Below are positions 1 through 64,000 of a stretch of DNA of 64,000 bases, piece by piece. Made by a program: the position numbers and the translations under genes. How positions within the stretch are numbered: position 1 is the first letter of the stretch; each line of letters starts with the position of its first letter. The notes beneath the pieces were generated by a model. The model saw only the letters and a program-made list of their open reading frames with translations, had not been told where the DNA came from and did not search any database. This DNA comes from Mobula hypostoma (taxonomy: Eukaryota): assembly GCF_963921235.1 (NCBI RefSeq), contig NC_086108.1, forward strand, positions 65,908,001 to 65,972,000. The letters run 5' to 3'.

Positions 1-744
1 CGTCCTGAATAGTGGGAAGTTCACATCTATAGATGCGCTGGGCTGTCCGCACCACTCTCTGCAGGGTCCTGTGATTGAGGGAAGTACAGTTCCCATACCA
101 GGCAGTGATGTAGCCAGTCAGGATGTTCTCAATTATGCACCTGTAGAAAGTTCTTAGGATTTGGGGGCCCATACCAAACTCCTTCAACTGTCTGAGGTGA
201 AAGAAGTGCTGTTGTGCCTTTTTCACCACACAGCTGGTATGTACAGACCACATGAGATCCTCGGTGATGTTTATGCCAAGGAACCTAAAGCTGTTCACCC
301 TCTCAACACCAGATCCATTGATGTCAATAGGGGTTAGACTGTTTCCATTCCTCCTGTAGACCACAACCAGCTCCTTTGTTTTTTGTGACATTGATGGAGA
401 GGTTGTTTTCTTGACAGGGTGATGACTTCTTCCCTGTAGGCAGCCTCATTATTATTTGAGATTAGGCCAATCAGTGTAGTATCTTCAGCAAATTTAATTA
501 GCAGATTGGAGCTGTGGGTAGCGACACAGTCATGGGTATACAGAGAGTACAGGAGGGGGCTTAGGACACAGCCCTGTGGGGCACCCGTGTTGAGGGGCAG
601 AGGGGCAGAGATGAGGGAGCCCACTCTTACCAGCTGCCAGCGGTCTGACAGGAAGTCCAGGATCCAGCTACACAAGGCAGGGTGAAGGCTGAGGTCTCTG
701 AGCTTCTTGCTGAGCCTGGAGGGAATTACGGTGTTGAACCTGAA
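1..744 (-). mobile_element. Rex1/Babar-like LINE, reverse transcriptase fragment (degraded)
   Basis: ORF 334..675(-): WILDFL...NTGAPQGCVLSPLLYSLYTHDC...KFAEDTTLIGLI. Confidence 0.8.
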
Positions 745-1612
745 CGTGTAAGCAGGGTTAGAGCTGTGTACATTAATAACCCAACTAAGGATTTACAGTT
801 GCAGTGGCAGAGGCTGGATAAATGCCATGACTCTCCAGAGGCAATTGAAGAATCTCCCTTCAGTAAACTCAATAGTTTTCAAAAGCCCTCACACCAAGAA
901 CTGCAGAAGCTACTGGCAAAACTGTTGTCAGAACTGCAAGCAGTGAAAAAAACTAGGACTGAGGTTCTTGGATACAAGAGGAGTAAAGCCTGTAGTGGAG
1001 AAATTACCAGCCAATATCTAAGAACACTGGATAACTGAAGGGTTCAAGTATAAAACAAAGCATCATATCCCCATCTGGCATTTTATTTCTTTGTGGAATT
1101 TGTCTACACCACCAAGATGTAAAATAACCCTAGTTTTATGCTGTCAACTTCCGGCAACTCGTCATTCAAAGAGAGGTCTCTAGCAAAAACATGGAAAACC
1201 AAAACTCCAGTCACAGTCAACAAAACTAAAGTATAAGACTCCAACAAGAACACCAACAGACAATGTCCTGTCCATAAGAAAACTCACCCTTAAAGAAATG
1301 CAGAAGATTCAGAAAAAAAAACACTTGCAGACTGGAGATGCTTTCTAAAGGAGCACTCAATGGGTTTCAAACATTGTGCTTCAATAGAGCTCTAAGCAAA
1401 AGACTGTAAAGCTATCATACACTGCAATGAGTGCAATAGTGACCAACACATATCAGCACTTCATTCTGAGCCAGCAGCTTAGGCTATGATGGGTTCCAAC
1501 ACACCCACAGCAGTGGACGGCGGGGAGCCAGCTGAGCATCCATCAGATGTGGTTACTTCATCATACAGAGGTGTGTGGGAACAGCTTCCAAAGCAAATCC
1601 TGCTCTAAAATA
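745..1612 (+). mobile_element. BEL/Pao LTR retrotransposon gag remnant
   Basis: Broken frames give WQRLDKCHDSPEAIE...LLSELQAVK, zinc-knuckle remnants QCPVHKKTHP..KKCRRF and AKDCKAIIHCNECNSDQHISALH, then TEVCGNSFQSKSCSKI. Confidence 0.7.
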
Positions 1613-2856
1613 CAAAACATATACTCAAAAGCCAAAAAAAAAAGGGGGGGGTGTGAAAGAGTTAGTCTGGTTATCTTGCCAACACCTGGAGGAAAAGGGC
1701 TTGTTTTGCCGTTGTTTTGTTGCTTGTTGTGTTCTGTTTTGCTCTTCAGAACATTGTGGGCATGCCATGTTGGTGCCAGAGCGTGTGGTGACACTTGCAA
1801 GCTGCCCCCAACACATCCTTGGGTGTGCTGGTTGTTAACATAAATAATGCCTTTCACTGTATATTTCCATGTACGTACATATAATAAAGGAATCCAAAAA
1901 GGTATAAAAAGTTATTTTCTTTAAATGGTGCTATTTTAAGGGTGAGAATTGCAAGAATGACATAGGGATGGTTATTCATAAACCGACAAGTAAAGACAGT
2001 CTGGCTGTCAGGGAAATATGTTATTGGTCTTCAGTATATTGCTAAGCGACAAATCAACATACAAACAGCATGGATAGTGATTCATTTTTGGGTCACATTT
2101 TAAACATTCAACAAACAAAATAAAGTTTGAGACATATACTGTATGTAGGAACCTATATTAAAAGATACAGAATTCAAAAAGTGTATTCTTAAGGACTTCG
2201 CTAACCACATGCAAACTCTCCTTTCCCCACAGTCTGACTGTACTGAAGTAATTATGCACAAGCTATTAAGGACTTAATTGACACTTCATTGAAAAAGGTT
2301 AACATTTTTAAATTGTCCAGATTTGAAATTGTAATGATAGCAAAGCTGTGAACATTCACTGTCATTATACTATGAAGCTGACAGTAACTTCCTGGAGTAT
2401 GCAAATACAGAAATTGAGAAATCATCATCGGCATTATCCTGAGTGTTATCCAGAAGATTTGGCAGAGAGAAATCTTTTTAAAGGCATGTATTAACTTTTC
2501 TGCATTATATTGGCACCAAAATATTATAGAACAAGAAGTAACAACAATCAACTGAAAATATTTGTTAGATATGTCCATCTTAAACCAGTTCTTCTGAATA
2601 TACCAATTATTTTGCTCTCCAAGTTGATTAAGGGATCAGTTACAGACAGCTTTCTTACGATGATTTATTTTATGTAAGAATTGTGCAATGTAATTAGATG
2701 TAGAACCTGTCTAAAGGCATTTTCTGGACACCACAGAGATCTATATTATGATGATACCAGAATAAAATCAATCTGGATAAGGCAATGGCATACCAGTGCT
2801 AAACTCTTGCATGCAGCATTCCTCAGAATCAGGTTTAATATCACTGGCATACTTCA

Positions 2857-3124
2857 TGGGTGGTGGGGTGGAGATACATCTCTACTAAAGGTTGCAAGTC
2901 ACTCTCGGTCAACATGTAGAATGGTTGTATGAGCCCCTGGTGCATAACACAAGTCCTGGTTATGCAACCACTGTTGCCAGGCAGACAATCTCTGAAGAGA
3001 ATTGATAATGGCTGGGGACACCCACCTTGTAAAGACACTGCCCAGGTGATGACAAAGGCAAACCACTTGTGCTGAAAAATTTGCTAGGAATGTCATACAA
3101 CACAGCACATAATGATGATAATGA
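2857..3124 (+). mobile_element. RTE-related non-autonomous element/SINE
   Basis: Same family as 5715..6272(-) and 63398..63778(+), sharing ggcagacaatctctgaagag...gataatggctgggg...ggcaaaccactt; (ATG/GAT)n tail. Confidence 0.6.
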
Positions 3125-3354
3125 GTTGTGAAATTTGTTGTTTTGCAGCAGTAGTATATTGTAATACACAATAACTATAAATTATATTATATAAAAATAA
3201 ATTGAATAAGGAGTGCAAAAAGAAGAAATAGTGAGGTAGGGTGCTTGGGTTCATTGTCCATTCAGAAATGTGATGGTAGAGGGGAAGAAGCTGTTCCTAC
3301 AACATTGAATGTGCCTTCAGGTTTCTGTACCTTCTCCTTGATGGTAGCAATGAG

Positions 3355-3482
3355 AAGAGGGTGTCAGCCCAAAACATCATCTGTACCTTCTTTTCCCATA
3401 GATGCTGCCTGGCCTGCTGAGTTCTTCCAGCATTTTGTGTGTGTTGCTCAGATTTCCAGCATCTGCAGATTTTCTCTTGTTT
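3355..3482 (+). mobile_element. Penelope-like element 3' end with decayed hammerhead remnant
   Basis: gatgctgcctggcctgctgagttcttccagcattttgtgtgtgttgc...cagcatctgcagattttctcttgttt, shared with the GIY-YIG-linked copy at 19310..19867. Confidence 0.7.
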
Positions 3483-3489
3483 GGAAAGA

Positions 3490-5080
3490 GCGAGCAGTTT
3501 CAAGTTCCTCGGTGTCAACACCTCTGAAGTTCTCTTCTGGGTCCAACATATTGATGCAATTGCAAAGAAGGCACGGCAGTAACTATATTGCTTTAGGAGT
3601 TTGAGGAGACTTGGTATGTCACCAAAGATGCTTGCAAATTTCTACGGATGTGCAGATGCTATTTCTGATCTCCAGGTTCTCGGTACAGAGGGAGTGCATA
3701 GGCCCAGGTTTTGTAGCTTGTTGATTGGTACTGAGGGTATGATGGTGTCGAATGCTGAGCTGTAATCAATAAATAGCAACCTACTGTTGGTATTGCTATT
3801 GTCCAGATGATCCAAGACTGAGAGAAGAGCAAGTGAGATCTATTATGGCACTGGCAAATTGCAGTCCTTGCTTAGATAGGAGTTGATTCTGGTCATGACC
3901 AACTTCCCAAAGCAATTCATCACAGTAGATATAAATGCAACTGGATGAGGGTCATTGAGGCAACCCACCACGCCCTTCTTGGGCTGTGGCATGATTGTCA
4001 CCCTTTTAAAGTAAGTGGGAATTTCCAACCACAGATGTGAGACCATGAAGATTTCCTTGAACACTTCTACAAGTTTGTTGTAACTGGTTTTCAGTGCCCT
4101 ACTAAGTATACCACCAATCTTGCTAGGGTTCACCCTCTTGAAAGATGTTCTGATGTCAGACTTTGAGGTAGGGACCACAGGGTCATCAGACACTGCAAGG
4201 AGTTACGCAGGTGTATTTTTATAATATCTTTCAAAGCATGTATAAAAGGCATTGAGCTCATCTGGGAGTGAAACATCACAGCCATTCATGATGTTAGGTT
4301 TCGCCTTGTAGGAAGTCAGCCCTTAGGTTACGGGAACAGTTCAGTGATGGGGTAATGAAATTGAGGGAAGTTATCCCTTCTGGTTCAAGGCCCTGATGGT
4401 TGAGGGTTCCTGAATCTAACTGTGTGGGTCCCAAGGCTTCTGTACTTACTTCCTGACAGCAGCAGAAGAGAGCATGTCCTGGATGGTGGGGAGGGATTTA
4501 CTCATAACAGACTGGGCCTTACCCACTTCTCTTTGTAGGATTTTCCATTCAAGGACACTGGTGTTTCCATACTTGGCCATAATGCAGCCAGTCAATATTC
4601 TCTCCACCACACATTACAGAAGTTTGCAAAGATTTGGAAAGGCATCTAAACCTTTAACAAACTTCTAAGGAAGTAGAAGAGCTGCTGTGCTTTCTTCATA
4701 ATATCACTTATGTGTTGGACCCAGGACAGATCTGCTGAAATGATAACACCAAGGAATTTAAAGTTGCCTACCCTCTCCACTTCTGATTTCACCCCCCCCC
4801 CGCCCAACATGAACTGCAATCAGTAATTGGCTACTTGGTCGTGCTAACACTGAGTGAGAGGTTGTTGTTGTGGCACCACTCAGCCAGATTCTCAATCTTT
4901 CTCCTACTCACCACCTTTGATTCAGCCAGTGACAATGGCATCATTAGCAAATTTAAATAAGGCATTGGAGCTGTGCTGAGCCACACGGTCATAGGTATAA
5001 CAAGCAGAGCAGGGGACTAAGCACACAGCCTTGTGGTGTACCTGTGCTGATGGAGATTGTGGAGATGTTGTCACCAAACC
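3490..5080 (-). mobile_element. Mosaic of degraded Rex1/Babar-like LINE fragments (mostly minus strand)
   Basis: ORF 3843..4193(-): FKRVNPSK...CLNDPHPVAFISTVMNCFGKLV; further RT remnants up to about 5080. Confidence 0.7.
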
Positions 5081-5714
5081 AATCAACTTCGATGATATCT
5101 ATTCTAATACATCTATGGATCCCAGAAGTTATGTTGCTAAATAATTCTCATGTTTACATCATTTTTTTTCCCTCATGTCTTGAGAATATAACAGGCTGCC
5201 ATTCAGCCAACAAGACTATACAAGCTTTAGACCATGGCCCAACTCATTTCCCTGTAAACTATTCGCTCTCAGAACTTACCCACTCAACTTTCTGCATTCC
5301 GATAATTTCACCATCTAAACATCTACATATTGTGGACATAATTTATTACAGCAGGTTTATGTTGCAGTATACATTTCACAAAAAAAAACTTCAATTGGAG
5401 AGAAAAACAATAGAGTTAATAGACAATGGATATCACGGACCCAGTGAAGGGATCACACCTGACAATTGTGGCAAAAATAGATTTGTTGTTTTGAGAGTAG
5501 TGTCGAATGGACCAAGAGAGAAAGGCACAGCCGAAAGGAATGTGCAGCTAATTAGGCAACATGAGCACAAGGATGAATACAAAGGAAAAAGACATCGCAA
5601 AGCTACTTTAAATCACTCCTTCACAATTTTTCTGCACAATTGTTTATTAGTTGCTACAAAGGACGTAAATGCTCCTTAACATCAGATTATGGTATAAGCA
5701 TCAATTTAAACATT

Positions 5715-6272
5715 CATTATGTGCCACGGCATATAATGTGGGCAATCATGGTCTTGACCATGAAGGCTCTTGGCAATTTTTTCCTACAGAGGGAGGGGAG
5801 GGAACGTCGACTCAGACCGTGAGAGGCCTGCATCGGGCATTTTCGTGCCTTACAAGGCACAGATTGGAAGTCTGTGAAGGGGGCCACTCCTCGCACAGAC
5901 TAGAGCAGTGTGTGATTAAGTGCCTCGCTCAAGGGCACAAACATGCTGCCAGAACTGAGGCTCGAACTAGCAACCTTGAGGTAACTAGACGAACGCCTTA
6001 ACCACTTGGCCACGTGCCCAACACTACTTCCTACAGAAGTAGTTTGCTATTGCCTTCTTCTGGGCAGTGTCCTAACAAGATGGGTGACCCCAGCCACTAT
6101 CACTACTCTTCAGAGATTGTCTGTCTGGTGTCAGTGGTCACATAACCAGGACTTGTGACATGCACCAGGTGCTCATTCAACCGTCCACCACCTGCTCACA
6201 TGGCTTCACCTGACCCTGAAGAGGGAAGGAGTGCTTACATCTCTTTTGGTAGAGACATATCTCCACCCTGCC
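5715..6272 (-). mobile_element. RTE-related SINE split by a nested tRNA-SINE
   Basis: Reverse complement matches the copies at 2857 and 63398; interrupted at 5791..6027. Confidence 0.6.
5791..6027 (-). mobile_element. tRNA-derived SINE with 10-bp TSD
   Basis: Minus strand begins gggcacgTGGCCAAGTGGttaagg (A box)...GTTCGAGCC (B box); flanked by ttcctacaga at 5781-5790 and 6028-6037. Confidence 0.8.
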
Positions 6273-7399
6273 AATCAATTTAAACACCTTCAAAAGAGGG
6301 AAAAAAAATTGTCAAGCAGTGGGTACCACTGCACACAAATGTAAGTGACTAAAGATAACCAGGGCTGCAAATCAAAAGTGCATTGAAGATACTACTCATT
6401 GTATTGTAAGTCCATGGCATGCTCAGTCTGCCAACTGAAATAATGAATTCTCCTTCATTTATGAAACAGCTGTTATTAGCAGGGTGAAACTGGGCCAGAT
6501 CCAGCTAAAACAGATGGAAATGAAAGGATACTCTATAATGGTCACTTAAAGAGAAACCAGGTTGGTCACGTGCCAACTCCAAACTAGCTGCTTAACTTCT
6601 TGCTTTTCAAATTTTCAATTAATTCATTTCCTATTATATCCATTACCACATTGGCGATTCATAACTCTTTAAGATGCCTAATAACTAAATATTTCATAGC
6701 ATTTGATGAACTGCAGAATTGGATTATAAACTAGATCTGTGAAAGCATCGAAAGTGGAAATCACTGTCAGCTGGCTGCTGTTGTTATCTCACAGTGGTAC
6801 AGGCTTCAATCCTGACTCTAGGTGCAGATAATGCAGAGTTTACATGTTCTTTTTGTGACTAGTTAATTTTGGATGTTCTGGGTTCCACCCACCCATATCC
6901 CAAAATACAACCTGTTGGCATAGCCTTCGTTGTAACTTGTCCCAACATTAATAGCTGGTGGATGAATAGTTAAGAGAATAGATGGCATGGATAAATAAGA
7001 GGTAAAATAAGTAAACCGTGCGCGCATAGGTATACAGGTATTAGATAAAAAGCACTAAATTTTCCATCCTAGGTACCCGACCGAATGTTACCCGGCATTT
7101 AATTAAAATTGTAGGTTGTCTGGTTGTAGAAATGAGTGGTTGGTTGCAAATGGAACTGAAACCATTGAAATTGACAGTTCAATAAAACAATAAATTATCT
7201 GGGATCGAAAATTCCAAATGTGCTACAAGAGAACGTGCTGTGAACCTGGGAACCAGCAGTTCTGTTGCCCTCGTCTCTTTAAAGACAGGCAGATCCTACT
7301 GCCGAATGTAAAACATCCAACACTGGTCAGGGAACGTAAAGTCAATGATCCCAAGTACCTTTCTCTCAATTCACAAGTGAGGAATAAATAAATAGTGGG

Positions 7400-8200
7400 A
7401 CGGATTGCCGCGGGGGTCACAGCGTGAAACTTCACTCGGCTTCACTTGGACAACAACACCGACCACCGCCTCTTCTAACCCCAAACAGCTTCCTTCCGGA
7501 TTCGCTTAACGCTCGCCTAAACCGACACGATCACCCACAATTTAACCATAGAATTCAGCGCAACATCTTCCCCAACACTTCCAATGACAGTAACACTTAC
7601 AGAAATACCGTGGCGAACGTCCCGTCTCTTCTCCGAACCTTCACCTTTACTATCACATCTATTTCGCCCATGCAATCATTCAAAAGTAAATATGGCGCCA
7701 CGCTCCTGCCAGGACGCGCGAGCACCAATCACGCGCCGCTACTCCCGCCCTGTCCAATAGCCCGCCGTCTCTCCCGCCATATCCAATCCCCCGCTGCCTC
7801 TCCCGCCCTGTCCAATCACCCACCGCCTCTCCCGCCCTGTCCAATCACCCACCGCCTCTCCCGCCCTGCCCAATCACCCGCCGCCTCTACTGCGCTGTCC
7901 AATCCTGCGCCGTCTTGCTCATCTCTCCTATTCCGCGCTGTCTTTTGTTCTCCGTCTAACCCGGCATCCCTTGCCTAGTGTGGGTCGGAAGCTGTCTCTC
8001 GCGTCTCTTTCAACAATCGTAAACAATGAGCTTTCGAACTTTTCCTCCTTCGATGGACAGCTATTGCTTCAGAATTATGTTTTTCGCATTGTGATACCGT
8101 TCATTTAGTGTCTATCGGTATTCTATTTTAGCCATGACCAAACTGCCTGTTGTGCGCATGCGTCCATCAGCCTCGGCGCATGGCAGTCAAAGCTGTTGTC
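7400..8200. promoter_or_regulatory. CpG-island promoter with phased CCAAT/GC-box array, YY1-like and CHR-like motifs
   Basis: CpG-rich island in AT-rich background. CCAAT at 7725, 7754, 7783, 7812, 7841, 7870, 7899; CCCGCC boxes; AATATGGCG (YY1-like) 7689-7697; TTTGAA on the minus strand 7679-7684; minus-strand GTAAGT donor 7600-7595. Confidence 0.75.
7722..7912. repeat. Tandem repeat, 29-bp unit x about 7 (TCCAATCACCCACCGCCTCTCCCGCCCTG)
   Basis: CCAAT recurs at an exact 29-nt period; central units nearly identical. Confidence 0.92.
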
Positions 8201-8827
8201 CCACTCGATTCTGTTGTTTGCTCTGGGACCAAGCTTTCTTGTTGTAAACTATCTCTCTAAGATCCCCCAGGGCTATACGCACTTTAACCGGTGTAGTCAT
8301 GGTGACTACATGAAATAAGAAACACAAAGGCAGTGGCAGCCGTTATGAAATAATCGGCTAATTTAAAACACAGAATTTACACAGGAAAATGGGTTTGGGT
8401 TGAGGTTGCGCGTCCACATAACTTCGCACGGCTGTTAACGCCTCAAGGAATGTAGTGGTACAATAAGGAAGTATAAAACACAATGCCAGATATTAGTTTG
8501 TAATTAAACAGAGCTTCTTAAAGATGGATAGTCTTAGAAGAAGTGGCGGTGAATTAAGTCAGTTCCGATGTAAGGTCATTCACTTAACGAGTACAGCGCT
8601 TCTTAGTACATTTAGGATGCCTGATCTGAATATTTATATTTATTTCAAATGCTTTTAAAAACTGTAAAATTAGGTAAAGCGTTGGCTTTAAAAGTTCAAA
8701 GGTTAGATATAGGAGGACAATATTGTCCATTGAATCTGCTTCAGCATTCATAGGTTCAAGTTTAATTGTCATTCAACCATGTATGAATACCCATGAATAC
8801 AGTCAAACAAAACAGTGGAGCTAATTC

Positions 8828-8971
8828 GGGCAGCATCTCTAGGAAGAGGTACAGTCGACGTTTCAGGTCTCGGCCTGTACCTCTTCCTAGAGATGCTGCC
8901 TGGCCTGCTGCGTTCACCAGCATCTTTGATGTGTGTTGTTTGAATTTCCGGCATCTGCAGAATCCCTGTTG
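8828..8971. mobile_element. Miniature fold-back Penelope-like insertion
   Basis: Perfect 26-bp arms 8829-8854 / 8875-8900 around a hammerhead fragment; flanking direct repeat agtggagcYaattc at 8814-8827 and 8972-8985. Confidence 0.8.
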
Positions 8972-9431
8972 AGTGGAGCCAATTCTTTAATTTGTCAACT
9001 TTCTTGACGTACCCCATGATTCCTCTAATGTCCATAGAAAGCCACAAGCAAATTATTCCAGCATATGTATGTACAGTATTTAAAATATTTTCTTTTTCTG
9101 TTTGGATTAAATTATTGGATAAATGCATCCATCTTTTCTACAATGATTTGCATTTTTATTTTTAGCTATGAAACTCTGATTCAAGCCCAAATCTTACAAG
9201 AACATTTCTACATCCAGATTTGACTGCAAAACATTTTTGCCATAAGTATATTTTTTTGTGATTAGAATTGCATTGTATTGATTTAATCTTGATTGTAAAG
9301 ACCTACACTGCCATGCTTATAATTGGGAAATTGACAAATAAATTTAAATATATTCTGTCTAATTTGCAGGATATCAAAATATTCATTCATCTATCAGAAA
9401 TAGTCTGATAATCGCAGTTAATCAGTATATA

Positions 9432-9605
9432 GGTTTCCTCCAGGTGTTCTGGTTTCCTCCCACAGTCCAACAACGTACCAGTTGGTAGGTTAATTGGTCA
9501 TTGTAAATTCTCCCTTCATTAGGATAGGGTTGAATCAGGGGACTGCTCTGCAGCCAAGCTTGAAGAGCCAGAAGGGCCTATTCAGTGTTGTATCCCAGTA
9601 AACAA
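9432..9605 (+). mobile_element. V-SINE/HE1-type SINE fragment
   Basis: ggtttcctcccacagtccaa...ggttaattggtcattgtaaatt; same family as 61385..61661. Confidence 0.65.
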
Positions 9606-11773
9606 AAAAAAGTATAAACAGCACCATTTACAAACATCAAATTAGTCTCAGAACCACATGAGAAAAAAAATTGAGTAGACTTAAGATGATTAAGAGATTA
9701 TTGAAATTTAGAAAGAATGCCCACAAGAAAATAAATCTCAAAATAAATATGGTGACATAAATGTACTTCAATAATAAATTTACCTTGAACTTTGTAATTA
9801 TAAGATAAATAAATAAATAGCTACATAAGTTATTTCAAGGCTCAACAAGCTGGTTGCAAGCAGAAAGTTTCATATATTTCTGAAATGTAGGATGAATGAT
9901 AGATGTTTTGGAATTAAGATGAGGAGACTTCTTCACTGGGAGATACATCTTTGGAATTATCTAGACCACTGGGCTGAACACTTAGCCATTGAGAATCAAA
10001 ACAAAGATCAATAGAAGTCTGAATATTAGGGGGAATCAATGCTGTTGAATAAAGTAGAGCTCATTGGATATGAGCCAGATGAAGTGTGAAACAAACTCAA
10101 ACCAGGTGCCCTGATCCTGCTCCTAATTTGTATGTACTTTGCAGAACAGACAGACATTTTTTTTTGTAATTAGACAACGTTATTCACTCTGGTATCATTG
10201 TTAAGATGGGCTGAGATAGAGGGGGAGCTGAAAAATTAAGTAGGTTATGGGATTTGATGCTGTGCCCAAATCAGATAGGAGATTGTAGATGGGATATGAT
10301 AGACAATCTTCTTTAACCTGAAGCACTGACCAGGGTGCAGAAGAAATCAATGCAGAAGTATAGAATTTTTGGTTTGGTGAAATCCTTAATTGCATAAAGC
10401 AGCCCAATCCAAGATCTGTTTATGGATAGTAATGGAATCAGGGTGTTTGCAGAAAAGTGGACAAGGTAGGGAGTCAACAACAGTCTTACTGATTTACAGG
10501 ATAAGCCTGAGATTTGGTACGGCCCGCTCCTGCTTCATAACTTGGATTCTTATTGCCAGCGCCTTCTAATATTTGAAATAAAAACTGAAACTAATGAAAA
10601 ATCTTTGAGGGGTAGAAAATGTGATTCGAATATTTACAAAAGGAGGGACATGGTTTATGAAAGGAAAATGCTGTTGACTAGTCCTTGAGGCTGTGATGAG
10701 TAGAATAGATAAGGGGGACAATGGATATGAATTTTTGAAATGTAATTGCTAAAAGTCCTGCACATTAAACTGATTATCACACTGAATTTTGGGTAAAATA
10801 CTGACATGGATTGATAATTATTTATCTGAATGAGTAGAATAAATGGATCATTTTCAAACCAGCAAGCTTTTTATAGATGTTAGAGTTGATTACTAAGGAT
10901 ATGATCTCGGGATACATGGAGGCACATGATAAAGTCAGCATGGTTTCCTCAAGGGAAAATCTTGCCAGACAAATCTGTTGGAATTCTTTGAAGAAATAAC
11001 AAGCAGGATAGTCAAATGAAATTCAGTTGATGTTGTGTACTTGGATTTTCAGAAGGCCTTTGACAAGGTGCCGCACATGAGGCTGCTTAACAAGCTGCAA
11101 GCCCATGCATGGTATTACAAGAAAGATCCTAGCATGCATAAAGCAGTGGCCCATCGGCAGGAGGAAAAGAATGGGAATAAAGGAAGCCTTTCGTGGTTTG
11201 GCTGCCAGTGACTAGTGGTTTTCCACAGGAGTCTGTATTGGAACCAATTCTTTTAAAGTTATATGTCAATGATTTGGATGATGGAATTGATGGCTTTGTT
11301 GCTAAGTTTGCAGATAATACGAAGATAGGTGGAGGGACAGGTGATTTTCAGAAAATAGGCTACAGAAGGACTTAGATTAGGAGAATGGGTAAAGAAGTGG
11401 CAGATGAAGTACAGTGTCGGGAAGTGTATGGTCATTCACTTTGGTAGAAGAAATGAAAAGGCTGACTATTTTCTAAATGGAAAGAAGATACAGAAATCTG
11501 AGGTGTAAAGGGATTTGGGAGTCCTTGAGCAGGATTCCTTAAAGGTTAATTTGTAGGTTGAGTCTGTGGTAAGGAAGTTAAATGTGATGTTAACATTAAT
11601 TTCAAGAGGACCAGAATATAAAAGCAAGGATGTAATGTTGAGACTTTAAAAAGTTACTTGGATACTACTCAGTTGGAGTATTGTGAGCAATTTTGAACCC
11701 CTATCTTAGAAAGGATGTGCTGAAACTGGAGAAGATTCAAAGGAGGTTAATGAAAATGATTCCAGGATTAAAC

Positions 11774-14700
11774 TAGAATGGTTGGGGGGTGGGAATCAAA
11801 TTAAAGAGGCTAGGCGTGAGGAGGTTAGTTCACGACAGAGGGATGGGAACCAGTGTAGGGAGACAGAGGGGTGTAAAGTGAGGGTAGAAGCAAAAAGTAC
11901 AAAGGAGAAAAGTAAAAGTGGCAGGCCGACAAATCCAGGGCAAGCATTAAAAAGGGCCACTTTTCAACATAATTGTATAAGGGCTAAGAGAGTTGTAAAA
12001 GAGCGCCTGAAGGCTTTATGTGTCAATGCAAGGAGCATTCGTAGTAAGGTGGATGAATTGAAAGTGCAGATTTTTATTAATGATTATGATATAGTTGGGA
12101 TCACAGAGACATGGCTCCAGGGTGACCAGGGATGGGAGCTCAACGTTCAAGGATATTCAATATTCAGGAGGGATAGACATGAAGGAAGGGGAGGTGGGGT
12201 GGCGTTGCTGGTTAAAGAAGAGATTAACGCAATAGAAAGGAAAGACATAAGCCGGGGAGATGTGGAATCGATATGGGTAGAGCTGCGTAACACTAAGGGG
12301 CAGAAGACGCTGGTGGGAGTTGTGTACAGGCCACCTAACAGTAGTAGTGAGGTCGGAGATGGTATTAAACAGGAAATTAGAAATGTGTGCAATAAAGGAA
12401 CAGCAGTTATAATGGGTGACTTCAATCTACATGTAGACTGGGTGAACCAAATTGGTAAAGGTGCTGAGGAAGAGGATTTCTTGGAATGTATGAGGGATGG
12501 TTTTTTGAACCAACATGTCGAGGAACCAACGAGAGAGCAGGCTATTCTGGACTGGGTTTTGAGCAATGAGGAAGGGTTAATTAGCAATCTTGTAGTGAGA
12601 GGCCCCTTGGGTAAGAGTGACCATAATATGGTGGAATTCTTCATTAAGATGGAGAGTGACATAGTTAATTCAGAAACAAAGGTTCTGAACTTAAAGAGGG
12701 GTAACTTTGAAGGTATGAGAAGTGAATTAGCTAAGATAGACTGGCAAATGACACTTAAAGGATTGACGGTGGATATGCAATGGCAAGCATTTAAAGGTTG
12801 CATGGATGAACTACAACAATTGTTCATCCCAGTTTGGCAAAAGAATAAATCAAGGAAGGTAGTGCACCCGTGGCTGACAAGAGAAATTAGGGATAGTATC
12901 AATTCCAAAGAAGAAGCATACAAATTAGCCAGAGAAAGTGGCTCACCTGAGGACTGGGAGAAATTCAGAGTTCAGCAGAGGAGGACAAAGGGCTTAATTA
13001 GGAAGGGGAAAAAAGATTATGAGAGAAAACTGGCAGGGAACATAAAAACAGACTGTAAAAGCTTTTATAGATATGTAAAAAGGAAAAGACTGGTAAAGAC
13101 AAATGTAGGTTCCCTGCAGACAGAAACAGGTGAATTGATTATGGGGAGCAAGGACATGGCAGACCAATTGAATAATTACTTTGGTTCTGTCTTCACTAAG
13201 GAGGACATAAATAATCTTCCGGAAATAGTAAGGGACAGAGGGTCCAGTGAGATGGAGGAACTGAGCGAAATACAAGTTAGTAGGGAAGTGGTGTTAGGTA
13301 AATTGAAGGGATTGAAGGCAGATAAATCCCCAGGGCCAGATGGTCTGCATCTTAGAGTGCTTAAGGAAGTAGCCCAAGAAATAGTGGATGCATTAGTGAT
13401 AATTTTTCAAAACTCGTTAGATTCTGGACTAGTTCCTGAGGATTGGAGGGTGGCTAATGTAACCCCACTTTTTAAAAAAGGAGGGAGAGAGAAACCGGGG
13501 AATTATAGACCGGTTAGCCTAACGTCGGTGGTGGGGAAACTGCTGGAGTCAGTTATCAAGGATGTGATAACAGCACATTTGGAAAGCGGTGAAATGGTCG
13601 GACAAAGTCAGCATGGATTTGTGAAAGGAAAATCATGTCTGACAAATCTCTTAGAATTTTTTGAGGATGTAACTAGTAGAGTGGATAGGGGGGAACCAGT
13701 GGATGTGGTATATTTGGATTTTCAAAAGGCTTTTGACAAGGTCCCACACAGGAGATTAGTGTGCAAACTTAAAGCACACGGTATTGGGGGTAAGGTATTG
13801 GTGTGGGTGGAGAATTGGTTAGCAGACAGGAAGCAAAGAGTGGGAATAAACGGGACCTTTTCAGAATGGCAGGCGGTGGCTAGTGGGGTACCGCAAGGCT
13901 CAGTGCTGGGACCCCAGTTGTTTACAATATATATTAATGACTTGGATGAGGGAATTAAATGCAGCATCTCCAAGTCTGCGGATGACACGAAGCTGGGTGG
14001 CAGTGTTAGCAGTGAGGAGGATGCTAAGAGGATGCAGGGTGACTTGGATAGGTTGGGTGAGTGGGCAAATTCATGGCAGATGCAATTTAATGTGGATAAA
14101 TGTGAAGTTATCCACTTTGGTGGCAAAAATAGGAAAACAGATTATTATCTGAATGGTGGCCGATTAGGAAAAGGGGAGGTGCAACGAGACCTGGGTGTCA
14201 TTATACACCAGTCATTGAAAGTGGGCATGCAGGTACAGCAGGCGGTGAAAAAGGCGAATGGTATGCTGGCATTTATAGCGAGAGGATTTGAGTACAGGAG
14301 CAGGGAGGTACTACTGCAGTTGTACAAGGCCTTGGTGAGACCACACCTGGAGTATTGTGTGCAGTTTTGGTCCCCTAATCTGAGGAAAGACATCTTTGCC
14401 ATAGAGGGAGTACAAAGAAGGTTCACCAGATTGATTCCTGGGATGGCAGGACTTTCATATGAAGAAAGACTGGATGAACTGGGCTTGTACTCGTTGGAAT
14501 TTAGAAGATTGAGGGGGGATCTGATTGAAACGTATAAGATCCTAAAGGGATTGGACAGGCTAGATGCAGGAAGATTGTTCCCGATGTTGGGGAAGTCCAG
14601 AACGAGGGGCCACAGTTTGAGGATAGAGGGGAAGCCTTTTAGGACCGAGATTAGGAAAAACTTCTTCACACAGAGAGTGGTGAATCTGTGGAATTCTCTG

Positions 14701-14910
14701 CCACAGGAAACTGTTGAGGCCAGTTCATTGGCTATATTTAAGAGGGAGTTAGATATGGCCCTTGTGGCTACGGGGGTCAGGGGGTATGGAGGGAAGGCTG
14801 GGGCGTGGTTCTGAGTTGGATGATCAGCCATGATCATAATAAATGGCGGTGCAGGCTCGAAGGGCCAAATGGCCTACTCCTGCACCTATTTTCTATGTTT
14901 CTATGTTTCT
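11774..14910 (+). mobile_element. Young CR1 LINE, 5'-truncated at the ORF1 stop, with full ORF2 and 3' UTR
   Basis: Uninterrupted 3-kb ORF; (TTTCTATG)n tail; taaac duplicated at 11769-11773 and 14910-14914. Confidence 0.93.
11782..14814 (+). CDS. CR1 ORF2: APE endonuclease plus reverse transcriptase
   Basis: EN motifs NARSI, GITETW, GVVYRPP, MGDFN, SDH; RT motifs NYRPVSLTS, YLDFQKAFDKVPH, GVPQGSVLGP, KSADD (normally FADD). No in-frame ATG before the EN domain. Confidence 0.92.
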   Translation: MGGGNQIKEARREEVSSRQRDGNQCRETEGCKVRVEAKSTKEKSKSGRPTNPGQALKRATFQHNCIRAKRVVKERLKALCVNARSIRSKVDELKVQIFINDYDIVGITETWLQGDQGWELNVQGYSIFRRDRHEGRGGGVALLVKEEINAIERKDISRGDVESIWVELRNTKGQKTLVGVVYRPPNSSSEVGDGIKQEIRNVCNKGTAVIMGDFNLHVDWVNQIGKGAEEEDFLECMRDGFLNQHVEEPTREQAILDWVLSNEEGLISNLVVRGPLGKSDHNMVEFFIKMESDIVNSETKVLNLKRGNFEGMRSELAKIDWQMTLKGLTVDMQWQAFKGCMDELQQLFIPVWQKNKSRKVVHPWLTREIRDSINSKEEAYKLARESGSPEDWEKFRVQQRRTKGLIRKGKKDYERKLAGNIKTDCKSFYRYVKRKRLVKTNVGSLQTETGELIMGSKDMADQLNNYFGSVFTKEDINNLPEIVRDRGSSEMEELSEIQVSREVVLGKLKGLKADKSPGPDGLHLRVLKEVAQEIVDALVIIFQNSLDSGLVPEDWRVANVTPLFKKGGREKPGNYRPVSLTSVVGKLLESVIKDVITAHLESGEMVGQSQHGFVKGKSCLTNLLEFFEDVTSRVDRGEPVDVVYLDFQKAFDKVPHRRLVCKLKAHGIGGKVLVWVENWLADRKQRVGINGTFSEWQAVASGVPQGSVLGPQLFTIYINDLDEGIKCSISKSADDTKLGGSVSSEEDAKRMQGDLDRLGEWANSWQMQFNVDKCEVIHFGGKNRKTDYYLNGGRLGKGEVQRDLGVIIHQSLKVGMQVQQAVKKANGMLAFIARGFEYRSREVLLQLYKALVRPHLEYCVQFWSPNLRKDIFAIEGVQRRFTRLIPGMAGLSYEERLDELGLYSLEFRRLRGDLIETYKILKGLDRLDAGRLFPMLGKSRTRGHSLRIEGKPFRTEIRKNFFTQRVVNLWNSLPQETVEASSLAIFKRELDMALVATGVRGYGGKAGAWF

Positions 14911-16223
14911 AAACGGCTTGTCATATGAGGAGTGTTTGATGGCTCTGGGCCTCTTTTCACTGGTATTCAGAAGAATGAAGGATGACCTCATTGAAACCTA
15001 TCTAATGGTGAAAGGCCTTGATAGAGTGGATGTGGAGAGGATATTTCCTAAGGTAGGAGTGTCTGAGACCAGAGGACACAGCCTCAGAATAGAGGGGCAT
15101 CCTCTTAGAACGGAGATGAGGGGGAATTTCTTTAGCCAGAGAGTAATGAATCAGTGAAATTCATTGCCAAAGGCAGCTGTGGAGGCCAACTCTTTATGTA
15201 TATTTAAGGCAGAGGTTGATTGATTCTTGATTGGTCAGAGCATGAAAGGATGCGGGGTGAAGGCTGGGAGGGAAAATAGATCAGCCATGATGAAATGGCA
15301 GAGCAGACTCGATGGGCCAATGGCCTAATTCTATTCATATACCTTATGGTCTTATATTTTGAACTATTTGGGCTTTGCATTCATTTTAACAACTGTTAAT
15401 TTTATAACGGTTCAGAGGTTTAGCATTATCTTTGTAGATGCAAAGGTAACTAAAGGTTATTTTCTGGTGTTCCAGCAATAATCCTGTAACAGTTATTAGT
15501 GTCTATATGGCAGTGACAAGCAAGAACTTGAGTAAACTAACTCAGAATACACACCCACTTACTCTATTAGCACAGAAAATTTTAAGAATGTGAACCAATA
15601 TTTTCTTGAAATTAAGATTGTCAAAATATTTATTTATTGCATACAATAATGGGTTAGTATTAGGATTGTAATCTAACCTTCTTGGATTGTGAACCCACTA
15701 TTAGATAAGTGATTATCTATAGTTGTTTGTTAAGCACTCTTTTTTTGAAAGTGAATGAGTAGCAAAGAGGGTAGGAAACACTGCAGAAGGATTAATTCCA
15801 CAGACACAAGTGATTTCATTTTTTTTGAGGTGAGAACAATATTTATAGTGCAATGATTATATTGTAAATCAGAGGTTTGGACCCTACAAAACAGATGTGA
15901 ATTCGAAGAAATGAGATACATAACTACAGTCAATGCTGTTCATTGCGATATCTTGGTAACCAAAATAACCAGATAAACAGCATTTCATTTGACATTTTAC
16001 TTGTTAATAAACTTAACAACATTTCAATGTTTGTCTGATAGTTATGCCCTTAGCTCTCTTTTACAAGCAGGCAACAGGGGTATCTGCTGAAATCCAGAGG
16101 ATACCTTCTTCATTATGCAAATAAAGATCTTTTATCATGATTGGGACCTAACCACTTTAATCCAGACCATGGGGAAGCCGTTGTTGATTATTCCACCAAG
16201 CACATTTAATGGGAGTATAATAA

Positions 16224-17028
16224 CACTGGACAACAAATATTTTGCTTCCTGAATACTTTTGTATGCGTCTTATGGATCTTGGACTACTGATCATAAAAAT
16301 CACCATGAAATTTCCCTATCACATACCAACTTTTTGAAATAACCTATATTTGTTATTTCAATTCATAACCCAAGTCAGAACACCCGATGCCAAGGTTAAG
16401 GAAGGCATTTGTGTTGGTCCACAAATTAAACAGGTCATCAATGACAGGCAATTTGAAGAACTTCTCGTGGGACCGAAGAAAATCACATGGAAGGTATTCA
16501 AGGATGTTCTTCAAAATTTTCTTGGCAACTAAAGCGCATCAAACTACATGCAGCTGGTTGATAATATGCTTCAAGCATACAGAACCATGAAGTGCAACAT
16601 GCCACTAAAGATTTATTTTCTGCATTCCTATGTAGACTTCTTCCCTACAAATCTTGGTGCTGTCAGTGACGACCATGGTGAAATATTTCACCAGGACATT
16701 GTGGTCATGGAGAAGCAGTAACAGGGCAACTGAAATCCATCAATGATGGCTGATTATTGTTGGACACTTATGTGCAAAGCCTTACGCACTTGAGTACAAA
16801 TGAAAATCAGCAACAAAACATTTTTAGCTTGGTTGATCTATTGCAAAACATCAGCACTATTATACAATTATACACATTATATTCAATATAACTTAATTTC
16901 TTTTTTTCTCCAAATTCCTACGTGATACAAATAGTCTGAAATTAGATTCATGTTCTGCATCATGGTCTATCTTAAACAAAAAATAATTTCTGAGAAAGCA
17001 ACGCTTTTGAAAAATTTGTTGTCTAGTG
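16224..17028 (+). mobile_element. Chapaev3-type (CMC) DNA transposon, internally deleted
   Basis: TIRs cactggacaacaaa / tttgttgtctagtg; TAA on both flanks; transposase C-terminal remnants VKEGICVGPQIK...FLGN...CNMPLKIYFLHSYVDFFPTNLGAVSDDHGE. Confidence 0.85.
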
Positions 17029-17369
17029 TAATCAATAGAAGAGTTGCATCCTTGTGTTTGGACTGATGCATTGAGACTTAATAGGAATACAAAAGTAATC
17101 TTCTGGTTTATTATTTGTAAATTCTGTTTAAAAACAGAACAAGATTGGTATACACATTCTGTTGAGATTGTGCATTTACAAATTGTATCAATGCAATTAC
17201 TCAAATGGAATTTCTAATTCTCATTCAATAGCCTTATAGAATTATGTCATCCCAGTACAGTGAAGCTATGACTTTTGATGGTTCAGAAAATCCTGAAGGT
17301 CTGTCATCTGGCTCATTCATTATTTTGGAATGTGAGCTGAGGTTTAGATTGCAGGCAGCGTATGTGGCG

Positions 17370-17462
17370 GGAGCCAGGGTCTATATCGTGGGTCAGTGGA
17401 GCCAGGGTCTATATCGTGGGTCAGTGGAGGCAGGTCTATATCGTGAGCCAGTGGAGCCAGGG
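17370..17462. repeat. Minisatellite, about 28-bp unit x 3.3 (gtggagccagggtctatatcgtgggtca)
   Basis: Direct tandem copies visible. Confidence 0.85.
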
Positions 17463-17559
17463 TAAGGGTGCAGAACAGCAAAAGTCAGCAACATGGGTAG
17501 GTTTGAGGTGAAGCTGAAGTTTATAGGTTTCCTGACCCTTTTAAACTCACAGGATGCCC

Positions 17560-18118
17560 TTGAGTATTGTGAGCAGTTTTGGGCCCCTTATCTAAGAAAG
17601 GATGTGCCAGCATAGAAGAGGGTCCAGATGAGGTTCACAAGAATGATCCTGGGAATGAAAGGTTAAATATATGAGGGGCATTTAATGCATCTGGTCCTGT
17701 ACTTGTTGAAGAATAGAAAAATGAGAGGGGATCTCTTTGAAACCTATTAAATATTGAAGGGCTTAGATAGAGTGAACATAGAGAGGGTGTTTCCTATAGT
17801 GGAGGAGCCTAGGATCAGAGGGCACAGCCTCAAAAATAGAAGGACGTCCCTTTAGAACAGAGATGAAGAGGAATTTCTTTAGCCAGAGGGTAGCAAATCT
17901 GTGAAATTTACTGCCACAGATGGCTGTGGAGCCCAAGTCAGGATATATTTAAAGCAAAAGTTGATAGATTCTTGATTAGTAAGAATGTCAAAAGTTACAG
18001 GAAGAAGGCAGGAGATGGTGTTGAATGGGATAATAAATCAGCCGTGATGGAATGGCAGCGCAGACTTGATGGGCTAAATGGCCTAATTCTGCTCCTACAC
18101 AATACCTTATGGTCTTAT
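17560..18118 (+). mobile_element. CR1 LINE 3' fragment (degraded)
   Basis: LEYCEQFWAPYLRKDV..., NFFSQRV; CR1 3' UTR ggcctaattctgctccta; cttatggtcttat tail. Confidence 0.8.
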
Positions 18119-18179
18119 TCACTGAAAAATTTATGGTACTATTCTGTAACATGTGAAGATCAAAGTGAAATATATATAT

Positions 18180-18633
18180 ACAACACACATCAAAGTTGCT
18201 GGTGAACGCAGCAGGCCAGGTAGCATCTCTAGGAAGAGGTACAGTCGATGTTTCAAGCCGAGACCCTACGTCAGGTCTAACTGAAAGAAGAGCTAGTAAG
18301 AGATTTGAAAGTGGTAGGGGGAGGGGGAGATCCAAAATGATAGGATAAGACAGGAGGGGGAGGGATGGAGACAAGAGCTGGACAGTTGATTGGCAAAAGG
18401 GATATGAAAGGATCATGGGACAGGAGGCCCAGGGAGAAAGAAAAGGGTGAGGGGGGGGGAACCCAGAGGATGGGCAAGGGGTATAGTGAGAGGGACAGAG
18501 GGAGAAAAAGGAGAGAGAGAAAGAATGTGTGTATATGGATGGGGTACGAGGAGGGGGTGGGGCATTGGCGAAAGTTTGAGAAGTCAATGTTCATGCCATC
18601 AGGTTGGAGGCTACCCAGATGGAATATAAGGTG
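18180..18633 (-). mobile_element. Penelope-like element 3' part: GIY-YIG C-terminus plus decayed hammerhead
   Basis: Minus strand encodes QHLIFHLGSLQPDGMNIDFSNFRQ, then a pyrimidine-rich tract and CTGACGT...GAAACATC; same family as 31379..32138. Confidence 0.8.
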
Positions 18634-19309
18634 CTGTACATTCTTTCTCTCAGTTTACACAGTTTGACTCTGAAATATGTAATAGAGATTTACTGTAGCT
18701 CTGTCCTTGGGGATTTGGGAATTCTGCACTGTCACACTTCAGCTGGTGAGCGAGATTCCAAAGAGTAAGTCCCTTTTATGACTAATTATCATTTGAGGCC
18801 ATTCCTAATAGTAATTAGGGCGAATCAGGGTTTTGTTTGCTCTATTAATTCTGATTTCCAATCCAGTAATTCAGAGAAAAAAAAATGGAATGTTGGGATA
18901 TATTTATGAGATTATTAACTATAAACCAAACAATTCTTTTTTATATGATTGTACAAGACGTTGGTTAGATCTCAAAAGGTATACTGTGTCCAGTTTGGTC
19001 TTCTATTTTTATTTAGTTTTAATTAACTTGATTAATAAATACTTATAAACCCTTGGTAAATTGTACTAATGTAAGTGAGGTAATAGTGACTGTTTTGAAC
19101 ATTCAAACAAATTAATATTGGTCCGTCTACAATTAATTTTAACAATGGTTTTAAAGAGAACCATCTGCAAGATGCACAGCAAGAGCTTGCCAAGATTTTT
19201 TTGACAGAACTTCTCGGGTACCAGGCAACAAGCACATTAAGACAGTACTCTAATTTCCCTTTCAAGTCACACATCATCTGGATTTCAAAAAATATTGCCT
19301 TTCTCCTAG

Positions 19310-19867
19310 AACAAGTGGCCACCCATTTTAATTCCATTTCCCATTTCCGTTCAGATATGCCCATCTATGGCCTCCTCCACTGTCATAATGAGGCCACGCC
19401 TAGGCTGGAGGAACAACACTTGTATTCCATTTGAGTTGTCTTCAATCTGATGGCATGAACATCAATTTCTCAAATTTACGGCAATGTCCCTCAAACACCC
19501 CCTTCACCATTTCCATCCCCTTTCCCTTCCCTCACCTTATCTCCTTGCCCACCCATGGACTCCCTCCATCTCTCCCCCCCCCAGTTTTCTTTCTTCCATG
19601 GCTTTCTATCTCTTTCACCAATCAACTTCCTAGCGCTTTACTTCATCCTTCCTCCTCCAGGTTTCACCTACCACCTAGTAGTTCTCTCTCCCCCTCGCCT
19701 CACCTTTAAAATCTACTCCTCAGCATTTTTTCTCCAGTCCTGCCGAAGGATTTCAGCCCAAAATGTCGACTATACTTCTCTCCGTAGATGCTGCCTGGCC
19801 TGCTGAGTTCCTCCACCATTTTGTGTGTTGCTCAGATTTACAGCATCAGCAGATTTTTTTCTTGTTT
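19310..19867 (+). mobile_element. Penelope-like element 3' part: GIY-YIG C-terminus plus decayed hammerhead
   Basis: VATHFNSISHFRSDMPIYGLLHCHNEATPRLEEQHL...LQSDGMNINFSNLR; cagtcCTGCCGAaggatttcagcccAAAAtgtcgact at about 19735-19771. Confidence 0.8.
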
Positions 19868-20939
19868 GCCTTTCCTTCATTGTCATTGTAGCAAAATCTG
19901 TCACTTCTTACCTAACACTATTATAAAAATACTTACATTATATAAAATGCATTGGTTAACAAAGTCACTGGAACGAAATAAACCATAGACTTGCCAGTCA
20001 TACTCATATCCTGTGAATGAATATTCTGGACAAGAACTTGTGGTGCAAGACATTAATAAACTTGCAGAAAGTGCAAATAACTGGCAAATGAATTTCAAAG
20101 ATATTTGAGAGGTAATATTTTACAAGGAAATGGAGGACATTTGTTATTTGGGTGATGTGACTTTAGAGGAAAAAAGTATCGCTGTAAATTGCACTAAGAG
20201 CAGAAAATGTTGGAGACATTCTGTAGATTAGATAGCACCCATGGAAAGAGAAGAAAAGTTAATGTTTCAGTACCAAGATCGTTCGTCAGAAGTGTATAAG
20301 TTGTGCTGCAGGCATCACGTAAAGGTGATCGAGTATGAAGATTTAACTCTGGAGGGATGCAAGTGAAAAATGGGGACCTAATTCTAAACCTTTTCTGAGC
20401 TTTGATATTGCGTAGATTCCGTCATCATGATAAATATCTGATACTGCAGGGCATATGTTTTAACTACGATACCGCATATGTGGTTATACATATCAGGAAG
20501 GGATGAAGGAACTATAATTTCTTTTCTTCTGAGAAAAGCTTGAGGGCGGACTTAAGAGATCTTTAAAATCGTGGAAGGTTTTGGTAGAATAAATACAGTG
20601 AGAATGTTCCCATTCGTGAATAAGAACGCAAGTGGGGGAAATTAGTGTATAAGTAATGCAATAAGATACTTAGAAGAAACTTATTTGCCCAAATTGCAAT
20701 TATAAAGCGGGATCTTCTACTACAAGTGTGACTAAAGTGGACAGTTTAGAAACAAAACAACGAGAGAAGGAAGAAGGTTACGGAGGTTTAGCTGAGGGAG
20801 CGTGGAAAGAGCAAAACGTGATGTTCAAAGATCCAAAAGGTTCATTGATGTTCCGGGAAAGTTAATACCCGGACGTTTGGGGATTAAACAATAAAGATTG
20901 TATTTATTTTAAGGGTGGCAAACTTGCTCATTACTTTAG

Positions 20940-30479
<9,540 letters not shown>

Positions 30480-31437
30480 AGTTATATAGACCTAATGCTT
30501 GTGCTTAGTTAGAGTAACTATTGTATTCTATCCTTGTTTGTTTTAAATTACTGTATTTTTGGGTACAAGTATTTTATGTTTTGATGCATTCATTACTTTT
30601 GTAAAAATTATTTGTTAAGGTGTAATGAAGACATGCTACATTTTCAAATTTGTTTCACAATTTTCTTCCAAATTCAATTTGTTATTTGTAGAGTAAAAAT
30701 GTTCATCTGAAATTTGTCCTTGCTTAAGGATGTATCCACATGCTCTTGAAATGCAGTGACTTGTGACTGATTGTTTTCATACCAAATGAGATCATATTTG
30801 ACATGCAGCGGGTGCACAATTCAATATTTTCAAATTAATTCGTGCAAATTAATTTGTCATTTTTAGTATCAACTTCCCCCACATTTTAAAATTTAAATGC
30901 ATATTGACAGAACTTAAAGGAAATACAGAGAGTGAAGTATTATGTTAAATAATACTATTCGTTAATCCTTAAGTACATTTTTTTCTAGAGGAACAACCAA
31001 TTTAGAAAGAATTACCATTGAAATCACATTTGCACGCGTTCATTTATTTGTGTACTTTTGAAAGTAAATTCATGCATTGGAATTTTTAATGTGTAAAAAT
31101 GACAAAACATTTTTATGTACATTGCAGTATAGTTTCCCACAGGTCGAACATTTTTAGAGGGCAAGGAGTTGACTCTGGAAGTGGTAGCTGAGAACTTTTT
31201 GCAGGCTGGTATTACGTTGGTTGAAGATCTTGGTAAAGAAATCTTTCAAGTCTAAATATTAGATCTTGAAATGGTGAGAAAAATCAGAGCAACTGAACTA
31301 CTATCCTGTATAAAAACGATGACAAACACTGTCATTTTCTACCATTCTGAAACTTTGATAGGACACTTCCTAATGTGACACACATAAAAGTTGCTGGTGA
31401 ACGCAGCAGGCCAGGCAGCATCTATTGGAAGAGGTAC

Positions 31438-31473
31438 AGTCGACGTTTCGGGCCGAGACCCTTCGTCAGGACT
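31438..31473 (-). ncRNA. Minimal type I hammerhead ribozyme motif (mirror copy)
   Basis: Exact reverse complement of 32004..32039. Confidence 0.8.
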
Positions 31474-32003
31474 AACTGAAAGAAGAGATAGTAAGCGATT
31501 TAAAAGGGGGAGTGGGAGGGGGAGATCCGAAATGATAGGAGAAGACAGGAGGGGGAGGGATGGAGCCAGGAGCTGGACAGTTGATTGGCAAAAGGGATAT
31601 GAGAGGATCATGGGACAGGAGGCCCAGGGAGAAGGAAAAGGGGCAGGGGGGGAACCCAGAGGATGGGCAAGGGGTATAGTGAGAGGGACAGGGGGAGAAA
31701 AAGAATGTGTGTGTCCCTTGTACCCCATCTGTTATTTATTTATTTATATACACACATTCTTTTTCTCTCTCTCCTTTTTCTCCCCCTGTCCCTCTCACTA
31801 TACCCCTTGCCCAACCTCTGGGTTCCCCCCCTCCCCCTTTTCCTTCTCCCTGGGCCTCCTGTCCCATGATCCTCTCATATCCCTTTTGCCAATCAACTGT
31901 CCAGCTCCTGTTTCCATCCCTCCCCCTCCTGTCTTCTCCTATCATTTCGGATCTCCCCCTCCCCCTCCCCCTTTCAAATCTCTTACTAGCTGTTCTTTCA
32001 GTT

Positions 32004-32039
32004 AGTCCTGACGAAGGGTCTCGGCCCGAAACGTCGACT
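32004..32039 (+). ncRNA. Minimal type I hammerhead ribozyme motif (sense to CMPK1)
   Basis: Helix I AGUC/GACU; core CUGACGA 32008-32014 plus an extra A; helix II GGGU-CUCG-GCCC; GAAA 32028-32031; palindromic ACGU replacing helix III; GUC cleavage triplet ending at 32035. Confidence 0.8.
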
Positions 32040-32780
32040 GTACCTCTTCCAATAGATGCTGCCTGGCCTGCTGCGTTCACTAGCAACTTTTATGTGTGTT
32101 GCTTGAAATTCCAGCATCTGCAGATTTCCTCGTGTTTGCACTTCCTAATGTGAGTTAGCATAGTCTCAAAGTATTTTCTGCAGTAGGCGTATGGGATCAT
32201 TTTACTCGCAGGACAGCAGTTCTTTTGGAGCATTGTCATCTAAGCAGCTATTGTTATTTCATTCACCATACAATGAGATCTTTCAAACATAGCTTTTCTC
32301 ATTGTCCATTGTTTCTTTTTCTCTGCATCCCTCACTCCACGATGAAAGTTCTGATTTCCAGTAATGCTGCATACCACAGTGCTGGTCCTGACCACATTAC
32401 TGTTCTTCCACTTACTCCTTCCCTTTGCGTATGAAGTATCTAATAACTAATTGCAGTGAGGGCTAGGTGGGGCCACAACTGAAATAATTGAATATCCTGC
32501 TGGAATGTCAATCCAATGTACAGTACCAGTTAAAATGTTATAAATATATCGAGGACGCTAAAGAATATTTTCTAAAATCAAGACAGGTTCTGTGCATTGG
32601 AAATCATTATAAACACTGGAAATATGGAACAGTTCAGCTGCCATTGGTAAAGTGACAGATTTACATTCCTATTGCAAAGATTCTGTGAGAACAATTCACC
32701 TAAATTTTGACCTTCCGTAACAAATGCCGATTAAATATCAGGATTTTCAGTACTTCATCAATTTGTGTTTGAGAACATCA

Positions 32781-32786
32781 AATAAA
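32781..32786 (+). terminator. Candidate CMPK1 polyadenylation signal
   Basis: First canonical AATAAA I find after the stop codon (ATTAAA at 32730; another AATAAA at 33006). This would give a 3' UTR of about 2.3 kb. Confidence 0.5.
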
Positions 32787-33413
32787 AGTTTTACTTGAAT
32801 CTCTAATTCCAATCCTTCTAGTTTGAACATTGAATTCTGAGAAATTTGTCCATTTATTTAATATAAGAATGACCAGAATACCTCATTTCATTTAACATTC
32901 GTCTGCTTTTGTATACTTTTTGTTATTTTTCTAAATAATAATTAACTAAATAATTAAATCATAATTTGAATTTCTATTATAATTGATAGCATTCTCCTCA
33001 AATGTAATAAAATAAGGACTCCTGCTTGCAAAGGTGCAGTAAATATTATTAGAAACAAAGAGATAATTAATAATGTACTCCAGATGTGTATTTTGAGCTG
33101 CCAAGGCTTGGAAGGTGCTTGCAATTTGTATTTTATGATTAGCTGACATTTAATATTAAATAATTACAATTCATTCCATTTCTGTAGGTATGACTAACTT
33201 CTTTTGCAGCATCTTTAGCTTTTGTATCTGGTCATTTCTGACTACATGAAAGCATTTTCAAATCATTAGCAATATTAGACCTCTGTATAAATGTAGATTA
33301 TCTATTTGGTTATTAGTATTGCAGATTAAAAGAAGTAAAGAAAAATTGACTGCATGTTTGTGTTTGAATTTGAAGAAAAATCATATTTTAGCTTGTAGCT
33401 TGGATTTGTAGTT

Positions 33414-35007
33414 GGCAGATAAATCCCCAGGGCCAGATGGTCTGCATCCCAGAGTGCTTAAGGAAGTGGCCCAAGAAATAGTGGATGCATTAGTGATAAT
33501 TTTTCAAAACTCGTTAGATTCTGGACTAGTTCCTGAGGATTGGAGGGTGGCTAATGTAACCCCACTTTTTAAAAAAGGAGGGAGAGAGAAACCGGGGAAT
33601 TATAGGCCGGTTAGCCTAACGTCGGTGGTGGGGAAACTGCTGGAGTCAGTTATCAAGGATGTGATAACAGCACATTTGGAAAGCGGTGAAATGATCGGAC
33701 AAAGTCAGCATGGATTTGTGAAAGGAAAATCATGTCTGACGAATCTCATAGAATTTTTTGAGGATGTAACTAGTAGAGTGGATAGGGGAGAACCAGTGGA
33801 TGTGGTATATTTGGATTTTCAAAAGGCTTTTGACAAGGTCCCACACAGGAGATTAGTGTGCAAACTTAAAGCACACGGTATTGGGGGTAAGGTATTGGTG
33901 TGGGTGGAGAATTGGTTAGCAGACAGGAAGCAAAGAGTGGGAATAAACGGGACCTTTTCAGAATGGCAGGCGGTGACTAGTGGGGTACCGCAAGGCTCAG
34001 TGCTGGGACCCCAGTTGTTTACAATATATATTAATGACTTGGATGAGGGAATTAAATGCAGCATCTCCAAGTTTGCGGATGACACAAAGCTGGGTGGCAG
34101 TGTTAGCAGTGAGGAGGATGCTAAGAGGATGCAGGGTGACTTGGATAGGTTGGGTGAGTGGGCAAATTCATGGCAGATGCAATTTAATGTGGATAAATGT
34201 GAAGTTATCCACTTTGGTGGCAAAAATAGGAAAACAGATTATTATCTGAATGGTGGCCGATTAGGAAAAGGGGAGGTGCAACGAGACCTGGGTGTCATTA
34301 TACACCAGTCATTGAAAGTGGGCATGCAGGTACAGCAGGCGGTGAAAAAGGCGAACGGTATGCTGGCATTTATAGCGAGAGGATTCGAGTACAGGAGCAG
34401 GGAGGTACTACTGCAGTTGTACAAGGCCTTGGTGAGACCACACCTGGAGTATTGTGTGCAGTTTTGGTCCCCTATTCTGAGGAAAGACATCTTTGCCATA
34501 GAGGGAGTACAGAGAAGGTTCACCAGATTGATTCCTGGGATGGCAGGTCTTTCATATGAAGAAAGACTGGATGAACTGGGCTTGTACTCGTTGGAATTTA
34601 GAAGATTGGGGGGGGATCTGATTGAAACGTATAAGATCCTAAAGGGATTGGACAGGCTAGATGCGGGAAGATTGTTCCCGATGTTGGGGAGGTCTAGAAC
34701 GAGGGGTCACAGTTTGAGGATAGAGGGGAAGCCTTTTAGGACCGAGATTAGGAAAAACTTCTTCACACAGAGAGTGGTGAATCTGTGGAATTCTCTGCCA
34801 CAGCAAACTGTTGAGGCCAGTTCATTAGCTATGTTTAAAAGGAAGTTAGATATGGCCCTTGTGGCTACAGGGGTCAGGGGGTATGGAGGGAAGGCTGGGT
34901 TCTGAGTTGGATGATCAGCCATGATCATAATAAATGGCGGTGCAGGCTCGAAGGGCCGAATGGCCTACTCCTGCACCTATTTTCTATGTTTCTATGTTTC
35001 TATGTTT
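33414..35007 (+). mobile_element. Young CR1 LINE, 5'-truncated, RT domain uninterrupted
   Basis: ORF 33412..34905 nearly identical to the C-terminal half of 11782..14814, with KFADD intact; (TTTCTATG)3 tail. Confidence 0.93.
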
Positions 35008-37432
35008 ATGGGTGGTATGAGAGAATATATTTTTATGTTTGGCTCCATATGGTAGATCCATACTTTATTTTTATCTACTCTCTGTCCCCTGAAGAAGGCT
35101 TTTGAATAGTGTGCCTTAGAGTTTGCAGGTGAAGCATGGTGAACTACTTGACTGGTTACTGACACATTTGGGGAAGTTGTTACTGTTTCTTGCATCATCT
35201 GCTTCATTAGCCATAAAGCACTTTGAATTCTATGAAGGGGATGTGGGAAAAGCTGTGTAAATGCAATATTTTTTTTTTATCTTGAATGGCGAGGAGGGAA
35301 GCAGAGACTGACTCTGTGATCATCTGCAATCCAGTCACTATTTTACAAAGTAGAATGGTAATTTTGTTTTTTTTTCCCTCCCCAAGCCTGAGCCAGGATC
35401 TTAGAAACAAGTTGGCTCCACTATACAATGCAGTCACGATTGATACCTTTTTTTGTGTACAGGTCTATTTATTTCTTTCCTAAATATACTGTATTTCGTG
35501 AACTTGATCTCCACAGCCTTCTGTGGTGGAGTGGTGGAGTATTTCACAAATTCACCACCCTATGAGAGAAGAACCTTCTCATTTCTAAATGTCATTTTGC
35601 ATAGCTGGTTCAAGACCCTGTATCCAGAGAAAATCTCTTCCCTGCATCTATGCTGTTGAGTCCTGTCAGAATTTTGAACATTTCAGTCAGATCTCTCATT
35701 CTTCTAAATCCGAGGTGATACATTCTCTCATATAACAGACTTGTCATCGCGTATTCAGATTGATGATTGCATTTCTCTATGGCAAACATTTCCTGCCTTT
35801 GGTAAGGAAATCAAAACTGCACAAATGACTCCAGGTGTTATCTGGCTACAGCCCTGTAAATTGTAGCAAGACGTCACTGTTCCCTCCTAGACATGGGGAG
35901 TGTGCTGACGCACAGTGCTCCCGAGCATGTAACCTTTGTTGCCATGCAGCTGAAGTTTCCTTACATTTAAACCTTTAAAGTGCTGCTTATTTTTCAGGTT
36001 ATGTAAAAATTTCCTGCTTAGAACAATGGCTGGTCCACACAGCTGTAACAAAAAAATAGAGGGAGTATTGCAAGACATTCTTGCTCCTGTATTCAAAACT
36101 TTAATGAAGGACTGTATGTAATTTTTTGATGTTCCTGCTGATTTCTTTGTACATCAACATTTCCCAATCTATCATCTGTTAAAAGATCAGATGCCATTAC
36201 ATTTTCCTACATATTTATCCATGTTATAGTGCATCTGTTATGTATTTTAACTTGGCTGGAAGCCTGATTTCATTCTGCATATAACTTGCATCCCAGCCAA
36301 ATTTTGTGTTGGGGATAGACTTAAAAATTCTGCATTTAGTTCCTTCAATGAAATTATTGATGTACAAATTGAATATCTGTGGCCCAAACACAGATGCTGT
36401 GTTCCTTGCTAGTCATCGCCTTGCCTTGAAAAATACTTATTTATTCTTGATCTTTTTCCTTTCTGTTAATTCCTCTTAGTATTATTTGGCCCTTGGCTCT
36501 ATGCTTGTTGTAGACTTTAATTCAACTATACCCCTTCTCCAGTTCTGTTTCACCTTTCTCCACTGCTTGTTCATGTGTGGGTACGAAGCGATAGAGGATG
36601 AATGGACAAAATGTTGGACTGCGAAGCAATGGGAACTGCATCGTTAATATTCTGATCATGGAAACAAGCAGGTATTGGCTCGGAAACATTCAGGTCAGTA
36701 GCAGAATATCAGCTGAGAGATTTAATATGCTTCTTTAGGGCATTTTTGATTTAGTATGCTTGTCTTCATAGCCTGAGGAATTTAGTATAAGATAGTAGTC
36801 ATGTTGCAGTTATACAATAAAAACATTGATTAGACTGCGCTTAGAGATTTGTGCACATTTCTGGTCACCACACCACAGGAAGGATGTGGTAGCAATAAAA
36901 AGTGTGAAAGAGATTAACCAGGATGTTAGATAGGTCAGGTTTATGTTCACTGGAATGTAGAAGGCAAGGTGGTGACCATATATCCCAGCCATTGAGCACA
37001 TTTACATGAAGCACTGTCACAAGGAAGCAGTATCTATCAAGGATTTTCCGGGTTATACTCTCTTCTCACTACTACCATAGGGCAGCAGGTACAGAGGTCT
37101 TAGGACCCACACCACCAGGTTCAGGACAGGTACCACCGACAACCATAGTCTCCTGAACCATCTTGGGTAACTCCTCCACCTCAACACTGAACTGAGTCTA
37201 TTACCCACAGACTCACTTTCAATGTTATTTTTTTATTTGTGCAATTCGTCTTCTTTTGCCCATTGGGTATTTGTTTGTCTTTGTTTCTGTATAGTTTGTA
37301 TATGTATAGTTTTTTTTTTACAGAAAATTAATCTCAAGGTAGTATATGCTAACATATGCCTATTTTGATATTAAATTTACTTTGACTGACTTTAATAGAA
37401 TTGTAGCAGGCCGAACAACAAGAAGTAGGTTA

Positions 37433-37625
37433 CAGACGAGAAAATCTGCTGATGCTGGAAATCCAAAGCAACATCTATGGAAGAGAATAAATAATCGACA
37501 GGTCAGGCTGAGACCCTTCTCCAGTCTTAAAGAAGGATCTTTAATGGAATGTTGACTGTTTACTCTTTTCCATTGATGCTGCCTGACCTGTTGAATTCCT
37601 CCAGCATTTTGTGTGTGTGTTGCTT
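37433..37625. mobile_element. Older fold-back Penelope-like insertion with 10-bp TSD
   Basis: Opposed copies of the PLE 3' end; aagtaggtta at 37423-37432 and 37626-37635. Confidence 0.7.
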
Positions 37626-38729
37626 AAGTAGGTTAGATTCAGCTAGGTGCACCTAACACTTTTCAGAGTATGTTTATGACGTCAAATAATGCTTTTCCCT
37701 TGAGCAACAAAAGATTGCAAACATTCAAACAATTAAATCATTTGATACAGTTCTGTTACATAACTTGTATATAAACTTCAATAATTTTGTTTCATTATTT
37801 CAGTTTCACCACTAGGTGGATGTATAGGTTCATGTTCTTTAGTCTTTCCATCCTGCCTCATGTTGATCTGTACAATAATAAAATTATTGATACAGTACAC
37901 TGAGGTCTCTGAGATTGTGTCTTAAAGCAAAGCCTCGTTGTAATGTAGCTTGAATGAAAGTACAGTTCACAAATGAATGTTTAGAATTTTGAAAAAAATG
38001 CTGGTTTCCAAAATTCTGCCTCTAGCTACTTTTCCTTCATAAGGATATTTTGATATGTGTCCTTTCAGGCAGGGTCTGTAGGAGGAGGCACGTAATGTTG
38101 AGTATGTCTTAGCTTGGAAGGTGATGAAAAGTCAGAATGGTCTCTGCCATTTACTGGTCTGAAATTTTGTTTGTTGACCTTAGCAGTTTATTATTTCTCT
38201 TGTCTTTTCTCCCATCATGCAGAAGAAAAATAAGTCTGACAGGCTCAAGGACTGTTATAGGATAATCACGTGGGTCCCTAGAATAAATTAGACACTTGAC
38301 CTCATAAGTTACCTTTATGACCGCACACCTTATTGTCCACAGGCATTGTATTTTCTTGTGGCTATTATACTTTATTCTACATAGTAATTTTTTTTATCTC
38401 ATACTAACTCAGTGTACTCTGTAATGAATTTATCTATGTGAACAATATTCCAGACAAGCTTTTCACTGTACCTCAGTGCACGTGACAACAATAAACCTTT
38501 TATCAAATGTTTTCTGTAAGTGCCAGCTGGATCCTTGCCTATATTAATCTCACATAATTTTCCCACTCTTTTGTTCAATTGTTTCAAGGTTACTCTTCCC
38601 TTAAGTTTTCTTTCCTATATTGTCTGTTACATGCTTACACTTAAATTATTTATGGGACTGTAAAACATTTTACATACTATATATTATTCTCAAATCTAAT
38701 TTGGAGTTCAGGCTTTAGTTCATCAAGGT

Positions 38730-41700
38730 TTTGCTGAGGAGAGAGCCATAGGATTTGAGTAGATATTGTTCCGTTATTTATTCCTTCCTTCTTTCTTATT
38801 GCACATTTAGAGCAGTGGGGTTCCCAGGCAGGACAGTGGAATGCTCCTCTTGTAGGATGTGGGAAGACAGGGAAACCTCCAATGTCCCCGATGACTACAT
38901 TTGCAAGAAGTGCATCCAGATCCAGCTTCTAACAGGCGGTGTTAAGGAGTTGGAGCTGGAACTGAATGAACTCTGGATAATTCAAGAAGCTGAGGGGTTG
39001 ATAGACAGGACGTAGAAGGAGGCAATTACAGCCAAGGTGCTGGACACAGGTAACAAGGTGACTGTCAGGAGGAGGAAAATGGATAGGCAGCCAGTGGCTG
39101 TTCCCCTCAACAACAGTTATATCACTTTGGATACTGTTGTGGGGGGGGGGGGGGGTGAGGTGATGACATAGTAAAGGAAAGCCACAGTGATCAGGTCTCT
39201 ATGTCAGAGTCCAGCTCTGTGGCTTAGAAGGGAAGGGAAAGAGAAGATGCAAGCTGTACTGATAGGAGATTCATTGGATAAAGTAATAGAAAGGAGGTTC
39301 TGTGGACTAGAACGAGATTCTGAGGTGGTATGTTGCCTCCTGCATGCCTGGATCAGGGGCATCTCAGACTGAGTCCAAAGTATTGATAAGTGGGAGGGCG
39401 AGCAGCCAGAAGTCATGGTCAACGTCAGTACCAATGAAATGGGTAGGAGGGTTGCCAAGGTCCGTCAAAGTGAGTTCAGGGAGTTAGGTGCCAAGTTGAA
39501 GGACAGGGCCTCCAGGGTTGTGATCTTAGGATTGTTACCTGTGCAATGTGCCAGTGAGGCCAGAACTAGGATGATCATACAATTTAACCCACAGCTAAGG
39601 GTTGCTGCAGGAGGGAGCTCTTCAGGTTTTTGGATAAAAGGACTCTCTTCCAGGGAAGGCGGGACATGTACAGGAGAGATTGTTTGCACCTGAACTCGAG
39701 GGGGACTAACATCATAGCAGAAAGGTTTGCAAGTGTTGCATAGAAGGGGATGGGGTGGTTTAAACTGGAATTGCAAGGGGATGGGAACCAGAATGCCAGA
39801 CCGCATAGTGGAGTGGCTGTAGAGAAAGATGCTGTTAAACCTACATAAAAAGTCAAGAATCAAAAGATTGAGCATGGTGGGACTACTATTCTGAGCTGCG
39901 TATATTTCAGTGCGAGGAGTATTCTAGGAAAGGTGGATGAGCATAGGGCATGGATTAGCACGTGAAATTATTTAGTGAGACTTGGTTGCAAGAGGGGCAG
40001 GACTGGCAGCTCAGTCCTCGAGGGTTCTATTGCTTGAGGCTTGATAGAGCAGGAGGGATTAAAGGGAGAGGGGTGGCATTACTAATCAGGGAAAATGTCA
40101 TAGCAGTGCTCAAATAGGACAGACTGGAGAACTCATCTAGTGGGTAGAACTGAGGAATAAGAAAGGTAAAACTACATTAATGGGATTATATTATAGTCCA
40201 CTCAACAGTCTGCAAGATGTAGAATTGTGATGAAGAGAAGCAAATTTGTAGAGTGATCGCAGACTGTTGCAAGAAACATAGGGATGTGATAGTAGGTGAT
40301 TTTAACTTTCCACACATTGACCCAACTAGGGAGAGTGTGATACTAGATCTCCTATTAGGGAATGAGACAGGGCAGGTGACAAGTTTGTGCAAGGGAACAC
40401 TTTACATCTAGTGATCATAATGCCTTTAATTTCAATGTAATTATGGAAAAAGATATGTCTGGTCTGTGGGTTGAGATTCTAAACTGGAGAAAGACCAATG
40501 TTGATGGTATCAGAAAGGATCTGGCAAGTGTGGATTGGGACAGGCTGTTTTCTGGCAAAGGTGTACTTTGTAAGTGCGACTCCTTCAAAAGTATTATTTT
40601 GAGAGTACGGAGTTTGTATGTTTCCTGCCAGAATCAAAGGTAAGGACAACAGGTTTAAGGAACGTTTGTTTTTTGAGAGATTTTGAGGCCCTTGTTAAGA
40701 AAAAGAAGGAAGTTCATAGCAGGTCTAGGCAGTAGGAACAAATGAGGTACTTGAGGAATATAAGAAATGCAAGAGAGTAAATCAGGAGAGCTAAAAGAAC
40801 TCAAGACATTGCTTTAGCAAACAATGTGAAGGAGAATCCTAAGGGTTCTTACAGATATATTAAGGACACAAGGATAGCAAACGACAAAATTTGTCCTCAG
40901 GAAGATCAGAGTAGTAATCTATGTGTGGAACTGAAAGAGATAGGAGAGGTCTTAAATGGATTATTTACATCTGTATTTACTCGGGAGATGGACACAGAGT
41001 CTATAGAAGTGAGGCAAAGCAGCAGCAAAGTCATGCACCCTATACAGATTACAGAAGAGGAGGTGTTTGCTGTCTTGAGGCAAATTAATGTGGATAAATC
41101 CCCAGGGCCTGACAAGATATTCCCTGTATCCTCTGGGAGGCTAGTGCAGAAATTGCAGCAGCCCGAGCAGATATATTTGAAACTTCCTTAGCCATGATGA
41201 AGTTTGGAGGAAAGCTATTGTTGTTCCATCGTTTAACAAAGGCTCTAAGAATAAGCCAGGGTATTATAGGCTGATGAACTTGAAATCAGTAGTGGGAAAG
41301 TTATTGGAAGGTATTCTAAAAGACTGGATATCCAAGTATTTGGATAGACAGGGACTGAATGGAGATAGTCAGCATGGCTTCGTGTGTGGTAGGTCATGTC
41401 TAACCTATCTTATAGAGTTTTTTGAGGAAGTTACCTGGGAAGTTGATGAAAGCAAGGCAGTTGATGCTGTCTACATGGACTTTAGCAAGACCTTTGACAA
41501 AGTCCCACATGGGAGGTTGGTCAGTCATTTGGTATTCAAGGTGAGGTAGTAAATTGGATTAGACATTGGCTTCATGGGAGAAGCCAGAGAGTGGTAGTAG
41601 ATGGTTGCCTCTCTGACTAGAGGACTGGTATCTGTTGTTGCTTGACATCTATATCAATGGTCCGGATGATAATATGATAAACTGGATCAGCAAGGAAGAC

Positions 41701-43820
41701 TATCAGAGCTTGCAGCAGGATCTGGATCAGCTGGAAAAATGGGCTGAAAAATGGCAGATGGAAATTAATGAAACAAGCATGAGGTGCTGTACTTTGGGAG
41801 GATTAACTAGCATAGGTCTTATTCGGTGATTGACAGGGCACTGAGGAGTGTGGTAGAACAGAGTGTTCGGAGAATACAGATCTATAATTCCTTGAAAGTG
41901 ACATCACAGTTAGATAGGGTTGTAAAGAAATCTTCTTTCAGATTGGCCTTCATATGCCCATGTACTGAGTACAGAAGTTAGGATGTTATTTTGAAGTTGT
42001 ATAAGATGTTGGTGAGGTCTAATTTGGAATATTGTGTGCAGTTTCAGTCAACTACTTACAGGAAGAATGTAAATAAGATTGAAAGAGCGCAGAAAGAACT
42101 TAGATGGAAGTTGCTGGGACTTGAGGACCTGAGTTATAAAGAAAGGTTGAATAGAACATAGAACATAGAACAGTACAGCACAGTACAGGTCCTTCGGCCC
42201 ACAATGTTGTGCCGACCCTTAAAAACCCTGCCTCCCATATAACCCCCCACCTTAAATTCCTCCATATGCCTGTCTAGTAGTCTCTTAAATTTCACTAGTG
42301 TATCTGCCTCCACCACTGACTCAGGCAGTGCATTCCATGCACCAACCATTCTCTGAGTAAAAAACCTTCCTCTAATATCCCCCTTGAACTTCCCACCCCT
42401 TACCTTAAAGCCATGTCCTCTTGTATTGAGCAGTGGTGCCCTGGGGAAGAGGTGCTGGCTGTCCATTCTATCTATTCCTCTTAATATCTTGTATACCTCT
42501 ATCATGTATCCTCCCAACCTCCTTCTCTCCAGAGAGTAAAGCCCCTAGCTCCCTTAATCTCTGATCATAATGCATAGTCTCTAAACCAGGCAGCACCCTG
42601 GTAAATCTCCTCTGTACCCTTTCCAATGCTTCCACGTCCTTCCTATAGTGAGGCGACCAGAACTGGATACAGTACTCCAGGTGTGGCCTAACCAGAGTTT
42701 TATAGAGCAGCATCATTACCCCGCGATTCTTAAACTCTATCCCTCGACTTATGAAAGCTAACACTCCATAAGCTTTCTTAATTACCCTATTTACCTGTGA
42801 GGCAACTTTCAGGGATCTGTGGAAATGTACTCCAAGATCCCTCTGCTCCTCCACACTTCCAAGTATCCTGCCATTTACTTTGTACTCTGCCTTAGAGTTT
42901 GTCCTTCCAAAGTGTACCACCCCACACTTCTCTGGGTTGAATTCCATCTGCCACTTCTCAGTCCATTTCTGCATCTTATCAATGTCTCTCTGCAATCTTC
43001 GACAATCCTCTACACTATCCACAACACCACCAACCTTTATGTCATCTGCAAACTTGCCAACCCACCCTTCTACCCCCACATCCAGGTAGTTAATAAAAAT
43101 CATGAAAAGTAGAGGTCCCAGAACTGATCCTTGTGGGACACCACTAGTCACAACTCTCCAATCTGAATGTAGTCCCTCCACCATAACCCTCTGCTTTCTG
43201 CAGGCAAGCCAATTCTGAATCCACCTGGCCAAACTTCCCTGGATCCCATGCCTTCTGACTTTCTGAATAAGCCTACCATGTGGAACTTTGTCAAATGCCC
43301 TAGTAAAATCCATGTAGATCACATCCACTGCACTACTCTCATCTATATGCCTGGTCACCTCCTCAAAGAACTCTATCAGGCTTGTTAGACATGATCTGCC
43401 CTAGGTCCTAACCTAATAGGTTAGGACTTCTTTTCCTAGAATGTAGAAGATTGAGGTGAGATTTGTTAGAGGTACATAGGATAAAAGCAAGCAAGCTTTT
43501 TCCACTGAAGTTGAATGAGAATACAATTAGAGAGGATTGGTTAAGGGTGAAAGGTAAAATGTTTAAGGGAAACATAAGGGGAAACTTCCTTGACTCAGAG
43601 AATGTGGAGTGTAGAACAAGCTGCCAGAAAACATGGCGGATACAGGTTCAATTTCAACATTTAAGAGAAATTTGGATAGGCACATGGATGGTGGAGGGGG
43701 GATGCAGTATGGAGGGCTTTGGGCCGGGTGCAGGTCGCTAGGGCTAGGCAGATTAGTGATTCAGCATGGACAAAGGGCTGAAGGGCCTGTTTATGTGCTC
43801 GAGTGTTCCATGGCTCTATA
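38730..43820 (+). mobile_element. Near-full-length degraded CR1 (ORF1 zinc finger and SGNH esterase; ORF2 EN and RT), split by 42151..43401
   Basis: ORF1 remnants VECSSCRMWE...YICKKC, VLIGDSL, VCCLLHA, VNVSTNE, HLNSRGTN; ORF2 remnants VGDFNFP, VDKSPGPDKI, SQHGFV, YMDFSKTFDKVPH. Confidence 0.85.
42151..43401 (-). mobile_element. Younger 5'-truncated CR1 nested antisense in the old CR1
   Basis: ORF 42468..43358(-): YMDFTRAFDKVPH...GVPQGSVLGP...KFADD; (TTCTATG)3 tail at 42151-42171; aatag duplicated at 42150-42154 and 43415-43419. Confidence 0.9.
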
Positions 43821-44529
43821 ATTACTCTGTGACTCTATAATATCCCTTCTCATTGAACAGAAAGGAAGAAATGCATTTGTCCACAAGCATTTTAAAACTT
43901 CGTGGTATTGTCTTGCAACTAATAAGGTACTTCTTTAGTTATGCATTAAACAGTTGAAAGCAAGGCTATAATGTCACAAGTGAAAGACTTATTTTGCTCA
44001 TTAGCTTAATTCTCAAAGGACTCAATATACTCTGGATTTTCTGATTAATTAAGATGACTACATGTAGAATTTATGAGACTGATATCACAAACTCAGAATT
44101 GTTAGATTTTCATGACTAGTTGTGGTAAGTTAATACATGAGAGTTCTACATGAAGAACCAGGTCGTAACACGGCTAAACTTGCAATTTCTGTTGATTGCT
44201 GCTGACATGACTGCTTCACTTGCAGTGCTTATGCAAAAAATCCTCCTGAACGCTTTTTCACCTGATCCCTCAGTTTACTACGCTAGAGGATTATTTAGTC
44301 ATCGAGCAATAGAGCATGGATACGGACTCTTTAGCCCAATGAGTTCATGCCAAATCTTGTATCCACCCATCTAGTCCCGATTTCCTGCATTATCCCTCTC
44401 AGACCCAACCTTCCACATAATATCCATTATTAATTTAGAAATTCACGTCTGTAAACCAGAGGTCCACGTGTCAGTCCTCATCAGGAGATCAGAGGTGGAG
44501 AGAGTCAGCAATTTTAAGTACCTGATTGT

Positions 44530-46330
44530 GATGCACCCAGCAGGATGCTCTCCACCGTGCATCTATAGAAGTTTGTCAAAATTTTAGATGACATGATGAA
44601 CCTCCACAAACCTCCAAGAAAGAAAAAGCCCTGTAGGACCTTCTTTGAGATTGCACTTATGTGCTAGTCTCAGGACAGATCCTCTGATCTCAGAACGTCA
44701 AGGAACTTAAAGTTACTGACACTTTCCCTCTGATGCCCTAATGAGTATTGGCTCATGGACCTCTGGCTTCTTCCTCCTGTAGGCAATAATCAGTTCTTTG
44801 GTTTTTCTGATATAAGTGCAAGGTTGTTGTTGTGCCACCCTTCAACTAGACTTTCAATCTCCCTCCTATATTCTGTTTCATCACCACCTTTGATGAGGCC
44901 AACAACAATGATTTAATCAGCATACTTAATTATGGCATTAGTGTTGTACTTAGCCACACAATCATAGGTATAAAGTGAGTGGAGCGGGGGCTAAGCACAT
45001 CGTTTTGTAGTGCACCTCTGCTGATGTTGAGGAGAATATGTCATTGCCAGTCTGTACTGACTGGAGTCTGCAAATGAGGAAATCGAGGATCCAGTTGCAT
45101 CTGAAGGTATCAAGCCCAAGGTATTTGAGCTTAGTGATTAATTTCAAGGGGATAACAAATTTGAATGCTAAGTTGTACTCAATGAAGAGCCAAGTGATAA
45201 ATGCATCTTCATTGTCCAGATGATTCAGATGATTAATAATGGATATTATATTAACAGCATCTACCACTGACCTGTTATGATGGCAGGCACATTGGAATTG
45301 ATCCTTGTCACTCCTCAGGCAGGAGTTGATATGCATCATGACCAACCTCTCAAAGCACTTCATCGCAGTGTATATAAGTGGTACTGGACAATAGTCATTG
45401 AGGCAGATTGCCAAGTCTTTTTGGACACAGTATGGTTGAAGCCTTCTTGAAGCAGATGGGTACCTCAGACTGCCAAAGCGAGAGGTAACCCTTTAGTTAG
45501 TTGATTAGTGCAGGCCTTTAGTACTCAATCAGCTACACTATCTGGGCCATATGCTTTTCATGGGTTCACCTTCCTGAAGGATGTTCTCATGTTGGCCACA
45601 GAGACTAAAATCACAGGGGTCTCAGACCATGGTGGTTCGTGAAGTTGCTTCCATGCTCTTGTCAGTCAAAATGAGAATAAAAAGCCTTGAGCTTATTTGA
45701 AAACAAAACTTTGATGTTGCTTATGTAGCTTTGTAGGAGGTGATAGCATTCAATCCTTGCTACAATGGTCAAGCATCATTCTGTGATTCCAGGTTGGTCC
45801 AGAATTGCCACTTTGCATGCAAAATGGCTTTCCATAGGTCATACCTGGACCTCTTGTATTTTCTTGCAAAGCCAGTCCTAACATCACTGATCTAGCCCTC
45901 AACGGATTGTGGATTTCTTGGTTCATCCAGGGCTTCTGGTTGGGGAAGACTCAGAATGATTTTGTGGGTACACTTTTGTCCATGTGAATCTTTATAAAGT
46001 CTGTAACAACTGTGGGACATTCACTTAGGTCCTCTGATGAGTCCTTGAACATGGCCCACTCCATCTAATCAAAGAAATCCCATGGCCACTCCTCTGCCTC
46101 TCATGGAGGCAGAGGAGTGGCCATGGGATTTCTTTGATTAGATGGAGTGGGCCATGACCAACTCTTTGTTGCCCTTACTTCTGGTGTCTTGCTTTTTAAT
46201 CACTGCCAATATACCTGGAGGAGGTGTTCAGATTTTCCGAACTGAGATGGAGATGGAACAGTAGGGATCTTCTATCCAATGATGGCCAACTGTGATGTCA
46301 GTAGTGGCTCTAAGAAGGTTCTCTGATGAA
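44530..46330 (-). mobile_element. Degraded Rex1/Babar-like LINE
   Basis: ORF 44962..45414(-): CLNDYCPVPL..AMKCFERLV...CNWILDFL; upstream tether remnants including FPNQKPWMN. Confidence 0.8.
46050..46156. repeat. Perfect 51-bp inverted repeat with 5-nt spacer
   Basis: 46050-46100 is the exact reverse complement of 46106-46156; spacer tcatg. Confidence 0.95.
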
Positions 46331-48389
46331 GCAAAGATGAAAGTTGGCAGCAACCCTCCATAGGCTCAAGTTTTTTTCTGTTATACAACTCTTACTGAAA
46401 ATGGAGTATCACTTCTCTTCATCAGCAAGCCTTCCTATATGTTGCTGGAAAGAAATTAATTTCCTTCCACCTTCTCCTGTGTGGTCACAGGAGAACTCTG
46501 GTATGATTAATAAGGATTTTGACATAAAATGGTGGAGCACATTTTTTTCCAAAGAAATGCACCATCAGCATCTTTCAAACTCCTATCATTGCAGAGCCAG
46601 TGCTCAACTGCACTCAATTTAGAGCTAAGACTTTCAAGTTTGGGGAGGTGGGCGGCCTAAAAATGAGTCAATCTATGGGGGGAAGGACTTGAAATGTTCA
46701 AAAATTCTGCATTACTGTCTTTTGAGGAACATTTATTTGTAACTATGGTTGTTAGTTACTTTACTGTATGAATACTGTGTGTATTCAAAATGTAAATGTC
46801 ATTTTAACTGTGCGTCTCAATCAGTTTTTTTGCCTTTTGATAACGACGATTTGCCATCATTCACATCTGTTTCTTTTCTTAAATGAAAAGGTATAAATAA
46901 TCCGGAGGAAAAGGAATTTGTAGCCATCTAAAATTTTGAACTGTTCAGTACAGTGGTAAAATCAGCAAACAATAGAATGTTTCTCTGACTGTTAGAACAC
47001 AGCACAATTTGCTCTTAAACTATGTGGTAAAACTAGGAGAACCACTGTCAAATGTTTAAGGGTTGTGATATATTCCTAAGTGGCTGCTTGCACAATGACA
47101 CAGCCCCAATATTAAATTAAGCAAGTACTGTAACTAATTCTAGATGACAAAAAAAGTTTTTAGTGACCTTTAAAGACATGCTCAAAGAGATATTTGTCCT
47201 TTTGCAGAGAAGGTAAGATGTCACGTCGTGCACAATTTAGATTCTCCAAATGACCTTTACCAGAAGATATTGTAAAAAGGTGCACCTCATTAACTTCAGC
47301 AAAACTACTGACAATAATTAAACAACAAAGGCTGTATTGGAATCATGTCTTGTTCTTTAAATGATATATAATTCATAAATGTTTTATGAACAGATGTCAT
47401 AACACAGTGCATCACACAAATCAAAACTGTATGTATAAAGGAGTGGATGGAAACATAAAAGTTTCTGATAGACATCCCGAAAAAGAACTTTAATGAGAAG
47501 TACGGTTTGACTGATTGATAAATGAAGATGGTTGAAATATTCTTACTTGGTCTGTCAGGAACTTTTAATTTTAGCGTGAGACCACATCTTTTTTTTCAGG
47601 TAATATCTTGATAGAAAATGTCTGTATGATTCAGCATAATATAGTAATTAACACTGTGGATTTAGTGTATGTATATCATAGAACTGAGATTTTGCCAAGT
47701 TTCAAAGAAAATAAAATCCTAGGCCTTTTTTTTTCACTTTAGGTAGCAAATCTAATTTAACTTTCCTCAAAATAGCAGCACCTTTCAAATCTTTAGTTGA
47801 CAACTAAAGATAAGCATTTTTGCAAAAATATGCTTAAGTCATCAATTATACAGTATATACGATTGGGACATATGTTTTCTTTGTTCATTGTACTATCAAT
47901 TCAATACAGTGTGTTTTCTTACATTGCATCATTGCTGCCTCCTCTCCCCTCACCCCTTGAACAATGCACTCATGAAGCAAGTGAGAAGCTTTTGCAGAAT
48001 AGATAGATAGATATACTTTATGAATCCTGAGGGAAATTTGGTTTCGTTACAGCTGCACCGACCAAGAATAGAGCATAAATATAGCAATACAAAAAAACCC
48101 AACAATCAAACAGCAAAATGCAAACTATGCCAGATGGAAAGTAAGTCCAGGACCAGTCTATTGGCTCAGGGTGTCTGACCCTCCACGGGAGGAGCTGCAC
48201 GTTCAATGGCCACAGGCAGGAACGACGTCCCGTGCCGCCAAGTGTTGTATCACAGTGGAATGTGGCCGAAGTCCAACAGTAAAAAGTTCAGTCCTTAGTA
48301 TGCCCAGCTCCTTAGTATCTAGTGGCAAAAGGAAGCTTAAACTGTGGTAATTTCCCACAGAGCCTTTGTGGTGGCTGCACAAAAATTTA

Positions 48390-48573
48390 GATTGTCACTC
48401 CCATCTCCAGTCGTCTCGACTCTGTCTTGCCATTGGATCCAGATGGGAATTGGGAAGAGAGAGTGAGGCTGACGCTGCGCAACTCTCCCTCACTTAAATC
48501 CAAACCACGTGCTAGTCTCGACACCATAATAATGGTGTCGAGGTCCTCATCGACGTCCACGATAGACGAACAC
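48390..48573 (-). mobile_element. Probable RTE-type element 5' region with CpG-rich structured head
   Basis: gtgttcgtc...gaggac head, 11-bp hairpin at 48517-48542, then tggatttaagtgagggagag...gacgactggagatgg. Family assignment is from recalled similarity only. Confidence 0.45.
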
Positions 48574-49636
48574 TCCTGTACAGTGTAATGTGTTAATAGG
48601 CAGCATTTGCTTATGGAGATCGCCTTCAACTGAAAGACCAACAAATTATGAGTACACAAAATTGCATTTGTCATTGAGTCCTGCCAAAGTGTCTCAGCCC
48701 AAAGTATTGACTGTACTTTTTTCCCTAGATGCTGCCTGGCCTGTTGAGTTCCTCCAGCATTTTGTGTGTGTTCCTGTAGAGAAGAGAGAAGGCAATAAAT
48801 TAAAAGTCCTCCAATTAGCTGTCTGGAATTAATAAAAAGTTGCTTAAGTCTCATGTCCATGAGAAGCAGTACTGAGGCATCCTAGTTAGGAATGTTATCA
48901 AAATAATTTGTGACGTCTATTGTTATTTATACTCAGACCAATTGACTTCATAAACCTCAGTGCCTCTGAGATAGAATGGGAATGTAAATTAGTCATAGAT
49001 TTTCAGAGTTATACAGCACAAAAATGGGGCTTTCACCTCACTGGTGAACATGTCAATCTTTTAGAACATCTATGCTAATACCATTAAATCCGTATCTTTA
49101 TATGCCTTGTCCATATAAGTGCCCATCAGCATTTTTCTTAAATGTAGTTATTGTTTCTGATTCCATCACTGCCTTTGACATGCCATATGCCTTTTACACC
49201 ATCCTAACTATTGCATTACCACTTTCTGGGAATTATGGACTTGAATCCTAGATTCCCTTTCCTTAGGAAGCTACTATTTACATTGTCTACCACGACTTGA
49301 CTTGATAGAATGTGACACCTCACAGCTGTTGGGATTAAATTTCATCTATCAAAGTTCAAATTAAATTTTATTATCGAAGTACATACTGTATATGTCACCA
49401 TGATCTCAGTGAACGTACCAGCTAGTTGATCAGCACAGGTTTTTAGTATGTGGCTGGGTACCCTGTCCAGTCCGGATGCTTTCTGTGGTTTCACCCTCTT
49501 GAAGGCAGCCTGTATGTCACCTTCAGAGACTGAGATCATGGAATCATCAGAAGATGTAGGAGTTCGTGATAGTTCCTCCATGTTCTGCTGGTCAAATTGA
49601 CACTCTTTCAATACTCCACCAACTGTTCCTTTTGAT

Positions 49637-49836
49637 CAACAGGCAATCTGCTGGAAGAACTCAGCAGGTCAGGCAGCATCTGTGGGTGGAGAGCATCAAT
49701 ATTTCAAGTTAAAACTGTAGTGTAGTGTTTTGACCCGAAACAGCGTAAATTTTCCCCTCTCTCTAATACTGCTTAAGTCGCTGAGTTCCTCCAGCAGATA
49801 GCTTGTTGCTCTAGATTCCAGCTTCTGCAGACTCTC
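49637..49836. mobile_element. Old fold-back Penelope-like remnant
   Basis: caacaggcaatctgctggaagaactcagc ... gctgagttcctccagcagatagcttgttg inverted pair; gacccGAAAc remnant. Confidence 0.6.
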
Positions 49837-52800
49837 AGCTGAACTACTTTCTGCTGTAACCTTACTCATTACCCAGAACTCTAGCAATTTTGTATCATCT
49901 GCAAACAATGGAGGTCCCAGCATCCATAGCTGATGTACACAGATCTTTAATCAGAAAAACATCCTTCTTCCATCACATGCTAATTTTTCATTCAATTAGC
50001 CAGCTTGCCTGGATCCCATGTGCCTTCAACTTCTGGATCAACCTACAATTCAGGACGATACCTTAATGAAGTTACTACGGATAATGTCTACCACCCTGCC
50101 TTCCACTGCACTAAGATTTGCCGACTACCCTTCATCAGACCTAACTTTTTGATTATACATAAACCATTAGAATTTTCTCTAGTAACTTCCCTACTACTGA
50201 CATTAGGCTCACCAGCTTGTAGTTCTTTGGTTTAATTCTATTGTATTTCGTAAATAAAGGAACAGAATTAGCTATCCTCCAGACTCCTGGGATATCACTT
50301 GCGGCTAACTGGATGCAAAATCTCTGCAAAGACCATCTCCTCCCTTGCTGGGTAGATCCAGCCCTAGGGACTTATCAACCCTTACATGTTCCGTGGCATC
50401 TAATTCTCCCTTTTTAATACCGACAAGATCTGCACTGTCAAGATAGATACGTTATTGATCCCAAAGGAAATTACAGTGTCACAGTGGCATTACAAGTGCA
50501 CAGATATTAAAAGAGAAGTAAGGAAGAATAAAAAAAAGTTACCTCAAACAGTCTAACAAGAGGGAGTAATACTTTCCCAGCTATAGGTTGACTCATTATA
50601 GAACCTAAAGGCTGAGGATAAGAATGACCTCGTAAATTTAGATATATTTATAAAATGCCTTGGTTTTTGTTCACAGTATTGACAGCTTTCTAGAGAGCAC
50701 TTGATCAATGGTTCTTATTTGTTGTCATCAAGTGTGAACGGGATTGGACATGATTGTAATATTCTCATTAATAAAATAGGCACTCACTTTCTAGTCCTGA
50801 ATTCAAGAAACATCTTTGCTACTGTGGAGCTGTGAACAAATGTAAGACATTATCTGCATGACATTGCTTGCAAAGAGAGCATTTATTTGATAATCAAACT
50901 TATTTTCATTTTTGGTTTCTTCCTTCTAGCTTTTGTAATAATTTACTCTTGCAGTTGAATCTTCCCAAACTGGTTCCTTCTAATTCTCAGTTCACCTATT
51001 CGGTGAGGACTGATAGCAGTTTTTCTCTAATATTTTCTCAGACTAAGTTGAGTTCTGATAAATCAAATATTCAATTATTCCTTGACTAAGGAAGTATCTT
51101 ACCATTATTTCTAGATCAAAAGAATTCACAAAGTTGAATTCCTAATCCGTACAATAAAATCTTTAATAAGATAAATATGTCATGATTTGAAAACTGAAGC
51201 TGTTTTAGCCAAATTCTTTTGTGTGAACATGATATATGTGCAAATTATATAGCTCACATCATGAATACTTGCATTCTTTTACAGTAGACATTGTGGTGCT
51301 CTGACTGTTTTCTTGACCTTTATGGACAATATTGCTAACACACACTAGAAGTTTATATGTTTCAGTGAGGATTTATATTTTTGTCTCATGCTGCTTTTTT
51401 CTATAATGGCAGCTGTCATCACCGTTTAAAATCTTTTAAGCTTACTTGAACACTATCTGGATGTTTTGCTTAATAAAAATTAAACTACCAGTATTAAGCA
51501 TTAGGTCACTGGACTATTTTAGGACTCATCTTGGGTCACACAAAATCACTACAGTCAGTCAAAATTCCTAATGAAAGGCACAGTTGTGTGGAAGAAAGAG
51601 TAAGCTCCAGACGTGAATCAATGAAGTTTTTGTTAGGTTTTAAAATCAACCATCCTATTGGAACCCAATTGGATTTAAACTTCTCTTCAGGATGAATTGA
51701 TGGAGGTATGAATTAAATAGCATTTTTCTTCAATGAAAGTGGGCTCAAATTCAAAGCCAATGAGTGAAAACTGCATCTATAGATTGCATGACATCTTGCA
51801 ATTCTACATCATATGTTTCAACTTTTAAGAATTCTGCTTTCTGTATCTTAATCACACAAGGTTCCATATATTCCCATCCCAACTTTATAAAACTTGTTCA
51901 GTTGTCAATCTCCATTAACCCAGGATCCTACTGCCATTTTTGAATGTCCTTCTGTCTTTTTCTTGATGATATTCATCTTCATTTTGGTGCTGTTTCGTAA
52001 AATTTCTTCCTGTCCTGCTTATGTTTCTCCAACTTCCATTTTATTAGGCCCTAATGTTTTAACCTGGCTTTTGCCCAAATGTCTTCTAAACATCTTTCAA
52101 AACAATGCATTACATTCATCTCCACACTAAAAATCAAGAAGATAGTTTTTACACAATCATCGAAGAAATTTTAAATGTTTCAAAATTATTTTATTCTGGT
52201 TCATAACAATAACAATCTGTGAATTATTTCAACCAGTTTCCTTTGTCTCTATTGTCAGTGTGTGATGGTATTAGGATCACTGTCCACAAAAACCCTGAAC
52301 ACAAAAGGAGACATTACGCCCTTTCCAATAAGGGTATCTATAGTACCCTCACTAGAGGAAGGTAATGATGTATCTAGCTACTCTTCAAAGGCTAGGTTAC
52401 TTCCCTGTCGAGTTTCTGTGGTGAGATCTAGATGCCAATACCCATTATTTGAGTGGTATAGTAGGTCTCCCCTCTCAAGGAGGTACTTCCAGATAATGAA
52501 GTAGTTTAATCGCAGTTTATTTTATTTTTAATTATGTGTTAAAATTTAGACAAATAGATCTTAACACACATTTTAATCTCACAGAGGATTTCTGATTGAT
52601 AAGATATCCAAATTAGAAAAGATTTAGAAACTACAAATAATTTTGAAAGACAGGTCCAATTCTTACGAACTGAAAAACAACGTACCAATGAGTTGCAGAT
52701 GGATGAATTGTCCATCACAGAAACCAAAGAATGAGGAAAGAATTCTAGTTCTTCTTTCTGTCACCTGGTCTTTTTGTCTTTCACCTTTTCACTCCTAAGA

Positions 52801-53632
52801 ATCCAAAACCTTTCCTAATATTTATTTTGTTTTGCTGCTCATTGACATTATCTATAGGTGATGTTTTCTCAGATAATTTTGCTGGGACAAAGTAATTCAC
52901 ACGGATGATCTAAAAGCTTCTGGGGACAGAGAGCCCAGATACTCAAAATTGAGGGCTGACTCTCGGGTACACAAATATCCCAACTTTTAATTGATCAACC
53001 ATACCTATGGTCATGTTTGACAAAATCAGCCTGGTCTTCAGGCTTCCTTGATCTTCATTGCAATGGTACAAATAACTTAGCTAGTGTTGCCTGGTTTGAT
53101 GCAGACCAATTAACATAACCCTATTGTCTTAAAATTGATTAAATATGGGCCTACAAGACCTCACTGTCTAATTGTTTACAAGAAGCTGAGCAAGGAATAT
53201 TAATTAGAGGTTTAATTTGGTCAGAAACAACTCTGGCCCTTTGGAAGGGTAATGCTACTGTGCTAGAAAGCTGAGGTTTGCAATAAGCCTTTTGGGCCCT
53301 GGAAAGTGAATATCCATTACAACCTACTTTATTTGTGGTTGCATTTTGATCAATGTTAATCGTTAGCTAATCATGAATGTTATATTTATGGAGCACTGAA
53401 TGAAATTCATGACTTTAATAGAGTCTGAATAAAGTCCATGAATAATAATTTAATTAAATTAATTGAACTCACTGGCATGGCATGCATGTGGGAAATTATG
53501 AAAAACATATATAATTCAGGTAGATAGGTATCCATCAGGAATTCAGCAAATCCTTGGAGCTGAACTTGCAAATGTAATTTAACCTCTATTTTAAATTTAT
53601 GCTTTCTGCTTATTTTAATAAAATGTATATAA

Positions 53633-54591
53633 CACTGGACAACAAAGATACTGCTTCCTGAATACTTTTGGGTGCATCTTATGGATTTTGGGCTGCTGAT
53701 CATGAAAATCACTATGAAATTTTCCTATCATGCACCATGTATTTGAAATCACCTATGTTTGTTATTTCAATTCATAATTCAAGTCAGTTAAAATGTTGCC
53801 CACAACGTAAGCTGAAATGTTTTCTACCTTGTCCAGGCATGCCTGGGTATGCTTAGGCAGGGTGGATGCTGCATGGCAGGACAGGTTTTAGAAAGGCGAT
53901 ACATTTCCACAAAAGGATTTTGATATTTGGGACAGGTGTTTCCTAGAATAACTGATACCACGATTAAGGAAGGCATTGTTGCAGGTCCATACGGGTCATC
54001 AATGACCAGATGATTTAAAGAACTTCTTGTGGGACTAGAGAAAATCGCATGGAAGGCATTCAAGGATATTGTGGAAATTTTCTTGGCAACTACAGAGGAC
54101 CAACTACGTGCAGCTGATTGACAACATGCTTCAAACATACAAAACTATGAAGTGCAACATGTCACTAAAGGTTCATTTTCTGTATCTTCATTTAGACTTC
54201 TTCCTTGCAAATTTTGGCACTGTCAGTGATGAGCATGGTGAAAGGTTTCACCATGACAATGCAGTCATGGAAAAACGGTATCAGGGCAACTGGAATCCAT
54301 CAATGCTGGCTGATTATTGTTGGACATTTAAGCGAGAAGCCTCAAACACCGAGTACAAGCTAAAGTAATTAACAAAACATTTTTTAGCTTAGTTGAACCA
54401 TTGCAAAGTGTCAGCACCATTTTGCAATTAAATGCATTATATTCAAATAAAAGTTAATTTCTTGTTTCTCCAAATTCCTATGTAATACAAATAGTCTGAA
54501 ATTATATTTGTGTTCAGCTTCAAGTGGTCTATCATAAACAAAAAACATTTTGAGGAAGCATTACTTCTGAAGAAAAAGTGTTATTAGAATG
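53633..54591 (+). mobile_element. Chapaev3-type DNA transposon, internally deleted (second copy)
   Basis: TAA|cactggacaacaaa left TIR; decayed right TIR followed by TAA; NYVQLIDNMLQTYKTMKCNMSLKVHFLYLHLDFF...SDEHGERFH...MEKRYQGNWNPSMLADYCW. Confidence 0.85.
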
Positions 54592-54991
54592 TAATTTATT
54601 AATTCCATTGTCTTTATTTTTCATGGAAACCGCTTCAGGTAAATGTCATGGTGTTTCTAACAGGGAGAATTGCAGAGATGAACAGACAATCTGTGATAAA
54701 ATCAAACTATCATAAAGGATCACTGACTGAGGAGTCTGGGTCCCTAATTTAAAAAGTAAAGAGGTTCAGAATATTAAAGTCTATATTGTGTTTGCTGGTC
54801 CACCTGAAATCATCTTCAACTCCTGGAATGGACTGATACCAGAGGTGAAAAGAATTATACATTCAGTTAAACCACCCTTTGTTTGTGGACTGTACATCAG
54901 TCCTTAAAGTATGCTATGGATTTGGGATTTCTGATGCGCAAAGTCCTTAATCTATGTTTGACCTAACTCTCTTAAAAACGAGAGACTGCAA

Positions 54992-55161
54992 ATAGAAACC
55001 ATAGAAACCATAGAAACCATAGAAACCATAGAAAAACTATAGCACAGAAACAGGCCTTTTGGCCCTTCTTGGCTGTGCCGAACCATTTTCTGCCTAGTCC
55101 CACTGAATAGAAACCATAGAAAAACTACAGCACAGAAATAGGCCTTTTGGCCCTTCTTGGC
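54992..55161 (-). mobile_element. Two tandem, very short CR1-type 3' ends with (CATAGAAAC)n-type tails
   Basis: atagaaacc repeats followed by agcacagaaaYaggccttttggcccttcttggc, twice (54992-55115 and 55117-55161). Confidence 0.7.
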
Positions 55162-58100
55162 AGGGACTTCAGCACTAAGGCATTTAGGAATCTTATGCAC
55201 ATATATATCTTAATGCCCACAGCTGCTGATTTTATTTCTATTTTTTTTGGTGGAGATTATATAGGTAACTGCCATCCACAGATAATTTGGTGTTTAACAG
55301 TAATCAGGAAAATTAGCAATCCTGAGATTTAGAGGACCTAGGGGTGGGAGTGGGGGTGGTCCTGATTATCTGTAGATACTGGGGAGTAGGATCATAGAAT
55401 TTTTGACAAGGAAGGAGGGCATTTATTCCATTGTGTCTCTTCTGAACAAATATGATTTGCCCAGTCTAATATGACCTTTCATCCCTTGCTCCATATTGTC
55501 ATAGCTTGCATCTCTTTAAGTACAAGTGCATTTCTTAAATGTGATGAGAGATTCTTTCTTTACCACTCTTTCAGGCAGTGAGCTTCAAGCCTCTTGAACT
55601 GACTAGGTGAAAAAGCTTTTCCTCATCTTTTATTCTACAAATGACTTAAAGTTGTGGTGGCTGGATTTTGGTCAATCTACTTGTTACTATTTACTTGACC
55701 TACCTACATGACCGTAAATTTATGCCTCTTATTTAAATCTCCAATCAGTCATCTCAGTTTCAATGAAGGCAATCCTAGATAATCAAACTGTTCTTCAAAA
55801 CTAGAATTTTCCATACTTGGCAATATTTTTGAAAATCCCTTCTGTACCCACTCCAGACAAACCAATTTCTCTTTTGGTTCGCAGTCAAAATTGTGCACAG
55901 TATACTAGCTGTGAGTGTGAGCAAAGTTATCTCATCTTCTAGCATAACTTCACAGTTCTTACAGATGCTTAGGTGCCATTTTGGCTGGTAATCAACTTCC
56001 TGAATACCTTTCAATGAACTATCTCCTGGAGCTGTCCCATCATATTTAGGGATCTGAGGTTGTGGATTGTAAGATCCCTTTCTTCTTCTACACTATTCAA
56101 TATCCTCTCATTTATTGTATTCATTGCTATATTGCACCTCTCCAAAGCACTGCTTCTGAATTAAATTCTATTTGTCACTGCAAAACTCCACAGACCATCT
56201 TAGTTCATGCATTCTAAAACATTTCTCCTTTTGGTCATTCCATAACCAGTTTTTATGTCATCCATAAATTTATTTATTATCACCTTTGCAGTTGTCTAAG
56301 TTATTATTTTATATACAGTATATGTATTGGAAAAGAGGTCTTGTGGAATTCCACTGGTAGCAGCTTTCCAGTCTCAAAATCACCAGTTAACCATTACTTC
56401 TTGTTTTCTGCCACTGAAGCAATAATGGATTCAACTTCTCACCCTTCTTTATGAAGATAGAAGTATATAAATTAGGAGTAGGCCTCTCGACCCCTCAAGC
56501 CTGTTCTGCTGTTTAGTTTGATCATGGCCAGTTTGACAGTGACCTCAGCTTTACATCCCTCTCTACCAATAGTGACCTTTCACCCCCTTGTTTACTAATT
56601 ATCTATCTACCTCCATCTGAAAAACAGTCAAAGATTCTGCATCACAATCCTTTAAGGAACAGAATTCTACAAACTCATAATTCTTTTTGTCCCATCTTTA
56701 TCTTGTAATCGGGCCTTTATTTTTTAGACAATGATTCCTAGGTCTAGGTTCTCTCACAAGAGGAAATATTCTATCTATATAGACTCTGTCAAAATCCTTT
56801 AGCACCTAATATGCTTTCAGCAAGCCTCCTCCCATTCTTCTAAACTTCACTGGATACAAGCCTGCCTAGTCCAATCTTTCCTTATAAGGCAAATAGCCTT
56901 TCACTGAACTGTTTCTAACACACTAATATCCTTCCTTGAGTAAGGATACTAAAATTGTATTCAGTAGACCAGATGTGTCCTCAACAATGCCTTTATATAA
57001 CTGAAGTATGATTTCCTTACTTATGTGAAAATCAAAAGCAAAGCCAACAGGAAGTCTGAAATAAAAACAGGAAGTGCTGGAAAAACTCAGAATGTCGGAA
57101 CCTATCTGTCTATGTACTTGGCACATTATTTCACATATTAAAACATTAGGTAGTAGAGAACTTGGAATGGATGGAAGAACATTCCCCTTGTTTCAACCAT
57201 TCCACCTTCTCGTTTATCTAGAGTCTAGATTCTAAACTAACTTGATTCTCTTTCTCAGTTCTGATGAAGAGTCCCAGATCTGAAATGCTAATTATTTGTT
57301 TTCCCACCGATGCTATCTAATTTACTGAGTTATTTTCAAGTATTTCCATTTTTATTCCTTTTTATGTATTCAATTAGTTAAACAAAAATATTCTTTCATC
57401 TTTCTTAATTATTTATAACATAGTAGCCTTTTCTTTGCTCTTTTACACCTGAGTGCTCTGCACTCTTTCACCATTTTGTCAATCTGCATTTTTTTCCTGA
57501 CAAAAATTTATAATTCCATAGTTTTCCATTTGCCAGATTGTTGCTCAGTTTTGCAAGCTCCAAAAGAAGGCAAAGTGTGGGACGTTAGCAATTCGAAGTT
57601 ACTTATCTATGTTCCGGGCCTTGTCCATTATTGAGACTTATTGGGACAATATTATTTAATCCTTCAGTGCAGGTTGTCAATATACAAGATTTGCTGAAGC
57701 TCAGTTGATGGGATTTCCCTTAGTTCAGAAATATTTCTAAACAATTGACTGCCTCGTCTCAAGAAATTCAAGAAGCTACAGATGCCGCAAACTCCCCTCT
57801 TCTATTTCAGTCCAGATGATGACTTTTAACCTAAAACATAGCCTGCCTCCTTCCCTTTAAAGATGTAGCTTGACCTACCAATTTTCTCCAGCTTTTTTTT
57901 TTACAAGAATATTCACTTGGAGCCAAGATTGACTTTCAAACCTTTGAGTTATTCAAAAGCCTGACTTAAGGAAGATGAGTCATTTGCAACACAATGAATC
58001 ATAATTTCAACATAGCAATTCAGAGATACACATTTATTATTAATATGTACTCATACAGTTCTATTGCCCAAAGTACACATTACTGCTGAGAGTCTTGGGT

Positions 58101-60669
58101 GATAGTGATCTGTAGAATAACTTCTCATATTATACTTGAGTGCTTGAAGAACATGCTGCATGATATGTTTGGATTGTTTCTGATTGCAAGTTTAACAAAA
58201 AAAGTCAGTGTTCCTGCATAGATTCTTTTATTAATCCATCCTTAATTATGTTTTACAGATTGAAAATGCTTAGGCTAGAAATATTCAGTTTCCTTCATTT
58301 AATTCATCATAAATAAATGTAAACATGGATACCTGCCAAAGGTTAATTAATTTCATATTATAATTTTAAAACCTTTCAGTAAATGTTTTCCTTGCTGCCA
58401 TCACAAATATTCAAAAAGATTAACTAACTCTGTCAAGACATCAGTAGCTTTATTTGTCAATGTTGCAGTGGAGTGATCTTAAATTCAGATGGGAAAATTG
58501 TTTTAATCCATTCCATTGCGTTTTAAATTAACACTGCGCTCTTGAGCATTGTGTTACACTTGATCCACTGTTGAAACCTTGTCTGGTCCAGCCATCACTT
58601 TTGAGACACTGTAGAGTTATTATCCTGATTAGTTTACAAGAATTACAGTGGGAACTGGCATGATTGATAGTTTTTATCTAGCACAAGCCCCTCCCTCTAC
58701 TCATGATCTTGGGATGAGTGATCTGGTGGGGAGTGTTGAGAGGGGGCAAAGGTCGCCAGCGAATTAGGTAGTTTTCAGGGATTGATTCAGAATATTTGGT
58801 CTCCGAAAGACCTTGAGCAAGTCAGAATGCAAGAAATTAGATAGAAGTTAATTGCTTTACGTCAAATACTAACTAATGTGAAAAAGAGTCATGCGTTTAT
58901 TTCCTCTGTTGTAGTTACTGAATCAAGTAAATCCTGTGGTAATCACTGTTCTATATGTATAGTTACTCTCTGCGAAAAGAAACAACTTATTTGGCTACAT
59001 TTTCTCTCACATATAAAATTTTAGGTCCAGGTTTGAAAAATTGGAGCTGAAAGAGGTATTGAATATTTAGTTTTGATGATAAGGGGTCTGGCATTATTTA
59101 TACCAACGTTTATTAGTCAGTTAGATATTGAAGACATCCTTAAATGCAAAAATGTTCTGACCATGAAAGATTGTAACCACAGCAATAATAACTGTATTTT
59201 ATTTTTATAACCAATGTTTATCAATACTTCAATAATGGTTGTTACTACTTTCATAAAATGATATACTAAACAGCTAGAAATTGTACCATCTCCTCAAAGC
59301 ATCTGTGTTAAATATTTCAAAATGGATACTCACCTGATCAAGTGAACCCACTTCATTGCCATAGCAGCCAGAATCCTAGAAGGTTACTTTTTGTCATTGC
59401 ACAGAATAAAACCTTACCTTTCATTGGCTTCATGCACTGTTTGTAATGAGGAACAGAATATCGCTGATGTGTTACTCTATAGAAAGCATTCTTGTAGCTC
59501 CCTCCCTGCTCTACAATTCCCTGACAATGCTTGATTATAGGGTATAAGTGTGCACTCAGTTCAAACCATTCCCCGCTTCATTGTGCACTCAACAGGCATG
59601 AAACTCTGTTAGTGAGAGTGCACTTTCAGTCTTTTTATCCTCTCTGACAGCACTGGCACAGCACTTATAGACCTGGCTGGACTGTTTTGCTTTTCAATAG
59701 GTTTCTTGTGATGTTAAAGGATTAAGTAAAAAGAAATATAGCCATGATTGAATTTAATAAAGATCTAGAGAGATGTAATTTTTTATTACGAATATTTGAA
59801 TGACAATATAAGGGGGACCTTTCAATTTTCTTTAATGTTTACGTTCATTGTCCATTCAGTGGGAAGTTGGAAGAAGGGAAAGGAAGTTTTTTGCTCTACT
59901 GTTTTATGGCCTCTGTTACTTACTCTGGAAAATGCTGGAAATATCAGCAAGTCAGGCAGGAGTCTCAAAGTGAGAAACAGAGTTAATATCTCAGGACAAT
60001 GATCTTTTATCAAATGAGGGGAAAAAGTCCAAATGATCAATATAGAGGAAGGTAATTCATTGGTAACTTAGTTTTACAGTTTTTGTTGAGCTAGAACTGA
60101 CCTATGGTATGTGTATAAAGGTGTTAAATAAAACTAATAATTTAAATAAGGTTATAAAGGAGGGAGTAGAGTTTGTTTTAACACCCACTGTTTGCTATTC
60201 ATAGATAATGAGGGAGCATTGGTGCAAGGAATAGTGTAAAGTAGTACTTCAAAATGGGAAGATGGTGAATTTCTGTGGGATAAGAGGACAGCTAAGGAGG
60301 TTGAATTAGAGCCAGAAATTGATAGGAAAAGATATATGACATAGGAGAAGTCAGAAGAAGAATTAAAAGATGGAGGAGATATTTTGGGTACAGATGATAT
60401 ACATTAAATGAGGAGGAGAAATAGAGTAAAGCAAAACCGAGGCTTCTTGGATGATGAGGGAAATAAAAATTTTCAGGGTGGGAAGGGGCTGGGCACAAAA
60501 AGACGGTGCATGAAGCAGAAACTGATAAGAGAAAGCACGCGAAAAATAAAAATGGCAAAGACAATAAGACTGGAATGGCAGTTCATATTCAGATCTTTAC
60601 ACATCTTGTAGAATCTACTACATTTAGATTAATGTTTACGCATTGGGTTTAATTGAATCTAACCCACTC

Positions 60670-61330
60670 CAGGCTTCATTGAGGGGTCAGCTGTTGAAAG
60701 GGCGAGCAACTTCAAGTTCCTAAGTGTCAACATCTTGGAGGATCTAAATTAGACGCAGCACATTGATTCAGTCATGAAGAAGGCATGCTAGTAGTTCTAC
60801 TTCATTAAGTGTTTGAAGAAATTTAGCATGTCACCAAAAACGCTTGCAGCTTTCTACAGATGTACATTGGGAAGCATGCTGACTAGTTGAATCACAGCCT
60901 ATAATGGAGGTTTCAATGCACACGATCACAAGAGGTGGCAAAGGGTTGTATGCTCAGCCAACTCAATCACGGGCACAATCCTCCTCGTCACTGAGGACAT
61001 CTTCAAGAGGAGATGCCTCAAGAAGGTGGTATCCATTACTAATGACCACATCCTCCAAGACATGCCTTCTCTATACTACCATCAGGGAGGAGGTACAGGT
61101 GTCTAAAGACCCAGTGGTTCACTTTAGGTGTCTAAAGTCACTGATTTAGGAACAGTTTTTTGCCTCTCCACCATCAGATTTTTGAGCAGCCCTATTAACA
61201 CATGAACGCTACCTTGTCATTCTTTTTTTTGTGCTATTTAATTTTGTAACTTATAGGGATTTTTAATGTCTTTTCACTTCCACAGAATAAATTTCATGTA
61301 TATATGACAGTGATGCTGAACCTAATTCTG
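60670..61330 (+). mobile_element. Rex1/Babar-like LINE 3' fragment
   Basis: VERASNFKFLSVNILEDL, FYRCTLGSMLT, LPSGRRYR remnants. Confidence 0.7.
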
Positions 61331-61384
61331 ATTATGTCTATGTCAGATTGTAGTAAGTTGTTCATTTATTTGCTTTGTATTTAT

Positions 61385-61661
61385 TGAGATACAGCGTGGA
61401 ATAAGCCCTTCTGGCCCTTCGAGCTACACCACCCAGCAATACCCTGATTTAAAGTGAGTCTAATCATGGGACAATTTACAATGACCAATTAACCTAACAA
61501 CCAGCACATCTTTGGACTGTGGAATGAAACCGGAGCACCTAGAGGAACCCCATGTGGTCACGGGGAGAACATACAAACTCTTTCCAGGTAGCGGCAGGAA
61601 TTGAACTTGAATCACTGGTACTGTAAAGCATTCTGCTAACCGCTGTGCTACCTTGCTGCCC
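61385..61661 (-). mobile_element. V-SINE/HE1-type tRNA-derived SINE, near full length
   Basis: Minus strand gggcagcaaggTAGCACAGCGGttagc (A box), GTTCAATTCC (B box), central ggtgctccggtttc..ccacagtccaaag, LINE-like 3' tail. Confidence 0.8.
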
Positions 61662-62164
61662 TGTTACAGGTCTCGATTTAACAACAGGACATGAGGTGCA
61701 GTTCTTCAGGCTTTTGTCAGGCTTTATCAAAACAGTATAAGACAAAATCAGAAAAGTCAGCATTGGAGTGAGATGGGGATCAAAGAGACAGATAGCTGGG
61801 AAGCACAAGATCACCCTTGCAGACTGAACACAAGAGCTACGAAAAGCAATTATCCAATTTGCCTTTAGCTTCTCCAGTCTTGAGGAAGCCACATTGTGAT
61901 CAGTTAGTGCTGTGCCTGTGATTGGAAGAAATACTTCTACTGGAAGGAGAGCTGGGGTCCATGAATGGCAGGGATAGAAGAATTAGAATAGCAGGTACTG
62001 TATCTCTTGCTGTGGCATGGACAGGTGCTTAACTGCTTTACCACAGTAAACAGAGGATAAGAGAGACAAACTGTGATAATCTGGCTCAAGAAATAGTGTA
62101 AGGACATTTCCAATAAGTTTAAGCAAGAGGATTTGACAAAAGGTTTGTCATCTATACCATAATC

Positions 62165-62935
62165 TGGATAATAATGGATCAGCAAATTTGCAGATAACAC
62201 CAAGAGTGGGGGTGTGGTGGACAGTGAGGAAGGCTACCATGGCTTGCAGTGGAATCTGCATCAGCTGGAAAAATCGGCTGAAAAATGGCCGATTGAATTG
62301 AATGCAGACAAATGCAAGGTTTTGCACTTTGGCTGGACCAAGCAGGATAGGTCTTACACAGTGAACAAAAGGCCACTGAGGAGTGTGGTAGAACAAAGCG
62401 ATCTGGGAATGCAGGTACATAATTTGTTGAAAGTGGTATCAAAGGTAGATAGGGTCATAGAGAAAACTTTTGGCACATTGGCTTTCATAAATCAATGTAT
62501 TGAGAACAAGAGGCAGGATGATATGTTGAAGTTGTAGAAGACGTTAGTGAGACCTAATTTGGATTATTGTGTGCAGTTTTGGTCACCTACCTACAGGAAA
62601 GATGTAAATAAGGTCGAAAGAGTACAGAAAAAATTTACAAGGATCTTGTTGGAGTTATAAGAAAAGATTGAATAGGTTAGGACTGTGCTCTTTAGAATGT
62701 AAAAGACTGAGAGGAGATTTGATAGAGGTATACAAAATTATGAGGGGTATAGATAGGGTAAATGCAAGCAGGCTTTTCCACTGAGTTTGGATGAGATTAC
62801 ATGGATGGTAGGGGTTTGGAGGGCTATGGTCCCAGTGCAGGTCAATGGGAGTAGGCAGTTTAAATGGTTTGGGTATGGACTAGATAGCCCAAAGGAATTG
62901 CTTCTGTGCTGTACTTCTCTACGATTCTATGACTG
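62165..62935 (+). mobile_element. CR1 LINE 3' fragment (degraded)
   Basis: KFADNTK, KCKVLHFG, LVRPNLDYCVQFWSP, RGDLIEVYKI; ttctatgact tail. Confidence 0.8.
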
Positions 62936-63397
62936 TAGGTAAAAGTTAGAAACAAAGATCATGGAATAGAATAACAGGCACTTGAAGAAATTTCAAGTCG
63001 TTATAGGCAAGCCTTTTTAAAATGTAAATTATATTGAATTTTTTGATGAAGTAAGGAAGAAGGTTGATGAAGAAAATGTGATGGGTGTTCTCTATTTGGA
63101 TTTTAATGAAATATTTGACAGAATACTATATTAACAGCTGGTGATCAATAATTAGGCTCATGGAATAGGAGAATCATTTTCAGCTCTAATAAGATAAATC
63201 AGCTTAAGGACAGAAAATAGTGAACTGTGGTGAATAGTTATTTTTTATATGGGAAGCTGTCAGACATTGGTGACCCAAATGATCTTTATAGGAATCACTG
63301 CCTTTTTGGATCCACAATAATGATTTGGATTTTAGAATCCAGAGTGAAATTCCTAATTTTGACAGTGATATAACCTTGGAAGGGTGGTGGGGGTGAA

Positions 63398-63778
63398 TGT
63401 ACATCTCTTACAAAGGAGGTATAAGGCGCACTTTCCCTCCGCTAGCCTGCAAGTCACCCTTGGGCAAGCTGTAGCTCTTCCTTAGCTCCCCACTCAGGGT
63501 CATGGGAACAGCTGGTGCATACCACAGGTCCTAGTTATGCACCCACTGACAGCAGGCAGACAATCTCTGAAGAGCATTGATAATGGCTGGGGTCATCCAC
63601 TCTTGTAAAGACACTGCGCAGAAGAAGGCAATGGCAAACCACTTCTATAGAAAAAATTGACAAGGACAATCATGGTCATGGATAGAGAAGAACTTCTCAG
63701 ATTAAAGATAAATGGAAGACCAGGACTATCCGCGTCATACGACATGGCACATGATGATGACGATGATGATTGATGATC
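63398..63778 (+). mobile_element. RTE-related SINE with (GAT)n tail
   Basis: Family shared with 2857 and 5715; agaaggcaatggcaaaccactt motif; gatgatgacgatgatgat tail. Confidence 0.6.
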
Positions 63779-64000
63779 CACTTGGAAGTTTTGCTGTGAG
63801 AATGCAATCAACTGCAACAAAACATAGATGGACTAGAAAGATGGGCAGGTAAGTGGTGGATAGAATTTAATACAATGAAATGTGTAAGAATATATTTTAT
63901 CAGAAAGGATGTGACAAGGAGATATAGATAGTTCAAAAGTGTGTGCTGGAACAGAAGGATTTGGGGATCATTTGAATTAATCTTTAAAGGTAAAAGGTGC

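Follow-up and report, generated by a model that had tools for sequence, protein, structure and literature searches.

The 64,000-nt stretch of DNA analysed here (the window) contains a young CR1 LINE copy whose long ORF2 lies behind an ORF1 stop codon and has no start codon near its 5' end, which raises the question of how the second protein of such elements is made. Translation of the second ORF of LINEs has been called an open question (PMC3894237), with answers given only for L1 and SART1, in both cases reinitiation. The first-pass annotation of this locus proposed that ORF2 may be produced as an ORF1-ORF2 fusion by -1 slippage on a U_UUA_AAC heptamer. Comparative data support this proposal for the family and relatives of the flagged copy, not for that copy itself: esterase-type vertebrate CR1 LINEs probably (we put the probability at roughly 0.75) make ORF2 by programmed -1 frameshifting on this heptamer, giving an ORF1-ORF2 fusion. 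No report of a -1 frameshift in CR1 was found in the literature searched; older CR1 papers lay outside that search.

The young copy reads ATT AAA CTA GAA TGG... in the ORF2 frame (IKLEWLGGGNQ), and this frame, as initially described, is open back through TTA-AAC-TAG, lies at -1 relative to the TAG, and ends with the TGA at 14812-14814. The 1010 codons originally assigned to it hold for a count from TTG 11782, not from the CTA at which the frame is taken to begin in the table below. The ORF encodes a basic linker of ~80 residues, an APE endonuclease (Pfam matches PF03372/PF14529), and a reverse transcriptase (PF00078) with the motif SADD, which is FADD in the sister copy. The endonuclease motifs NARS (codon 87), ITETW (codon 112), and VYRPP (codon 186) all precede the first in-frame ATG, in agreement with the earlier statement that none occurs until deep inside the endonuclease domain. 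Short tandem repeats at the 3' end and 5' truncation are traits of the esterase-type CR1 LINEs, as is the SGNH esterase ORF1 that is present in the old copy of the window and in relatives. From this layout and the likeness of the junction to those of published CR1 consensuses, the element appears to be a CR1.

The flagged copy is a dead, 5'-truncated CR1 relic inside an older CR1, with a break made by microhomology on the heptamer. Positions 11767-11776 read A-TTA-AAC-TAG, and all sequence up to 11767 is the ORF2 of the host element (...MIPG), whose family diverges from the young copy at 11769 in 251/50/222 contigs. The A in the first heptamer position was correctly ascribed to the 5' junction: it belongs to the host, and other family copies have T there. 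The exact X_XXY_YYZ heptamer is thus absent from this copy, and because the junction fell on the heptamer, the copy has no ORF1 and is incapable of forming a fusion. Frameshifting by the flagged copy itself is ruled out.

Table. Features of the young, host, and old CR1 copies in the window
Feature	Positions	Strand	Remarks
Host element: ORF2 fragment of an older CR1, decayed, upstream of the insertion	10928..11767	+	tblastn/blastn to ORF2
Last six heptamer bases, TTAAAC	11768..11773	+	common to host target; 5' microhomology / target-site duplication
TAG, ORF1 stop codon	11774..11776	+	adjoins heptamer
ORF2, 1013 codons, -1 frame to ORF1	11773..14814	+	from CTA 11773
G-rich run, candidate stimulator	11780..11793	+	7-20 nt past heptamer; G4Hunter-type score in top 1.6% of element windows
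First in-frame ATG of ORF2, within endonuclease domain	12412..12414	+	codon 216 counted from 11767
3' UTR, terminal TTTCTATG repeats	14815..14909	+	
TAAAC, 3' copy of target-site duplication, behind element tail	14910..14914	+	host ORF2 resumes, to about 15270
Sister copy of young family, shorter, 5'-truncated	33414..34996	+	97.9% identical; stops short of junction
Decayed ORF1 of the old CR1 (coiled coil and SGNH esterase behind a Cys-rich N-terminus)	38820..39765	+	stops and frameshifts
Full heptamer TTTAAAC of old copy	39759..39765	+	TGG next, in place of stop; G-run 39777-39785
Old CR1, decayed ORF2 remnant, -1 frame	39766..42152	+	tblastn

The missing base is supplied by other copies of the young family. 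The loose ends of 57 contigs in one organism (agreement, 0.80) and of 92 contigs in a second one (agreement, 0.83) restore U_UUA_AAC_UAG, and the restored end matches an ORF1 protein (P0210), the counterpart of which is absent from the truncated copy. In the -1 frame of the family consensus, a TGA is found three codons before TTT and ATG is absent, so the two ORFs overlap by only a few codons that hold just the heptamer. An in-frame ATG for ORF2 or loss of the heptamer, either of which had been named beforehand as speaking against slippage, was not seen as far as examined: the family has the full heptamer and no in-frame ATG near the junction. The same layout is found in an unrelated, sturgeon-type copy, L003, with a TGA upstream and NARS (codon 36) ahead of the first Met (codon 44). 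L003 came from a metagenome scan that gave 17 loci; it was the sole full-length match and, of the 3 loci inspected, the only CR1 ORF1. In the old copy of the window, the full heptamer does end a decayed zinc-finger/esterase ORF1, as previously noted, but it is followed by TGG rather than a stop codon, and the distance from DGLHL to TTA is 82 nt versus 72. The -1 frame of this copy (FKLELQGDGNQ) bears the likeness to that of the young copy that was claimed for it. Searches with the esterase piece of the old copy recover ORF1 proteins of CR1; the decayed esterase pieces are unrecognised by Pfam, and a word-based protein search with one of them gave no match.

Published consensuses extend the pattern to 12 vertebrate species. 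In supplement Table 2 of PMC13343379, the exact heptamer followed by a stop codon (TAG in 11 cases, TAA in 6, and TGA in 1) is found at the ORF1 end in 18 of the 22 rows listed of 23 matches; these rows show the first 400 nt of each consensus, come from related lineages, and were read by eye after a search conditioned on the motif. Twelve synonymous or first-base variants of the heptamer gave 19 matches in the searched part of the same supplement, none of them at an ORF1 end. Parts 8 and 14 of that supplement show the junction in only 2 of 33 CR1 rows, both with the heptamer, so these rows provide no real denominator. The heptamer falls in the ORF1 zero frame as X_XXY_YYZ in the family consensus, the old copy, L003, and all 18 published junctions; in the copies examined, the downstream ORF is open in the -1 frame through it. 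Conservation among vertebrate CR1s, a check suggested in the first pass, is thus seen in the nucleotides themselves, in lineages ranging from cartilaginous fishes to lizards and crocodilians, in a junction sample that includes no birds or mammals. Among the best-supported family rows listed, no indel is seen at the heptamer. The searchable supplements of PMC4316615 and PMC11303007 yielded no heptamer junction, no CR1 junction came up when viral and prokaryote collections were scanned by pattern and by protein, a set of presumed RNA sequences had no loose end before 11768 among those listed, and only 4 reads matched in a raw-read set.

At the protein level, Leu-Asn-stop ends 68 of the 77 ORF1 proteins of relatives that reach the last esterase motif and all 66 of those with the standard 26-residue tail; with a query devoid of the C-terminus, this end was seen in 12 of 13 matches reaching that motif. 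(L310-N311 is also invariant in an alignment of hand-picked rows, which was left out of the evidence.) The preceding residue varies, with 14 identities among 49 clusters. A protein-level test for a U-ending codon at this place gave p values of 0.0002, 0.009, 0.10, and 0.16, significance being lost with stricter clustering. Glu precedes Leu-Asn in a single protein of the 66 (P0126), which excludes the first U of the heptamer there, and the -1 frame of one frog family reads V-K-L, implying G_UUA_AAC; GUU is a tolerated first triplet in listed slippery sites (PMC3542737). From codon use alone, about 1-2% of x-Leu-Asn ends would be expected to read T-TTA-AAC. Conservation of the heptamer thus exceeds what the protein needs, judging from the lack of synonymous variants at the junctions and, more weakly, from the protein-level test. 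The mere presence of TTTAAAC in the window was rejected as significant: the motif occurs 16 times versus 16.8 expected, so weight attaches only to where it lies, at the end of ORF1, and to the fact that it is conserved.

The heptamer fits the X_XXY_YYZ pattern and was rightly called a canonical slippery site. We infer slippage, a fusion product, and a pause, which could work as follows. The slippery site would comprise the last two codons of ORF1, and most ribosomes would terminate at the stop codon that follows, releasing ORF1p. A minority would slip one base back, with tRNA-Leu moving from UUA to UUU and tRNA-Asn from AAC to AAA, and read through a variable basic linker into the endonuclease and reverse transcriptase, making a fusion product of ~1,320 residues at a low ratio. 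Canonical -1 frameshift signals require a 3' structure 5-9 nt away. Folding of the sequence downstream of the heptamer, as suggested in the first pass, revealed no stable stem (z from -0.93 to +0.54 in 5 folds) and no pseudoknot-forming stem; a long-range duplex was no better than controls (-20.0 versus a control mean of -20.8 kcal/mol). No conserved quadruplex was found downstream either: a two-tier pattern is seen in the flagged copy only and is missing in 2 of the 3 sequences compared. With no stem or pseudoknot found, the CR1 site is likened in function to a canonical two-part signal but is not classed as one. The pause might instead be due to slow termination at the neighbouring stop codon, to the G-run that follows it, or to both; a quadruplex, a long-range contact, or a protein might also act as stimulator. 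The G-richness remarked on earlier is evident in both copies of the window, but 4 of the 18 published junctions in PMC13343379 lack a run of at least 4 G.

The most serious rival, in our judgment unlikely, is termination-reinitiation, in which ORF2 would be restarted beside the ORF1 stop at an AUG (as in UAAUG) or a non-AUG codon to give a separate ORF2p, and the heptamer would be a termination or restart context. Reinitiation is the mechanism on record for SART1 and a proposed one for mammalian L1 (PMC5972666, PMC3894237), and the lack of any frameshift-stimulating structure found helps it. Systems of the SART1 and TURBS types are recognized by an AUG overlapping or beside the stop and by UGGGA 40-90 nt upstream or a structure downstream. 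An in-frame AUG overlaps the stop as UAAUG in 3 of the 18 junctions in supplement Table 2 of PMC13343379, but none is present there in the other 15, in the young family, or in L003, so that most lineages lack it. Non-AUG restart is possible in TURBS systems, but the codon at the would-be restart place varies (GAA, GGT, GTT, GAT, AGC, and others). L003 has UGGGA 81 nt upstream of the stop; the old copy has none within 150 nt upstream, and only 4 of 33 clusters have Trp-Asp/Glu, which forces UGGGA, at a distance of 13-30 codons upstream. Reinitiation also leaves unexplained the invariant, correctly framed X_XXY_YYZ and its G_UUA_AAC variant.

It is improbable that the heptamer is conserved for a reason other than slippage (an essential Leu-Asn end, a signal in the RNA or DNA, polymerase slippage, or use as a splice acceptor) and that ORF2 is made otherwise. 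The invariance of Leu-Asn would fit such a constraint, but protein constraint cannot fix the codons and the preceding base, the alignment with the crystallised ZfL2-1 esterase stops at profile position 309 of 313, and the last ORF1 residue is of low confidence in a structure model (pLDDT 37), itself weak evidence on the last residues. A nucleic acid signal could be suspected because TTTAAA is palindromic and the ten bases of heptamer plus stop are also found within the 5' UTR in two CR1 consensuses from dogfish in the searched part of PMC13343379. The stingray gene models P0001 and P0227 pass from ORF1 into the -1 frame by an indel or a modelled splice; a splice acceptor was rejected because the stop codon varies and the TAA and TGA junctions give no AG, and the lack of a heptamer indel among the best-supported family rows listed speaks against polymerase slippage. 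Least probable is that a separate or leaky-scanned RNA is used and that ORF2 starts farther downstream on it, at a Met or a near-cognate codon: some amniote ORF2 predictions start at a Met just behind NARS (P0033) and chicken ORF2p is stated as about 95 kDa (PMC2734521), but the young family lacks that Met, starting at its first ATG would remove three endonuclease motifs, and in all copies examined the frame remains open as far back as the heptamer, with linkers of ~30 to 100 residues.

Programmed frameshifting on U_UUA_AAC would make the CR1 enzyme a fusion carrying the coiled coil and esterase of ORF1, set the protein ratio, keep the reverse transcriptase tethered to the ORF1 particle in the manner of retroviral Gag-Pol, change the recognition of intact CR1 copies in genomes, and enlarge the small set of frameshift signals known in vertebrate genomes by one that is poor in structure. 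We lean, by a small margin over even odds, towards a broader version: a single CR1 -1 frameshift site already in use when cartilaginous and bony fishes had yet to diverge, structure-free and dependent on pausing at the stop and G-run, that yields a Gag-Pol-like esterase-endonuclease-reverse transcriptase fusion. If so, ORF2 N-termini are misannotated in CR1, the LINE that dominates in most jawed vertebrates. With seven bases conserved across jawed vertebrates, the CR1 case can be tested by a single synonymous mutation.

Among known systems, SART1 (UAAUG coupling) and L1 (reinitiation) share with CR1 a bicistronic LINE RNA in which ORF2 adjoins the ORF1 stop, but they make a separate ORF2p and need no slippery heptamer. 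In two-ORF Penelope-like elements, ORF1 can be set apart by a frameshift with a pseudoknot, according to PMC8557442, and some of these elements share the SGNH esterase (PMC3905857); they belong to a different retroelement class (GIY-YIG endonuclease), and the pseudoknot present there was not found in CR1. Frameshifts of the -1 type are stated for the APE-type non-LTR elements TRE5-A and TRE3-A of Dictyostelium, which are of another clade and host and lack an esterase ORF1. An arrangement similar to that of CR1 is seen in viral 1a/1b (coronavirus, arterivirus) and Gag-Pol, where an X_XXY_YYZ heptamer likewise ends the upstream ORF and the polymerase is in the -1 frame. Coronaviruses use U_UUA_AAC itself, and equine arteritis virus tolerates the GUU variant. 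At the viral sites, a stem-loop or pseudoknot lies 5-9 nt past the heptamer, whereas in CR1 the stop codon follows directly and only a G-run is conserved; luteo- and dianthoviruses also have a stop codon directly after the heptamer.

The heptamer T-TTA-AAC (U_UUA_AAC), which has the slippery-site form X_XXY_YYZ and lies at the end of the esterase-encoding ORF1 of CR1 elements, is a real, deeply conserved signal, represented in the window by an instance in a dead copy. Decayed LINEs are abundant in the window, and the copies relevant here are listed in the table. As claimed in the first-pass annotation, ORF2 of the young copy (IKLEWLGGGNQ...) is in the -1 frame relative to the TAG and has no in-frame ATG until inside the endonuclease domain. 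Its junction with the host, an older CR1, does fall at the first base of the heptamer: the bases upstream of 11768 belong to the host ORF2, not to an ORF1, and the young copy has no ORF1. Host sequence restarts at 14910, after the TTTCTATG tail of the young element. Since TAAAC flanks this element on both sides and host sequence runs up to its 5' end, the 5' break was sealed through microhomology at the motif. The host target (11768-11773, 14910-14914) reads TTAAAC, where the host family consensus differs; the element, truncated exactly at its own heptamer with a 5-bp duplication, clearly exemplifies 5' truncation joined by microhomology. The old copy likewise retains the full heptamer attributed to it, directly followed by TGG, not a stop, and preceded by 10 extra bases. 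TTTAAAC occurs 16 times in the window versus 16.8 expected, neither more rarely nor more commonly than by chance. Two related C/T-rich repeats on opposite strands (17988-18590 and 31388-32153) have similar open frames and are probably a SINE or LINE tail.

CR1 features in the window
Feature	Position	Description
Long open frame	11710-14814	Encodes APE endonuclease and reverse transcriptase (RT)
A-TTA-AAC-TAG	11767-11776	5' end of the young copy's long frame
First ATG of long frame	12412	Codon 216, downstream of endonuclease motifs NARS, ITETW and VYRPP
RT motif SADD	13975-13986	Young copy, ORF2 otherwise open
Sister copy of young family	33414-34996	97.9% identical; RT motif FADD
Old CR1	about 38820-42150	Broken esterase ORF1, then ORF2 remnant
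TTTAAAC in old CR1	39759-39765	End of broken esterase ORF1

The junction of the young family was recovered from public contigs aligned on positions 11600-12200, by examining their loose ends before 11768. Among those listed, at least 57 contigs from one organism and at least 92 from another share the same 30-base consensus, whose ORF1 frame reads GRFARATEVT. Because this consensus ends in T, the family ends ORF1 with U_UUA_AAC_UAG, in agreement with the C-terminus ATEVTLN of a database protein (P0210). Its -1 frame has a TGA three codons upstream of TTT and no ATG, so that passage from ORF1 to ORF2 is possible only within about five codons, which contain the heptamer.

A search with an esterase piece lacking the C-terminus returned 57 proteins, and 12 of the 13 reaching the last esterase motif end in Leu-Asn. 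Addition of a profile search and cluster members brought the total to 179, of which 102 (fragments and broken copies) failed the motif filter and were dropped; Leu-Asn ends 68 of the remaining 77 ORF1 proteins, including every one of the 66 that have the standard 26-residue tail. Among the named sources are sawshark, skate, rays, catshark, eel, sturgeon, and frogs. The residue preceding Leu has 14 identities across 49 clusters. Residues without a possible U-ending codon occupy this position in 1 of the 49 clusters versus 63 of 294 cases at the six preceding positions, a contrast that fades with tighter clustering (p from 0.0002 to 0.16). Gene models of two stingray copies give F-K-L for the -1 frame; those of one poison-frog family give V-K-L, implying G_UUA_AAC there. 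A GUU first triplet is tolerated in equine arteritis virus (PMC3542737). Two stingray gene models (P0001 and P0227) join ORF1 to ORF2 just upstream of the heptamer and may reflect either naturally occurring indels or errors of gene modelling. Three CR1 proteins of vertebrate type that are assigned to Carnobacterium, Pseudomonas, and a fish/frog parasite (P0007, P0204, and P0240) are probably host contamination.

At the DNA level, a sturgeon-type metagenomic copy (L003) carries CAT-TTA-AAC-TAG; its -1 frame continues open into the endonuclease, and NARS is not preceded by a Met. In the PMC13343379 supplement, which displays the initial 400 bases of each consensus and in which positions were judged by eye, TTTAAAC plus a stop has 23 matches; of the 22 listed, 18 lie at a CR1-type ORF1 end, in 12 species (sharks, rays, chimaera, bowfin, halosaur, coelacanth, bullfrog, alligator, crocodile, and bearded dragon), and 4 elsewhere. 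The stop is TAG in 11 of the 18, TAA in 6, and TGA in 1. Twelve control variants, altered in the first base or by synonymous codon changes, had 19 matches in the visible sequence, none at an ORF1 end, and codon use of these elements predicts T-TTA-AAC for 1-2% of x-Leu-Asn ends. The junctions sampled span cartilaginous fishes to crocodilians and lizards, without birds or mammals. In the visible part of Table S2, dogfish SquAca_CR1-3 and SquAca_CR1-18 have TTTAAAC plus TAR in the 5' UTR just after intron-like signals (GTAGGT and a pyrimidine tract), and the 5' part of AldAff_Crack-2, labelled Crack, resembles the end of a CR1 esterase ORF1, heptamer included.

Judged from sequence, the simplest account is that the heptamer serves -1 frameshifting (probability about 0.75), since its synonymous positions are fixed, it matches X_XXY_YYZ in the correct frame and occupies the entire ORF overlap, any of the three stop codons may follow it, and its sole variation is to another known slippery triplet. 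At the end of ORF1 most ribosomes would terminate, and a fraction would slip and continue through ORF2, extending the product to about 311 + 1013 residues, with a putative pause at the adjacent stop and G-run. A downstream stem or pseudoknot, which the first-pass annotation proposed looking for, did not emerge from folding: the two window copies show no stable local structure downstream (z from -0.93 to +0.54), and neither a pseudoknot stem nor a long-range duplex above controls was found near the site. The site works like a -1 signal, and we do not class it as canonical because this search found no downstream structure. Of three sequences scored, the young copy alone has a quadruplex pattern behind the site; a G-run within about 15 nt recurs in all three (top 1.4-2.3% of windows), and 14 of the 18 listed junctions have four or more consecutive Gs in their visible part. 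The young family linker (11774-11864) has a second, diverged G-rich unit at about 11839-11856, within a three-tier quadruplex pattern; its resemblance to the unit behind the old copy's heptamer suggests a duplication.

Reinitiation after ORF1 termination would fit the lack of downstream structure and account for the in-frame UAAUG (TAA then TG) visible in three shark consensuses among the 18 junctions, yet it leaves the heptamer unexplained and is unlikely as the general route; in UAAUG families both processes could operate. Maintenance of the heptamer by other constraints fits worse than frameshifting and is improbable. Translation of ORF2 from a downstream start, also a poorer fit, is very improbable.

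A full-text search found no report of CR1 frameshifting; CR1 descriptions from the 1990s to 2003 and Repbase notes, outside this search, may mention the overlap. CR1 does not appear in the first 300,000 of 449,034 characters of PMC5009743, nor frameshift, overlap, or start codon in the available text of PMC13343379, and the accessible supplements of PMC4316615 and PMC11303007 gave no match. Accessible parts of PMC3894237 call ORF2 translation from LINE RNA open and do not discuss frameshifting. Parts of PMC3708506, PMC7175516, PMC11835228, PMC3905857, PMC2734521, PMC4255032, PMC5972666, and PMC8557442 served as further background. Within the literature that could be consulted, the probable frameshift signal is new for CR1, with precedents in other retroelements: TRE5-A and TRE3-A require a -1 frameshift (PMC5911963). 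The UAAUG seen in the three shark consensuses resembles the stop-start arrangement of SART1.

Follow-up and report, generated by a model that had tools for sequence, protein, structure and literature searches.

The 3′ UTR of a CMPK1-like gene (UMP-CMP kinase) in the 64,000-nt stretch of DNA analysed here (the window) carries an insertion with the anatomy of a Penelope-like element (PLE). It is most probably a truncated insertion of a high-copy PLE that is likely transcribed whole within the CMPK1 3′ UTR, where it would form a ~340-bp hairpin that keeps its hammerhead motif (HH) inactive. The best reading is that the insertion is tolerated and was not built as a switch.

Anatomy of the insertion

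The insertion comprises 760 bp (31379–32138) between direct repeats that are identical at 15/15 positions and thus form an exact target site duplication (TSD; Table 1). Its two arms are opposed. Ungapped comparison of 31378–31703 with 31774–32099 covered 326 nt and revealed exactly 10 mismatches, and an additional 23-nt stem (31690–31712 with 31750–31772) lies beyond an indel in the arms. In total, the arms measure ~334 and ~350 nt (right arm, 31750–32099) and are separated by a 37-nt spacer (31713–31749), most of which is taken up by the first 35 nt of the sense pLTR. The first-pass annotation had described a 760-bp insertion with a perfect 15-bp TSD, opposed arms of ~335–350 nt around a ~37-nt spacer, and an HH that is identical in both arms despite ~10 other differences. 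These measurements agree with that description, and the HH is the same at 36/36 positions on the two strands. Seven of the 10 arm differences are transversions and three are transitions; just two of the 10 leave a G-U pair on the + strand.

Within the sense HH, stem I is formed by 32004–32007 and 32036–32039, the core occupies 32008–32014 and is followed by an extra A, and stem II spans 32016–32027. Helix III (32031–32034) is palindromic, and the cut is predicted from the motif at 32035/32036. The features of a minimal type I HH are therefore all present: the core boxes, helices I and II, an extra base at 9/10.1, and the palindromic helix III. An Rfam scan of the window returned no hammerhead family match at E up to 1. 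Matches to miRNA precursors in Rfam were rejected, as they were below the gathering scores and reflect hairpins only.

Table 1. Positions of the insertion, its parts, and the adjoining CMPK1 sequence in the window
Feature	Positions	Strand	Basis or remarks
Last coding exon, CMPK1 (UMP-CMP kinase)	30423..30479	+	Splice acceptor, open frame; stop TGA 30477–30479
Proximal 3′ UTR, single copy	30480..31363	+	RNA contigs in 3/3 RNA-type runs; one genome match
TSD, left copy	31364..31378	+	15 bp, sequence comparison
Left arm: inverted, 5′-truncated, tail-less pLTR copy, antisense in mRNA	31379..31712	-	
Left-arm minimal HH motif, antisense in mRNA	31438..31473	-	
Complete sense pLTR	31715..32099	+	Start shared with 50/88 family copies
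Minimal type I HH motif, right arm	32004..32039	+	Sequence, features as in excerpts of PMC4209133
PLE tail, 39 nt, one end only, outside duplex	32100..32138	+	Family 3′ ends
TSD, right copy	32139..32153	+	15 bp, sequence comparison
Distal 3′ UTR, presumably same transcript, single copy	32154..33338	+	RNA contigs; one genome match

The chance that the palindrome is an assembly artefact is negligible. Short-read assemblies can be troubled by inverted PLE structures (PMC8557442, in part). Against this stand the 10 differences and the indel between the arms, the perfect TSD, and the tail at one end only. Moreover, contigs of all three organisms contain the right junction, and DNA of organism B extends 22 nt into the left arm, an overlap below the 31-letter standard for bridging.

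Origin from a Penelope-like element

For the right end of the insertion, a search of the 3.48-Gb vertebrate genome gave at least 1,599 candidates, and the 40 that were scored were 95–100% alike. The exact HH 36-mer occurs in 4,891 genome copies (2,440 + 2,451), compared with 0 for the reversed control. Pieces of a frame with RT and GIY-YIG lie upstream of many family copies, and one RT piece used as a query yielded 76,143 candidates in the genome. In longer copies, ORFs of 742–865+ aa end ~15 nt before the pLTR start (position 31715). Pfam RVT_1 and GIY-YIG were matched in 2/2 long-copy proteins, with E values of 5e-5 to 9e-4 and scores short of the curated cut-offs, while 2/3 short ORF fragments of the family gave no Pfam match. 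All three ORFs examined contain a CX4CxxC linker between RT and EN and two cysteines inside GIY-YIG. Excerpts of PMC8557442 define Neptune/Nematis by CX2-5CxxC between RT and EN and by CCHH with two cysteines in GIY-YIG, and by its motifs the putative autonomous partner falls within this definition. We call it "Neptune-type" provisionally, on the basis of these motifs and of Neptune being a vertebrate clade.

The ends of the family were mapped with 88 copies of ≥84% identity, after the locus itself and three duplicate loci had been dropped. The start is at 31715 in 50 copies. Of the 3′ ends, 34 fall exactly on 32138, and a second cluster falls on 32098–32110. Because of these clusters, 31715–32099 was assigned as a full pLTR, 32100–32138 as the tail, and the left arm as an inverted tail-less copy; the latter stops at pLTR position 32099, a frequent end point in the family (32098–32110). 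The HH core is intact in 69/82 family copies. Variants that are rare in the family, namely at 31785 (2/63), 31908 (1/69), 31970 (3/80), and 32051 (3/82), are present in both arms, which points to one template.

Judged from its sequence, the insertion is a non-autonomous fragment of an EN+ PLE, with all four structural marks of such elements: a pLTR behind an ORF with RT and GIY-YIG, an adjacent inverted 5′ copy, a one-sided tail, and a TSD. The last three are described as typical of PLEs in excerpts of PMC3846280 and PMC8557442, and one-sided tails of 30–40 bp are known from PLEs (PMC8557442 and PMC11167929, in part). In an Anolis PLE, the tail is where RT starts (excerpt of PMC11167929). The earlier attribution to PLEs, with a minimal type I HH and palindromic helix III, is thus borne out by the RT/GIY-YIG copies and by the motif as given in excerpts of PMC4209133. 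The insertion could have arisen as the RT/GIY-YIG protein of the element nicked the target and used the tail as the starting point of reverse transcription; a second, inverted copy made from this template would have been joined at the 5′ end.

Transcription on both sides of the insertion

Exon 24469–24624 has UMP-CMP kinase as its best PDB match (E 6e-20), and pieces of TIGR01359 follow in order on the + strand within the window. By sequence similarity, the host gene is CMPK1-like. Proximal-UTR runs come from three organisms. Four of the 23 runs were analysed: three of RNA type (organisms A, B, and C) and one of DNA (organism B). All four consist of contigs, and their comparison covered sequence on both sides of the element up to its interior (31401–32109). 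The RNA status of the runs rests on splice joints: RNA-type runs contain GT-AG joints between the last exons, and their depth over unique intron bins is 0–3.5. One such RNA contig joint, 29590–30421 with GT..AG at cut +2, leads into the last CMPK1 exon.

On the proximal side, each of the 3/3 RNA-type runs contains one RNA contig that extends from 30421 to 31384/31385. On the distal side, there is one RNA contig per run, which starts inside the tail and reaches 33291, 33237, or 33338. Because RNA contigs cover both single-copy flanks, the element was placed inside the CMPK1 3′ UTR, as the first-pass annotation had proposed. No contig of the three RNA-type runs and the DNA run bridges the element, and from the two flanks we infer one continuous ~2.9-kb 3′ UTR containing it. 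The same annotation had located the element between the stop codon and the first AATAAA. These positions hold, as the stop is not followed by any AATAAA before 32781. However, RNA contigs run through this AATAAA and the one at 33006 and continue to 33237–33338, so 32781 is not the main transcript end. RNA cover does not extend past 33341, whereas the DNA contig continues, which is a weak hint for a 3′ end there. The poly(A) signal is likely ATTAAA at 33325 or AGTAAA at 33334, with a GU-rich stretch just behind, so that polyadenylation would be expected at around 33345–33355.

The flanks could also belong to two transcripts, with a CMPK1 transcript that stops at the left arm or shortly after entering it and a distal RNA driven by the pLTR, so that the full hairpin would rarely be made. 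We regard this arrangement as very improbable. It would account for the stops of the three proximal RNA contigs at 31384–31388, with 0, 1, and 4 unaligned letters, and a CATAAA is present at 31383. PLE pLTRs are also thought to contain promoters (PMC11167929 and PMC3846280, in part), and part of the distal RNA could originate at one of these. However, none of the 18 tested poly(A)-signal variants was found 10–35 nt upstream of 31385, and organisms B and C lack an intact TATAAA at 31309. The distal contigs begin inside the tail in all three organisms. Distal and proximal word depths are of the same order (75.5/63.7, 246/154, and 48.9/62.1), although contig depth is a poor measure.

Among the loose contig ends listed, none of the organisms examined shows an empty site, and the tail junction is also present in B and C. 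Relative to the window, the flanks differ at 24/964 and 19/1112 sites in B and at about 25/940 and 30/1216 sites in C (1.7–2.7%). Set against these flank values, the arm divergence of 3.1% is in keeping with neutral drift that began shortly before the three lineages separated. That the insertion was kept in three organisms was counted against the reading as a tolerated fragment. The idea that the PLE machinery retro-mobilised CMPK1 mRNA was rejected, since best-candidate searches found no second genome copy of either UTR flank.

Frequency of the fold-back layout

The layout of the insertion was compared with that of other family members in two samples, one biased to tailed, similar copies (best hits) and one biased to exact HHs (chosen by position). 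An inverted upstream copy was found in 14/29 other best-hit loci, where both arms span the HH in 12 and a TSD is present in 8. The corresponding numbers for the position-chosen exact-match loci were 11/30, 6, and 7; in this set, L089 and L090 are one insertion counted twice and L091 may be two insertions. TSDs at these sampled fold-backs are 12–16 nt long. The antisense-then-sense order is thus, as far as the family copies indicate, a routine product of insertion by this PLE family. Dual minimal HHs on opposite strands, 100–700 bp apart, were reported by Cervera and De la Pena, 2014 (PMC4209133, in part). The doubly counted insertion (L089/L090; G000:C1:12431697-12435956) is head-to-head; its arms carry the 36-mer without a difference, and its TSD is 14 bp long. 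Inspection by eye of the first 100 exact matches listed revealed two close opposite-strand pairs of the 36-mer.

The identity of the two HHs at the CMPK1 locus is not surprising, because the probability of 0 differences in 36 nt, given 10 in 326, is 0.33. Selection on the HH was therefore rejected as an explanation of arm identity over 36 nt. In the other fold-backs of the best-hit set, differences are more frequent within the HH (44/432 sites) than in the remaining sequence (148/2587), and when scaled accordingly the probability of identical HHs here drops to ~0.1. The CMPK1-locus arms are also the least diverged in the sample, with 3.1% compared with ~4–18% in other pairs with at least 50 shared sites, and all HH CpGs are retained. 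A weak constraint on the CMPK1-locus HH would be compatible with these values.

Selection for pairing has left no sign in the arms, as 7/10 differences are transversions. In other fold-backs, transitions account for 135/211 and 71/103 differences, and the 3/10 at the CMPK1 locus correspond to a binomial P of ~0.013 at 69%. The transversion-rich arm differences could hint at conversion between the arms, although the numbers are small.

Predicted fold of the hairpin and the hammerhead

The predicted fold of the whole element has an energy of -706 kcal/mol, compared with -271 ± 6 kcal/mol for 20 shuffles. The long dsRNA that had been claimed from the inverted repeat is accordingly well supported in prediction, and ADAR could plausibly act on it. 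In both the MFE and centroid structures of the hairpin, the HH is paired throughout. The perfect 88-bp duplex round the HH was calculated at -190 kcal/mol, compared with -8.7 kcal/mol for the HH fold. When all A were read as G, the duplex still had ~-160 kcal/mol, with 48 G-C pairs in 88 bp, although the model overrates the strength of I-U pairs. Even in an isolated 42-mer, the active-like HH fold has a probability of ~0.001. Folded alone, the HH is no better than shuffles (z of -0.1 to -1.0), and its MFE structure is a mispaired form. By prediction only, then, the CMPK1-locus HH lacks the mark of a Clec2-like ribozyme, i.e., foldability in its mRNA context. The hairpin is predicted to keep the HH inactive: the antisense arm, transcribed first, would capture the emerging sense arm and leave the HH unfolded.

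The first-pass annotation had interpreted this arrangement as a lock-and-release switch, in which editing or unwinding of the duplex frees the sense HH, the mRNA is cut at 32035/32036, and CMPK1 loses its poly(A) tail; a helicase or a PLE protein might also free the HH. We consider such a switch very unlikely. The element does lie inside the UTR, and its sense HH core is intact. Elsewhere, a PLE HH is able to cleave with the help of a protein (PMC11167929, in part), a 3′ UTR hammerhead in rodent Clec2d reduces reporter output (PMC2950038, in part), and ADAR destabilises near-perfect UTR duplexes (PMC5682290, in part). However, the transcript has no second sense HH with which to form a dimer, so a partner or protein would be needed. 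According to excerpts of PMC4209133, a single minimal HH shows no cleavage and dimers show low cleavage only. The Anolis PLE HH cleaves only with protein, and RNA-seq ends at its cut site were absent, as far as the excerpt of PMC11167929 goes. The duplex energies given above, even with all A read as G, also stand against release. Editing would moreover strike five adenosines of the catalytic core (32011, 32014, and 32029–32031): with 25% editing, the probability that all five stay unedited is 0.24, and with 50% it falls to 0.03. The layout itself is the default of the PLE family, and RNA is present on both sides of the element in three organisms. The lock thus appears real in prediction, yet it would be a by-product of how PLEs insert, and its release is unlikely to leave a working ribozyme. 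A narrower version, in which a caged HH in the CMPK1 3′ UTR is released by unwinding together with a Penelope protein, or by a partner HH from another family transcript, is very unlikely as well.

Probable editing of the hairpin and possible effects on CMPK1

The proximal RNA contigs stop 7–10 nt into the left arm (31384–31388), beside an A-run at 31386–31389, whereas the DNA contig continues there to about 31403. On the right side, with its unpaired tail, the start points of RNA and DNA contigs lie close together (32112 and ~32105 vs 32111; ~32083 in C). The early stop of the RNA contigs is a weak hint of editing or of a loss of duplex-derived cDNA. By analogy with other systems, the hairpin is probably A-to-I edited: a lizard Penelope is heavily hyper-edited and the elephant shark has abundant editing (PMC5625713, in part). 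Inverted Alus in 3′ UTRs lower translation (excerpt of PMC3458544). The hairpin may have a modest effect on translation or localisation of CMPK1 mRNA, as with inverted Alus.

Other RNA contigs with the same PLE tail (window 32110–32144) and different flanks numbered 294, 291, and 59 in the three RNA-type runs. The PLE family is widely present in transcripts.

The hairpin could also have been co-opted, either to tune CMPK1 translation or localisation via dsRNA-binding proteins or to feed small RNAs that silence PLEs. This is unlikely, though it fits a long and near-perfect hairpin that lies in an expressed UTR and was kept in three organisms, and it has a precedent in the lowered translation seen with inverted Alus (PMC3458544, in part). 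Pair-breaking transversions among the arm differences (7/10, with two differences leaving G-U on the + strand) and an arm divergence that fits neutral drift both argue against it. CMPK1 is also not singled out among the many RNA contigs that share the PLE tail, and any effect of the hairpin need not be a product of selection.

Comparison with known systems

Truncated EN+ PLE insertions, as described in excerpts of PMC8557442 and PMC3846280, share with the CMPK1-locus element the pLTR, an adjacent inverted 5′-truncated copy, the tail, and the TSD. In contrast to them, the element here retains no ORF sequence, its two repeats directly adjoin in a hairpin whose loop measures 37 nt, and the 3′ UTR around it is expressed. 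Its TSD has 15 bp, and those of its own family have 12–16, compared with 8–10 bp in the rotifer PLE examples of these excerpts. Helix II has 4 bp in the CMPK1-locus HH vs 7–8 bp in Schistosoma; the excerpts on such HHs do not mention cartilaginous fish, and cleavage here is predicted from the motif.

Inverted Alus in human 3′ UTRs (PMC3458544 and PMC5682290, in part) are similar in that a ~300-bp retroelement hairpin, an expected ADAR substrate, lies in a housekeeping UTR. Unlike the Alu pairs, which are two independent SINEs, the CMPK1-locus hairpin stems from one insertion, with ~97% complementarity, a very short loop, and a ribozyme motif. Rodent Clec2d likewise has a hammerhead motif between the stop codon and the poly(A) site of a vertebrate mRNA. 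The Clec2d HH is active and discontinuous, has an effect in reporters, and is conserved across species (PMC2950038, in part), whereas the CMPK1-locus HH is minimal, by analogy dimer- or protein-dependent, and fully paired to its antisense copy. Non-LTR retrozymes (bioRxiv 10.64898/2026.07.22.740005, in part) are also PLE-derived, HH-bearing, and non-coding. They are head-to-tail tandems with at least two sense HHs, whereas the CMPK1 element is head-to-head with one HH per strand and thus falls outside this class. Rare exonic retrozyme copies in Xenopus tend to lie in 3′ UTRs, according to the same excerpt.

A limited literature search found no report of the CMPK1 locus or of a caged UTR hammerhead, and no conditional natural ribozyme controlling a vertebrate mRNA. 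The family type and the opposite-strand HH pairs were already known; the RNA on both flanks of the element in three organisms is new. As a routine PLE insertion, the element has little significance. Its modest value is that of a clean test case: a near-perfect hairpin shared by three related organisms, set in a housekeeping mRNA between flanks that are both unique and expressed. The locus is suited to measuring A-to-I editing in this fish group and to asking if a metazoan minimal HH cuts a host mRNA in vivo. A switch, if true, would be a conditional natural ribozyme that controls a vertebrate mRNA, and a caged ribozyme, if true, would tie a nucleotide-supply gene to retroelement activity.

Other repeats in the window

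Several relatives of the element lie in the same window. A miniature fold-back of the same PLE family is located at 8815–8985, with arms at 8829–8867 (-) and 8875–8967 (+), near-perfect 13-nt direct repeats, and an inversion junction within the HH region. A tail-less PLE copy at 18181–18654 (-), upstream of the CMPK1 pieces, is 93% alike and remains attached to the C-terminal part of the GIY-YIG ORF. Older pLTR relics of related PLE families, 72–92% alike, were detected at 19099–19856, 3358–3483, 21573–21657, 37436–37625, 48671–48775, and 49657–49681; the relic at 37436–37625 looks like another small fold-back.

An uninterrupted frame of 1,034 aa is present at 11710–14814 (+), which we take to be a CR1-type LINE ORF2. 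A 5′-truncated copy closely similar to it lies at 33412–34905 (+), ~70 nt behind the last RNA-covered UTR base. The last CMPK1 intron contains a short high-copy repeat (29763–29884) that matched thousands of contigs. Finally, a near-perfect ~110-nt hairpin unrelated to the pLTR was found at 46048–46158, with only sub-threshold miRNA-precursor matches in Rfam; it is possibly a small inverted-repeat transposon.
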